Assembly: GCA_028534125.1 (NCBI GenBank)
Contig: CM052816.1
Coordinates: 9,736,001 to 9,800,000, forward strand
Source: Lama glama
Taxonomy: Eukaryota
Direction of reading: 5' to 3'
DNA: 64,000 nt
The notes under the pieces were generated by a model that was given only the letters and a program-made list of their open reading frames with translations, was not told the origin of the DNA and searched no databases. The position numbers and the translations under genes are program-made. Below are positions 1-64,000 of the stretch, piece after piece (the first letter of the stretch is position 1; every line of letters starts with the position of its first letter).

Positions 1-745
1 AAGAACAAAAACCCAAACAACCTGATTAACTGAATAGGCATCTTTCCAAAGACATACAAATGACCAACATGTACATGAAAAGGTGCTCAACGTAAGTAAT
101 CGTCAGAGAAATATAAATCAACACTACAATGAGATATCACAATATCCAGTATTTGGAAACAACCTAAGTGTTCATCAGTGGATGAATGGCTAGAGAAGAT
201 GTAGTTTATCTATCTACAAATATTATTCAGCTATAAAAAAGGAAATCCTGTTCTTTGCTATTTAATACAGTGTGGATGAACCTTGAGGGCATTATGCTAA
301 GTGAAATAAGTCAGACACAGAAAAATAAATACTGTTTGACATCAATCATGTGTAGATTCTAAAAAAAGTTGGACTCACAGAAACAAGAGAGTAGAATGGT
401 GGTTACCAGGGGCTGGGAGGGTTAGCAAATAAAGAAATGTCAGTCAAAGGATACACACTTCGAGTTACAAGATGAATCAGTTCTGAAGATCTAATGTATA
501 GCATGGTGACTGTAGTTAACAATACTGTATTATATACTTGAAAGTTGTTAAGAGACTAGATCTTAAATGTTCTTAGCACAAAAATGAGATGGTAATTATA
601 TGAAGTGATGAAGGTGTTGTCTAACCCTATTGTGATAGTCAGTTTTACAATATATAAATGTATCAAGTCATCAAACTGTACACCTTAAACTTACAAAATG
701 TCATATGTCAACTGTATTTCAATAAACTTGGTAAAGAAAAGATAA
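1..745 (+). mobile_element. LINE-1 3' end (ORF2 tail and 3'UTR), old L1M-type
   Basis: Typical L1 3' motifs (aacaacctaagtgttcatcagtggatgaatgg; ggcattatgctaagtgaaataagtcagac; gtggttaccaggggctggga), ending in aataaa plus an A-rich tail. Confidence 0.85.
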
Positions 746-759
746 AATGAAAAAGAAAT

Positions 760-1375
760 GCACATATTTCTTGAACAACATGCAATACCAAAGGTCACTC
801 ACAAGAAATACACAAACTGAAGAGTCCTATACCTATTAAATAAATTAAAATTTCAGGTAAGGAACTTCTAAGGAAAATACTTAGAGTTACCTAGAAAATG
901 TTATTAGAAAAATGTTCCTAACTGATAATAAAGAAATACTATCAATTCAAAACAAAATCCTGCAGAATACTGAAGTGGAAGAAACGCTTTCCACGTCTTT
1001 CTCTGAAGTCAGTTAAACTGACATCTAACCATACAGACATTATAAGAAAAGAAAACTGCATACCAATATTCTTCATGATCATTGATTACAGAAATTCAAA
1101 CAAAATAAAAAAAAATGAAACTGACAATATATAAAACAACACGGCGAAATTTATTACCAAATGCAAATTGTATTTAACATTTTAAAATCAATCAAAGTAA
1201 TTTGACATAGTAACAAACATCAAACAAAAAAACAGTATGATCATCTCAGAAAATAAAGAAACTTGACAAAATCCAAAATCTATTCTTGATTTAAAAAAAA
1301 AACCAGCAAACTAGAAATAAAAGAGAATTTTCTCAACCTGATAAACAGCATCTACAAAAAAATCTACAGCTTTAT
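760..1375 (+). mobile_element. Degenerate LINE-1 ORF2 fragment
   Basis: A-rich sequence with L1 RT-region motifs (aagaaaactgcataccaatattcttcatga; atgatcatctca...ttgacaaaatccaa; ttctcaacctgataaa). Confidence 0.7.
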
Positions 1376-1673
1376 ATTTAATAATAATAATAATAGAAAT
1401 AGTAATAGAATAGTAATAAAAATAGAGTATTTTTATTCTTCCTGAAGTGTTCATGGAGACTGAACCAAAGGGAGGGACTCTTCTAACTGGGAGTGTAGAG
1501 ATGGTTAAATTAGCAGAGATACTCCTTTGAGGTAAGGCTCCTTCATGAAAGTAGCCTCGACGCCTCTCCTTCACTGTCCACTGATCAACCAACACAAGGA
1601 TTTGTGTCTTTTCAAACTACTCTCTACTCATTTCCTTTCCCAGAGCCTCATTGCCAGTTCACTAGAAGACATA

Positions 1674-1737
1674 ATGGCTTTCTTTCAAATGATAAGATCT
1701 GTTTCTTTCTTCATTTTGTCATTTTCCGTTTTTCCTG
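1674..1737 (+). CDS. Candidate first coding exon (signal peptide MAFFQMIRSVSFFILSFSVFP) of a SPINK/acrosin-inhibitor-like gene; possibly a pseudogene
   Basis: ATG at 1674, hydrophobic 21 codons plus G, then donor GTGAGT at 1738 (phase 1). Same 64-nt coding length as the first coding exon of the gene at 12046. Upstream acceptor tttcctttcccag (1643) and donor gag|gtaagg (1531/1532) would define a 5'UTR intron. Confidence 0.5.
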
Positions 1738-2112
1738 GTGAGTAATTTTTCTTAGTCAGTGGAAAACTTTGAATCATTCAGCAGTTGTCAAATATTGGGC
1801 CAACTATGAATAGGGACCTTACTGATGATCCTGATGATAATTTTTCTTGCTGCTGCTCATGCTCATCAATGGATGATGCAGGGAGCGCTTTTAAAGCATA
1901 TTGGGCTTATATATAAGGAATTTGATTACAGGTTCTACTCCTTGAATATACTGAATGCCTTCGTGTAAGTTCATGCTCTTACTATATTTCTATGTTCTCA
2001 TCTACAAAGTGAGGAGATTACCTGCTTTTGACAGAGTTGTTGTTAGAGTTAAACTACTACATAAGAGTGTGTGAAATGTAGTCAGATTCACAGCAGACAT
2101 AAATGAATGTAT

Positions 2113-2612
2113 NNNNNNNNNNNNNNNNNNNNNNNNNNNNNNNNNNNNNNNNNNNNNNNNNNNNNNNNNNNNNNNNNNNNNNNNNNNNNNNNNNNNNNNN
2201 NNNNNNNNNNNNNNNNNNNNNNNNNNNNNNNNNNNNNNNNNNNNNNNNNNNNNNNNNNNNNNNNNNNNNNNNNNNNNNNNNNNNNNNNNNNNNNNNNNNN
2301 NNNNNNNNNNNNNNNNNNNNNNNNNNNNNNNNNNNNNNNNNNNNNNNNNNNNNNNNNNNNNNNNNNNNNNNNNNNNNNNNNNNNNNNNNNNNNNNNNNNN
2401 NNNNNNNNNNNNNNNNNNNNNNNNNNNNNNNNNNNNNNNNNNNNNNNNNNNNNNNNNNNNNNNNNNNNNNNNNNNNNNNNNNNNNNNNNNNNNNNNNNNN
2501 NNNNNNNNNNNNNNNNNNNNNNNNNNNNNNNNNNNNNNNNNNNNNNNNNNNNNNNNNNNNNNNNNNNNNNNNNNNNNNNNNNNNNNNNNNNNNNNNNNNN
2601 NNNNNNNNNNNN
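2113..2612. other. Assembly gap (500 N)
   Basis: Run of N. Confidence 1.
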
Positions 2613-3264
2613 CTAAATTTCAGAAATTCTGTTATTCTCTTAACTTTGAATTAGGCTGGAGTTTCATGCCCTCTCTTGATCACAATAAAGTATTCAATTA
2701 TGTCTTATTTAAAGATAGAATCTCCTAGACACTCCAGTGTGAATCTAGCAATAGAAAAAAACACAGTTTTCCTTCCTGTGGAGATTGGTTCAAAATATCA
2801 TGGCTTTCAGAGATTGGATCAGTGAGCTCTGGGTGCTCCAGAACAGGGAGCGAGATAAGAAGGAAGACAAGACTAGAGAAAGAAACCTCAGAGAAATGAA
2901 ATTCAGCAGGAGGACTGTCACAGCTGGAGAAGCACCGGTAGAGACACTGTAGGCCCAGCAAGCAGGCCGCGGAGTGTCGGTCCTCCTGTTCCACAGGTGG
3001 GATAGGAGGCAAGAGGGACGCCTGCAGAGGGAACTGAGGGTCAGAAAAGACTCAAAGCCTGGTTAGAGGATCAGCCAGCCTATGAGATAAGCTTCAAGAG
3101 CATCTGCCCCAGAGCAGAGTTCCCCAGTGCACATAGGGATGAGTAAAGCCCTCGGAGTCTGCACGGAGAGACAGGTCGGAATCAAGACAGTGGGCTCCAA
3201 GACAGAAAACTCCCGAACTCGGCAGAAATTAAATACGCAACAGTGTCAATTTATTTTGAGGCAG

Positions 3265-3308
3265 AGAAGGCTGCTTCTTGTTCTTACAAACACTTTTCAG
3301 GTCAAAAG
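3265..3308 (+). CDS. Candidate SPINK-type exon 2, (E)KAASCSYKHFSGQK (or an 8-nt micro-exon 3301-3308 in the same frame)
   Basis: AG at 3263-64 (alternative, stronger acceptor cacttttcag at 3300), donor aag|GTGAGC. Phase 1->0 as in SPINK exon 2, in frame with exon 1674-1737. Confidence 0.35.
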
Positions 3309-3449
3309 GTGAGCTTTTATAGAGTAAGCAAGCATGGTTTCATTGGCTTAGGAAAGACAAAGGACAGCTGCTTGGGCATGGGACCTGGGTGGGGCCTGGC
3401 CCTTCAGAAAATAGATTCTGTCAAGCTGAGTACTTCAGTCAAAAATCGG

Positions 3450-3598
3450 TTTTTTTTTTTTAAGTAAATTTGCTTTTGCAGAGGGGAGGTAATTAGGTTT
3501 ATTTATTTACTTGGTTTTTCAGTGGAGGTACTGGGGATTGAACCAAGGACCTCACACATGCTAAGCATGTGCTCTACCACTTGAGCTGTACCCTCCTC
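3450..3598 (-). mobile_element. tRNA-Ala-derived SINE (camelid vic-1 type)
   Basis: Reverse complement reads ...ggtacagctcaagtggtagagcacatgcttagcatgtgtgaggtccttggttcaatcccc (A and B boxes), then an AT-rich tail and cctaattacctcccc; same as the copies at 10727, 14913 and 22788. Confidence 0.85.
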
Positions 3599-5987
3599 AA
3601 CAAAATTTTTCATTTGGGGAAAACACGTGTGCCTCATACAGGATTTCTAATGTACCTGTTTTCTTTCTCTTTTTTCTTTTTAGAAAATGTGGTGGCCAAA
3701 TTAAATTTAGTCATTTTTTCCCCTACTGATTCCTTGATAAAGTTTTCTCTATGAAATGATTCCTCTTACTCTTCCTGTTTCACTGAAGGGTATTTCCACA
3801 GTTTTTGCATAGGGTAAGGAAACTCAGCACGCATGACATGTGACCTGTACACTCCTTTTGATATTAAAGTTCAGGATTCTTGAATTTGGTATTTCTGACT
3901 CTGTGTGATTTGAATGAATTTCCTGCTTTAGAAAACATAGGGCATAAATCATTTTCTATGAAAACGATGATCTCCTAAATAAAAAACATTAACCATGCAA
4001 AAATGTAATGTCGCCTGTGAGTTCTTGTTCTCTGTCACTGTCAGACCTGTAAGCAGCTGAAAGAACACAATGAATACTTCAAAGATTTATTTATAGTTAA
4101 ATGAGAAACAGTCCTGTACAAACTCTTGAGGGAAAACCGATGTTAGAAAATTACTTCTATTTCCAGGAATATAAAATTGTTGTTCCAAAAGTGATAGTAT
4201 TGAGTTCTATAGTAAGTGTCTTCTCCTGTAGATTATTTGAGTTCCATCTTATTCCAAATCATCAAAGTAAATCCCATGACTCATCGTATCTGATGAGTAC
4301 CTTTTAAAGCTTTGCCCTTGCTGTGGTATGTTAGGTGCTCTGCTTATAAGAAAGGTTGATGCCAAAAAAAAGGTGGTTTGAAATGTTCTTAAAGTGTGTG
4401 TGTGTGTGTTAACCAGGGAACGGAATTTCTTACTAATAAAGTATCTTTTATCATCAAAATTATGGTAACGGTTTACAGACGTGTTATTTTCTCCAGTCCT
4501 CATAGATATGTAGTTAGGTGTAATTAAGTAATACTTACCTAAAATTGTAGATTATTGAAGTTCTATCTTAAATCATGAAAGCAAAACCCATGAACCATCT
4601 TATCTCAGTGTATTTGAACATTGCCTTTCTTGCTTTATGCTTTATTTTTTGCTTTTAAGTAGGGGTGGTACAAAAAAAGCTTGCTTGACATTTTATTAAA
4701 GGTTTTTTTTTTTTAAGCAGTGAAGAGAAATAAGATGTTATTTTGTATTTCAAAAACTATGTTAAAGTTCTGCGCATTTGTTAGTCTTCATGGAAATGTG
4801 AGTGACGTGTAATTAAGTCCTTTTTTTGATAATAAGGAACTAGGACTTAGGATTGTAAATATACTAAAATACACTATTATGGTAATAAAAGTAAATTTTA
4901 CTAAACAATATTACTCTTTTATGAGGTTAAGGAGCTGACAGGCTGCCCCAAATGAGTTTCTGTGGTGATGAGCTGAATGCCTTTGCCTAAACAGGGAACT
5001 GTGAACAGGTGTACATACTACCTCATCATCTGATTGGATAGAAGAATAAGAAATAGCCCTATAGAGCCTCATAAAGAAGTATTTCAATTGAAGTCATTTT
5101 GAATTTTAATTATATTTTAATTATTCAGAGAAATGCACCAGTGATCTCTTCCTCTTTGTACCTGTACCATGGCATGGTTCATTTATTTCTGCCCTCTCTT
5201 AAAAGAGATTTATTCTTCAGAACTCTGACATCTCTGTACATACCAGAGGCATAATCACCAAACCTGCCTTTAGATGTCACACATACTGACTCTTACATCT
5301 CAGTAACTGTTCTGCATTTGGCTAGACCATTAATAGTCTAAATGGTCTAAAATATGAGACCTTTACTGGATGATGTAAATGTTCTAAAACTGAATTGTGA
5401 TGGTTGTAGATCTCTGTATGTTTACAAAAATCATTGTATTACACTGAAAAATGGTTGTTTTGGGCATGTAAATACCAAAATAAAGATGTTTAAAAAGCAG
5501 TAAAATAACAAGTTTCATATTAAAACTACTTTTTATTACCGAAATGTCAAGTTCTAACTATTATTAAATTCCCAGTTTCTTATTTTCATTATTGGCTAAA
5601 AGTTAAACCCAACGTGTACCTAATAAGATTTTTGTAAGAACTAAGATAACACGTGGGAAGCTGCTTTATAGAGCTTTTGTTGACAATAGATAATTTTAAC
5701 CAGTACACTGGACGTTCCTAGAAAACAGAATTGTATCTACTTTTGCTCAACAGCTTTTCCCTAGCATCTTACCTAAGACTTGATACATAACAGGTTTTTA
5801 TATGTATTTTTTTTAACATCTGAGGACTTTATTAGGCCATTTGAGATTCCTTGGAATGACAATGATTATACAGTTTTTAAAAAGTACTTCAATCAAATAG
5901 TTTGTTGTTGCTTTATCAGCTTTTACTTTTTAAATGTGGCATTTCTTCCATTGCTAATGTGCTTTTGGCAAATATGTACAAATGATT

Positions 5988-6410
5988 TTCTTTTTTTCAG
6001 TTTTAATTGAAGTATAGTGTATTTACAATGTTGTGTTAGTTTCTGGTGTACGGCAAAGTGATTCATTTATACAAATATGTATTCTTTTTCATCATAGTTT
6101 ATTCCAAGATTGAATATAGTTCCTTGTACTATACAGTAGGACCTTGTTATATACCTATTTTATGTATAGTAGTTTGTAGTCTGTATAATCCCTAACTCCT
6201 ACTTTGTCACCTTCCTTTCTCCTTTGGTAACCGTAAATTTGCTTTCTGTGTCTGTGAGTCTGTTTGTATTGTAAATAAGTTCATTTTTATCATATTTTAG
6301 ATTCCACATATAAGTGATACCATATGGTATTTGTCCTTGTCTAACTTAATTCACTTAGTGTGATAATCTCCAGGCCCATCCATATTGCTGCAAATGGCAT
6401 TATTTTTATA
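5988..6410 (-). mobile_element. LINE-1 3' fragment
   Basis: ttaattgaagtatagtg...tttagattccacatataagtga...catattgctgcaaatggcat, an antisense L1 3' end. Confidence 0.85.
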
Positions 6411-6489
6411 TAATATTTTTATATAATTTGTAATAAAAATAAAAGAATCCATGTATGAATGTACCAGTGTTCACTGCAGAGTTTTAAAA

Positions 6490-7225
6490 TTTTTAATTGT
6501 GGTAAAATACATATAAAATTTACCATCTTAATTGTTTTTAAGTGCAGAATTCATTGTGCACATTAGTGTTAACTACATTGAGACTGTTGAACAACCAATC
6601 TCCAGAACTCTTTTCATCTTGCAAAACTGAAATTCTGTACACATTAAACAACTACCCATCTCCCTCTCCCCAAGCCCCAAGAAACCACATCCTACTTTAT
6701 GTCTCTATGGCTTTGACTACAAGTGGAATCATACATTATTTGTCTTTTGATGACTGGCTTATTTCATTTAGTATACTGTCTTCAATTCTGTACATGTTGT
6801 ATTATGTGTCAGGATTTCCTTCCCTTTTAAGGCTGAATAATATCCCATTGTATATATATACTACATTTTATTTATCTGTTCATTTGTTGATGGACACTTG
6901 TGTTCCTTCCACCTTTTGGCTACTGTGCCATTATGAACACTGGTATACGAATGTCTTTTTAAGGTCTTGGTTTCAATTCTTTTAAGTGTATGTCCTGAGG
7001 TGGAATTACTGGGTCATATGGTAATCCGATTCTGTTTCTATTTTTAAATTTTTAAGGAATTGCCGTACTATTTTCTATAGTGGCTGCGCCGTTTTACATT
7101 TTACCAACAGTGCACAAGGGTTCCAGTTTCTCCACATCTTTGCCAACGCTTGTTATTTTCTGCCTTTTTGATAGTAGTCATTCCAATGGGTGGAAGGTGC
7201 TGTCTCATTTTGATTTTGATTTGCT
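6490..7225 (-). mobile_element. LINE-1 3' fragment (older subfamily)
   Basis: tttaaggctgaataatatcccattgtat; ggaattactgggtcatatggtaa; ttccagtttctccacatctttgccaac. Confidence 0.85.
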
Positions 7226-8365
7226 TTTTGGAGTATTTTTCCTACAAGACCTCCCCAAGGAAAAAGGTCATGAAACCAGCTGAATGCTTTATTTTACAAC
7301 GTGACTCCAAAAATGTACGCTCCAATGGATATATGTTCATTAAGAATTAATACTGGAGAATTTAAACAAGAAGGCCCTATGTAAATCATACATTTCGATA
7401 AAAATATGAAAAATTTTACCAAAAGAGATCATGCCCGGTAATATATGGCAGACTGTACTTGTCTTCCAGGCATCAATCTACATTTCTGTCATTAAAATAA
7501 AGCTTAAATGAGCTCTAGGCCACGCAGCTAATGGTTGCTTCCTGTTAGTTGGGAGATGAAAAGAAACAGAAACCCTTCATCACATCATCATGCTTACCCC
7601 ACAAACGGACAGTCTCGGCTGAAGAAAGCAGTGCCATCTAGCATTTGAACATCACTCAACTACCTTTTGGCTTATTTATGAGAGAGAAGGGAAACGATAC
7701 GATACATTCTCCCCAAGCCTCGGAAATCCTACAGTCTCTTTGAATAGGTTCTCCAATCAATTGAATTACAAGATGTAAGTCCTAATTAATTTATTAGCTG
7801 AAGTTCTTATTGCCTAACATTTGTGATCATAACATTAACCTTAGGTGCTTATTAGAATTCAATTTCCTAGACCCCCTTTCTTGGAGAATTTGATTCTTTA
7901 GGACAGAAAGAAGCCCAAGAATCTATTTCTGTTAAACACTGAGTAATGTATTACTTGTTTGCTTTTGAAAATATTGTTTTGATTATAATTATCAAAAGTA
8001 TGCACATGTCTTAGCTCACTATCCAGTCAAAGAAAGGACATTTTAATAAAGATAACATCATTTCTAACATTTTAATGAGTGAAATATTTTTTATCTTAAA
8101 TTAGCTTTTATGTTATCAAACTTTCAGTTAAGACATTCATTTTTTAAACTATCATTGAATAATTGAACACAGAGAATCAAAATCCTGAAAATCACGGGAA
8201 GTTAGAAAAACTTTGAATGCTTTATAATCTAGCTTCTGTTCCATAGGATTTACCTGATCAGCTATGAATTTAAGGCTCTGATTGAGAAGACTCTAATTGC
8301 CTGTAGAAGGCGCCACAAAACGTGATTACAAAAAAAGCCATATTGGTGTGCAGCTTCATCAATAT

Positions 8366-8411
8366 TCAACATACACCAAAATGGTGAAAATCAATGTTGG
8401 CATTGTTTTCT
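8366..8411 (-). CDS. BUSI-I-like gene, last coding exon (I)ENNANIDFHHFGVC*
   Basis: Acceptor ctgtctctttctttctttatag; 46 nt ending TGT TGA. Confidence 0.9.
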
Positions 8412-11400
8412 CTATAAAGAAAGAAAGAGACAGAGAAAAAAATTAAAGAGTTTTAAGGAAGAAATAAAGTACATTACATTTAAAGAAATATTACAAAGGA
8501 CATTCATGGAAAAACTGGTCAACTCCGAACAATTCTGTTGGTTCATTAATAGTGACATACCAATGTTAATTTTTTAGTTTTGACAAGTGTGCCAGGGTTC
8601 TACATGGTGTTAACCTTAGAAGAAACTGGATAAAAGACACAAAAACTTGCTACTATCTTTGAAATTTTTCTGTAAATCTTAAATTATTCCGAAATAAAAA
8701 TACTATTTTTAAAAAGGAGAATTTTAAACTCCCAGGATTCTATCACAGAGGAAACTACATTCATTGCCTTAAGTCTGACCATCCATTGCACAGACTGAAC
8801 TCATTTCTATGATGCAAAAATGTAGATAACATGCATGCAGAATATAGTTGGGATTTTTCAGTGTCTAAACACAGAGACACTGGAAACCTTTTCAAAAAGG
8901 AGAATGTGAACGTGGAATAGCATGGAGAGGCTGTGCTCCACTTCCAGAAGCAGCTGGACTCTGCTTGTTCCTAGGGTCTGACACATGTCCTGTCCCCTTG
9001 TGGGGTCACTTGACTCTTCCTACATGCTCAGTCCTGTCTCAGTCTTAGGACCCACCCAGATCTGAGAGTGGAGAGATTGGAGATGGTCTCAGCAGTTCTC
9101 CAGAAACAGATGCCAATTTAAGGGATTAAATGTGCAAAGATTTTGTGAGATGAAACACATATGAGAGAGAATAAGGAGGGAGGTAGGAAGACTGGCTGAA
9201 GCTTTAAACTGCACATTCCTTCAGGATGAAAGAGACAGGAGATGAGATTAGATGGAGGTACTCCACAATGTCCTGCTGTCCAATGTAGATTTGGAGGCTG
9301 TCATGGATTTTGTGAGACAAAGCTGACCATTAGAGGAGTCCCTTTTTAGCATGAATGGCCTTGGTTTTAGTTTCCTTCAGCTAGAAGTCTGCATGGGTCA
9401 ATTACACGGCCACCATAGAGAGCTGTGATTCTGCATCTGGGCTACAGAATTACATTGTGTTGGTTGCTAGCCTGCCATTAGTGACACATAATTAGGTGAA
9501 ATTAATTGATGTACACATTTGTACAATATCAAACAAAGTTATAATGAGAGCTCAAATACAAAATTACTTTCAGAAACAAGAACTTCAGGGAAAGGAACAA
9601 GAGTGGCCTCTAATTTTTTACAGAGGTCTTAGTAATTTTCTATGTATGTTGAGCCTTGGTTATCAGCAACAAGGATTTTCCTATCACTTTGTGATGATTT
9701 CTTCATACCTTGGAGGACCAAATACTTATACTGTGTGCTTATTACATCTTTTCATGACAAAACAGACAGTCATTGTCATAAGTTTTTGCGTTGGTTGCAC
9801 AGAGTGGAACATATTCGCTGGTGCAAGCTCCTGTATATAGTTTACAGTCTGGCTGTTAAACACAGAGAGACAATATAAACTTTCTCAGGGAATGAAAGTC
9901 TCAGTAAAATTTTGCTTAATCTTAATATGAAGGGCCAGACATCAAGATTAGAAAAATACAGTCTATAAGTAGTTTTAAACACTAACACTAAAATTTATAA
10001 AACAGAAATCCCACTTAAAAAATAAAATTTTACCAATGTTTTTATAAACCTGCTGTAATTTTTTAAAGAGATCACAGAACATGTTATTGTAATTTAGTGA
10101 CCACCATCTTCACTTCCGTTTAGATTTTTCTCCTTCCAAACTCAAGAAGAAATCATGAAATGGAATTTTTCTATTTCTCATTCCCTGTCTTGATAATTTC
10201 ACTAAGTCTGTGTGTGTGCATACATATATGCAGCTATAAGTGCAATTTGTTTAATGTTGACAGTACTGGTAATTGACATAAACAATACTTTGTGTACGTT
10301 TACCTCATCTGCTTTTGAAAATTCTTTGTGACTATGTTTATTCAGGAATTTAGAACTGTAGTTTAACTTTTCACCTTTATGTAATATTATACTATGTGGG
10401 TATATAGAAATTATTATATTATCCACCCTTACATGTAGATTTAGATTGATTCTGTTTTCTTTTGTTTTGCTGAGATGAACACTTCTACTGTAAACACCCT
10501 CCACTGTGTCTCAGATGCTTGTATGACACAACACTTATGCCCATTCATTAAATTTTTGTGTAATGGGATATGCACATTTTTATGTTGTCTAGATAATGAC
10601 AAATGGCTTTACATGACTAAGTTTCTATTTTTTTGACTTTAATGTAATACTAACACTTTTTGTTTTTTGAAAGATCTCTCTGTTGTACATTTTTTATGAA
10701 TTTTGCTATTAAAATGTATACTATAGAGGGGAAGGGTATAGCTCAGTGGTAGAGCACATGCTTAGCATGCATGAGGTCCTGGGTTCAATCCCCTGTACAT
10801 CCATTAAAATAAATAAGTAAATAAATAATCCTAATTACCTCCCCCCTCAAAACAAAATATATAATATAGAAAAGTGGTTTAGCTTTTTCAGCGTCCATCA
10901 GGATTAACTTACCGGAAGTTTGAATTCTGATACAGATGCAAAAGAGGTTTCTGCAACCAACACATAGATGGAAAAGTTAAAAATGAAGGCAGAGAAGATG
11001 GGGGAGGGGCAGGGGGAGGAGAAGAAGAGGAAGAAGAAGAAAGAGAGGAGGAGGACACGGAAGGAGGAGGAGGGGAAGGGGAGAAAGGAGGGAGAAGAGG
11101 AGGAAAGGGGGTAGAAGAATCATCTTTAGGAAATACGGCTATTTCTTAGTAGCAGAAACCTATGCAAATTGCTTACTCAAGACCCCCCCCCCAGTAATGA
11201 GGCAAGCCCTTCATGTCATTAGCAAAACAAAACATTCACAAAACAATATCAAATTTGGAAATATTTTTAAATTCCCAATTATTCTAACTCTGTGAAAATA
11301 AATTGTATGTGTTTTTAAAACCCCAACATCCTTCTTTGAAGATGTCACTGTTTTTCTTCCCATTTTTATAGATGAGACATCCTAGACAGATAAGACAATG

Positions 11401-12046
11401 CTTTAGAGCATATCACTTAAATATGAAGGAATCAATTAGTACTTGGTGAGTTAGAACTGTGATCTAAATGTGTGCGTCTGTCTTATAGCCCACAGATGCC
11501 TTATTCTGAAATTCATGGTCTACCTTGAGCTTCGAGAGAGATCACTTTGCCAGATGTGTCAATGTGTTCTCTCCTTAGACAAAACCTTGTCTTAGGGGAC
11601 TCAGAATGGGTGATCAAAAAATCAGAATATGAAGCAATTCCAAACCTAGAAAAAAATCATTCCTCTTCGTAGTTTGCATTTAACAATCTGACCATCAAAA
11701 AGAAAAAAATAATCAGGTAATATTCTTTAGTCATTGATGAACAAAGAGCAAAGTTCTAACCCACTACTCTATCTCCACTTGTCTAAAATGGGAAACGAGG
11801 AAAAGGCATCCTCTGATGCAATGTTAAAAAGGCATTTGTAACATGCCCTTTTTTCACTTAATCAGTTTATGGTCTACAAACCCAATAAAAAACAAGCTCC
11901 TTCATTCCTAGATTACAGAAGTTGTTTCCTGCGTTTTCTAAGATATGGGAAACATTTCACGCAGACTAGAAAACTGACTTACCAGAATAAAGAGGAAATG
12001 CCAAGGCAATGATGAAAATAACTTTGATCCATGATAAGAGGGACAT
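8366..12046 (-). CDS. Secreted single-Kazal-domain protease inhibitor, acrosin inhibitor 1 (BUSI-I)-like, 84 aa; join complement(11983..12046,10913..10950,9746..9852,8366..8411)
   Basis: Spliced ORF MSLLSWIKVIFIIALAFPLYSETSFASVSEFKLPPDCKLYTGACTSEYVPLCATNAKTYDNDCLFCHEKIENNANIDFHHFGVC*. All introns are GT..AG with the SPINK phases 1,0,2. Six Kazal cysteines. Closely resembles bovine BUSI-I as recalled (PPDCKVYTEACTREYNPIC...FNHFGEC). Confidence 0.9.
9095..9450 (-). mobile_element. ERVL LTR (LTR16-like) remnant in intron 3 of the BUSI-I-like gene
   Basis: gttctccagaaacagatgcca...tgtgcaaagattttg...gaccattagaggagtccc resembles the LTR16 family; a similar copy lies at 14517. Confidence 0.5.
9746..9852 (-). 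CDS. BUSI-I-like gene, Kazal exon PDCKLYTGACTSEYVPLCATNAKTYDNDCLFCHEK
   Basis: Acceptor tctctgtgtttaacag; 107 nt (phase 0->2); C-x6-C-x7-C-x10-C-x2-C Kazal pattern; donor GTAATA (weak). Confidence 0.92.
10727..10860 (+). mobile_element. tRNA-Ala-derived SINE (vic-1 type)
   Basis: gggtatagctcagtggtagagcacatgcttagcatgcatgaggtcctgggttcaatcccc plus AT-rich tail. Confidence 0.9.
10913..10950 (-). CDS. BUSI-I-like gene, coding exon 2 (E)TSFASVSEFKLP
   Basis: Acceptor ttggttgcag, donor ccg|GTAAGT, 38 nt, phase 1->0. Confidence 0.85.
10985..11118. repeat. Polypurine (GA/GGA-rich) low-complexity tract
   Basis: ggggaggagaagaagaggaagaagaag... almost entirely purines on the + strand. Confidence 0.8.
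11983..12046 (-). CDS. BUSI-I-like gene, signal-peptide exon MSLLSWIKVIFIIALAFPLYS
   Basis: ATG at 12046 (aaaATGT), donor ctg|GTAAGT, phase 1. Splice acceptor tttctcctacag 10 nt upstream of the ATG. Confidence 0.9.
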
Positions 12047-12092
12047 TTTATCAAGTCTGTAGGAGAAACACACAGGAATGTTTATAACACAC

Positions 12093-12192
12093 NNNNNNNN
12101 NNNNNNNNNNNNNNNNNNNNNNNNNNNNNNNNNNNNNNNNNNNNNNNNNNNNNNNNNNNNNNNNNNNNNNNNNNNNNNNNNNNNNNNNNNNN
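12093..12192. other. Assembly gap (100 N)
   Basis: Run of N. Confidence 1.
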
Positions 12193-12216
12193 CGCCATAG
12201 TCCCCAGCTGACCTAC

Positions 12217-12420
12217 CTGAGATGGAGAAGACTGGAGAGTGAGGTCTCCGGCTCCAGTGGCTCTGCCTCCTTTGCTGCTCTCTCCTCCTCGGCGACCTCC
12301 CCCAGCTGAGGCGGCTCCCTTATGGGACTGTCGGTGAGGAGCCCTACGGGGTAAACCAGGTGGCCCACAGCAGATACGACCCTGAGGTTCTCTGTTCTGC
12401 GTCACAAAGATCTCACATAG
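12217..12420 (-). promoter_or_regulatory. GC/CpG-rich candidate non-coding first exon / promoter of the BUSI-I-like gene
   Basis: Strong donor cag|GTAGGT at 12217/12216 on the minus strand pairs with the acceptor at 12057; local GC and CpG content rises against an AT-rich background. Confidence 0.4.
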
Positions 12421-14191
12421 ATCATCTCTCAGTGGGAGGTTTGGAACCATTTTTCTGATGAACCCAGAGCTTTGAGGAGGGGAGAAAGTAATGCAAAAAA
12501 TTACAGATCTTAAGATAGAGAAGAGATGCGGAAAGTTTCCAAGCTATTGAGTTAGAAAGAAAAAGAGAATCAAAGCCCACAGAGTTTTGTGAACTCTAAT
12601 TAAACACATGCCTAGCCTCTCAGTATTTCACAACATTAGAACACAGTATACTCAATTAGATTTGCTGTAAATTTGGACTGTCCTTACAGTTTAAATATAA
12701 AATTTTTTTATGTTGAGATAATTGTAGATTTACATACAGTTGTCAGAAATACTCGAGAGTTCACCTGTATATTTTAACCAGCTTCTCCCAATGGGAACAT
12801 CTTATAAAACTATAGTACAAATCCCCCACCAGGTATTGACATCAGCTGAAGACCTTCTATCAATGTTGATTCTCAACACCAAGACTGTGAATCAATTGTT
12901 GATATATGATGTCTGGGCAACGGTATGTTTGACAAGCTCCGAGATGAGTATTGGGTCAGTTGGCTGTGGAACCCAGCCTGGAGGACACGACATAAATAGT
13001 AGGAAGAGGAGAGACCAACTTACAGTGGTGATCGTTTCTCAGTATGTATGAGTAGCCAATCATACATAAGTGCATACCTTAAACTTAAACAATGTGTCAG
13101 TTATATCTCAGTAAACCTGGGAAAAAAATAAATATAAAGAAAAGAAGACTCATGGGAGCGAGGCTGAGACCACATGGGTCAATGCCTTAAATTCTACATT
13201 AAATAAGATAAGTGGGTGACATTGGAGACTTTGAAGTGGGGTAAGATTTAACTAGTCATTGTCTCTCCAGTTAATTCATATTCACAGTCTGACTTCTGGA
13301 AGGAGTTTTGGCAGTTGAAAAACCTGAGTTCAAATCTCATTTACCACTGAGTAACCTTGACTTTTTAATATAAAAATTCTTTATTTTAAACATGAGAATA
13401 GCAACTCCCACCTCCTAGATGTTAGGGATAAAATCTTAAGACAGTCTGCATTCACGTTCAGACTTACATTCAGTTTAGACTTACATTTGCCACCCTAATC
13501 TTACTTACTTTTTAGAGCAGTGAAAAAGGTAGGATTCAGAAAGGAAACTCTGAGCATAGATATGATTCCAGTTCAGTGGAGAAACACAGAATCTGATGCA
13601 TGCAGAAAGTGCTCCATTATTATTGTTGAGTGAGTATTACTCTTGCAGTAGCTCTTTAAATTATTTACACTGATGCCATCAGAAGTGCCTGTGGCAGATC
13701 ATTCCTTCTGGAGCAGGACATGTGAGGAAAAAGTAAACTGAAGCTTAGAACTGAAACTATTGTGAAGCTCTTTGTGTCTCACACATTAGCCGTCTCTTCT
13801 TACATATATTCATCAGCAGAGATTAAAAGCAGGAGAGACTGCCTATGAACACAGCAGGCTACAAGATTTTCATTTTTTCTTAACTAGCCAGTAAAGAGAA
13901 TGTTAGATGCATGAATTAGAAGTTTCATAAAGAAAAAGATAATGTGATTCAACTTGTACCAGAGATAAGAAAGCTGTGTATTTAACACAATAGAGATACT
14001 AAAAGAGAAAAAAAGAACAAATGGGAAATAAGAGCAATCTCTAGTGTTCCCCATGTCACTGCCCCCTGAGTTGCGGCAAAGTAACCCACCACTTGTAGGC
14101 AATAACAGGAAGGAGCTATTGAATTTAACCCACAAGTCAAATCTACTGCAAAATGGGGTCAAGATAAAAGGCATAATACTACGTAGCTCCA

Positions 14192-14237
14192 TCAAGAATG
14201 GCCATCTTCATAATGAACAAAGCTCTCTATACTTTTC
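14192..14237 (-). pseudogene. SPINK-type terminal exon with Cys VI->Ser: KSIESFVHYEDGHS*
   Basis: Strong acceptor ctgactcattctttctctacag. G plus 14 codons plus TGA = 46 nt, the same length as the two intact Kazal terminal exons here. Starts KS like the recalled SPINK6/SPINK14 last exons; TCT where TGT is expected. Confidence 0.55.
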
Positions 14238-14516
14238 CTGTAGAGAAAGAATGAGTCAGAGAGAAAGAAATGATCAAAAGAACACAAACTCCCTAGGACA
14301 TGTACAACATGCTTCTCAATAAGAAGGATTTGAACTTACACATGAGGAAGAGGTTGTGCTCCATTTGCTCGAACCACTGGTCCCCGCCTGCTCACTGTCC
14401 TTGCACAAGTCCTCTCCATGCTGGGGGACCTCTTGACACTTCTTATCTGCTCCATCCTGACTCAGTCTTCAGACCAGACCTAAGAAAGAAAGACATTAAA
14501 TACTGTGTTATTTTAA

Positions 14517-14830
14517 GTTCTCCAAGAAACAAAAGCAATTTATAGATGAAAACTGCAAAGATTTTGTAAGAAGAATGCCTGTGGGGTGGAGTGGGTGGGT
14601 GGAATGGGGAGACAGACAGGAAGGCTGTCAGAGTCTTAGGTCACAAACTCCTTCAGAGTGAAGGAATGAAAGACAAGAGGTGAGATGGAAGAGCCTTAGA
14701 CCACCCTGAAGTGTCAGGAAGATCTGAAAAGTTGTCATGGAACTCATGAGACAAGTTGACCATCAGAGGAGTCCTCTTCTAGCATGAATGGGCCCACTGG
14801 GATGGATTTCAGAATTCAGCAGTCAGTAAG
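14517..14830 (-). mobile_element. ERVL LTR (LTR16-like) remnant
   Basis: Similar to 9095-9450 (gttctccaagaaac...tgcaaagattttg...gaccatcagaggagtcc). Confidence 0.5.
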
Positions 14831-14912
14831 TTTCCTTGCCCAGGATTAGTAAGTAGTATGCCATGTAAATAAAGAAATGCCGAGGCCAAGAACAGAAAAT
14901 AAAGGGAGGCAT

Positions 14913-15046
14913 AGGGGGAAGGATATAGCTCAAGTGGTAGAGTGCATGCTCAGCATGCACAGGGTCCTGGGTTCAATCCGCAGTCCCTCCTCAGAAAACA
15001 AACAAATAAATCTAATCACCACCGCACCCCCCACCACACGCACAAA
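14913..15046 (+). mobile_element. tRNA-Ala-derived SINE (vic-1 type)
   Basis: ggatatagctcaagtggtagagtgcatgctcagcatgcacagggtcctgggttcaatcc plus tail. Confidence 0.85.
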
Positions 15047-15049
15047 AGG

Positions 15050-15950
15050 GCTGCATGAAGCAAGGTGCAGGAGAAACAGTAAAGGCAAAGCATGCAGAAT
15101 TTGAAGGCTGTGATAAGGACTGAGGTCATTTGCCATGAGCCTTAGATGCATTAGAAGTATTTTATGGAAAGATAGGATATGATAAGATCTATTTCTCTGG
15201 TTATAGCACAGAGCTACATAGTGGGATAAAAAATGACTGGATGGATGTAGGTAAAATACTTAGGAGATCATGGTAGTAGTCCAAGTAAGAGAGCATAGTA
15301 TCTTACACCATTTGGTTGATAGTAAATATTGAGAAAATGCATGAATTTGAAAGCTATGTAGAAGCACAGTGTTGCTGAGTTGGACAAGAGAGTGCATCAA
15401 GGAGATTCAGTTTCTGACTTGTGTAATCAGCAGTGTGGATGCACCACCCACTGAATTATAGCCCTTGTCAGTGAAGCAAACTGCAGCGGGGCAGGAGGAG
15501 ATCTAAGCTTTGACTTTCTGAATTTAAAGATTCAAAATGACATTTTGAATTTGAGACAGCCAAGCGCAGACATCGTAGGTCAGTGAATACGTGTTTAAAG
15601 ACACTGAGTACAGATAACAATGTATGAGTTAAAAAAAAAAGTTAAAAAAAAGTATGAGTATTCTTGGTATAGGTGGTAATTGAAACATCTATCATGGATG
15701 AGATCTTTAGAGTACAGAGTGACAGAAAAAGCATGTAAGACAGATGTATAGACATTCAGAATGATTGACTGGTAGAGGAAACTAAGGCTAAAAAAAGGGT
15801 TAAAAACAGTTTAGAAGGAAAAAATACACATGTCAATAGCAGAGAGATAACCCCAAATAAAAATAAATTTTTGATTTTATTTAAAAAAAAAAAGGAAATA
15901 GCCACTGGACTGAAAAAGTTCAGAAAAGTTGTATTTTGTTTTGGGCCAGG
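15050..15950. mobile_element. Degenerate LINE-2 fragment
   Basis: L2-like purine-rich motifs (gtagtccaagtaagagag, gtttctgacttgtgtaa, ggtaattgaaac..atggatgagatc). Confidence 0.5.
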
Positions 15951-16063
15951 GTAGGAGTGATTGAAAAAAAAAAAACGCACTTTGGGGCTGAAAACATGTT
16001 TCTCATTCTTTTTATTTGAAGGACCACAAAACCACAACAGTTCTAAAAAGCACTTATGAAACA

Positions 16064-17700
16064 TTCCTCTGTCTCCTCATTTTGCCTAAGTTGCTGTTTG
16101 TATTTTTATGTATCTGGTAGCTTTCCCAACTTTGGAAAAGTGGCCATCTGTAGGAGAGATGTTCTGTGTCTTCCAGCAGTGCACTCCCCTCTCCTCACCT
16201 ATGTTATATGCTCTAGGGGTTTCTCCATGAAGGCTGCCAGGGTCCTTCTGTGGCGGAGGATTCTGTGGGCGGTCTGTCTGGTAGGCTGGGTTGGCCCTAC
16301 GCTCCGCCTTGCTCGGAGGCTGCCAGGTGCTGCTTCTTCAGGCTGGGTCACGAGGTAATTGAGGTAATTGGCCTCAGGAGGCCGGGGGCTAGTGCTGGCT
16401 CACTGGTGGGCAGAGTCAGGGTCCTGAGGACTCTGGGGGCTGTTGCCCACCTACTGGTGGGTGAAGCTGTTGCAGAAAAACGTGTTATAGCTTAGTGTTA
16501 CAGCTCAGTTGTGATAGCAACCTGGATCTGGGCAAGAGACCAAGCAGCACTCTGAGAGTTTGAGAACTCAGGTTTATTACATACAGCAGGCTCAGGAAAG
16601 TTAACACTCCAAGCTCTGGACCCCGTCTGTAGGTTTACACAGCCTTTTATAGGCTGCCAGTTTACACTTTGTAACATCATATGCAAATAGGGTATAACAA
16701 AAGTTGACTAAAAACAAGCTTTGTAGAAATGGACCAATCAGGAGGGAGAGAAATAACCAATCAGGATTGAGCTCAGGGAACCAACTTAATTTTAAGGGTA
16801 TGTTCCACTTTCCTAGAAGTAAGCCATTTCAGAGGCAAAAAGTGAGATAGAGCCTCTGGGCCAGGGAACGGAATAGTACTGGCAGGAGAGTAGTGGCCCT
16901 GCCAGTCTTTTTATGGGGCTTTCCACCTCAAAGCCAAGTCCCCAGGTTAGCACTGGGCTACTGGCAGGCAGAGCCGGGTCCTGGAATCTGGTCACAGGGC
17001 CAGGATCCGAGAGCTGGTGTCAGACTACCGGTCTTTATAGAGCCCTGGGCATCCAGAAGTTCGTATGGACCTGCTAACGGGCAGGGCTGGGGCCCAGCTG
17101 GTCCCAGGGCAGAGCCTGACCTGCTGTGGGCAGGCTGTGGGACTGCAGCTTGTGAGACTGTGCTTTTCTTTCATCTGGTGTCTGCCTCCGCTCCCCCGCC
17201 CACCCCCGCCCATCTCTTAAAGCTGGTCCAGAGGCTCCACCCAGCTTCCGGCCCAGAGGGATTCTGGGGCTGCTGCCTGCCCACGGGTGGGTGGAGCTGG
17301 GTCTTGGCCCTTCCGGTGGGCGGACTCAGGAGGTCTTTAGGCTTCCTGTATGCTGGTGGGTGGGGACGTAGCCTCATCCAGATAGTTGCTTGGCCTGAGG
17401 CGTCCCAGTACTGGTGCCTCCAGGCTGTTGGGTGGGCCAGGTTCTGGCGCTAATGAGCTAATGGAGAGTTCCACAGTGGCGCCCACCAGCACTGGACCTC
17501 CCAGGAATGGCTGCTGCCGGTGTCGACGTCCCCAGGGTGAGCCCCAGCTGCCCCTTGCCTCGCCCAGAGACGCTCCAAGACCAGCAGGTAGGTCTGGCCC
17601 AGACTCCTATCAAATTATTGCTTTTGCCCTAGGTCCAGGAGCATGGGAAGTTTTATGTGCTTCCTTTAAGTGTGAAGTGTCTGTTTCCCCCAGTTCTGTT
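16064..17700 (-). mobile_element. LINE-1 5'UTR (GC-rich, repeated monomer-like motifs), interrupted by a solo LTR
   Basis: Repeated ctggtgggcagagtcagggtcc / ctggtgggtgaagc / gggtggagctgggtctt motifs typical of the antisense laurasiatherian L1 5'UTR. Confidence 0.7.
16468..16930 (-). mobile_element. Solo ERV1-class LTR (463 bp) with 4-bp TSD AAGC
   Basis: TG...CA termini, AAGC on both sides (16464-67, 16931-34). Minus-strand TATAAAA (~16650) and AATAAA (~16575), two CCAAT boxes (~16735, ~16757). The host L1 motif rejoins across it. Confidence 0.85.
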
Positions 17701-18152
17701 TATATATATAATGGAATATTATTCAGCCATAGAAAGAATGAAATTTTGCCATTTATAGCAACATGGACGGACTTAGACTCTAAGGGCATTATGCTAAGTG
17801 AAATAAGTCAGAGAAAGACAAATACTGTATGATATCACTGATATGTGGAATCTTAAAAAATGCAACAAACTAGTGAATATAACAGAACAGAAACAGACTC
17901 AGAGCAATAGAGAACAAACTTGTGGTTACCAGTGGGGAGTAGGAAAGGGGAAGGTGCAATTTCAGGGTAGGGGACGAAGGGTTTACCAACTATTATGTAT
18001 AAAATAAGCTACAAAGATACACTGTACAACACAGAGAATATAGCCAATGTTTCATAAGTATAAATGGAGTATAACTTTTAAAAATTGTGAATCACAAAAC
18101 AGACACCTGTAACTTATATAGTATTGTGTATCAACTGTACTTCAATTAAATA
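17701..18152 (+). mobile_element. LINE-1 3' end
   Basis: atggaatattattcagccatagaaagaatgaaattttgccattt...gggcattatgctaagtgaaataagtcagag...tcaactgtacttcaattaaa. Confidence 0.9.
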
Positions 18153-18172
18153 CAAGAAGCATTTGTGAGACA

Positions 18173-18672
18173 NNNNNNNNNNNNNNNNNNNNNNNNNNNN
18201 NNNNNNNNNNNNNNNNNNNNNNNNNNNNNNNNNNNNNNNNNNNNNNNNNNNNNNNNNNNNNNNNNNNNNNNNNNNNNNNNNNNNNNNNNNNNNNNNNNNN
18301 NNNNNNNNNNNNNNNNNNNNNNNNNNNNNNNNNNNNNNNNNNNNNNNNNNNNNNNNNNNNNNNNNNNNNNNNNNNNNNNNNNNNNNNNNNNNNNNNNNNN
18401 NNNNNNNNNNNNNNNNNNNNNNNNNNNNNNNNNNNNNNNNNNNNNNNNNNNNNNNNNNNNNNNNNNNNNNNNNNNNNNNNNNNNNNNNNNNNNNNNNNNN
18501 NNNNNNNNNNNNNNNNNNNNNNNNNNNNNNNNNNNNNNNNNNNNNNNNNNNNNNNNNNNNNNNNNNNNNNNNNNNNNNNNNNNNNNNNNNNNNNNNNNNN
18601 NNNNNNNNNNNNNNNNNNNNNNNNNNNNNNNNNNNNNNNNNNNNNNNNNNNNNNNNNNNNNNNNNNNNNNNN
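18173..18672. other. Assembly gap (500 N)
   Basis: Run of N. Confidence 1.
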
Positions 18673-19074
18673 ATAATAAGGATGGTTAATGATGGTGACT
18701 GCCCATCACACTATTAATTTAGAGGAAATGTTTACTTACAAAATTAGCAACTTTAATTGTCACTATAATACTATTCAAGAGATAGGTTTACCCAATGGCA
18801 AAAACATCTCATAGGATGAGATGGCCTGTTCTAGGTCAAATGGGCCCCAAATATGTAATCTAGGAGTTCCAGGCCACTTGTGTTGCCCTCAGCAAACCAC
18901 AATTAAGAGCATAAAGTTACAAATAAACTTCATTCTTCAAGTAAACAATTCATATTGAAATTAGAAATTCTCATTTAAAGTCACCTTCAAGAAATTCTTA
19001 TCTAAAGAGTTTCAACCGCCAGAATGTTCCTGAGATGTTTCCATTTTACTGAAAGCCAAGTCATTCTTACTTAC

Positions 19075-19191
19075 CCTCTACATGAGCAAAGTAAAAGTTT
19101 TAGCACACTTTTTCATTATTTGAGAGAACTAATGATGTCAATGCCATTGCCACAAAAGAATTTCTCTTTAATTGCAGCCTTTTTGCAGCAA
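19075..19191 (-). pseudogene. Degenerate Kazal exon (C-KKAAIKEKFF-C-GNGIDII-[S]..., with stops and frameshifts)
   Basis: Acceptor catag, donor agg|GTAAGT, 117 nt. C-x10-C-x7-AGT (one change from TGT), then SNNEK after a frameshift. Confidence 0.35.
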
Positions 19192-19649
19192 CTATGAGTT
19201 TGGATGGAGGGATTATTTGAAACTGGTTACTTTGAATTGAATCCTGAAAGCTGAAAAGCATTTGAGTAGAGGCAAATTTAGGGAAAGGGTGTACTGAGGG
19301 GAGAGAACAAACAAAAAAATGACAAAATACCAAAAAAAAAAATCCTGAAATGGAAACAAGGTTGGGATGATGAAGGGTGTGAGAAGCCAATTCATACAGA
19401 GCCTTGGGAGCCAAATTAAAGCATTGGGGTTCCTTACACAGATGTGCTAATACGGCTTTACTAGGGTTACCTTCATGAAAACAATGACACTGTACTTGAG
19501 TTTCCTCATCAAATATTTAGGGTATTACCAAAATATTATTTTAAGTATCAAATGAGAACATGTACTTAGTGCCTCAAAAAATGGTAGCTATTATATTTAT
19601 CACAGGATCTGAGTCAATGTGGAAAAGTAATCACTGTCTTCTCAACAAT

Positions 19650-20110
19650 ATTATAACAACTTACCTATTGCTGCGTGACTGATCACCCTCAACTTACTGG
19701 CTTAAAACAAAAACAGTCATTTATTTGCCTACAATTCTGCAATTCGTGCAGGCTCAGCAGAAATGGTCTGCCTCTGCTCCCTGATCCCAAGAGAGCCACT
19801 CAGCTAAATTAACAATAGCCCAAGTCAACTTAGTCACATTTCTGACGTTTCAGTGGAAGTTGCTACAAAGGATTCTCCTTTTCTCTCTTTCTGTCTGTTT
19901 CTGTCCATAGTCTCTCAGTCCATCCTGCCAGGATCTTAAGGCTTAGACCTAAAAAGGACACACTGTCACATCCACTGCATTCTCATTGTCAAAGAAAGCC
20001 ATCTGCCCAGCTCAGATTCAAAGAGAGGGTAAATGAACTCTTCTGTAGGAGAGGACTAACTTGCATAAATAGGGATGTGAGGATTTGTTGGTGGCGAACT
20101 TCATAAACAA
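19650..20110. mobile_element. MaLR (MLT1-like) LTR remnant
   Basis: ctattgctgcgtgactgatcaccctcaacttactggcttaaaacaa...ttctgcaattcgtgcaggctcagc...cccagctcagattcaaag. Confidence 0.6.
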
Positions 20111-20229
20111 CATTCTGAAAACATGCTCCTTACTTTAAAATGTTAATTATAAGACCGTTTATAGGTGGACATTATATGGAGGGTGACTAGAAGTAAGGTT
20201 TAAGAAACGAGTAACAGAAAATCTGGACC

Positions 20230-20456
20230 TGGGAAGGGATAGACTGGGATTTCAAAATTGTAGAATAGATAAACAAGATTACACTGTATAGCACAGGGAA
20301 ATATACACAAAATGTTATGATAAATCACAGGAAAAAAAATGTGACAATGAGTGTGTATATGTCCATGAATGACTGAAAAATTGTGCTGAACACTGGAATT
20401 TGACACAACATTGTAAAATGATTATAAATCAATAAAAAATGTTAAAAAAAAAAAAA
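20230..20456 (+). mobile_element. Young 5'-truncated LINE-1 3' end with poly(A) and a 14-bp TSD
   Basis: TSD agaaaatctggacc at 20216-20229 and 20457-20470; aataaa plus A tail. Confidence 0.9.
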
Positions 20457-22787
20457 AGAAAATCTGGACCCAAATGGCTAAAGGTAATCAACCTGATGAT
20501 CAACATGGGACCACATTATATAACATGTTTACTCTTAAGTATGGAGAGAAGGTTTTTAAAAAGCCATTGTAATTACTTATCCTGGTGATGAGGAAGTTAA
20601 TTTGGGGGTGAGAAAGAGACTATTTCAGATTCTAGCCCTAGAATTTGTACTCCTGCATATCAAAAGATTTCTACATAGTGAAAGTCTCAGGAGTAAGTCA
20701 ATAAATACCTGTTATAACAAAGTTAGTTCATGACTATTATCATTAGGCACTATTTTATATTTTTTTGTTCTCTAGACACATTAAGTGTCTTCAACTAAAG
20801 TGAAGGTGGCAGAGGTCATGTTTCTAATCTCAAATGTTCACATGAGCATACTAACAACAGTTAACAGCAATGGAACATTTTAGTGTGTGTGTCTTACATA
20901 TGCATCAACTCAATAAATAATGATGAAACTGAGTATGTCTGAGTTTCAGTTTGCATGAAGCCATTGTGTGCTGAATAAAGAAATCGATACCCAAAGCAGA
21001 GAAGAAGACATTCAAGATTCTATCTCAAGTATCAGTCACCCTCTAGGACTAAGTGTTCTGAAACTAATGCCTCCACAGGGGTGAAGACTAGGTTAAAAGA
21101 TCAAACAGAGAAATGGCAAAAGGCCTTAAGTTAGGTAGTGATTACTTAAGGACTTGACATTTGGTCTCTTTCTTAATATTGTAAAGTATTTAATGAGACT
21201 TGGTAACCAATTGGCAAGGCTCCCTCTGACAATTTTGGCAATGTGACACAGAATTTAAGACACACTATGTCTTCCATGTAATATGAATTATATTTCAAAG
21301 ACCAGACCAAATATTCAATTTGTCTGCTGGATTCAGTTCAACCTACTTGCTATGTAGGTTGCTATGTGGGTGATGCCTTCTATTTTTTGTGCTTAAACTT
21401 TACACACCTCCTGGGGTTCAGAGAACAAAACTTGACATGTTTCCCCGCTGAGAGAGAATTAGCAGGAAACAGTGTTTAAAATATTTAGAAGAAAGCAAAC
21501 AGAGAGTTCAAAGTCCCTTACCCTGTAGCTGCATGACAAATGGCTTGTTGAGATTAAATCAGGTAACTGGACACAATGCTGTAAGACAGCCCACAGCCAG
21601 AAACCAGGATCACTAAAGTGCAGACTTAGCAGAATTTGACTCCTTCAGTTGGGAATTACTATCATGATTTTAGAAATAAGAAAGAAACACAGGAATATGG
21701 AGAAACTGAGTTTAACTTGCATAAGATCATAGAGCTAAAAAAGAGGAGAGACCAGCACCTCAGGTCATCTGACTTCACTGCTATTGAAGTCAAAATTGTT
21801 ACTATTTCCATAGAAATGTGATGACTGCTGAAAGAAGAGCCTTGATGGAGAATCTCACTCTGAAATATGCTAGACATCCTCTCCCCTTCTCTAACAAGTG
21901 GCTGTGGTGAGCATTTTCTGAGCCTGCGCCAAGATAGAATTTTGACCTTACTCTCAAGTGTAAAGGAAGACAGTAATGCAAGACAATTCTAAAGACGGGA
22001 GAATTCCCACCACAAAGGAGAAATTAACCACCCCATTTCAGAAAATTGGAGGACTAAAAACAATTATTCAAAAAGCCCTTTGGAATGGTTCAGAGAAGAG
22101 GTCCATAGAGCGCACTGTCTTACTCATCACAACCAACAGTACCTTCAGCCAATCCACCCAGGCAGTCTCTATACCTTCACCACATCGACTGTCTTCTGAC
22201 TGCGCTATCCTCGCATACAAGGCACTCATCATGTGTGTTATTTATATGTGCTATTTTAAAGTATAATAGCACGGAAGTTAGATAAAAAGGGTTGGTGGGA
22301 CAGCTGAGGGCCCTAAGTACATAAGAAGCAATTGTTGAGGCAAACTGCAGATGCAGCTACTGTGGTCCATTTGTTGCTGTTTGAGAATTGACTGCATTGA
22401 GTTCTATACGTGAGTGTGTGGATGTGAAAATAACTTGTATCAAATCTGCCCATTTTGAGCAATATATATGGTAGCACAAATCTAACAAAATATGATTGAA
22501 GAATCTTGATGTATTTTCTTGCATTTTCACTGCTCATTCTTTCAACTTGTCTGTATTCTAAAACTCATCACAATAGAATTTTGGTAAAAATTGTCTGATC
22601 TTTAAAAAGACAAAAAATTCACATATTATATGGAGTATATTATATATGTGTGTGTGCATAAAATCCAAGGCATTTAGGTTCAATTAGCCTCTTCTGACAT
22701 TCATACAAATTCCAATCAGGACAGAGAAAAATTATGTTTTGGGGAAAAGTTGCCTTCTTACTGTTGAAAAATTTTAAACTTATCCTT

Positions 22788-22880
22788 TTCTTTTTTATTT
22801 TTAATGTTAAGTACTGGGGACTGAACCCAGGACCTCATGCACACTAAGCACCTGCTCTACCACTGAGCTATCCCTCCCCC
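22788..22880 (-). mobile_element. tRNA-Ala-derived SINE (short vic-1 type)
   Basis: gtactggggactgaacccaggacctcatgcacactaagcacctgctctaccactgagctatccctcccc; flanking aaacttatcctttt / aaacttaccctttc resemble a TSD. Confidence 0.85.
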
Positions 22881-23965
22881 CTAAACTTACCCTTTCTGAC
22901 GCCTTAAAATTGCTGGCTTCATTCAAAGAAATAACTTACTAGTTTCAAAACTGCCCTTCTAAATAAACTAAAAATCAAATACAATCCAGAATCACTCAAT
23001 CTGAGGCTCTTAGAATTAGATGGGAGGGGTTGTAAGAATCATCTAGTTCACTGCCCTTCCAGAAGCTGAAATTTTCTTCAGAATTCCAGTTTACCCTGTA
23101 CTTCCTCATATGAGAACTAGTTCTGCCATCTGGAACAATGCAGATCAAATAATATCATTTTTCTCCATACAAATGTCTTTCAGAAGATGACTCCAATGGT
23201 AATGTCACTCCAAAGTCAGTCTTTACTCAAGGCTGTTTCCTACAGCCATCAACCAACCTTATGCTGTACCATCTCTAGACCTCAGATTATCAGAGTCATC
23301 TTCTTTTGGACATGCTTCAATTAATTCAAGTTTCTCTTAATATAGGGCAACCAATCTTGAATACAATACCGCAGTGTTCCATAATGTTGGGTCTATGACT
23401 GACTAAAAATTCCAAGGTGATATTCACATCAGCTTCTGTTTAGCATAGTCCCTTGAGGTGAGAAGGCCAACAGCGTAATGTTTGCTCGAACATGAGATCC
23501 ATTGTCCCTTGTTACTTCATAAAAGTACATTGTTCATTATTATTCCCCACTGGATGCACTCGTCACTTACTAGTGACCAATACTCCATGCATTTCTACTT
23601 GCTTTTAAAATATATTTTGAGGTAAATAATTGGCACATAACCCTGGGACTCTCTATTGGAGACGCATAAACTTGGAAAGTCACTAACGGCACCTACTGAA
23701 GATAAGTCATCTTTTCCCAATAAAAAAGTGGACACCAAATTTACCACTTTCTCAGACAGGTTTCGCCTTTCTTATTTTTTTCTATGAGAAAGATATCTGA
23801 CAGAAGCGTTTTAAAGTTGGATGTTTATGGGAGTTGGGGCGTGAAGCTAATTTTTTAAATGACAATCTACTCAAGAAGCAACACCTTCCAGTTTGCAAAA
23901 GTTACTCTGTAATTTTTTTGAACACAATGACAATGTTTAGCAATAAGGGTGGAGGATTTTTCAAA

Positions 23966-23972
23966 TATATAA
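23966..23972 (+). promoter_or_regulatory. Candidate TATA box of MARCOL
   Basis: TATATAA about 100 bp upstream of the ATG at 24069. Confidence 0.5.
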
Positions 23973-24068
23973 CATGGTGGCGATCAGCATGGTTTATTCA
24001 GAAAGCATCCGCTGAGGAGTTACCCTTAACTCCATTCAACGGCCAGCTCTGAAACAACAGGCTCCAAC

Positions 24069-24117
24069 ATGGAGGCTTTCATTTTCCTTCCCTTCCTATT
24101 CTTAGCCATATTCTCAG
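24069..24117 (+). CDS. MARCOL: MARCOL exon 1 (signal peptide)
   Basis: aacATGG Kozak context; donor cag|GTAAGA, phase 1. Confidence 0.9.
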
Positions 24118-27100
24118 GTAAGAAAATTTATTCAATGACTTTCCTTCCAACTCTCAAAGAATTAGAAATGTTGAGTGGTTTAGTAATATTCTGTCAGAAA
24201 TGTTAAAACAGGAAGTCTCTATCAAAGAAATGAAAGAACGTCATTTGAGACAATGTAAATACAGACGGAGGTATAATGATCGTGATCAGGTGGTACAACA
24301 GGGAATAGTTTGGTGTGGCTGAAGAGCAGCAGAGACAAAGGAATGGGGAAAGCAGGACATTAGACAGGAAAGAAAATGCAGTCTAAAAGGATGATGAGAA
24401 CAGACCCGGAATAAAGACAGTATGAGATTTGTGCCATACCCGAGTTTGTGTTCCTTAAAGGCTGCGGTTTTGTGTGATGATCCAGGGTCGTGTGGTCAAA
24501 CAGAAATAGGTTCAAATCCTGGCTTTTCAATTTTCTACTTATGTGCTTTTGGGCAGCTTACTTATTTTAACCTTAGTTTTCTCATATGCAAAATGAAAAT
24601 AACTATACATTTCCACAGGTTATTATAGGAATTGTGTGTATGCTAACTCTATGACCATTACCTGAGTTCTTTGTAGGTGCCTCTGATTCAACTTAGTTCT
24701 ATTTCTTACCTCAACACAGTTAGGTTTTCTATTTTCAGAGATGTGAATTTCCAGCTAATGATACAAATTTCTCAAGATAATAAATGATACAGATAATAGA
24801 TTTCTCAAGATGGTAAACTATGATACATGAAACTAATTCCAATTTATCTCCAAATTCTGACCTCCTACTTGAACAGCTTTTTTCTTACACGTACTGAAAG
24901 GAAATAATTAAAGTGCCCACGACCTTCAGCTGCTCATAGTTGGAACACAAGAAATAGTGGTTCTCCTCTCATTGAAATCATTGCAGTTGTTTCAGATTGT
25001 TGAGTACAGAGGTGATCAGACCCACTCTCTTAAGGAATATTAGTCTGCAGCGATACTGAAAATGAATTAGACGTAAGAAAAGTCACACAGAAATGCCACT
25101 TAGGGAGCTGCTGAAGCAGTAGCATTAAGAAATAAGAATAAGTAGGGTGGGTAGAGCTCAGGGTAAAGCAAATGCCTAGCATGCATTATAAAAGGATGGG
25201 CTTCCAAAATAAACATAAGAAGTAGATAGAGTAGACAAGTTATGGAACGTATGTTTTAAGAAACAGTCACATAATATCTATTATGTCCTTGAGTAGTTTT
25301 CTCACAAAAGAGAGAAGCAAACACTGGAGAGTACGATTGACTGATTGATGCTAGGGCCTTTATGAGAAACGGTGGACATAAAATTGATTGGAAAAAAAGA
25401 GTAGGTTCTGAAGAAGAAGGGAAACCACTGCCTTTGGGACGGGGGAAGGCAGAGAGAAGATGGCTACAGAAAGTGTGTATGGAGATACAGAAAGAATGTG
25501 GAAGGAGGGCTCATGCCTGGCAGCTTTCGTGTGTGGAAAGTTGATGATGGCATCTTCTGTAAGGTGAGGCTGACAATGTGGGACAGGGTTCTGTGATGTG
25601 GTGAAAGTTTACAGTGGAAATTAAGCAGAGTCAGCTTGATTAATCAGTAAATCATTAATTATTTGGGATAATATGAAAGCCCAGTTTAAATAATTCAGGC
25701 TCTGATTTAGAAATAGGGCAAGGTGGCTTAACCCCATTATTTTTAGAAGCCATGTAGTACAGTCAAGAAAAAAAAAAGAGGACTCAAAATAATCAGGTTA
25801 TGAGAGGTAATGGGAAGACTCCATCCTGAGGTTTGGTTAAAAAAAATCAAAGAGGCATTAAACACATACTATGTCTTGGGATAAATGCTATTGATTTAAA
25901 ATTCTTGAAGTTAAATAACTTTATCTTTGTGCTTATGGTATCATTGCAGTATCTTCAGCCCAGCCACTGAAAACAAGTGTTTATAAACTAGAAGAGAGTG
26001 GAGAACCTGCACTTATTCTAGAAAGAAAAAATGAAGCTGCCCATCAAGGAGGTCAAATAGAATCTAATAAGCAAAGAGGTAGCAACACACATGGAAAACC
26101 AGGGACATTTAGTCTACAAGGACAGCCAGGGCATTCTAACCAGCCAAAGAAACCAGGGAATTTTAATCAGCAAGGGAGGACAGGAGTTTTCAATCGGCCT
26201 GAGAGTTTGCAAGGGAATTCAGGACAACGTAACCAAAATGAGAATCCAGAAGTTACTAACGAGCAAGGAAAACCAGGATCTTCCAACCAGCAAGGGAAGC
26301 CAGGGTCAGCTAACCAGCAAGGGGGCCCAGGGTCAGCCGGCCAGCAAGGGGGCCCAGGGTCAGCCGGCCAGCAAGGGAAGCCAGGATCTTCTAGCCAGCA
26401 AGGGAAGCCAGGATCTTCTGGCCAGCAAGGGAAGCCAGGATCTTCTGGCCAGCAAGGGAAGCCAGGATCTTCTGGTCAGCAAGGGAAGCCAGGGTCACAT
26501 AGCCAAAAAGGAAAGCCAGGATTATCTAGCCAACAAGGGAAATCAAGGTCTTTCTACAATCAAGAAGAAAGAAAAAATGGAGGCAACCCTTTGCATGGCA
26601 ATATAATGGAGATTCAGGTTAGTGTTAATTTCTGTTTTTTCCCTCAGGAAGCTTACCTCAGCCATTCTATATCCCAAGATTTGAAATAGTAGACTACACT
26701 ATTCTAATGACAAACACATTGTGATAACACTGATATAACAAAGAAGAAATTGCAGGTGGTATTTTTGTACACATTTATAATCATTAATGAGTGTCATGCT
26801 CTTCTATTCCATCTCATTCCCTTCTCTGTTTTCCACTCAGGCCTTTCTATCTATACTGGCCTAGCTCAGTCCCTCAATAATTGGGCCCCCATTCCCACCA
26901 GGTTTACCTTTCATGCCCATTTTCATCCCCTCCATAATGTACAAACCACTCAGGTGGTAGTTCTATGTCACAAATCTAATCTGGTTTATCACTCCCCTGC
27001 TGAAAATTTTTCAGCATTGCCATACTACCCAGGAGTTAAAACCCAAACTCCTGAGCATGGCATTTAAGATTTTTCATGATTGGACCTCATATCCATGACT

Positions 27101-29455
27101 GGACATGTCTGTATCCATTTCATATCACTCTTGCTCACATGCCATCCACAACATAATCTTTTGGTTTACCATGAATGTATTCCTAATATTAATGATATCC
27201 TCTATCATAGAATGTACCTTACTGCTTTGTTACTGTCAATTCAATTAGAGGATGAACTCCTTAAAGTGTCATTTCTTTTCAAACCTGTAACCCCAGATCC
27301 TAGAACAAGACGGGCATATGGTAGGTTCTCTTGATCCGTTTGTTGGATGAGTGAATGAATGCCTGACATTTGAGAGTCATCCTTGCACACCGGTGCACAT
27401 CCATGACTCCTGTATTCCCTTCTGAGTCCTGCTGTGCTTGACCTTTCTTTGCCAGGCTCTCTTTCAAGTGCCAGCTTCCTAATTCTGATCAGCAATTCTG
27501 GACACTCCATTTAGTTGACCCAAAATAGTTTTGGAGAACACTTCCTCCATGTCACCATCTTACTGGAGACTTTGCTTTTTACCTCATAACTTGTCACTCC
27601 TCAATACCCTTCCTAATAAAAGCTGCCCACGCCTCCCTCCTTGTCCCTTGTGTCTTAGCTGGCATGAAGTAGTGATCTCCCGGGACATTCCTGCCATCCA
27701 GACCTGAATGCCACCACCAACAGGTTTCTGAGTGTTTAGATTGTTGCTTAAACTTTTTCAGTTTTATACTCTTTTCTAAAACGGGAGAGAGAACCCTGTC
27801 CATTTCACAGAGTGTGGGTACTATTTAATTGAACTCTGCATAATCCTACCTTCAGCCTCATTTTCTTTCATGGGACCAGAAAAGAGAAAGGGCCAATTAA
27901 TTATGACCATATGTGTTTTGTCTTTTCCAGTATGACTTGCCCCTAATTGTTGTTTCCTCGGGTAGGGGAAAGCTTGTCTACAAAGAATTAAAGTGGAGGC
28001 AGTCTGACATGTAAGAACAGGGGCTTTGGAGTCAGATAACTCATGGTTTGAATCCCAGCTTGGGGAGTTAATCCACATACGGTTTTGGGTTTGTCACTTA
28101 AATGCACTGTATGCCTGAGACAATGCCAGGGGACAAAATATACTCTTCTTTCATATCGCTGCACAGATTAAAAGCTAAAGAGTCACAAAATGATGCAGTA
28201 CAATGCTTTATCAGTAGTTAATGAGCAATAAGTATTTGTTTTATTACAATATCAGAATTAAATTTAGTCCCCTGTATTTACCTAATGGTCTTTCCCATCA
28301 CTGCAGACTGGCAGTACTGGCAATAAGAACCCGACTGGAAACACAAAATGTCAATCTGTCTACGAACCAGTCTGTGGTTCTGATGGAAAAACCTATGGTA
28401 ACCGCTGCGTATTTAACGAAGCAAAAAGGTAAGAGGACTTTATGTTTCTTTGTATTAGGAAGTACTATTCTGATGCAAAGGGAATGAAAGAACATTCTTC
28501 TCTAAGTCTCCATAGTTTCCTCTCAATAGTGCCTTGGGTGTCTGTCCAAAGGAAACATAAAAGCATATTTAACCCTTGAACAGTGAAGTCAGTCATTTCC
28601 TGAGAGACTGTGATATATTCAGCTTCATAAGGAGTGGTAAATTTATTGCTGAGTCATTCACTTACCAAATATTCATTAAACATCTACTTTGCACAGGCAT
28701 TCCGCTAAGCACTAAGGTGGTGAGCCAAACACAGGCTTCCCTGCTTCCTGCTCCCATGCAGCTTCCATCTTTGCAGTGGAAGGCAGCAAAAAAAAAAAAA
28801 AAAAAAAAAAAACAGAGTATGAGAGAATTATGAATCCCAAGGATTACCAAGTGTAGACTACTCAATGACATTTTAAACTTAAATAACAACATTAAATGTT
28901 GGATTTGTTAAGCCATGCAAACCATCGAGAGTTACACCCTGTCTAGAAGAAATAAAATGATGATAAGGCCATTCAAAATTAGACATGTGGCTGAGAAAGA
29001 GCTGGATAGCTCAGCTTTCAAAATGAATAAATGTTTACCTACGAAAGAAGGAATAAGGTAAAAACTATACCCCTCTTGTTTTTGATAGTTTCAGAATTTA
29101 TTAAGTGTTTGGTAAATCATTATTGCAGACTTAAGAAAATGTTAAAGGTAAGTGTCCTCTGTGGCCATAAAAGTTAAAGTCAGAAGGCACATCGGACACC
29201 CATTCTCTCATTTTATAGATAAGGCACCCTGCCCAGGGACAGGAAAGGACTGCCGCAAAGTGCTCACTTGCCCAGAGTGGTCGATGTGAAACAGGCCAGC
29301 CAGGGCCCAGGCCTGCTCTTTCCCTTGTGATTTTTAAATAATCACATTTTCTCTCTGAGTGGTGCCACAATTCTTAGGTCCTTGATTTCTCTCATTATCT
29401 TGTTTTCAGGTTGAGTAAAGGAAAACTGAGTCTGAACCATGAGGGGAAATGCTAA
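24069..29455 (+). CDS. MARCOL: MARCO-like protein with a C-terminal Kazal domain, 294 aa; join(24069..24117,25950..26617,28307..28428,29410..29455)
   Basis: Spliced ORF MEAFIFLPFLFLAIFSVSSAQPLKTSVYKLEESGEPALILERKNEAAHQGGQIESNKQ...(QQGKPGSSG)n...EIQ-TGSTGNKNPTGNTKCQSVYEPVCGSDGKTYGNRCVFNEAKRLSKGKLSLNHEGKC*. 885 nt, GT..AG introns, phases 1,0,2. The N-terminus matches human MARCOL as recalled (MRAFIFFLFMLLAMFS...VFKLEENPKPALILEEKNEA). Confidence 0.9.
25950..26617 (+). CDS. MARCOL: MARCOL exon 2 (Q/G/K/P/S repeat domain)
   Basis: Acceptor tcattgcag; 668-nt open frame that includes ORF 26207..26689; donor cag|GTTAGT, phase 0. Confidence 0.9.
26261..26557 (+). repeat. Coding 27-bp tandem repeat (11 units, consensus QQGKPGSSG), with more degenerate units upstream to ~26087
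   Basis: cagcaagggaagccaggatcttctggc repeated near-perfectly in the centre of the array. Confidence 0.95.
28307..28428 (+). CDS. MARCOL: MARCOL exon 3 (Kazal core)
   Basis: Acceptor tttcccatcactgcag; CQSVYEPVCGSDGKTYGNRC is a canonical Kazal motif; donor aag|GTAAGA, phase 2. Confidence 0.92.
29410..29455 (+). CDS. MARCOL: MARCOL exon 4 (R)LSKGKLSLNHEGKC*
   Basis: Acceptor tcttgttttcag; 46 nt ending TGC TAA; typical Kazal C-terminus HEGKC. Confidence 0.92.
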
Positions 29456-29612
29456 GCATTTTACAGCAACCAAATCACCTGGAGCCTAAGAATCCACTTT
29501 CAGTTCTTTTCAAACGGTGGCTTTCCCTGGGAGTTCTACTGAGTGAGGCCAGCATGAGTCTGACAGATATCATGGATGGATCCTACATTATTTTCTAGCT
29601 TTTCTCACTGCA

Positions 29613-29618
29613 AATAAA
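29613..29618 (+). terminator. Polyadenylation signal of MARCOL
   Basis: AATAAA 158 nt after the stop codon, followed by a T-rich segment. Confidence 0.7.
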
Positions 29619-30289
29619 GTCAGTTCCAGAGTTGCTTCCAATTTCTGAGACTGTTTATTTTCTATACTTTCTCAAACCTTGTGTCTATGATCCATCTGTT
29701 CCCAAAGCCCCAAAATGGCTAATACTTCAGACCAACAACTACAGCAGCAATTTGTAAATCCTAAGAAGTATAAAAATCTCAGGATTGCATGTAAAAAATA
29801 AAGATTCCTGACTCTACAAATATCAATGATGTAGGCCTCTAACAGAGCTAAAGAAACTGCAAGTTTAAACCACATTCCAGGTGTTTCTAATGAAGGTGGT
29901 CTCTGGCTACTTGATATAAAACTGATTAAAGATTTTTTAAGGATGCATTTATTGGCTTTAGAAGATCTATGGAAACACATGCAAAATAAATTCTCTGTGT
30001 ATTTTTTCCTTAAAAGAACGTTCAAAGCTTTCATTAGATTCTTAAAGGGATATATGAACAGAGATAGAGTTTAAAACTATTGATCCATAGGTACTGAAAT
30101 GTAGAAATTTATTTTATTTATCTGAAGTGGTATTTTAAGTCTGGCAGAGTCGAAAGCCAAAATGATTAGAAGGAATCTCACCAGGAGAGGAATCATTGGT
30201 AAGCAACACAGGGCTCAAGAATATGAACAAGACCCAAGATAATGTTGGGAGCAGAGCTGGTAAAATGGTTTTTATGTTCCTAGGGCAGT

Positions 30290-31420
30290 AAATAGAAATA
30301 AAAACAAAATAAAAAATAGGACTTAATTAAAATTATAAGCTTTTACACAGCAAAGGAAATCATAAGCAAAACAGAAAGACAACTTACAGAGTGGGAGAAA
30401 ATACTTGCAAATGATGCAACTGACAAGGGCTTAATTTCCAGAATATATAAACAGCTCACACAACTTAATAAGAAAAAAAAAACCTAATCCAAAAATGGGC
30501 AGAATACCTAAACAAGCAATTCTCCAATGAAGACATGCAAATGGCCAATAGGCACATTTTAAAAAATGCTCAATATTGTTAACTATCAGAGAAACGCAAA
30601 TCAAAACTACAATAAGGTATACCCCAGGCCAGTCAGAATGGTCATCACTGAAAAGTCCACAAATGATAAATGCTGGAGAGGGTGTGGAGAAAAGGGAATC
30701 CTTTTATACTGTTGGTGGGAATGTAGTTGGGTGCAGCCATTATGGAAAATAGTATGGAGATTCCTCAAAAGAATAAAAATAGACTTAACCATATAATCCA
30801 GCAATCCCAATCCTAGGCATATTCCAGAGAGAACCTTAATTCAAAAAGATACATGCACCCCAATGTTCATAGCAACACTATTTACAATAGCTAAGACACG
30901 GAAACAACCTAAATGGCCATCGACAGATGACTGGATAAAGATGTGATATATTTATACAATGGAATACTACTCAGCCATAAAAAGAACAATGCCATTTGCA
31001 GCAACATGGATGAATCTGGCGATTGTCATTCTAAATGAAGTAAGCCAGAAAGAGAAAGAAAAATACCATATGATATGACTTACATGTGGAATCTAAAAAA
31101 AGAGACAAACGAACTTATTTACAAAACAGAAACAGACTCACAGACATAGAAACTAACTTATGGTTACCAGGGGAGAGAAGTGGGTGGGAAGGGATAAATT
31201 GGGAGTTCGAGATTTGCAGATACTAACATATATAAAATAGATGAACAACAAGTTCATACTGTATAGCCCAGGGAACTCTATTCAGTATCTTACAGTAACT
31301 TATGGTGAAAAAGAATATGAAAACAAGTATGTGTATGTTCATGTATGACTGAAGCATTATACTGTACACCAGAAATTGACAACATTGTAAACTGACTACA
31401 CTTCGATAAAAAAATATATA
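30290..31420 (+). mobile_element. LINE-1 3' portion (ORF2 C-terminus and 3'UTR)
   Basis: Translation contains KCWRGCGEKGILLYCWWECSWVQPLWK (L1 ORF2 Cys-rich domain); A-rich tail. Confidence 0.95.
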
Positions 31421-32019
31421 TAGAACCCCCCAAAAAATAGTTTTATGAAAATGACATCAGAGTGGTTGCACAAAAGCTATAGGCTAGTGATGAATACAAG
31501 TCCTTTTATATTCAAAGGATCTTTATTGAGCAGTAGGGAATTCAGACAGCAGTTTATACTTGGAATATAGAGATCCGCCCCAACAAACATAGCAGGAGAG
31601 CAGACAATGGAATAGGGCACAAGGTCCAGATCCAAGTGTAGAAAGAGGTTGTGGTATCAGACAGGGTAAGTGGTTGAATTCAAGGAGAGGGAAACATAAT
31701 GTGTTATGTTTTGGAAAAATGAGAAAGGAAAGATGCAGAAGCTACAGTTGTGGGATATGCAGGTCATTACTGGACACATTATTAAAAGCATTCAATCCTA
31801 CATCTAATCGGCAACAAACAAAACTCAGAGGTCAACTGTGGAAGCCCTTCATATATTTGGGTCATGGAATGTAAGAATTCAGCTGGAAACTCAATCCCAA
31901 ATTCAAATGGATAGAATCTAAGTAAAGTTTGCTCTACACTGGTCTTTTCCTAGTATCCAAGGCTTCTGCCTTATGATTCAATTTAACGGATGATTAAACA
32001 GAGTAGAATGACTGAGCTC

Positions 32020-34395
32020 TCAGCAAAATGCCTCATATAGAAGCAAATAAATATTTTGAAATTAATATATACTTATAGAAAGAATAGAACTTAATGCTGG
32101 AAAATACCTCAGGACTTAATCAATTACTACTGATGTTTAATAAGTTAGTTTAGTTTTGTTCAATTTAATTGCAAGTGCCTACCAAACAATTTAGACTGAA
32201 CACAGACCTCAGCCTTCAGACACAGATTCCACAGCAAAGACAGAATTTGTAACTTCCTCTTAAATACTTAAGGATAAAAGATGTAATGACGCTCCATATT
32301 TACCCAGATTTTTTTGCGCGCACACACACACACACACACACCAAAAATAGCTATTTCTGTATGTTTTAGTATCAGAATTATCTCAGGAAAGTGTTCTGTG
32401 ATGGAAGCCACTAATGAGTTTGTTCAAAACAATTAGGCTGTTATATCAAACAAGCATTTGATAATTACTTGAAAAGACATTAATGGAGTCTTTCAAATAT
32501 ACAGTGAGCACCTTGAAGGGGAAAACTTTAGATTATTTTTGTACACAAAAGGGACTTAGGAAAATTGTTTTACTGAATGAATCAATGACTGATCAATGCA
32601 GGAGAGGACCAGTGAAGCAGGTGTTCAGCTCTCTCCTTCTTAAGCACCTCTATCTTAGTGCAAGCTACTATTTACTGTCTCTTCCTGAAGCACTGCAAGA
32701 TCTCCCTAAATGGTCTGGGTGTCTTAACTTTCGATCTTTCTAATTCATTCCTCATAGAGCAGCGAGAGTGATCTGTTTGAAATACAAATTTTATAATGTA
32801 CTACCGCTATCCCACCTTATGACACTCAGACCCCTAATATTTGGGACAACCTTCACATTCTATATCTGACCTACAAGATATTCAGTATCCCAGGAGGTAG
32901 TCTGGCAATAGCCACTTTTGAAAGCCCCGAAGAGTTTGTGTTGAAAACCTGCACCTTTGCTAAAAACACTGCCCATTTTTTCCTTAAGATCCACACCCTT
33001 AATCCTTAACAGCCCAGGAGACCAGCATGTCCCTGGCTCCTTCCTGTCTCTTCAGAGTTATCACCAGCCTGTATCTCTCCAACTCTCTATGCTCTAGGCA
33101 GAGAGATCTTTTCATTACTGGAATCCACTAAGCCCTCTCACAAATCAGGACCTGTGAATTTTCTTTCTGCACCTCTGTAGATATGAACTTCCCCCTTGAA
33201 ATCTATCCTCCCATCATATACAGCCTTTGTCGTTACTTGAAATTGTTTTATAGAAAACAAAAAGACTACTCTGTAATACACCCTGATACTCATTGCCTAA
33301 TATCTCAATCCTCACATTTATTCATATTCATATACCTGGCAATTTAATTTTACATAGAATTCCTGCCTCTTCCTACCTTTATCACACTTTTTTTTTTCCT
33401 GACCTGTCTTCTTTTACAGCTTTGCAAGGGCTAGTCTGGTCAACATTTGTATTCCCTTTTTCACTATGATACTTTGTCCCTTGTCCCTTACTTGTCTAAG
33501 AGCCTCCTCTCCCTTCTCCAAACACCCAGATCTCACCAACTCCTGCCACCACTCCTAAATCGGGCACTGTGCTGCAGGAGACAATCGCTTATATAACCAG
33601 GTATTTGATGCCATGACAAATACAAAGTTTTGATTCTTTAAGAGTCAAAAGACAGTTTACCCAAACTACTGCCTTTCTTTCACAAACTCCAGAGACAATA
33701 TCTGCAAACAAAGCAGATAAGTTTTAAAAAATTGAATGGTTATTTCTTTGATTAGATAAATCTGCTGATAAAATAAAGACACTTGTTCTCTGTAAATAAA
33801 TGTATGATCATTTATCTGTGTACCCAAACTAGATCTCAATGACCAAGAAAAACCCCAAATTTTAATCTAAATCAATGAGTATTTATCTATGTCCACTGTG
33901 AATATGGCTACATTTGAAACACTTGCTATGGTAGCTTCTAAAACTAGCAACAACTCTGTCAAAAAATAGGTAATTTCCCCACTTTGTAGCTAGGAACACT
34001 TGAGTGTGGTAAGAACAATGGCTTACATGAAGCCATTAGAATATGGAATCAAATTCAGCATCAGATTTATCTAGTGCTTTTTAGCAGCACCTCTTAACAT
34101 CATCTATTGGTGACCAGGGGCTTCAAGAAAAATGATCATCCTGATCATGAGATATTTTTGCCAACTAGTGAATGATCAAAAATGTCCCATTGGCTATGAG
34201 AAAAACTACTCAGAAGACAAAATGTAAAATTCATATAAAGAATGAAATAGTCTCAGTCATTTGGAAGAATGCTTTTCAATCCCTTCAGTGAACTTGTCAT
34301 AAGGTTCTGAGAAAATAAATGGATCTAGCCAGAACAAAGACCAGTTTTGAGATTCAACAAGCAGTGAAAAAAACAAATCCAGAGACTTCTCTCAT
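32020..34395 (-). pseudogene. Possible decayed SPINK-like gene remnants
   Basis: gtcaccATG REVSGFVFFTAC* at 34395; phase 1->0 exon-like 33661-33701 (IVSGVCERKAVVW, acceptor tttgtttgcag, donor GTAAAC); terminal-exon-like 32020-32071 IY*FQNIYLLLYEAFC*. Confidence 0.25.
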
Positions 34396-34474
34396 GGTGA
34401 CATTTATCTCAAAGGAGCATTTGTACCCTTCTACCCATCCACCCCTACACTCTCAGTGAGAAGTTTCAGCTCAA

Positions 34475-35420
34475 GAAGGACAAAGCTGGAGGTACCACAC
34501 ACCCTGATTCTAACTACACTACAAAGTTACAGTGATCAAAATAATGAGGTACTGGCATAAAAACAGACACACAGATCAATGCATACAGAGTCCAAAATAA
34601 ACCCACACTTATATGGTTAATTAATTTACAACAAAGAAGTCAAGGTATACAATGGGGAAGGATAGTCTCTTCAATAAATGGTGTTGGGAAAACTGGACAG
34701 CCAGTCTTGGAGATGGTCTTTTTGGATTTGACATCACAAGCAAAGGCAACAAAAGAAAAAATAAACAAGTAGGAGTACATCAAACTACAAAGCTTCTGCA
34801 CAGCAAAGGAAACCATCAACAAATAAAAAAACAACTTACTGAATGGGAGAAAATAATCACAAATCATATATCTGAGAAGAGATTATCCAAACTATACAAA
34901 GAACTCATACCACTCAAAAGCAAAAAGCCCCAACCAATCCAATTAAAAAATAAGCAGAGGATCTGAATATACATTTTTCCAAACAAGACATATAACAGAT
35001 GGCCAACAGGTACACGGAAAGGTGTTCAACATCACTAGTCATCAGGGAAATGCAAATCAAAAGCACAATGAGGTATCACCTCACATCTGTCAAATGGTTA
35101 TTATCAAAAAGACAACAAGTAATAGTTGTTGGCAAGGATGTGTAGATAAGGGAACACTTGCACACTGTTGGTAGGAATGTAAATTGGAATAGCCATTATG
35201 GAAAACAGTGTGGAGGTTCCTCAAAAAATTAAAAATAGGACTAGCATATCATCTAATTATTTTACTTTTGGGTATTTATCTGAAGAAAATGAAAATGCTA
35301 CTCTAAAAAGATATATACACCACCATGTTTCTGCAACATTATTTACAATAGCCAAAATGTGGAAACAACCTAAATATCCCTCAATGAATGGATAAACAAA
35401 ATGTGATGTGTGTAGATACA
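34475..35420 (+). mobile_element. LINE-1 ORF2 3' fragment
   Basis: Translation GKDSLFNKWCWENW; internal deletion; runs into the gap. Confidence 0.95.
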
Positions 35421-35920
35421 NNNNNNNNNNNNNNNNNNNNNNNNNNNNNNNNNNNNNNNNNNNNNNNNNNNNNNNNNNNNNNNNNNNNNNNNNNNNNNNN
35501 NNNNNNNNNNNNNNNNNNNNNNNNNNNNNNNNNNNNNNNNNNNNNNNNNNNNNNNNNNNNNNNNNNNNNNNNNNNNNNNNNNNNNNNNNNNNNNNNNNNN
35601 NNNNNNNNNNNNNNNNNNNNNNNNNNNNNNNNNNNNNNNNNNNNNNNNNNNNNNNNNNNNNNNNNNNNNNNNNNNNNNNNNNNNNNNNNNNNNNNNNNNN
35701 NNNNNNNNNNNNNNNNNNNNNNNNNNNNNNNNNNNNNNNNNNNNNNNNNNNNNNNNNNNNNNNNNNNNNNNNNNNNNNNNNNNNNNNNNNNNNNNNNNNN
35801 NNNNNNNNNNNNNNNNNNNNNNNNNNNNNNNNNNNNNNNNNNNNNNNNNNNNNNNNNNNNNNNNNNNNNNNNNNNNNNNNNNNNNNNNNNNNNNNNNNNN
35901 NNNNNNNNNNNNNNNNNNNN
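35421..35920. other. Assembly gap (500 N)
   Basis: Run of N. Confidence 1.
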
Positions 35921-36636
35921 TTCCCCCATATCCCCTCCTAAGTGCCTCCTCCCTGGGCCGGCCCTTTCTACAGTTAACATTCACCGTTGGGTTGTCAGCA
36001 CCACACCCAGCGAGGTCCTACTCACCCTCTCCCTCTGTGCCAGCTTCCAGTCCTTTTCCTACCCGGCTCCCTCTGTAGGCTGAGCCAGTCAGTCGGTGCA
36101 CTCTGCCTTCAGGCCCAGGCCCTCCCTGCACAGCCTCCCCCACCTGCAGCAGCCTTGCTTAGCCTCTCCTAGCTGCCTCCAGCCCCCAACCCATCCCCCA
36201 GTTCAGACCAGGGCTCAAGCCGTCTGATGCCTTCTGCTTTCAGGATCGCTTGCTCCCTGTGGGCACGCCACCTTACAAACCTCTTCTAAGTCTTGGCAGG
36301 GCCCTTCAGGCTACTGGTTAGCGGACCAGGGCCCAAACCCAAAGCCAGAGTTTCTGGCTGTACACTTTTATAACTGTGTGCTTGAGTCAAGAAAATTCTT
36401 TAAACCTCAGAGTCATCATAGATATTTTCATTTATTTCACAAAGAGCTAACAGGTAATTAGTATTTGGAAAACAGTGCCAGGTGCTGGTGATAGAAATAG
36501 GAATTGGTTATAAACACTACATCAGTAAGCTCACTATCTTATCTGCATCAGGGAGGCAGAGGACAGGTAATTACGGCACAGTGCCCCAGTGGGACAAGCC
36601 GCAAGCAATGTGGAAACTGAGGGAAGGGCGTCTCTA

Positions 36637-37453
36637 CAGGTTCTAGGTATTTTCGCTGTAAACATCTTTGCTGTGAACATCTCTGCCACAAGCATTTCCC
36701 CCACATTTTCATCAATAGCTAACCAACCATAAGGCAGTTTTGCTGTATAAGATAAAATCACTAGAAGTAAAGAGGGACATTAGAGAGGGTATAATGAAAT
36801 TCATTTCTCATCACAAAATTAAAAAGACTTTATTGCAAAATACAGACTATTTAAATTCATTTTAAATGTGCATAGATTTATGGCAATATTGCACAAATCC
36901 CCAGTTTTATTTTGTGGATTATACCTAAGCACTTGCCTTTGAAATCTTTAGTTCATAATATTATAACCTTTTTGCTTGATATGCCTCCTTGTTGGACATC
37001 GCACTCTTTTTTTCTTTTTTTTCCAAAATTTCTGCCTTCATTAAGAGAGGCATTTTTTTCCCCCAAATACTAGGATGCACATTTGTTACTCGGCTTTATA
37101 TTGTGTTGTGTTTGTCCCTGGTATATTGTCAAGTAAGTTTTATCACTGCATTTTCTATCAAGCAAGTATACATTGTTGTTATCTGCTATTTTAAGACCAC
37201 CACGTCTACTCCTCACTGTCTAGACCATTAAGAGGGCTAAGATTTATGTAATACAAAAATGGGGAAATGAAAGCATTAATGGAGAAATGAAAGCAAACTG
37301 TCTACCAGCTGACTCCAGATCGTCAACTGGAACCATCAGCCAGTTAGTGTATCTTTTACATGCCTTATGGCTAATTAGTCAGGGCGGAAAAACACCTGTG
37401 GCAAAGATGTTCGTGGCAAATAAGCTAATGATTATTAAAAAATACTGGACCTG
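36637..37453. mobile_element. Non-autonomous DNA transposon with long (~120 bp) imperfect terminal inverted repeats
   Basis: Left caggttctaggtatttt..gaacatctctgccaca..ccataaggca..aagata; right (reverse complement) caggtccagtatttt..gaacatctttgccaca..ccataaggca..aagata; flanks gtctcta / gtctcca resemble a TSD. Confidence 0.7.
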
Positions 37454-40400
37454 GTCTCCATGGTAGGGTAAGGAAAAGAAAAAAGAAATTCTCTTACGTG
37501 AAAGAGATGCCGCCTTAAGCCACCTTTCCCTGGCCACCGGCCCTCTGATCTTGTGATCCAGCCTCTCTTGTCCTTTAGAAAGCAGATATGGAAGTGGCTC
37601 TTGGGGAGGGTCTTCGTTCTGAGAATTTCTAGATCTCACCTCCCTCCCCAAACCCACTTCCCCCTTCCACTGCCCTGGGAGTGAGACTAGGAAGAACACA
37701 GGATTTCAGTGAATAAAACCAAATCAACCAAATGGCATATGAACAAACCTCCCTAACATAGATGCATTTCATACTTTTAAGTTGCCCTGGCCTTCCACGA
37801 TCCCTGAAGGAAGCTCCGGAATCACGTCAGAATTTGTTCTGCCATTTGCCTTTGGCCCGTTGTGTTATCTTCAACAAAGTACTCAGTATCTGTGCCTCAA
37901 TTTTCTTAACCAAAAATTTAAAACAAAACAACCAAACAAAAAACAATTACTATGCCTTTCACCAGGGTTTTTATAAGGATGAAACGTGGCCACCTGAGAG
38001 TTGTAGAAAGTCAGTGTACAATTTTTGAAATAGTCCTGGATGAGGAGTGTAGAAAATAAGCTGCTCATTGTAGGCCTGCCCCAGCTGTAGCTCTCATCAC
38101 ATTCTGAAAGGCTCTGTGGCTCAAAAAATGCCAAGTACCACCGGACTAGGCGGTTTCTAAGGATGCATCAGCTTTGATGATCCAGGATTTAGCAGTGCAT
38201 TTTTCTAGTAGAGCAGCTTAACTTAGTTCTTTAATTCTTTAGTTGGGTGGGAGAAATAACATCTGTTGCCCAAATGCTTCCTCCTTTATGTTTAAAAGAT
38301 CCTCTTCACTCATTGTGTGAAAAATGTTCACATGGTGACTGAGGACAGAAAAGGGCCACTGTGAGAGCCCTGGAGGTTGGGGAAGGTGAAGAATGCCTTT
38401 GCAAAGCCAGCCAGAAATCCCTTCTGTGAAGCAAAGAGTGAAGCAGAGGAATATCAGCGTTGAGACTAGAAAAGAGCCCACACAGCTCCCATCCCTGAAA
38501 GAGATAGACTGATTCCTGAATGCAATGTCATTCAACTGCCTATATTTCCTCTCCTTTTTTATCTTTTTATTTTAGACTCCCTTAATTGAAATCCAAGCAA
38601 TTGGCTTCTCACTGGAAGTCAAGCAGGTCTAGACAAAGGGTAATGATAGGATTATCTTTTCTCTTAGTATCCTCTGTGAAGCATTTGGGCGATCTAGGAG
38701 AGCTGAAATATTCCCTCCCTCCCTGCCCCCGCCCCCAGGTCTAGTTGAAATGCCCCAGGGTTCTGTGGTTCTAGGGTATTGTCTTGTAGATGGCATTAGA
38801 CTAGCCTAGGTTTGAATTTTGCTTCTCCTACTTATTGGCTGCATTACTTTGTGCAAACACTCACTGCTCTGAGTTTACATTCCTGACTTCTTTATGGGGG
38901 GCTGACAATGCCTATGTTCTAGGGTTGTTGACATGATAAATGTTACAAAAACACTTAGTGAAGTATCAAGTATCCATTGGAAGATTGCTATAACGAACAC
39001 TAACCATGTAAGTCATATCACATACTAGAATTTTTGCGCCCATTATTTCCTACCCTATTTTAGTTAGCTTAAAAAAAGTTTTTAAGGTTTTTTTTTTGTT
39101 TTTTTGTTGTTTTTTAGATTGGTGTTGGATTTAACAAGCGCCTCCTTTTATTTCCTTAGATAGTCCAGCTTCCAGAGACGACTTCTAGGCATTTGGGTGC
39201 CAATGTTTAGTATCAGCCTGCCCCCTTGTGGTTCTTCAAAGAACTATGCTTTCTAAAATGGAATAGAGTGACGCTTTGCGTACTCAAATTAGTCATCGTT
39301 GCTAATGGTGACTACAAAACCATTTAACTTGGCTGTAAAGTAAGCTTATGTGGTCACTAAATCAATTAAGGAGTCAGCATCATTGATACTTTAGCATCTT
39401 AGTTCTACAGATACAGCCAATGAAAATTTGCAAATACACACACACATACCTAAGATGAAGGACTTCATTTCTTCTTCCCTTTCCTGAAAAATACTACTTA
39501 TGTGGTTAAATCAGTTCCTTCCTTTATTTTGTCAGTTTTCCTTACCCCCCTTCCTGACTTGGTTTCTACTTCCCCTGTCTTCACATTCCCTCCACACTAC
39601 CAGAACTGCTCTAAAAATGACACCTCACAGGATACTTCCCCTGGCTGTTTATGAAATGTCCATGATCTCTTTATGTTATGTGCTGCTCTTGAACACTCCC
39701 ACCTTTCAAAACTCTTTGCCGATTTGTGTGTATGTCAGTGCTCTGGCTCTCCAGCTGTTTCTTCTCTGTCCTTTTTATTGTCTTTTCTAGTTTTCTCCTG
39801 AGTATTCAGTATGTTCATTTTCAAGAAAATTTTAAATGCTTGATTTTCTCTAAGAACATATATTGTCCCAGGTGATATGAATGAGTCCTAGAATTTTTTT
39901 TTCTTGAGTCTTTATCAAAATCTCAAGCTCCAGCTTCTATTTGTCAGAAATATGCAAGATTATCTTTAGTTAAAGCTTGGTTCATACTACTTAATATTCA
40001 TTTATGCCCAGTATATAACTTTATTTTTCCCTCCATACTGATTTTACATTCTAATTTTTCCATTTTTCCATAACAGCACCCATCTTCAGGTTTATTAACC
40101 TACCCTCAGACTAAAATGTCACCAGTTCTATCCCCTTGCAAAGTGTTACCTTTCATCTGTTTCTTCGTCTCAAGTCCTCTTCCCCAGTTCCACATTTACA
40201 ACCTACACCCACCCTCAACTTGTCTGACCTGATCCCACGCAGTCAGGACTGCTCTCTGTGTCCATTTCCTTCAAGGTTCAATGTCCCTTCCACATGTGGA
40301 GACAAGTTATCTTATTTCGAATTACTGTTTTCATTACTTCTTTGCTTAAGACGTGAAGCTAGTGAACACTATTGTGTATTTATTAGAAAATTACACGGCT

Positions 40401-43221
40401 CAAAGCACTTTGACGTGAACTGGTGCTGGTTAGAGGTAGCGTGGAGCCCTGGAAGCTCGCTCTCTATGGAGTCAGAGCTCCTGAGATGCTGCCTTTACTG
40501 CTGTTGGTAAACTTGAGTCAGCGAGGTCCTCTTTCTAAGCCCTCAGCTTTCCTCTGAAGGTAAATTGCAGAAGCTAGTTAACATCTCCAACTTGTATTTA
40601 GGTAGCCTGTCAGATTGAAAATTATAAGTGAATTCAAGCTATTTAGGAAAAATGAACAGTCTCAAACATATTCTTATCATGGAGCATTGTTTCACTACCT
40701 GTATTAAAACTTACCATATATTTATCTTAAAATACAAACAAAACTAAACTTAGCCCCCAAATTACTGTGAAAGCAAATGGTTGCCAGTCATTGTTTTTGA
40801 GAGGTCTGTTATATTAATTCCAATCTGGAATATTCATTTAAAAATCTCTTTAAGTATATGGTTCTCAAATATACAGCCTGACAAAGGAAATTAGAAAAAT
40901 AAAGACAGGGTGTTAAGTGATTGTAAAAGCAAAATTTATCCAGGCTAAATGACTATCCTTATTCTGAGATTATGACTTTTAAGCATTTAGTATTACACTG
41001 CAATTTCTTTCATGAAGGCTGGGGACGGTTAATAGTTTCATTCTTAAATTATTATATTATTACTTTTATGTTATTTAATATTCCTACATGGCAAATTAAA
41101 GAGTTGGTAGCATATTAGTCGTTTATATTTCCAGGGAGGATTTTATAGGACCATGACTTGCAGAAGCCCTGGAATGTGCTTTTTGTGTCACTTAAATAAT
41201 ATTTCTGAAAGAATGGGGAACTTGTACAACCCTGTACTTGAGACTGCTAACTATAATGTCTCATCAGATGCTTCATAATGAAGAGACTTCTTGGCATGAA
41301 AAGAATGACTTGAGTGTTAGAGAAAACCTTCCGTTTGTCTTGGCTAGATCAGACTCGGGCAGACATGCTCCTAAGGTTAGTGTCAACTTCTTCTGCCTGC
41401 CATTGGTACTGTCACTCTCTCCTGGCATGTGGAAGAGAAAGGGTAGCCTTGATGTCCTCCGAAAGGTGCCACCCTCTTTGCCTTTTATATTTGAATGGCA
41501 AAGAAACAGCAGTCTTGGCAAGGCATGCTTGGTTCATACTGATTCAGATGCCTAAAGCCAGAAGGGGTTTTAGAGACCATTGAATCCAACTGTTTATTTT
41601 AGAGATATGGAAACAAAGGCAATGAGAAGGGAAAGAGACATTCTTCCAATCACACAGGCAGCAAGTATTCATGTTGGGACTCATCTGTATTGTCGCCAAT
41701 ATATTTGAGCACTCCAGAGTCAGTGCAGCCAGCACTAGATGCTTAGAATGGAGATTTAAAACCTCCCCACTGTGATTATTACCCAGTAAGCCTGGCATGG
41801 TCCTAAGGATCTACTTAGTTAGTAAGCATCTGCAGGAGATCCTAAAGCAAGCAGAATATAAGACTTAGGCCCATCTAAAGAAATAGAATCAGTAAACAGA
41901 TTATTGTAAATTTGGGAAACTAACAGTCTGGGAAATCAAAGCCCAAAGAAGGGAATTTGTGTTAATGAGAAAACTAGGATTATATTCCGTATTTTAAAAA
42001 CGTGTGAGTAGTGGTCCTATCGTATTTTACCACCTAATGGAGTATAAAATATATTGGCCAGATCTTACGTCCTTTTCTTGTTTGTTTGTTTTGATATTTA
42101 ACATAGACCAGGCTACCCTATGTATTTAAACATAAGAAGAAATAAATTTTAAGATGTACAATTATATATGCCGGTATGAACACAAGCGTGTGCATGCATT
42201 GCGTGCGCTCACGTGCACACGCACACTCACGCGGGTATTTAATGTAAGACTTCATTCATTGTCAGAGACACCCCAGTTTCTGAGATGCTAAAATCTGGGG
42301 GGAGAAAGAGCCTTAAGCAATGTAGTAGGTATATTAGAGTTGGAAAATATCTTTCAACTTCTTTGCCAACTCTTATTAGTTGGCAGCAGTGTCTGGAAAA
42401 TTTTGATGTCAAGGGTTCTTGGGCACATCAAGGCAAACAAGGACCAGAGCCAGGGTCAGGTGTTAATGTTCAATATGGAAGCAAGGGCGAGTCTGGCAGA
42501 GCAAATACCACTGTTTGTGTTGTCTTTTGATAGCTAGGACAAGAAAACTGGAAAATAAAGTTGGTGGATTGATTTGGAAAAAATCAGCCAACAGTAAAGA
42601 TAATTTGTACCCATTCCAATTTTTAACCCAAATTGTATTTAAGTTTGATTGAGCCAGTTTATATATATTCAGTCCAAATCCAAACTGAACAAGTTTTCTG
42701 TCTACTATTGGTTGTCTTACTTCTAAAAAAAAAAAAAAAAGATAGCCTCTGTCCTAACTCCTTCAGAAACTATTAATTATTAATCAATAACTAATTTTTT
42801 TATAGTTTTCCAAATGCTTCCACGTAGTTTATGTGATTTGAATCCAGTTCTATGAGGTAAATAGTATTATTCCTTTTCTATTGTTGTGGGAATTACAGCT
42901 CAGAAAAGCTGAGTAACTTGCCCGAGATCACACAGTGAAATCAGTGAAAGAACATGAATGTGACCACACAGTCAACCTACTTTTATTTGTATTCATTTTA
43001 CTTTAACAAAATCTGAGAATGGGTGTTTTGCCTCTTTTAAACTGAGAACAGTATTCTCGTAGAGAGACTGTAGTTAAAAAGCAAAGAAATATCTCCTGAT
43101 TTTTGCATCTGGCCTGCTTGTTCATTTTTTTGCTCTTTTACCCGTAGACAAACCTCTTTGGTCAGGAAATACCAGCCAAGCACCACCCAGGTCCTAAGAG
43201 TAAATAAAAATGCGTACTGAC

Positions 43222-43244
43222 CTGAACTCCTTGACTGAAGATAC
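43222..43244 (-). CDS. SPINK6: SPINK6-like exon 2 (G)IFSQGVQ
   Basis: 23 nt, phase 1->0, long polypyrimidine tract. Confidence 0.8.
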
Positions 43245-45615
43245 CTGGAAAAAAAAGAAAAAAGCATAAAATCCAAACACTAATTTCTGAAGGTGCCAAA
43301 AGGGGGATTTGCAAAATTAGGAAATACCAAAGCCTGGGATGATACTTATCCTGGTTTGTGGGCATCTCGATAAGTCATGGTATGGTTGTTTTGTTTTTCA
43401 CACCGACTGTCTTCTTAGGGAATGGTAGAAACTTGGAAAGTGCTGTGTGGACATGGATGGTGATGGGTTAATATTTATTGGAGGTTGGGTTGGGCTGAGA
43501 GAAATCGTTTAAGGCTCTGGAGAGTCATGTTAAGTCTTCGCCCATCACTAATTTACTGTGGGAATTACTTTATCATCTCTGGCCTCTTTTTGGAGAAGTT
43601 GTGTTGGAAATTTCCCTCTAACTCTGATGTTCCAAAGTTCAGTGCATTTAGTCCCTCCCCAAAGCCTTTGTTACAGGCAGTTGAGGGAAGGGATTGGATT
43701 TGTTGTTTGTTCTTTGAGCTCAAAATTGTTCTTCTGCCCTTCATACTCAGCTTTAAAGACTTTGGTGCAAATTTAGACTGGCAAGGACAAACTCATTTTC
43801 TTTCCTGTGAGTCATTTTTCCTGCTACATCTCTCTAAACTCCTGAAAGGGAAATAAGTTCATAAATAACAGTTGCCCCTCCTTCCATCTTTGTGATCATC
43901 TGTGTGATTTTACTTTGTGGCTTATTAGCACAGTGGTTTAAAATACTGAAATAATAAAAGTGTTAGGTTCATTCCTGATACACGCTGCTGACTTCTGATC
44001 TCTGGCCATTTCTGTGGACCTCCTAACGCCAGCAGTACCTCTCACACGCAAGCCCGAGGTCACCTCAGTGACAGAAAGTACACGGATAAATGCAGTCTTC
44101 TCCAGTGTGGCTAGCACGTATGGGAAGACAGCTGGAAATACCTCAAGGTACTTTCTCTGTTAATGTGGATAAGGAGAAAATGGGGCTTTGCAAAATTTGC
44201 AAAAAAAAAAGTGAATGATCTTCTACTGTTGTGGCTACCAACCTTATTCCAACAGTGTGGTGTGGGTCGTTATTAAAAATACAAATTCTTAGGACAGCCC
44301 CTTGAAAAGTTCCATTAAATAAGAGAAAATAGAGTCTGGAAATGTACCTTTTTAGAACCACTTCAATCAATTTTTACGACTAGGGAGGACTCATTGTTAC
44401 AGTTTTCAGCCATTCTCCACTATACAAATCTCAGAATCTCTCAGAAGAGGAGAGATTTTGTCCAAAGTTTCATATGCATGAAATGTCAAAGTGGAAGCAA
44501 GGTTAATATCAGTGCCTGAGTCCAGCTAGTACTCTCATTATTAAAATTTAGTGGTGGCAATATTAATAGACATTTGTTAAACACTTACTATGTTCCATCC
44601 CCTATGCTAAGCATTTTACATGTACTTTTTCATTTAATTCCTCATTTAGGGCTATTCCTGTTACATCCCCATTTTACAGATGAGGAAAATGAGACCAGAA
44701 ACGGCACACCGCTATAAAATAGAAATGCCAGGACTGAAATTCATTTCTCTTGATCTCAGCATTAAGGCTCTTAGGCACTTATGCTTTCCCAAATGCCAAC
44801 ATGTCTATAAGGAACCTTGTTTTAGTATTAGTATTTGTTGGTATTAGTCAACCAGATTGAATTAAAAGATCAATTTGTCTCTGTAAAGAAAAGCAATTAA
44901 GAGGATATCAGTTAATTTCTAAGACTATCTTTGCAAGTACATTTTAATATAGTCTGATCTATTTTTATGTCATCTCACCAGTTGACTAAGCCACTTACTC
45001 AAATTACTTGGCTTTAGTAATCAAAATTAATCCATTATATCACAGAAATCGTGTATCCACTTTTTCGTGTTTCTAAACATATTTGTTTATGAAAATATGA
45101 CCAGTTTTGTGGGAACACTGACTTCTCCATCTTCTCAGTCTCATTAAAAAATTGTTGTTTTTACACGTTTGGGCATTTAAAATCTCTGATAGCAGCAAAA
45201 TTCAATTTCTTTTATCACAGAAAATGATACACCACACATGGAAGGTCCCAGGACTCAGTTTTCTTGTGTGTGGAATGTGGGTATGAATACCTTGCTATTT
45301 GCATTGGAGATAAGGCATAAAAACTCTTAGTACATGCCTAAAATATAGTATATGCTCAACAAATAAAAGTTATTTTTAACATTACAATGACCATTTTCAT
45401 CATCACAATCATAATTAATGATTGAATAATGATCTCCCAGAGTTAGTCTTTTAGATCAGAATTGTTAGGATTTTGAAATATGGTGGACAAATACACTTGT
45501 CACTTCCAATGCAGTATAAATATTGGATTTTAATTTTAAGGAAAAAAAAAAACTCACCTGAGAAAAAGCAGAAAAAAGCCAGAGAGAGAAGCAGAAAGAC
45601 ACCTGATATTTTCAT
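43222..45615 (-). CDS. SPINK6: SPINK6-like Kazal inhibitor, 5' part only: join complement(45558..45615,43222..43244) = MKISGVFLLLSLAFFCFFSGIFSQGVQ
   Basis: Matches the human SPINK6 N-terminus as recalled (MKLSGMFLLLSLALFCFLTGVFSQGGQ). accATGA Kozak, donor cag|GTGAGT, acceptor ctttttttccag, donor cag|GTCAGT. Kazal exons not found in the visible sequence. Confidence 0.8.
45558..45615 (-). CDS. SPINK6: SPINK6-like exon 1 (signal peptide)
   Basis: 58 nt, 19 codons plus G, then GTGAGT. Confidence 0.85.
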
Positions 45616-45706
45616 GGTGCCAGTTGGCTCACTCAGATCCAGGCTGCTTTGTCCAGCTCTGATTCTCTGTCAAGACACTTCCTGGAGCACTAAAAGACAC
45701 ACAGAC

Positions 45707-45715
45707 ATATATATA
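45707..45715 (-). promoter_or_regulatory. Candidate TATA box of the SPINK6-like gene
   Basis: TATATATAT about 95 bp upstream of the ATG at 45615. Confidence 0.45.
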
Positions 45716-47102
45716 GACGTGATAGATGGAGTTGGGATCTCCACCTTCTTTATAAACTCACATTCTAAAACCGTATGTGGTCGTCTATACTGCAGGCATT
45801 TGTTGGGACCTGTCACGTAAAGAAATGCTTCATGCTCCCATCAATCTTAAAAATTAGGACATTTATATGAGTCGCACCTCAGAGCTTATTAATGGAGGAT
45901 GTTATTTTCCACCAGTAATCTACATTTTCCTAACAACCAATATACCCTCCCTGTCCTTCCCTCTACGGTTTCGTTACATGAAAGGGATGATTCACTGGTG
46001 GAGCCCCACTTGACGCCTGTGTCTCTTTCAGACAGGTCCTACACGTCTGGGATCCAAATGAGTAACCGTGGGAGAATGGAATCTCGGGTGTAACTTGGAT
46101 TTTCGGAGTTCATGTCAACCAGTGTGTACCTCAAAGAGGTAGGTACTACATTGTCATCAGAACTGCATCAGAAAAATCATTTTCTGCACAGAAATCAGAT
46201 CGTTACTTTAAAATAATCTTCATTGTAGTCAAATGCCAGTGATTTTCAATCTTTAAGTCAAAATGAACAAAGAAGTCAGTGTATTTTTTTTAATTTGTAA
46301 AAAATATTTTTTAACAGTTACTGGATTGAGGAATATTTGAAATAAGGACTATTTACTATTTCCCCTTTTCTGTAAAGTAAAAAGTAGTCATAATGAAGCT
46401 CTTTATGTTTTGACTCCTTGAAAATACACTTTTTGTACAACTAAGATGAATCATACTATCATGGCCAATTTAATTGCTAGAAAGGTCAACGAGTATGATG
46501 CCAAAGCTTTCATTAGGTGAATGACAACAAAAACTCACAATGGTTATAGTGATAAATAGTGAGGAAGTCAACCTCAAATCATAAACAACTACTTAAAATA
46601 TCATGAAGAAAAATGTAACAATTTCAATTATGGGAAGATTATGCAAAACGTGCCCAGTTTAATTAAACGCAAGGGATTAATGCAATGCATAGATGAGTAA
46701 TTCAGAAAGTCTACAACTAAATAATTGGTTTCCTTTTAAAGCAATCACTTTTGGAAAATATATACAAAGTTCGGATATTCTCTTTATTTCAGGATATTTG
46801 TTTTCTGTTTGGAAATTACATATTTTGAGGAATTTTATTTTGGTTCATCTCAATAATTAGGATGAATTTTCTGTCTGTGAAAATGGTGACTATATTTTAT
46901 TGAATTTGGCAATCAAATAAGGTATTACTGTGTAATCAAAACTGAAGTGTGACTGTGATAAAAACAAGAATAGTTTTTTTTTAATTACTTTCTTGACAAT
47001 TTTAAAAGACTTGCACTTGAAGGATAGAGGAAAGAGGAGAGAGAGCAGTACAGAGAGGAGAGGAGAGGAATAAGAGGAAAGGGAAGGTATGTGCTTGGCA
47101 GA

Positions 47103-47622
47103 TGTTACCAAACCAGCAAGCCAAACGCTGGGATGCTGAGGTTTGCAACAGAGAAAGGGTTTATGCATGAGGCATCCAACTAGAAGATGGGAGAACAAAT
47201 CTCAGATCCACCTCCCCAAAGGTGAGGGACCTGGCATGTTTGTGGGATAAAGCTGAGGCATGGGGAGCGTGGAGAAAGGTGACTGGAGATAAGAAAAAGG
47301 TGCAGCTAAGCTACAGGCTTCTTCATGGGACTCATGTTCAGAAAATGGTGGCATTAGTATGTTCTGAGGTGGAGTTTTATGCCTCTGATGGTCAAAAGGT
47401 CACTGATCCGACACTCCCACAGGCCCAGTTGGAGGGTTCATGGTCTTAACTGGTCTTAACCAGCTCAAACTCAAACTGGATAAAACAATTGGGGCAAATA
47501 TCTTATTAAGCTTTGTGACCCTTGGAGGACATGCAAGTGTTTTGTAGCAACAATTAAAGTGAGCTTGGTTGAAGGCAGGTTCCAGGTTTAGTGGATCAGA
47601 TTGATGATTACCTTCAGTTTCA
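47103..47622 (-). mobile_element. Solo ERV1-like LTR
   Basis: TG...CA ends, flanks caga / cagg, minus-strand polyA-like signal (gggtttat) near the left end. Confidence 0.6.
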
Positions 47623-50600
47623 CAGGTATTAAAAGTCTTCTTATTCTAAGGTGGTGTGATGTCACGCACGTAACGTACACACATTCACAAATGCATGATC
47701 TTAAAGTCCTATACAGAAAGTGATAGGGCAGGCCTAAGACTGAAAAAGCTTCAAAGATACTAATGAACAACCTTAAAAACCTGTGCTTAAATTTTTCTTG
47801 AACACTTCATCAGGGGAGGAGTCTGAGAATATTTAGAAAAACAGAATAATGGGGAAATTGCTCAAGGATAGCTATGAAATTTTCAAACAACAATTTTCTC
47901 TACATGTCATGATCTTTCATTATTTTGGCCTCATTAAAAGAGGTAATATAAATAGCAGCGCTTAGGGACTTTGAAACGTTACAAAGGCTTGGTTCTCCAT
48001 GTGCTGCTTCTTCCCTCCCTTGCCCGGGTTCCACTCTCAGTACTTCAAGCCCCAGCACTTCTGCCTTCTCCTTTCCCTTCTTCTCCTTTGTGATCAGAAC
48101 ATATAGGGGCAGTCTCAGTAGACCCTCAGGTTTCAAAATGAACACAGTTCAAAAGCATTAACAAATAACGAAAAACAACGTAACAGTGGTAGTCAGTGAT
48201 ATTCCACCATAAAATCCATGGTGGCCTTTCTAAGATACCTGTTTAAACGTCTCTCCCCCAAATTTCATTTACGGTAGTTGCTTCCATATCTTGCTCTAAA
48301 CCCTCAACATCCCTGTTTACCTAAATAGTACTCTCTCTTCACTTTCCACTTTCTCCTTCCCTACCTCCCCCATCCTTCAAGAGCTTTTCTTAAACGGCTG
48401 TTTTTCGTAAAATGATTTTCAGGTAGAGTGAATGTACCCTCTTTTTCTGAATGTTTTCAGTTCTGTATCTTCAACATAATCCAGCTCATCACAACAGAGC
48501 TTGGGAGTATGAAAGTACAAAATAAGTTGTGGCTCTGGGCAGGTGTTAGGAAGTGAATATTGTAAATGTGTGCATATAGGTGTATGTATATATATACACA
48601 CACATACATACATTTAGATATAGATATATAGATATATCCAGCACCCTGAACAATAATTTTTGTTAGGTTTTGAGCCCATGTGAAATAATTATTTCCTTTG
48701 TATATAACTTAAAGAAAAAGATAAACATTCTCTGGGGATCACTTCATTAGCTCCTTAAATAAGAAGCTGAGGTAATAAAAGGTTACAGAGAAGTTACAGC
48801 CAATTATTCACAAACACTAAAGATGCTGTGTCTAATTCTAGTTTTTTGGCTACAGAGTAAGTACATGAGAGAAGTTTGATTTTTGTTCTCTGTAGTATTC
48901 TGAAAGGAAAATAGGGAATAATTTAAGGGTAAGTTTCAATGAGCTGAGTCACGCACAAAAAAATAAAAGGAGATACAGGAGAAGGCAGTAAAAGTCATGG
49001 CTTTTATACAGACATAGTAGAATGCAGTCCCAATATATATACAGTTGACTTCCAAAAATTAACTGCATGTTTTCTTTTATGTAATTAAAACCAAAAACAC
49101 TAAAATTATATTTTCACGTGGAAAGTTTATTATATAAAGATGATACATTAACCCACAAATATTACCATTCAGGGTAATACACACAAAATCATAGGCACTT
49201 ATTTAAAGAATTTTAAGGGTGATTTTGATTCTATAATTTCTGCTGCTGGTTTTATAATATCGCCACACCTATTCAGGTGTAGCTTTACTGCTTTTAGAAT
49301 GCTTAGGTCTGTGTCCAGGGAGATATACGTATTTGTGTTTTATTTTTTAAGGTTTTATTTGTTAATATAAATTTTCCTTGCCACAATGTTTCTCAATATC
49401 AGGTGGATAATAAGGGGGTCGGAGGGAGTGAAGACACATGCACAGAATACAGTGTCCATGGGAGCCATGTAACATTGCAGCAGTTCATGGGGGGATAGAA
49501 GTCGATATCCAAGAACCAACTGATAAGAATCTCTTCACCAGAAGCTAGTGCAGATGAGACACTGTTCTGCAGATGTTATGAAACTTCCTTCTGGATTCAG
49601 ATGCCATCTTTGGGGAAAGGAAGGAGTGAGGAGAACCAATGAGAAGGTTGAACCAGAGACACACCCACTGGGTAAAATGTGAGTCCTTAATGGGAGAAAT
49701 TGTGTGGTCTCCACAGGACTTTCAGACATTCTTAGCAATTAATAAGCACTCAGAAGATGTTTGTTAAGTGACTGAGATTGAAATATCCTTGTTGAGACAA
49801 GTATTTTCTGCTATTACTATGAAATGAAGAAAAGAGCAATTAAGAAATTCCCTTTTTGTCACATATAAACCTTAGCTTATATAAAAATTGGACCCACTCT
49901 ACTCAGGAGATTAGGTCCAACCTTTATTAACGTTTTGCCAGAAAATAACAGAACATAGACTTTTAAATTAATTGTGACCTTCAAGAACATTTACTTTAGT
50001 CTTTCACTTAATATAAAATATAATCTAAAGTTCATAGACATAGTACTTTTATACTTGGTGGTTCTGTGATGGATAAGAAAGACCATAGACTTTGACTCTA
50101 GGTAGACATGGAGTGTGCATTCCACAAACTCTATGACTTAAGTGATGTTAATTAAACTTTCTGAGTCTCCCTATTCCCAGTGAGATGGCTTTCTGGGTTA
50201 TTTTCATGCATCGCATATTTCTCTTACTTTCTTGGCTCAGAAACATTTTTTGGTGTTTTGTTGAAATCTTGCATTTAGTCCCTCAAAATTGTTCAGGCTT
50301 GAGTGTGTCATCACATTAGTGATCCCTCCCAACTTTGTGCCAACTGTTAATCTAGTAACTGTCTTCCTGATCATCATCAGTATCATTGAAAAAGTATTAA
50401 ACAGAATAGGTTTGAAGAGATTTCACCAACTTATTACCAAAGTTACTCTACAGAAATCAGTGTTCACATTTTATCTGGCGTGCTGCCAAGCTCTCAGCCT
50501 TATGAAATACGATAAGGTATATTTGGCATAACTTGCTTTTAAAGAATCTATGTAGGCTGCTGATCATCCTCACCTTTTCCCCGTAATGCTCATATTATCA

Positions 50601-53600
50601 TATGTCCTGCTCCTCCTCCTCATAGACTGTACCACCTCTTCCAAAATTAGCTCCCCGTAGTTTCTCATTTACTTCCATTACATTGCTGTTTTCCTGTCTT
50701 AACTCATGGTGTTGCCTTTGCCTGGGATATTCTTTTCTTGAATCACTACATGTCTAAATTTTACATATCATACAGTGAGAAGTCAAAATTACTGTACTCT
50801 TCACAGAACATTTCTTAATACTCTAAGGAGTTTATCCTGAATTGGTAGCATGAAGATCAGTTGTGGCTTGTTGATAAATGTTTTTTTTTTTGACTCACAC
50901 AATGTTTTTAAATTAAAAAAAAAATAGTCCATGACTTTTATAGTTTGAATATTTAACAAGAAATAAAAATAAAACACAAGTGTGAAAAAAATATTTGGAC
51001 CCTTCGTTGCTGTGTCAAAAAGTCAGCTAAAGTTTAATGGTAACTGTCTCATTTGAATGTGTCCTTAATTTGTTGCTGACCTGAGAAGGCATTTGAGTTT
51101 GAGAATCTTGCCCTTTGACACTAAAAATACTTATTCTTCATGATTCTCATGACATGTATCTTACGCTTTTCTTATGTTCTACTTTGTAAAATTATGGCCA
51201 TCTGACATCTCATCTATTTGTCTAGATGTTCCTTGTGAACAGAATGTATATCTAATTAATCTTTTATCTTCCAAACTGGAAGCTTTTATTTCATACTTAC
51301 TCAAAAACAAATATGATTTGATAAAATAATTTGCATTATATATTCACCAGAGGTCAGTGGTTATTATTCTAGCCAACTGTTTACAAAATTTATCTTCTTC
51401 CTTGTTTTAAAAATGTAGGTATTTTCTCATGTCTAATTTTCTACCATTCCTTTCATTTCTTTGATTTCCTGTAGATACATTTCAACAGGACTGTAATCTC
51501 ACTTATAAACGCCTATGTCCCTGCTTCCTGATGAGACAGAAGGAATAGCACATTGCTAATTGTATCATTGGGAGTCAGATTTTGCGATTTGCACATGGTT
51601 GAATGGCAGTTCTCTCTTTAATTCATTTCTTATGGTTGAATTTTGTATATGTGTTTTTATATTAAGCCTCCTCAAATCTCTTATTTTGAAATTTAAAGTG
51701 TTACACCTTGGCATTAATTTGGGTAAGAGTCAAGAAGAGATTATTACAGTATAGGTTTAGGAACACTATGAAAGGATGCCATTATCCTTAGGTGTCAAAA
51801 AAAAATGGGTCAGAGTAATTTTGTTCTCTTCTTTGACATGGTAACTAGACTGGTAGAGCTAAGGTATATGGTAGGCATAATGGACTGAACATCAGCAAGG
51901 CATTTGATAAATCTCTCATACTGTAATGTGAAAGGTTAAAGACATATAAGTAGAGTTCTGTAATTGGTTGAAAAACTGAGCAAAAAGGTGATGATGGATG
52001 AATTAACATAACCAGAAGAATAGAATATTGTCCCAGTTGGTAATTTTATAACTGACTTAAAGGAACATATAGAAAGCACGCTTTAAATATGAAGTCCTGT
52101 CTCTGTCATCTTCTCCTTTTGGGATTCATTTTCTTGACTTGTATAGAGAGCATTTCATCTTGTTCATTTTGGACAGTCATCACTCCCATTATGTAGAGAT
52201 CTTTTTGACTCCTGACACAGAATCCCACCTTCAGTGATTTCATCAAATTTATCAATAAAAGTGTTCAAGGTAATAGGGCTGAAGTCTGCTCCTGGGGTCA
52301 TTTATCTTTCTCTTCTTAGAACGTTTATAAATCTCTTCTAAAGAGATTGGTACTGAATTGCTGTGCTGCATTATGTACTGATTAATTTTTGTTTGGTAGC
52401 TTTATCTACAATGTGATATTATAACCATCTTGAACACAAGACAGGGGTTTATCTTATTATTCTAAGTTCTACTGATACTTTTCAAGTGAAAAATGTGAAA
52501 ATACTGTTTTGACTTTTCTTTACATTTTTTAACTTATTAATCTTTTGGTTATCTTATCTAAACTGCCTCCTAATTTTCTGTACCACTCTTTGAACAGTGG
52601 GGCTTTTACGTGGTTTCTATAGGTTTTTTCGGCTTTGCCTCCTCTATCTTCTCATAGCAATTTGCACATGTGTTGAACATGGCACTTATGACATTGTGTT
52701 ATCCTTATATTCAAGGAGCTCACAGTTTAACAATCAGATATAGACAATAAAATTCAAATATAATGTAGTAACATTCTAGAAAACAGATTTTTTCAAAGTG
52801 CTGTGAATGCATAAAGGCCCAATTAATTTTTTAAGATAGTATCATCTCATGCCATACATCTTTTCTAATGATCATATCATCAGAGACAGTCTTATAAAAA
52901 AAATTCGCACAAATGTGGGTCTTGAAGGATAAATAAGAGTTCTGTAGCAAAATAAGACTGGTTGGAAGTGGAGGTGGGGTGCTAAAGAAGAGGAGGAGGG
53001 TACACAGGAAAAAATAAAACTGAGCTGAAATCTATGAGAATAGACATGAGTCCGTGAAAACTACTGACTCTCTGAACACCAAGTAGTTCAGTAAGGCAAA
53101 GCATAGGATACCTGGTAAGGATGTTGAAAAGGAGACTGAATATAGGCCAGGACCCAAAAGTTCCTGTTTGCAGCATGCACAGTGGCCCAAGGTGATTCAG
53201 CTAGCTCTGAATCACACAGCAGTAAAATTTCTTGCTGGCATACTGATTTTCCCTACCGTCCTAAATCGAAACATTTATTCACCCTCGGGAAAATGTGATG
53301 AAAAACAAGCTAGGGTGAATTGCATATTGGTAACAATGGGAAAAGGGAAATAGTTTCAGCCCATCTCAACATCTGGCTTTGCCTGTTCCCTTTGAAGTTT
53401 AATTATAACCCTCAGGGGAAGCCTCTTAAATGCTTGCTAACATACTCTACAAGATGGGGAGAAAGTTTGCCAAAGCCTTTTAAATCACAAGGAAGCAGTA
53501 TTTCCCAGGTCAAGTAATTTAGTTCAAACAAGTTATTATTAGGTTTGCCCGAAACCCTAGAGAAAAGCCTCTGCAAGAACTTTTATTCTAAGTTCAACAA

Positions 53601-55079
53601 TGTTGTTATTTCTGCTGAACAAATTCTCTCCCAGGTCTGTCAACTCTGGTCCAGACAAGTTACCCCAGGGAAACAGGAACTAGGTAGGAGTGCCTCCCCA
53701 TTGCTTAAAAAGCTTAGCCAGTAAAGTTAAAGAGCTTTAGCTTGAAATTCAGGGTTCCTCTGTGATCTGGCATACCTCCTGTCTCAATTTTATCTCCTGA
53801 TTTCCTTTCTAAACATCAGAGGATCAAACCACTAAAATCCTGAGTAATCTACATTTTTCTCTTCCTTTTGCCCATTAATATTTTCTCTGAAACAATTGTT
53901 GATACCGCTGCCTATCAGAATCTGATTTAGTTTGCCTGAACAAGATAAAATAAAGCCTATTCTAAAGTGTTTTCCACAGTTGTCCAAGAAGGAATCAATC
54001 CCTCTTCTGATTTATAATTAAACATAGATTTTACTGTTTATGTCTTACAGCATGTTATATTATGAGTATATATAGCTATCTGATAGATGTTACTTATTAT
54101 GACTTAAAATACTCTATAGCCTTTGACGGTAAAGATTTATTTGATATATGCCAGTATCCTTCATAACAACTAGAAAAAAGTAGTAGGAACTAAAAATGTT
54201 GGGTGGAATCAATGCATACATCAGTGCTTGTATGATTCTATTTACAGAAACTACATTTATTTTATGCAATTATGTTGCATATAGAAGTCAGTATGTGTGA
54301 CTTGGTCTTGTTGCCTGAGTATATGAAAAACAATCTTGTATCTGTCAGATAGTATGACCCAATGACTCCCTTATTACCATACCCTTGATGCAGGTAAATT
54401 TTGCATCATACTTTTTATTACAGATTGTTTTATGTAGAATAATCCCAAGTGATAAAACAATTTACCTCTATGCATAATAACTTACACAAGAGGAAGTCTT
54501 TTTCAATTCTGTGAAGTCCAGATGACTATCTGATTTACAGGCAGCTTTTTTCCAAGCTGTGATGAAAACACTCAGTTTCCTTTCATTTCTGGCTTCAACA
54601 CATTGCTCCAATTTGCCATGCTTACATGTGTCAAGGTGATGGGAAGAAGAAAAATATTGTAAAGGGGTCATGCATGATTATTTTTTTTTTTTTACCAATT
54701 TAGTTTAAAAGTGAAACACAGCACACTTATCATTGCTGAGAACTAGTCACATGATCACACTTACATACAATGAGAGGTAGAAAAATCAGTTCCTTTGTTG
54801 GACTTCTATTTCCCAGCAGTGATTCTGTATTCTCACAGAAGTGTATGAATTTTGTAGACAATTAGCCCCTGTGACTACCAGCTAATTATGCATATCCTTT
54901 TCCCCACACTTAGGACATACTCCACTCCTCCAAGAAGACAATCGTTTGTGCTATCCAGTCATTTCAACTAGCAAAAAGCTTAGGATTACTGAAAGTAGCT
55001 CTTTATGGAGACCTACACACTATAAGGCATGCTATCAGCCCTCATCACCTTCCCCATACTCAGTGTATAATGGAGGAGC

Positions 55080-57870
55080 TTCTTGGTGTGTACCTTTTTG
55101 GAAGGTAGCTACCATGCTGTGAGAAGCCCAGGTTACATGAAACTGTCCTACATAAGTGTTCCCATCAAGAGTCCCAACTGAACTCAGCCTTTAAGTCTTC
55201 CTGGCCAGATATCAGAACCTTCAGATGATTTTACTTCCCAGCCATTCAAGTCATCTCAACCAACTGAGTCTTCTGGAATGGAGGTTTCACATTATGGACC
55301 AGAGACACACTGTATTGCCTGTTTCTTGCCCCAGTAGAATCCATGAATACAATAAAATGGTTGTTTTTCTTTTCTTTTTTTCTTTATTGAGTTATAGTCA
55401 GTTTACAATGTTCTGTCAATTTCAGTGTAGAGCACAATTTTTCAATTATATATGAACATACATATATTCATTGTCTCATTCTTTTCACTGTGAGCTACCA
55501 CAAGATCTTGTATATATTTCTGTGTGCTATACAGTATGAACTTGTTTATCTATTCTATACATACCTATCAGTATCTACAAATTTTGAACTCCCAGTCTAT
55601 CCCTTCCTACCCACCTTCCCCCTGGCAACCACAAGTTTGTATTCTATGTCTATGAATCTGTTTCTGTTTTGTATTTATGTTCGTCTTTTTCTTTTCCTTT
55701 CTTTCTTTTTAGATACCACATATGAACGATCTCATATGGTATTTTTCTTTCTCTTTCTGGTTTACTTCACCTAGAATGACATTCTCAGGGACATTCATGT
55801 TGCTGCAAATGGCATTATGTTGTCATTTTATGGCTGAACAGTATTCCATTGTATACATATACCACCTCTTCTTTATCCAGTCATCTGTTGATGGACATTT
55901 AGGCTGTTTTCATGGCTTGGCTATTGTAAATAGTGCTGCTGTGTACATTGAGGTGCATGTATCTTTTCGAATTAGAGTTCCTTCTGGATATATGCCCAAG
56001 AGCAGGATTCCTGGGTCATATGGTAAGTCTATTCCTAGTCTTTTGAGGAATCTCCATACTGTTTTCCACAGTGGCTGCACCAAACTGCATTCCCACCAGC
56101 AGTGTAGGAGGGTTCCCTTTTCTCCATAGCCTCTCCAGCATTTGTCATTTGTGAACTTTTGAATGATGGCCATTCTGACTGGTGTGAGGTGATACCGCAT
56201 TATAGTTTTGATTTGCATTTCTCTGATCATTAGTGATATTGAGCATTTTTCATGTGCCTATTGATGATTTGTATGTGTTCCTTGGAGAATTGCTTGTTTA
56301 GGTCTTGTGTGCATTTTTGGATTGGGTTGTTTGGTTGTTTCTTATTAAGTCGTATGAGCTGCTTATCGATTCTGGAGATGAAGCCTTTGTCAGTTTCATG
56401 TTTTGCAAAAATTTTCTCCCAGTCCGTAGGTGATTGTTTTGCTATGGTTTCCTTTGCTGTGCAAAAGCTTGTAAATTTAATTAGGTCCCATTTGTTTATT
56501 CTTGCTTTTATTTCTATTGCTTGAGTAGACTGTCCTAGAACATTTTTGAGATGTATGTGAGATAATGTTTTGCCTGTGTTTTCTTCTAGGAGATTTATTG
56601 TATCTTGTCTTATGTTTAAGTCTTTGATCCATTTTGACCTTTATTTTTGTGTATGGTGTAAGGAGTGTTCTAGCTTCATTGCTTTACATGCAGCTGTCTA
56701 ATTTTCCCAACAAAAATGGTTATTTTATATCATTCACTTAATGCTGGTTTATAATACAGCACTAATAAGTATAACCAAATTTGGTATCTGGAGGCTGTGT
56801 TTGGAAATAAACTTCTAAACATACGGTGCTGGCTTTGGGACTAGGTGGCAGGCAGAAGCTAGAAGGGCCTAGAAGAAACTATTAACAGAAGGCTGATGAG
56901 CCTCAGAGAGGCTGTTAGAGAGGACTTAAATAAAAATGATAAAAATGGTACAAGAAGTTGTCGGAAAGGAGGCTTTTTAAAAAACTTAGTGCTGAAAAGT
57001 TTAGCAAAACTGAGGGCTGGAATAACATGGAAAATAGGGAAAAGATCATCTAATGGACTGACAGATCTTGCTCAGGAAGTTTCCAGGTTAAATGCTAAAA
57101 ATATCAACCAATTTCATCATAAGGTATAGGAAAGAGAGCTGAGCTAAAGATGGAATGTTTCAGTTTTCAAGTAGAATCTAGAGGGAATACAAAAGACCTA
57201 GGACTTTCTGGATTTGAAACCATAATTGTCTCTCATCCTCAGCAGAAAAGAGACTCAGGGTAAAAATTAAAGCCTGGTTGCTGCCAATAAAATGTCTCAA
57301 GATATATCCAAACCTGACACTGACAAACCCTCTTCAACCTCAGATAGTTTTCAGATGATCCCTCAAAATCCCCTTGTACTAGTCAGTAGGCCTTGTAAGA
57401 ATCTTAAGAATATACCTCATCAACTCTCCTTGAAACAACAGAGCCTCCTACATGGCATTGTCTGACAGTAACCGCACAGGGACCAAAGGTTGAGAAGGGC
57501 TTCTCTTACATAGATTTGAAGTGTGCCTTTGTCCAGTAAAGTGTGATACTGAATGATGCATAAAGAACCCAAAACATTTTTGAAGAAATCAAACAAGCCT
57601 AGACTGAAAGAGACACATTAAAAAAAATGAAGAGGCCGTGTTTTGTGAAATTTGATATAAGACATCTATAGACAGGAAGCAGGCTAAGAAAAGTACCCAG
57701 CTGTAAGCATGGGCCATTTCTTGTTGGGAGTGTCTAGGGGATGGGGGTGGGGTAAGTGACTAAGAGGGAATGACCAACAGACCAGAGGACAGAATCAAGA
57801 ACAGCACAGAGTTATTCCCAGGTAGCAGTATGGGGCCTTTATCAAAGAACTGGCAACTGGTGCCTGGTTA
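55080..57870 (+). mobile_element. MaLR (MLT1) LTR plus internal sequence, interrupted by an L1
   Basis: accatgctgtgagaagcccagg...agaatccatgaatacaataaaatggttg LTR motif; resumes after the L1; MLT-int start aatttggtatctgga...ggctttgggactagg. Confidence 0.65.
55365..56712 (-). mobile_element. Relatively young LINE-1 3' portion
   Basis: Minus-strand [25 protein letters not shown]...[19 protein letters not shown]; aaaatggtt on both flanks (TSD-like). Confidence 0.95.
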
Positions 57871-57879
57871 TTAGAGATT

Positions 57880-58979
57880 TACGTTGAAGGAAATGGCATA
57901 AAAATTATATTTAGACAGAATTATTCTGGCTGAATGTGTAGTGTTGGTGTATAATGTTGAATGTTGAATGCAGACGGAAAGAGTGGAAACAAGGATGGTC
58001 ATTAAAAGATTACAGTAATAACTGATGTGAAACAAGACAGTGGCTGCACTGAGGCTTAAGAATGGAGCTGATGAAAAGTGGTTAGCTTTAGGGTATATTC
58101 GAAGATAGAGCCAGAAGAATTTGCTGATGGATCACATGTTGGGTGTGAGAAGAAGAATGGAGTCAAGGATGATTATAAGGTTTTTGGCTTAGCAACTGGA
58201 AAAACTGGAGTTGCCATTTAATGAGTTGGGGAGCAATGAGAAAGAAACAGTGCGAGTGAGGGAAAGAATGGCAGGAGCTTAGTTTGGGACAGAGTAAGTT
58301 AGACATTCAGATCAGATGTTCAGATAAAAACGAGGAGTTGGCTGTTGTGTACAAGAATGTAGATCTCAGGAAAGAAGTATAGATTGGAGAGAGAAATCTG
58401 GATAGAGGATAGAGATCACTAAGAAAACAAGTAGAGGTAAAATCCAGAGTTCAGAGGCTGAAGCATTGCAGCACTCCAGTGTTTTGTGGTCAACTGATGA
58501 AGAGGAATTTGCAAAGAGACTGAGATGGAGAGTCCAAGAGGATGTTGTCTTGGAAGCCTAATGGGGGATAAAACATATTTTATAGAGGAAGGAATGCTTA
58601 ATTGTATGAAATGCAGTTGGTATGTGACATGAAATGAGGATTAAGGATTGACCATTGGTTTTTGCAAAATAGAGGCATCTCTGGCCTTGATAATAACAGT
58701 TTTGCTATAGTCATGGATGGAACTTGATTAGAGTAGACTTTAGGGAAAAAAGAAGGGAATAAACTAGAGTCAGTGTATGTGGCCCACTCTTTAAGAGAAT
58801 TTTGGTCTAATAGGAAGAAGTTACTGAAGAAAAGTCAAGGAAGATGTGGAATCCAGGAGTTATTTATTTTCTTTTTTGTATACATTTTTTAATTGGAGAA
58901 ATAACAGGAAGTATATAGACTGTTGGGAAAGGTCCAGAAGAAAGAGTAAATTGAGAATTCAGTATATTGATATAATTGC
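57880..58979. mobile_element. LINE-2 fragment
   Basis: ggagtcaaggatgattataaggtttttggcttagcaactggaaaaactggagttgccattta, a typical L2 motif. Confidence 0.75.
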
Positions 58980-58994
58980 TGAAACAACATTCTT

Positions 58995-59508
58995 TTTTTA
59001 AACATTTTTTATTGATTTATAATAATTTTATGATGTGTCAAATTCCAGTGTAGAGCACAATTTTTCAGTTATACATGAACATATATATATATCCATTGTC
59101 ACATTTTTTCTCCGTGAGCTACCATAAGATCTTGTATACATTTCCCTGTGCTATACAGTATAATCTTATTTATCTATTCTACATTTTGAAATCCCAGTCT
59201 GTCCCTTCCCACCTCCCACCCCCTTGGCAGCCACAAGTTTGTATTCTATGTCTATGAGTCTGTTTCTGTTTTGTATTTATGTTTTGTTTATTTGTTTGTT
59301 TTTTATTTTAGATTCCACATATGAGTGATCTCATATGGTATTTTTCTTTCTCTCTCTGGCTTACTTCACTTAGAATGACATTCTCCAGGAGCATCCATGT
59401 TGCTGCAAATGGCATTATGTTGTCGGGTTTTATGGCTGAATAGTATTCCATTGTATAAATATACCACATCTTCTTTATCCAGTCATCTGTTGATGGACAT
59501 TTAGGCTG
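58995..59508 (-). mobile_element. Young 5'-truncated LINE-1 with a 15-bp TSD
   Basis: TSD tgaaacaacattctt at 58980-58994 and 59509-59523; ORF2 tail [27 protein letters not shown]. Confidence 0.92.
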
Positions 59509-59535
59509 TGAAACAACATTCTTGAGAAGACAGTG

Positions 59536-60035
59536 NNNNNNNNNNNNNNNNNNNNNNNNNNNNNNNNNNNNNNNNNNNNNNNNNNNNNNNNNNNNNNNNN
59601 NNNNNNNNNNNNNNNNNNNNNNNNNNNNNNNNNNNNNNNNNNNNNNNNNNNNNNNNNNNNNNNNNNNNNNNNNNNNNNNNNNNNNNNNNNNNNNNNNNNN
59701 NNNNNNNNNNNNNNNNNNNNNNNNNNNNNNNNNNNNNNNNNNNNNNNNNNNNNNNNNNNNNNNNNNNNNNNNNNNNNNNNNNNNNNNNNNNNNNNNNNNN
59801 NNNNNNNNNNNNNNNNNNNNNNNNNNNNNNNNNNNNNNNNNNNNNNNNNNNNNNNNNNNNNNNNNNNNNNNNNNNNNNNNNNNNNNNNNNNNNNNNNNNN
59901 NNNNNNNNNNNNNNNNNNNNNNNNNNNNNNNNNNNNNNNNNNNNNNNNNNNNNNNNNNNNNNNNNNNNNNNNNNNNNNNNNNNNNNNNNNNNNNNNNNNN
60001 NNNNNNNNNNNNNNNNNNNNNNNNNNNNNNNNNNN
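59536..60035. other. Assembly gap (500 N), probably spurious
   Basis: 111 bp identical on both sides (59425-59535 = 60036-60146). Confidence 0.9.
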
Positions 60036-60179
60036 GGGTTTTATGGCTGAATAGTATTCCATTGTATAAATATACCACATCTTCTTTATCCAGTCATCTG
60101 TTGATGGACATTTAGGCTGTGAAACAACATTCTTGAGAAGACAGTGGAGGAGATAGTACGCACAGATGGAGGTGTTGGT

Positions 60180-62890
60180 CTTTTATAACTAAAATTGTAT
60201 TTAATGCGTACAACATGATTTGATATACATATATAGCAAAATGATTACTATAGTCAAGCTGATTAACATAGTTAATTAGCACACAGTTAGCATTTTTTAA
60301 TGAGAGCACCTGAAATCTATTCTTTTAGCAAGTTTCCAGTATTCAGTGCTGTATTATTAATTATAGTCACCATGCTGTGCTTATGTCTCTAGTCTTACTC
60401 ATCCTGCATAACTGCAATGCTGTACCCTTTGACCAACATCTTTCCATCTCCCCCACCTCTCCACCCCTGGTAACCACCTTTCTACTCTGTGCTTCTGTGT
60501 ATTTGCTTTTTTTAGATTCCACATATAAGTGGGATCATACAGTATCTGTCTCTCTGTGTCTGGCTTATTTCATTTAGCATAATGTCTTCCAGGTTCATTC
60601 ATGTAGTTGCAAATGACAGGGTTTCCTTCTTTTTAAGGCTGAATAATATTCCATTGTATATTTGTGTGTGTGTGTGTGTGTGTGTGTGTGGTTACAATTT
60701 CTTTATCCATTCATCTGTCAGTGGACACCGAGTTTACATGTCTTGACCATTGTGAATAATGTTGCGATGAATATGGCAGGTACTGATTTTCCTTCAAGGT
60801 ATTGATTTCATTTCCTTTGATACACTCAGAAGAGGGATTGATGGGCCATATGGTAGTTCTATATTTAGTTTTTTGAGGAACTTCAATATATTTTTGGATA
60901 ATGGCTCTACCAGTTTACATTCCCACCAACACTGTACAAGTGTCCCCATTCCTCCATATTTTCACCAACACTTGTTATCATTTGCTTTTTAGATAATAGC
61001 CATCATCACAAGCTGAACAGGTGTAAGGTAATATCTCATTACGGTTTTGATTTGATGAGAAGGGTGGGTCTTTTAATTTTTTTCTTCAAAGTTTTATTGA
61101 GGTAAAATTGACCTGTAATAAACCACACACATTGATAGTGTGCAGTTTGACAATTTGATATTTGTGTCCACCCGTAAAAACCAAACATCAAGATAATAAA
61201 CATATCCTCCACCATCCCCAAAGCTTCTACCACTGATACGGTTTCTGTGGCTGTAAGTTAGTTTGTAATTTTTTGATTGATATAAGTGGAATCATATGGG
61301 ATGCACTTTTCTTTTCACAGGCTTCTTTCACATACAATAATTTTTAGATCCATCCCTTTGATTTGCAAATATTCATTTTTGTATGACTTATTTACTATCC
61401 ATATATATATATGCTTTGATGTGTCTATTCAAATATTTTGCACATTTATATTTGGTTGTTAGTTTTCTTCTTATTAAGTTTTGGGAGTGTTATCTGTGCT
61501 AAATTCCATTCTTTCATTCGATATGGTCTTTGTATATACTTTCTCTAATTTGTCTTCTCTTTCTCATGAGTGTTTTTGGAAAAAAAATTTTAATTTGATG
61601 AAGTCCATGTTACAAATAGTTATTTTATGGATAATGCTTTTGGTGTCATATCTAAAGGACTTTTGGCTAATCTAAGGTCACAAAATATCTTCTAAAATTT
61701 TCTAGTTTTAGATCTTAGTTCTAGGATCCATTTTGAATTAACATTTGAATATGGTGTAAGCTACAGATTGAAATTCATTGTTTTTGCTTATCTACATTGA
61801 ATCATTTATTGTTGATCCATCTGGACCTGGAAATAAATATTTATTGAAAAAAATTTTAACTAGATAGGACTATTCATGTCATTTGTTTCTTCTTGAGTGG
61901 TTTGATAATTTGTGACTTTCAGAACATGATCTGTTTCATCTAGACCCTTAAATTCATGTGGATGGATTCCATTCATCATATTCTCTTATTATACAACCAG
62001 TATCTGTGAATTTCCTCTACTATTTCTGATATTGGTTATTTTTACTCTACATCCCCACTTTTTGGGCAACCATTTTAAAAGAAATGACTTTTGGTTTCAT
62101 TGATTTTAGCTATTGTTTTTATCCTTTCAGTTTCACTGATTTTTGGTATTACCTTCATTCTTCTTGCTTTAGATTGTATTTACTTTTTGTTTCCTTTTTA
62201 TTTAAATGGGAAACTTAGACTGCTGATTGATATATTTCTTTACTTACACCATTAAATGCTATGCATGTCCCTCTAAGCAGTACTTTGGTGCAACCCATAA
62301 ATTTTGATAGAATGTTTTCATATTTCATTCCACTAAAAATTGCTTGAGTCTTCCTCAGTAACCCATGAGTTATTTAGAAACCATGTGTTGTTTAACTTTC
62401 AAAGAATTGTGGATTTTTTGAGATATTTTTCAATTGTAGACTTCTAATTTAATTTTTTCTTGGTCAGAGAACATACATTGTGTGATTTCTTTTAAATTTT
62501 TTAAGATTAGTTTTATGCCCCATGGTATGGTCTATCTTAGTGTATATGTGTAATTGAAAAAAAATTATGTAATCTGCTGTTGTTGGGTGAAGTGCTCTAT
62601 AAATGTCAACTAGGATGATTTATCTGGTGGTGGTGTTCAGATCTTCTGCCCACTTGTTCTGTCAATTACTCAGGGAAGTGTTAACATCTCCAGTTATATT
62701 TGTTAATTTAAAAAATTCTTAGAGTTCTATTGATTTTTGCTTAACATATTTTCACGATCTGTTATTAGATTAATATACATCTAGGATTGTTATTAGGTAA
62801 AAATGCATCTGTAATTGCCCCCTTTATCATTATGTAATGTTCCTGTTTATCCCTGGTAATACTTCTTGTTCTGAAGTCTGCTTTGTCTGC
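60180..62890 (-). mobile_element. Nested old LINE-1 fragments, with a (GT)n microsatellite at ~60663-60690
   Basis: Antisense L1 3' motifs (ttagattccacatataagtggga; ttaaggctgaataatattccattg; cttggtcagagaacatacattgtgtgatt). Confidence 0.85.
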
Positions 62891-62984
62891 CATGTGGTTC
62901 TTTTAACTGTCAATAAGATTAGGGGAGGGAGAAGTAAACCAAAAGAATTATCCACTTTTCAAGAATGTAGATGAAAAGCTCAGG

Positions 62985-63300
62985 GCACAGGACAGCCTTT
63001 CCAGCTAGCTAGAAATTATGTTGAAATTGAGTTAATATTCTTTATGGCAGAGAGGCTGAATAGAAAAGAACAGATACTCCCAGGTGACAGTACCACTGAG
63101 CTTCATGTTACCAGGAGGTACCAACTGCAGCTCTGTGAGTAAGGCTGTTTTGAAACTTCCACCCACATCAGCACTCCAGCTGACCCCATGTGAAGCAGAA
63201 TTAGTCAACCCCCCATATTGTGAAAACAACAAATTGTTATAATTGCTTTAAGCCACTCAGTTTTGGAGTATTTGCTGTTTAGCAGTAGATCACCAAAGCA
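62985..63300 (+). mobile_element. MaLR (MLT1-like) LTR remnant
   Basis: tgctttaagccactcagttttggagtatttgctgtttagcagtagatcac, a typical MLT1 3' end. Confidence 0.6.
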
Positions 63301-64000
63301 CGATGGCAGAGTGAAATCAGACCATAGAATTGCTTTCTTCTAAATTTAAACAAAATGAAAAGAGTGTCAAAATTTTTTGTCAGTATCAAAAAAATACATA
63401 GGGTCCAGGTTGCAAAGTACATTGCAAAATTTGAAAATAGGGGGGAAAAATCTGATATGTCAAAACGTAACTTCTAACCTGAAATTTACCCTCAGATGGA
63501 AAATAATGAGATTACAAAACTCTGAAAGTTTTTCACAAGTAAGACTATTTGAAGACTAGGAAGAGGGCATTTTTATTGTTTTCCTCTTCTGATAGCTTGG
63601 AGACTTAAAGAATGAAAAGAGACACCATGAAATGAAAGTTGAAAGAAGTGAATTCAGAAGTTAGATCTAGTCCTCTTTGATGGAAACTTAGACTCCCAAG
63701 TTCCAGACCAAAATGGGGGAATAAATGAATCACTAAGCTATATTTTCCGTGTGCTTAAGATATATTACTGTTCATGACAATTTAAAAGGAGAGAAAGCAG
63801 AGACAGCCAGATTCTTCTGACAAAGGATATATTCTGTCTAGCTGAGCTCTCCTTATTTAATCTCAAACTTCACAGCACCTATTTCTGGTATGAGCCACTT
63901 GTTGGATATGTGTTGGAAACATTTTCTCCTAGTTGGTGGCTTACTTTTTACTCTACTAATGGTGTATTTTGATGAACTGATGTTCTTAATTTTAATATTT

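Follow-up and report, generated by a model that had tools for sequence, protein, structure and literature searches.

The name of the MARCOL gene (MARCO-like) evokes macrophage scavenger receptors; in llama, however, the gene lies among SPINK genes, and its long repeat exon is followed by two exons of a Kazal-type inhibitor. We therefore wondered what kind of protein this locus encodes. The question was considered in a window of 64,000 nt of Lama glama DNA (assembly GCA_028534125.1, contig CM052816.1, forward-strand positions 9,736,001 to 9,800,000), within which positions are counted from the first letter. Four exons with GT/AG borders join into an 885-nt frame for a 294-aa product (Table 1). 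Their coordinates, splice sites, stop codon and polyadenylation signal had been proposed in a sequence-only reading of the same DNA, and all were verified on the sequence. Its identification of the gene as the MARCOL orthologue was likewise borne out, as the best matches are named MARCO-like, with E values down to 4e-72.

Table 1. Features of the MARCOL gene and of a neighbouring SPINK gene in the window.
Feature	Position	Strand	Remarks
Neighbour SPINK gene, exon 1, 64 nt	12046-11983	-	phases 1, 0, 2 overall
Neighbour SPINK gene, exon 2, 38 nt	10950-10913	-	unique candidate
Neighbour SPINK gene, exon 3, 107 nt	9852-9746	-	Kazal exon
Possible TATA box, TATATAA	23966..23972	+	~100 nt 5' of the ATG; read from the sequence only
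Exon 1, coding part, 49 nt	24069..24117	+	ATG at 24069; donor GTAAGA; phase 1
Exon 2, 668 nt	25950..26617	+	acceptor ...ttgcag; donor CAG/GTTAGT; phase 0
Tandem array, 27-nt period, 10.4 copies	26262..26541	+	TRF: 85% matches, 0 indels
Motif S-F-Y-N-Q-E-E-R-K-N	26549..26578	+	residues 217-226; between repeat and Kazal
Intron 2	26618..28306	+	read-through gives 23 extra residues and a TAG stop at 26687-26689
Exon 3, 122 nt	28307..28428	+	donor AAG/GTAAGA; phase 2; 14-residue lead-in, then Kazal core
Exon 4, coding part	29410..29455	+	final 14 Kazal residues, last Cys294, TAA
Polyadenylation signal, AATAAA	29613..29618	+	read from sequence

The start codon has A at -3 and G at +4, and the N-terminus can be aligned with the N-termini of the orthologues. 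Exon 1 holds most of a putative signal peptide, and exon 2 encodes its end together with a basic Gln/Gly/Ser/Pro/Lys spacer of ~220 residues; the division of the signal peptide between these two exons is as in classical SPINK genes. With N-block frames excluded, no stop-free frame of the window is longer than that of exon 2 (25919-26689, 256 codons). If intron 2 held a signal-peptide exon, the Kazal exons would belong to a gene of their own; a scan of this intron gave a single candidate, at 27171, with poor donors, in a search whose control missed the real exon 1. Elsewhere in the window, the GC-rich open frames at 16.8-17.8 kb showed neither a Pfam match nor a tandem repeat.

MARCOL is present as a single copy inside a SPINK cluster, with Kazal exons on both sides of it on the same contig (9.66-10.05 Mb) and a multi-domain SPINK5-like gene at 9837933-9875350. 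Exon phases of 1, 0, 2 occur in human SPINK1 and in the neighbouring gene of Table 1. The sequence-only reading had given MARCOL the same phases, four exons as in SPINK genes and an enlarged exon 2, and its exon borders, together with this neighbour, agree with that plan. Neighbouring second exons of 38 and 23 nt had been named as well; the 38-nt exon was recovered, whereas the 23-nt neighbour was not found, searches of the window with the Kazal_1 and Kazal_2 profiles having returned only two Kazal exons. Judged by its position, exon plan and most conserved domain, MARCOL is an intact single-copy orthologue and a divergent SPINK paralogue, and comparison with the platypus indicates a gene kept since before the monotreme split.

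The Pfam scan that the sequence-only reading had suggested returned a Kazal match in exon 3, along with a Collagen match in exon 2. Exon 3 alone scores 39.4 bits with Kazal_1 (cut-off 21; E 6.3e-10) and 36.5 bits with Kazal_2 (cut-off 22.8; E 5.2e-9), the family being represented by Pfam PF00050 and PF07648 and by MEROPS I1. The domain contains four cysteines; C1 and C5 are absent, with other residues at the aligned positions, and the classical six-cysteine pattern (bridges 1-5, 2-4 and 3-6) does not apply. Judged by these cysteines, it is an atypical and not a classical Kazal domain. The key residues in exon 3 are Cys254, the predicted P1 Ser256, Cys262, Asn271 and Cys273. At P1, 19 of 22 sequences have Ser, those of sheep and serow Pro, and that of platypus Ala. 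The putative reactive loop, C-x-S-[IVK]-Y-[KE]-P-V-C, aligns with that of ovomucoid, and both this loop and the Asn that precedes C4 vary little or not at all. No variation is seen from platypus to placentals in the four cysteines or in the elements P-V-C-G-S-D-G, T-Y, N, F-x-E-A-K and G-K-C. End-to-end alignment of one orthologue's Kazal domain was possible with the third domain of ovomucoid (E ~1e-10), with SPINK6 (1.2e-9) and with SPINK7 (1.6e-6); these alignments again place Ser at P1 and lack both cysteines of the C1-C5 bridge. The orthologue also matches GmSPI-2 (1.7e-5). An exhaustive search of representative sequences with the platypus protein gave 4225 matches at E <= 0.001, of which the best 150 are mostly multi-Kazal proteins and carry no information on the frequency of the four-cysteine form. 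The reindeer orthologue was modelled with AlphaFold on an alignment of 11 rows; the model is poor, with a mean pLDDT of 37 and, in the Kazal part, values of 57-70 and no helix. The four-cysteine state and the P1 Ser had not been remarked on in the sequence-only reading.

Homologues of MARCOL occur in many mammals under the name "MARCO-like proteins". Exon 2 finds 27 of them at E <= 0.001, and 15 of the 27 homologue matches already bear precomputed Kazal domains from Pfam. A repeat followed by a complete Kazal domain is present in 11 of 21 named orthologues, platypus among them; this architecture can already be read from public models and is therefore no novelty, and the gene is one that has been little studied. 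All 11 complete orthologues match both Kazal models, and an exon 4-type C-terminal peptide is present in 11 orthologues, again including platypus. The Kazal end, which had been described as intact, is also conserved: the llama domain is 68-90% identical to those of the 11 complete orthologues, as against 35-76% for the remainder of the protein. Exon 4 is unused and the last Cys absent in 10 of the 21 named models, and in three (rabbit, Chinese hamster and pangolin) the exon 2 donor is read through, giving tails that differ among species in length and sequence. Many public MARCOL models thus appear to be wrongly ended, and they could be corrected. No primate protein was among the 27 and 24 matches of two homology searches. 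A literature search found no paper linking MARCOL to Kazal domains, and none of the titles listed for the MARCO-like name concerns this gene.

The core of the spacer is the tandem array, in which the peptide unit Q-Q-G-K-P-G-S-S-[G/S/N] is repeated over residues 121-213; units of the form Q-P-G-K-P are common in reindeer, bats and rabbit. The spacer has a computed pI of 10.1 and a GRAVY of -1.5, and a search of the ESM Atlas with the exon 2 product gave no usable match. Between the repeat and the Kazal domain, the motif listed in Table 1 is found in llama and in 9 of 10 complete therian orthologues, and is missing in platypus. The platypus spacer has only ~60 residues, which fits the idea that exon 2 has grown. 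The reindeer model shows the spacer without secondary structure at a pLDDT below 50, a weak prediction given the shallow 11-sequence alignment, and this low-complexity spacer is probably disordered. As an observation on the repeat itself, the Collagen match and the Gly-X-Y register went unmentioned in the sequence-only reading.

Our preferred reading, to which we assign a probability of about 0.5, is that MARCOL is a secreted protein of the SPINK cluster consisting of a signal peptide, a basic disordered spacer and a C-terminal four-cysteine Kazal domain, and that it acts as a tethered serine-protease inhibitor. The core of the spacer would have arisen through tandem duplication of 27 nt in the normally tiny second exon of a SPINK gene. 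The Kazal domain would have lost the C1-C5 disulfide while retaining the cysteines of the C2-C4 and C3-C6 bridges, a small P1 Ser and the residues of reactive-loop geometry, namely the P2' Tyr, the Pro-Val-Cys-Gly-Ser-Asp-Gly core and the loop-bracing Asn. Such a head could inhibit serine proteases by the standard mechanism, with its small P1 favouring elastase-like or subtilisin-like enzymes over trypsin-like ones, and the long, flexible, cationic arm would hold it at a surface or in mucus, reproductive-tract fluid or stratified epithelium. That a four-cysteine Kazal domain without the C1-C5 bridge can inhibit strongly follows from GmSPI-2, a two-disulfide Kazal protein described in the excerpted text of PMC4169406 as a strong inhibitor of subtilisin and proteinase K.

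The loss of the disulfide may equally have left a weak inhibitor or none, and the same may be true of a P1 Ser, or of the Pro of sheep and serow and the Ala of platypus. Taken to its end, this would make the Kazal domain a binding module, comparable to those Kazal-like domains of other extracellular proteins that do not inhibit, and the protein a structural or adhesive part of a secretion, which we regard as unlikely. Among the nine single-Kazal exons read in the llama cluster, MARCOL alone has lost C1 and C5 (8/8 others keep them), none of the three P1 residues suits trypsin-like targets, and the matches to a MARCOL orthologue also include Kazal-type domains from agrin and follistatin. However, a module freed from inhibition would sit poorly with a loop-bracing Asn, a P2' Tyr and reactive-site surroundings that are invariant or nearly so, and the example of GmSPI-2 shows that potency can survive without this same bridge (PMC4169406, in the part excerpted). 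The inhibitor could also be missing for another reason, if the main product in llama were repeat-only, with the 26617 donor read through to the stop in intron 2 and the Kazal exons untranslated or vestigial. The RNA that bears on this consists of contigs from four runs of a relative that is ~2-3% diverged. The sequence-only reading had proposed two junctions to be sought in RNA, of which 28428/29410 was seen in one of the four runs, in a single contig with a shorter side of 27 nt, and 26617/28307 in none. The run with the spliced contig is labelled "reproductive system metagenome", a single study and no evidence of tissue specificity. One unspliced contig (26477 to 28429) begins in exon 2, retains intron 2 and stops where exon 3 ends; this, the missing 26617/28307 junction and the named repeat-only models of rabbit, Chinese hamster and pangolin agree with read-through. 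Nevertheless, coverage extends to the 5' flank and to introns 1 and 3, and is about as good in introns as in exons, so the runs contain DNA or unspliced RNA and cannot decide splicing; contigs also lose rare forms, and their uncovered parts prove nothing. Exons 3 and 4 are moreover intact, have consensus splice sites and encode the part of the protein most conserved across mammals, while the variation of the read-through tails is as expected of an intron. A repeat-only main product is on these grounds very unlikely.

Two further alternatives concern the spacer. Were the repeat to fold as a genuine collagen triple helix, MARCOL would be a trimer with three Kazal heads on display. The Pfam Collagen match in exon 2 is above its cut-off (39.9 versus 27.2 bits, E 3.5e-10) and recurs at E <= 0.001 in 6 of the 11 complete orthologues; the nine-residue unit is in Gly-X-Y register, and llama has unbroken stretches of 11 and 8 triplets. 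The Gly at unit position 9, with which every third triplet begins, is not conserved, however: 5/10 llama units have it, as do 11 of the 84 units captured from 18 other species, where Ser takes its place in 58. The unit has one Pro only per nine residues, the AlphaFold monomer model predicts no structure in the repeat, and Pfam scans of the llama exons and the 11 orthologues find no trimerisation, transmembrane or SRCR domain. We consider a triple helix hardly credible, and the name MARCO-like reflects composition, not kinship. It is, by contrast with such a fold, a chemical role that was proposed for the repeat when it was likened to trappins: as a transglutaminase substrate, its Gln and Lys would anchor the Kazal head covalently to matrix, coagulum or cornified envelope, in convergence with trappins. 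The unit usually offers two Gln and one Lys, the latter in 8/10 llama units and in 53 of 84 in the 18 other species; MARCOL adjoins SPINK genes, including the multi-domain SPINK5-like gene; and its layout of signal peptide, short Gln/Lys repeats in variable number and small disulfide-rich inhibitor resembles that of trappins as outlined in the excerpt of PMC2831891. Against this, tissue transglutaminase (TG2) does not, in the passages of PMC2193762, use Gln in a Q-x-x-P or Q-P context, the former being the context of the second Gln of Q-Q-G-K-P and the latter that of the QPG units, and the favoured Q-x-P context, under a rule that covers TG2 only, is absent from the repeat. The Lys of the unit is moreover lost in ferret and mink (1/12 units, with His, Tyr, Cys or Thr at position 4 instead) and is in the minority in lynx and hyena (3/10), and the unit is unlike the trappin hexapeptide. 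The sequence rules for TG2 and the loss of Lys in mustelids would thus argue mildly against a trappin-like tether, which we judge quite unlikely.

The SPINK family is customarily listed as SPINK1-14, and the listing entries for SPINK reviews returned by our literature search leave MARCOL unmentioned. SPINK5, 6, 7 and 9 act in tissues where MARCOL might add an inhibitor. If the Kazal head is active, these tissues or reproductive fluids would contain an extra secreted inhibitor, unusual in its disulfides and with a small residue at P1. Exon 2 is, in addition, a clean case of a tiny exon that would have grown about twentyfold by 27-nt tandem duplication with its phase retained.

Among known systems, the classical SPINK and ovomucoid-third-domain inhibitors share with MARCOL the whole-domain alignment of the Kazal core (the closest solved human relative is SPINK6, PDB 2n52), the chromosomal cluster and the four exons with phases 1, 0, 2; MARCOL differs in having four rather than six cysteines, an exon 2 of 668 nt as against 38 nt in its neighbour, and Ser at P1. 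Two-disulfide Kazal domains that lack Cys3 and Cys6 occur in LEKTI. Silk proteinase inhibitor 2 from Galleria mellonella (GmSPI-2, PDB 2m5x and 4hgu) has, in the excerpt of PMC4169406, the same four cysteines forming C2-C4 and C3-C6, but this insect protein of 36 residues is spacerless, is a non-classical Kazal with other loop lengths and is not an orthologue. Phytophthora EPI1 likewise has a Kazal domain that functions with two bridges, although, in the portion of PMC1236909 consulted, it is Cys3 and Cys6 (the C3-C6 bridge) that are missing, whereas MARCOL is without C1-C5. MARCO and the collagenous scavenger receptors contain, like MARCOL, a segment scored by Pfam as collagen repeat; MARCOL, however, has no transmembrane, SRCR or coiled-coil domain, ends in a Kazal domain, and in most species breaks its Gly-X-Y register at every third triplet. 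Similar in layout is trappin-2 or pre-elafin (PI3), which in the excerpted PMC2831891 is secreted and has short N-terminal Gln/Lys repeats, in a number that varies with species, ahead of a single small inhibitor domain of canonical type, rich in disulfides. Cross-linking of trappins is demonstrated, according to the extract of PMC3110255, whereas for MARCOL it is a proposal by pure analogy. The trappin repeat is the hexapeptide KGQDPV (PMC2831891, same excerpt) and that of MARCOL the nonapeptide Q-Q-G-K-P-G-S-S-x; the trappin inhibitor is a WAP domain, whereas Pfam finds only Kazal and Collagen in MARCOL, so that neither hallmark of trappins, the WAP four-disulfide core or KGQDPV-type repeats, is found in it. 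Trappin genes have three exons, with repeats and inhibitor in one of them, and MARCOL has four, with repeat and Kazal domain apart. In a bold and rather improbable reading, MARCOL could be a Kazal counterpart of the trappins, with a two-disulfide inhibitor head of small P1 and an expandable Gln/Lys-rich arm that would hold this head within a reproductive or epithelial secretion, by covalent linkage through a transglutaminase that is not TG2 or else by self-assembly, and whose repeat number would evolve fast as an adaptive trait.

Re-reading of the exons, splice donors, stop codon and polyA signal showed that the coordinates proposed for MARCOL in the sequence-only reading were exact. The spliced frame of 885 nt encodes 294 residues, and the exon 2 frame is the longest open frame of the window (256 codons from stop to stop) once frames crossing the N blocks are excluded; those blocks give rise to long but spurious open frames in every one of the six frames. 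Read-through of the exon 2 donor would add 23 residues before a TAG at 26687-26689. The mature protein is basic (pI 9.9), and its spacer is rich in Gly, Gln, Ser, Pro and Lys, with no N-glycosylation sequon found by sequence scan. The Kazal domain that had been predicted was recovered by Pfam from the exon 3 product alone (Kazal_1, 6.3e-10; Kazal_2, 5.2e-9). The MARCOL gene is genuine and intact. It is a divergent paralogue of the SPINK family, conserved across mammals, that combines an expanded exon of repeats with a Kazal head of atypical, two-disulfide type.

Features of MARCOL, its neighbours and its orthologue models
Feature	Position	Strand	Detail
MARCOL start codon	ATG 24069	+	A at -3, G at +4
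MARCOL exon 1, coding	24069-24117	+	49 nt, donor GTAAGA
MARCOL exon 2	25950-26617	+	668 nt, donor CAG/GTTAGT (slash, exon end)
Tandem array in exon 2	26262-26541	+	27-nt period, 10.4 copies, 85% matches, no indels
Motif S-F-Y-N-Q-E-E-R-K-N	26549-26578	+	residues 217-226, between repeat and Kazal
MARCOL exon 3	28307-28428	+	122 nt
MARCOL exon 4, coding part	29410-29455	+	TAA at end
MARCOL AATAAA	29613-29618	+	
Neighbour gene	9746-12046	-	classical six-Cys SPINK
Neighbour signal-peptide exon	12046-11983	-	64 nt
Neighbour candidate exon 2	10950-10913	-	38 nt, unique
Neighbour Kazal exon	9852-9746	-	107 nt
Seven more single-Kazal exons (loci L011-L017)	9660000-10050890 of the contig carrying the window (G000:C1)		all with C1 and C5 cysteines
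Open frames in GC-rich stretch	16851-17453, 17386-17832		200 and 148 codons
N blocks (n=5)	2113-2612, 12093-12192, 18173-18672, 35421-35920, 59536-60035		2100 bases in total
Orthologue models with alternative C-terminal peptides after exon 3	P0002, P0014, P0039, P0034-P0037

The largest contig of the 2.35-Gb assembly carries the window, which falls within a cluster of Kazal exons spanning ~0.4 Mb; a multi-domain SPINK5-type gene of the same cluster is found ~38 kb past the end of the window. The neighbouring SPINK shares exon phases 1, 0, 2 with MARCOL and has a candidate exon 2 of 38 nt, so that exon 2 is the part of the plan that grew, just as had been proposed. Of the two short neighbouring exons 2 mentioned in that proposal this one was matched, while the gene with a 23-nt exon 2 was not located; a search with two Kazal profiles found two Kazal exons in the window. 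The reactive loop of the neighbour (C-T-S-E-Y) has Ser at P1, as in MARCOL. Elsewhere in the cluster, the exon at 9816954 (-) has the core C-G-S-D-G-x-x-Y-G-N-K-C, by eye the most MARCOL-like, and that at 10050663 (+) has Lys at P1, resembling pancreatic-type inhibitors. The stretch 16001-18000 is GC-rich (0.51 versus ~0.36 around it), with no Pfam match or tandem repeat in it or its frames.

A genome search found no second copy of the exon 2 product, which has 27 relatives at E <= 0.001 in a collection of 5.8 billion proteins. Most named ones are labelled MARCO-like protein (37-67% identity; dog, hyena, bats, ferret, mink, lynx, beaver, voles, hedgehog and others), a horse relative is labelled Kazal-like domain-containing protein and a reindeer one unnamed product. 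The exon 3 query added muntjac, red deer, serow, sheep and polar bear, and a platypus protein of 127 residues with the same Kazal domain after a spacer of only ~60 residues. These names establish the gene as MARCOL, and since Kazal domains are precomputed for 15 of the 27, the repeat-plus-Kazal build is present in automated annotation. The architecture is visible in public gene models, which makes any claim of discovery modest. It is absent from the searched literature: MARCOL was mentioned in none of the 20 searched papers naming three or more SPINK cluster genes, and the two papers that mention both MARCOL and Kazal appear, from their titles and from passages of one, to do so by coincidence, that one being a differential-expression gene table that includes human MARCOL and SPINK6 (PMC11667162).

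Direct reading of 21 named orthologue sequences assigned a complete Kazal domain at the C-terminus to 11 and a different 3' end after exon 3 to 10. Among the alternative C-terminal peptides, one is common to the carnivore models, another to the deer models and yet another to sheep and serow; they may reflect a repeated error of prediction, or alternative last exons specific to a lineage. Invariant in all 11 complete orthologues, platypus included, are the four cysteines, P-V-C-G-S-D-G, T-Y, the Asn that precedes the third Cys, F-x-E-A-K and the G-K-C at the end. Against each of these orthologues, the llama Kazal part is 68-90% identical and the rest 35-76%, with the Kazal part ahead in 10 comparisons and level in the remaining one, a pattern that purifying selection on this frame of exons 3 and 4 would give. 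The motif preceding the Kazal domain is shared by the llama gene and 9 of the 10 complete therian orthologues and is missing from platypus. With a Tyr next to acidic residues and then a dibasic pair, it may be a site of sulfation or processing.

We favour, at a probability of about 0.5, the reading that MARCOL would be a secreted small-P1 Kazal inhibitor whose spacer forms a long, flexible, cationic arm bearing the Kazal head. That the product is repeat-only appears quite improbable. Four RNA runs from four studies were considered, as assembled contigs of a relative ~2-3% diverged; in every run introns are covered alongside exons. The 28428/29410 junction predicted earlier occurs in one contig (GT..AG, with a gap of 981 nt and 27 nt on the shorter side), from a run recorded as RNA-seq of a reproductive-system sample; the predicted 26617/28307 junction is in none of these contigs, and an unspliced contig (26477-28429) occurs in the same run. 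Exon 4 use is therefore supported, and the exon 2/3 junction stays a predicted one. Against a repeat-only product stand the stronger conservation of exons 3 and 4 and the read-through tails of three further named models (rabbit, Chinese hamster, pangolin), which vary in length and sequence as expected of intron. In two runs the relative has 233 extra letters at 27813-27817 in intron 2, an indel between the two species and possibly a mobile element. A collagen trimer is more doubtful still. Pfam does match the exon 2 product to Collagen (3.5e-10, 39.9 bits, cut-off 27.2), and the unit Q-Q-G-K-P-G-S-S-x is in Gly-X-Y register, unbroken where x is Gly, with runs of 11 and 8 triplets in this species. 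However, by a strict pattern that misses some units, Gly takes position x in 5 of the 10 llama units; of 84 units in 18 other species, 11 have Gly there and 58 have Ser, so the Gly required by a helix is not conserved; the unit has one Pro per nine residues, and Pfam found no trimerising, membrane or SRCR domain in the MARCOL exons or complete orthologues. A triple helix would be unlikely, and the name MARCO-like is regarded as an artefact of composition.

A Kazal module that binds without inhibiting is rather unlikely. Compared with classical Kazal domains in solved structures, that of MARCOL lacks the first and fifth cysteines, both kept by the other single-Kazal exons of the cluster that were read (8 of 8). 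The Kazal domain of the reindeer orthologue can be aligned along its full length with ovomucoid third domain (~1e-10), SPINK6 (1.2e-9), SPINK7 (1.6e-6) and the insect inhibitor GmSPI-2 (1.7e-5). The latter, according to an excerpt of PMC4169406, has four cysteines in two bridges and strongly inhibits subtilisin and proteinase K; by this analogy, loss of the C1-C5 bridge need not be fatal to activity. The alignment puts Ser at P1, and 19 of 22 sequences have Ser there; sheep and serow have Pro and platypus has Ala. P2 is variable (Gln, His, Leu, Pro, Glu, Asp). The earlier proposal that the Gln/Lys repeat would be a tether cross-linked by transglutaminase, whose support is an analogy with trappin, is slightly disfavoured and seems improbable. 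Two points weigh mildly against it: Lys is nearly gone in mustelids (1 of 12 units), and the MARCOL unit offers only Q-P and Q-x-x-P contexts, which tissue transglutaminase leaves unused in preference for Q-x-P (excerpt of PMC2193762), a rule whose scope excludes other transglutaminases. In trappin, as an excerpt of PMC2831891 describes, a variable number of KGQDPV repeats is followed by a WAP domain.
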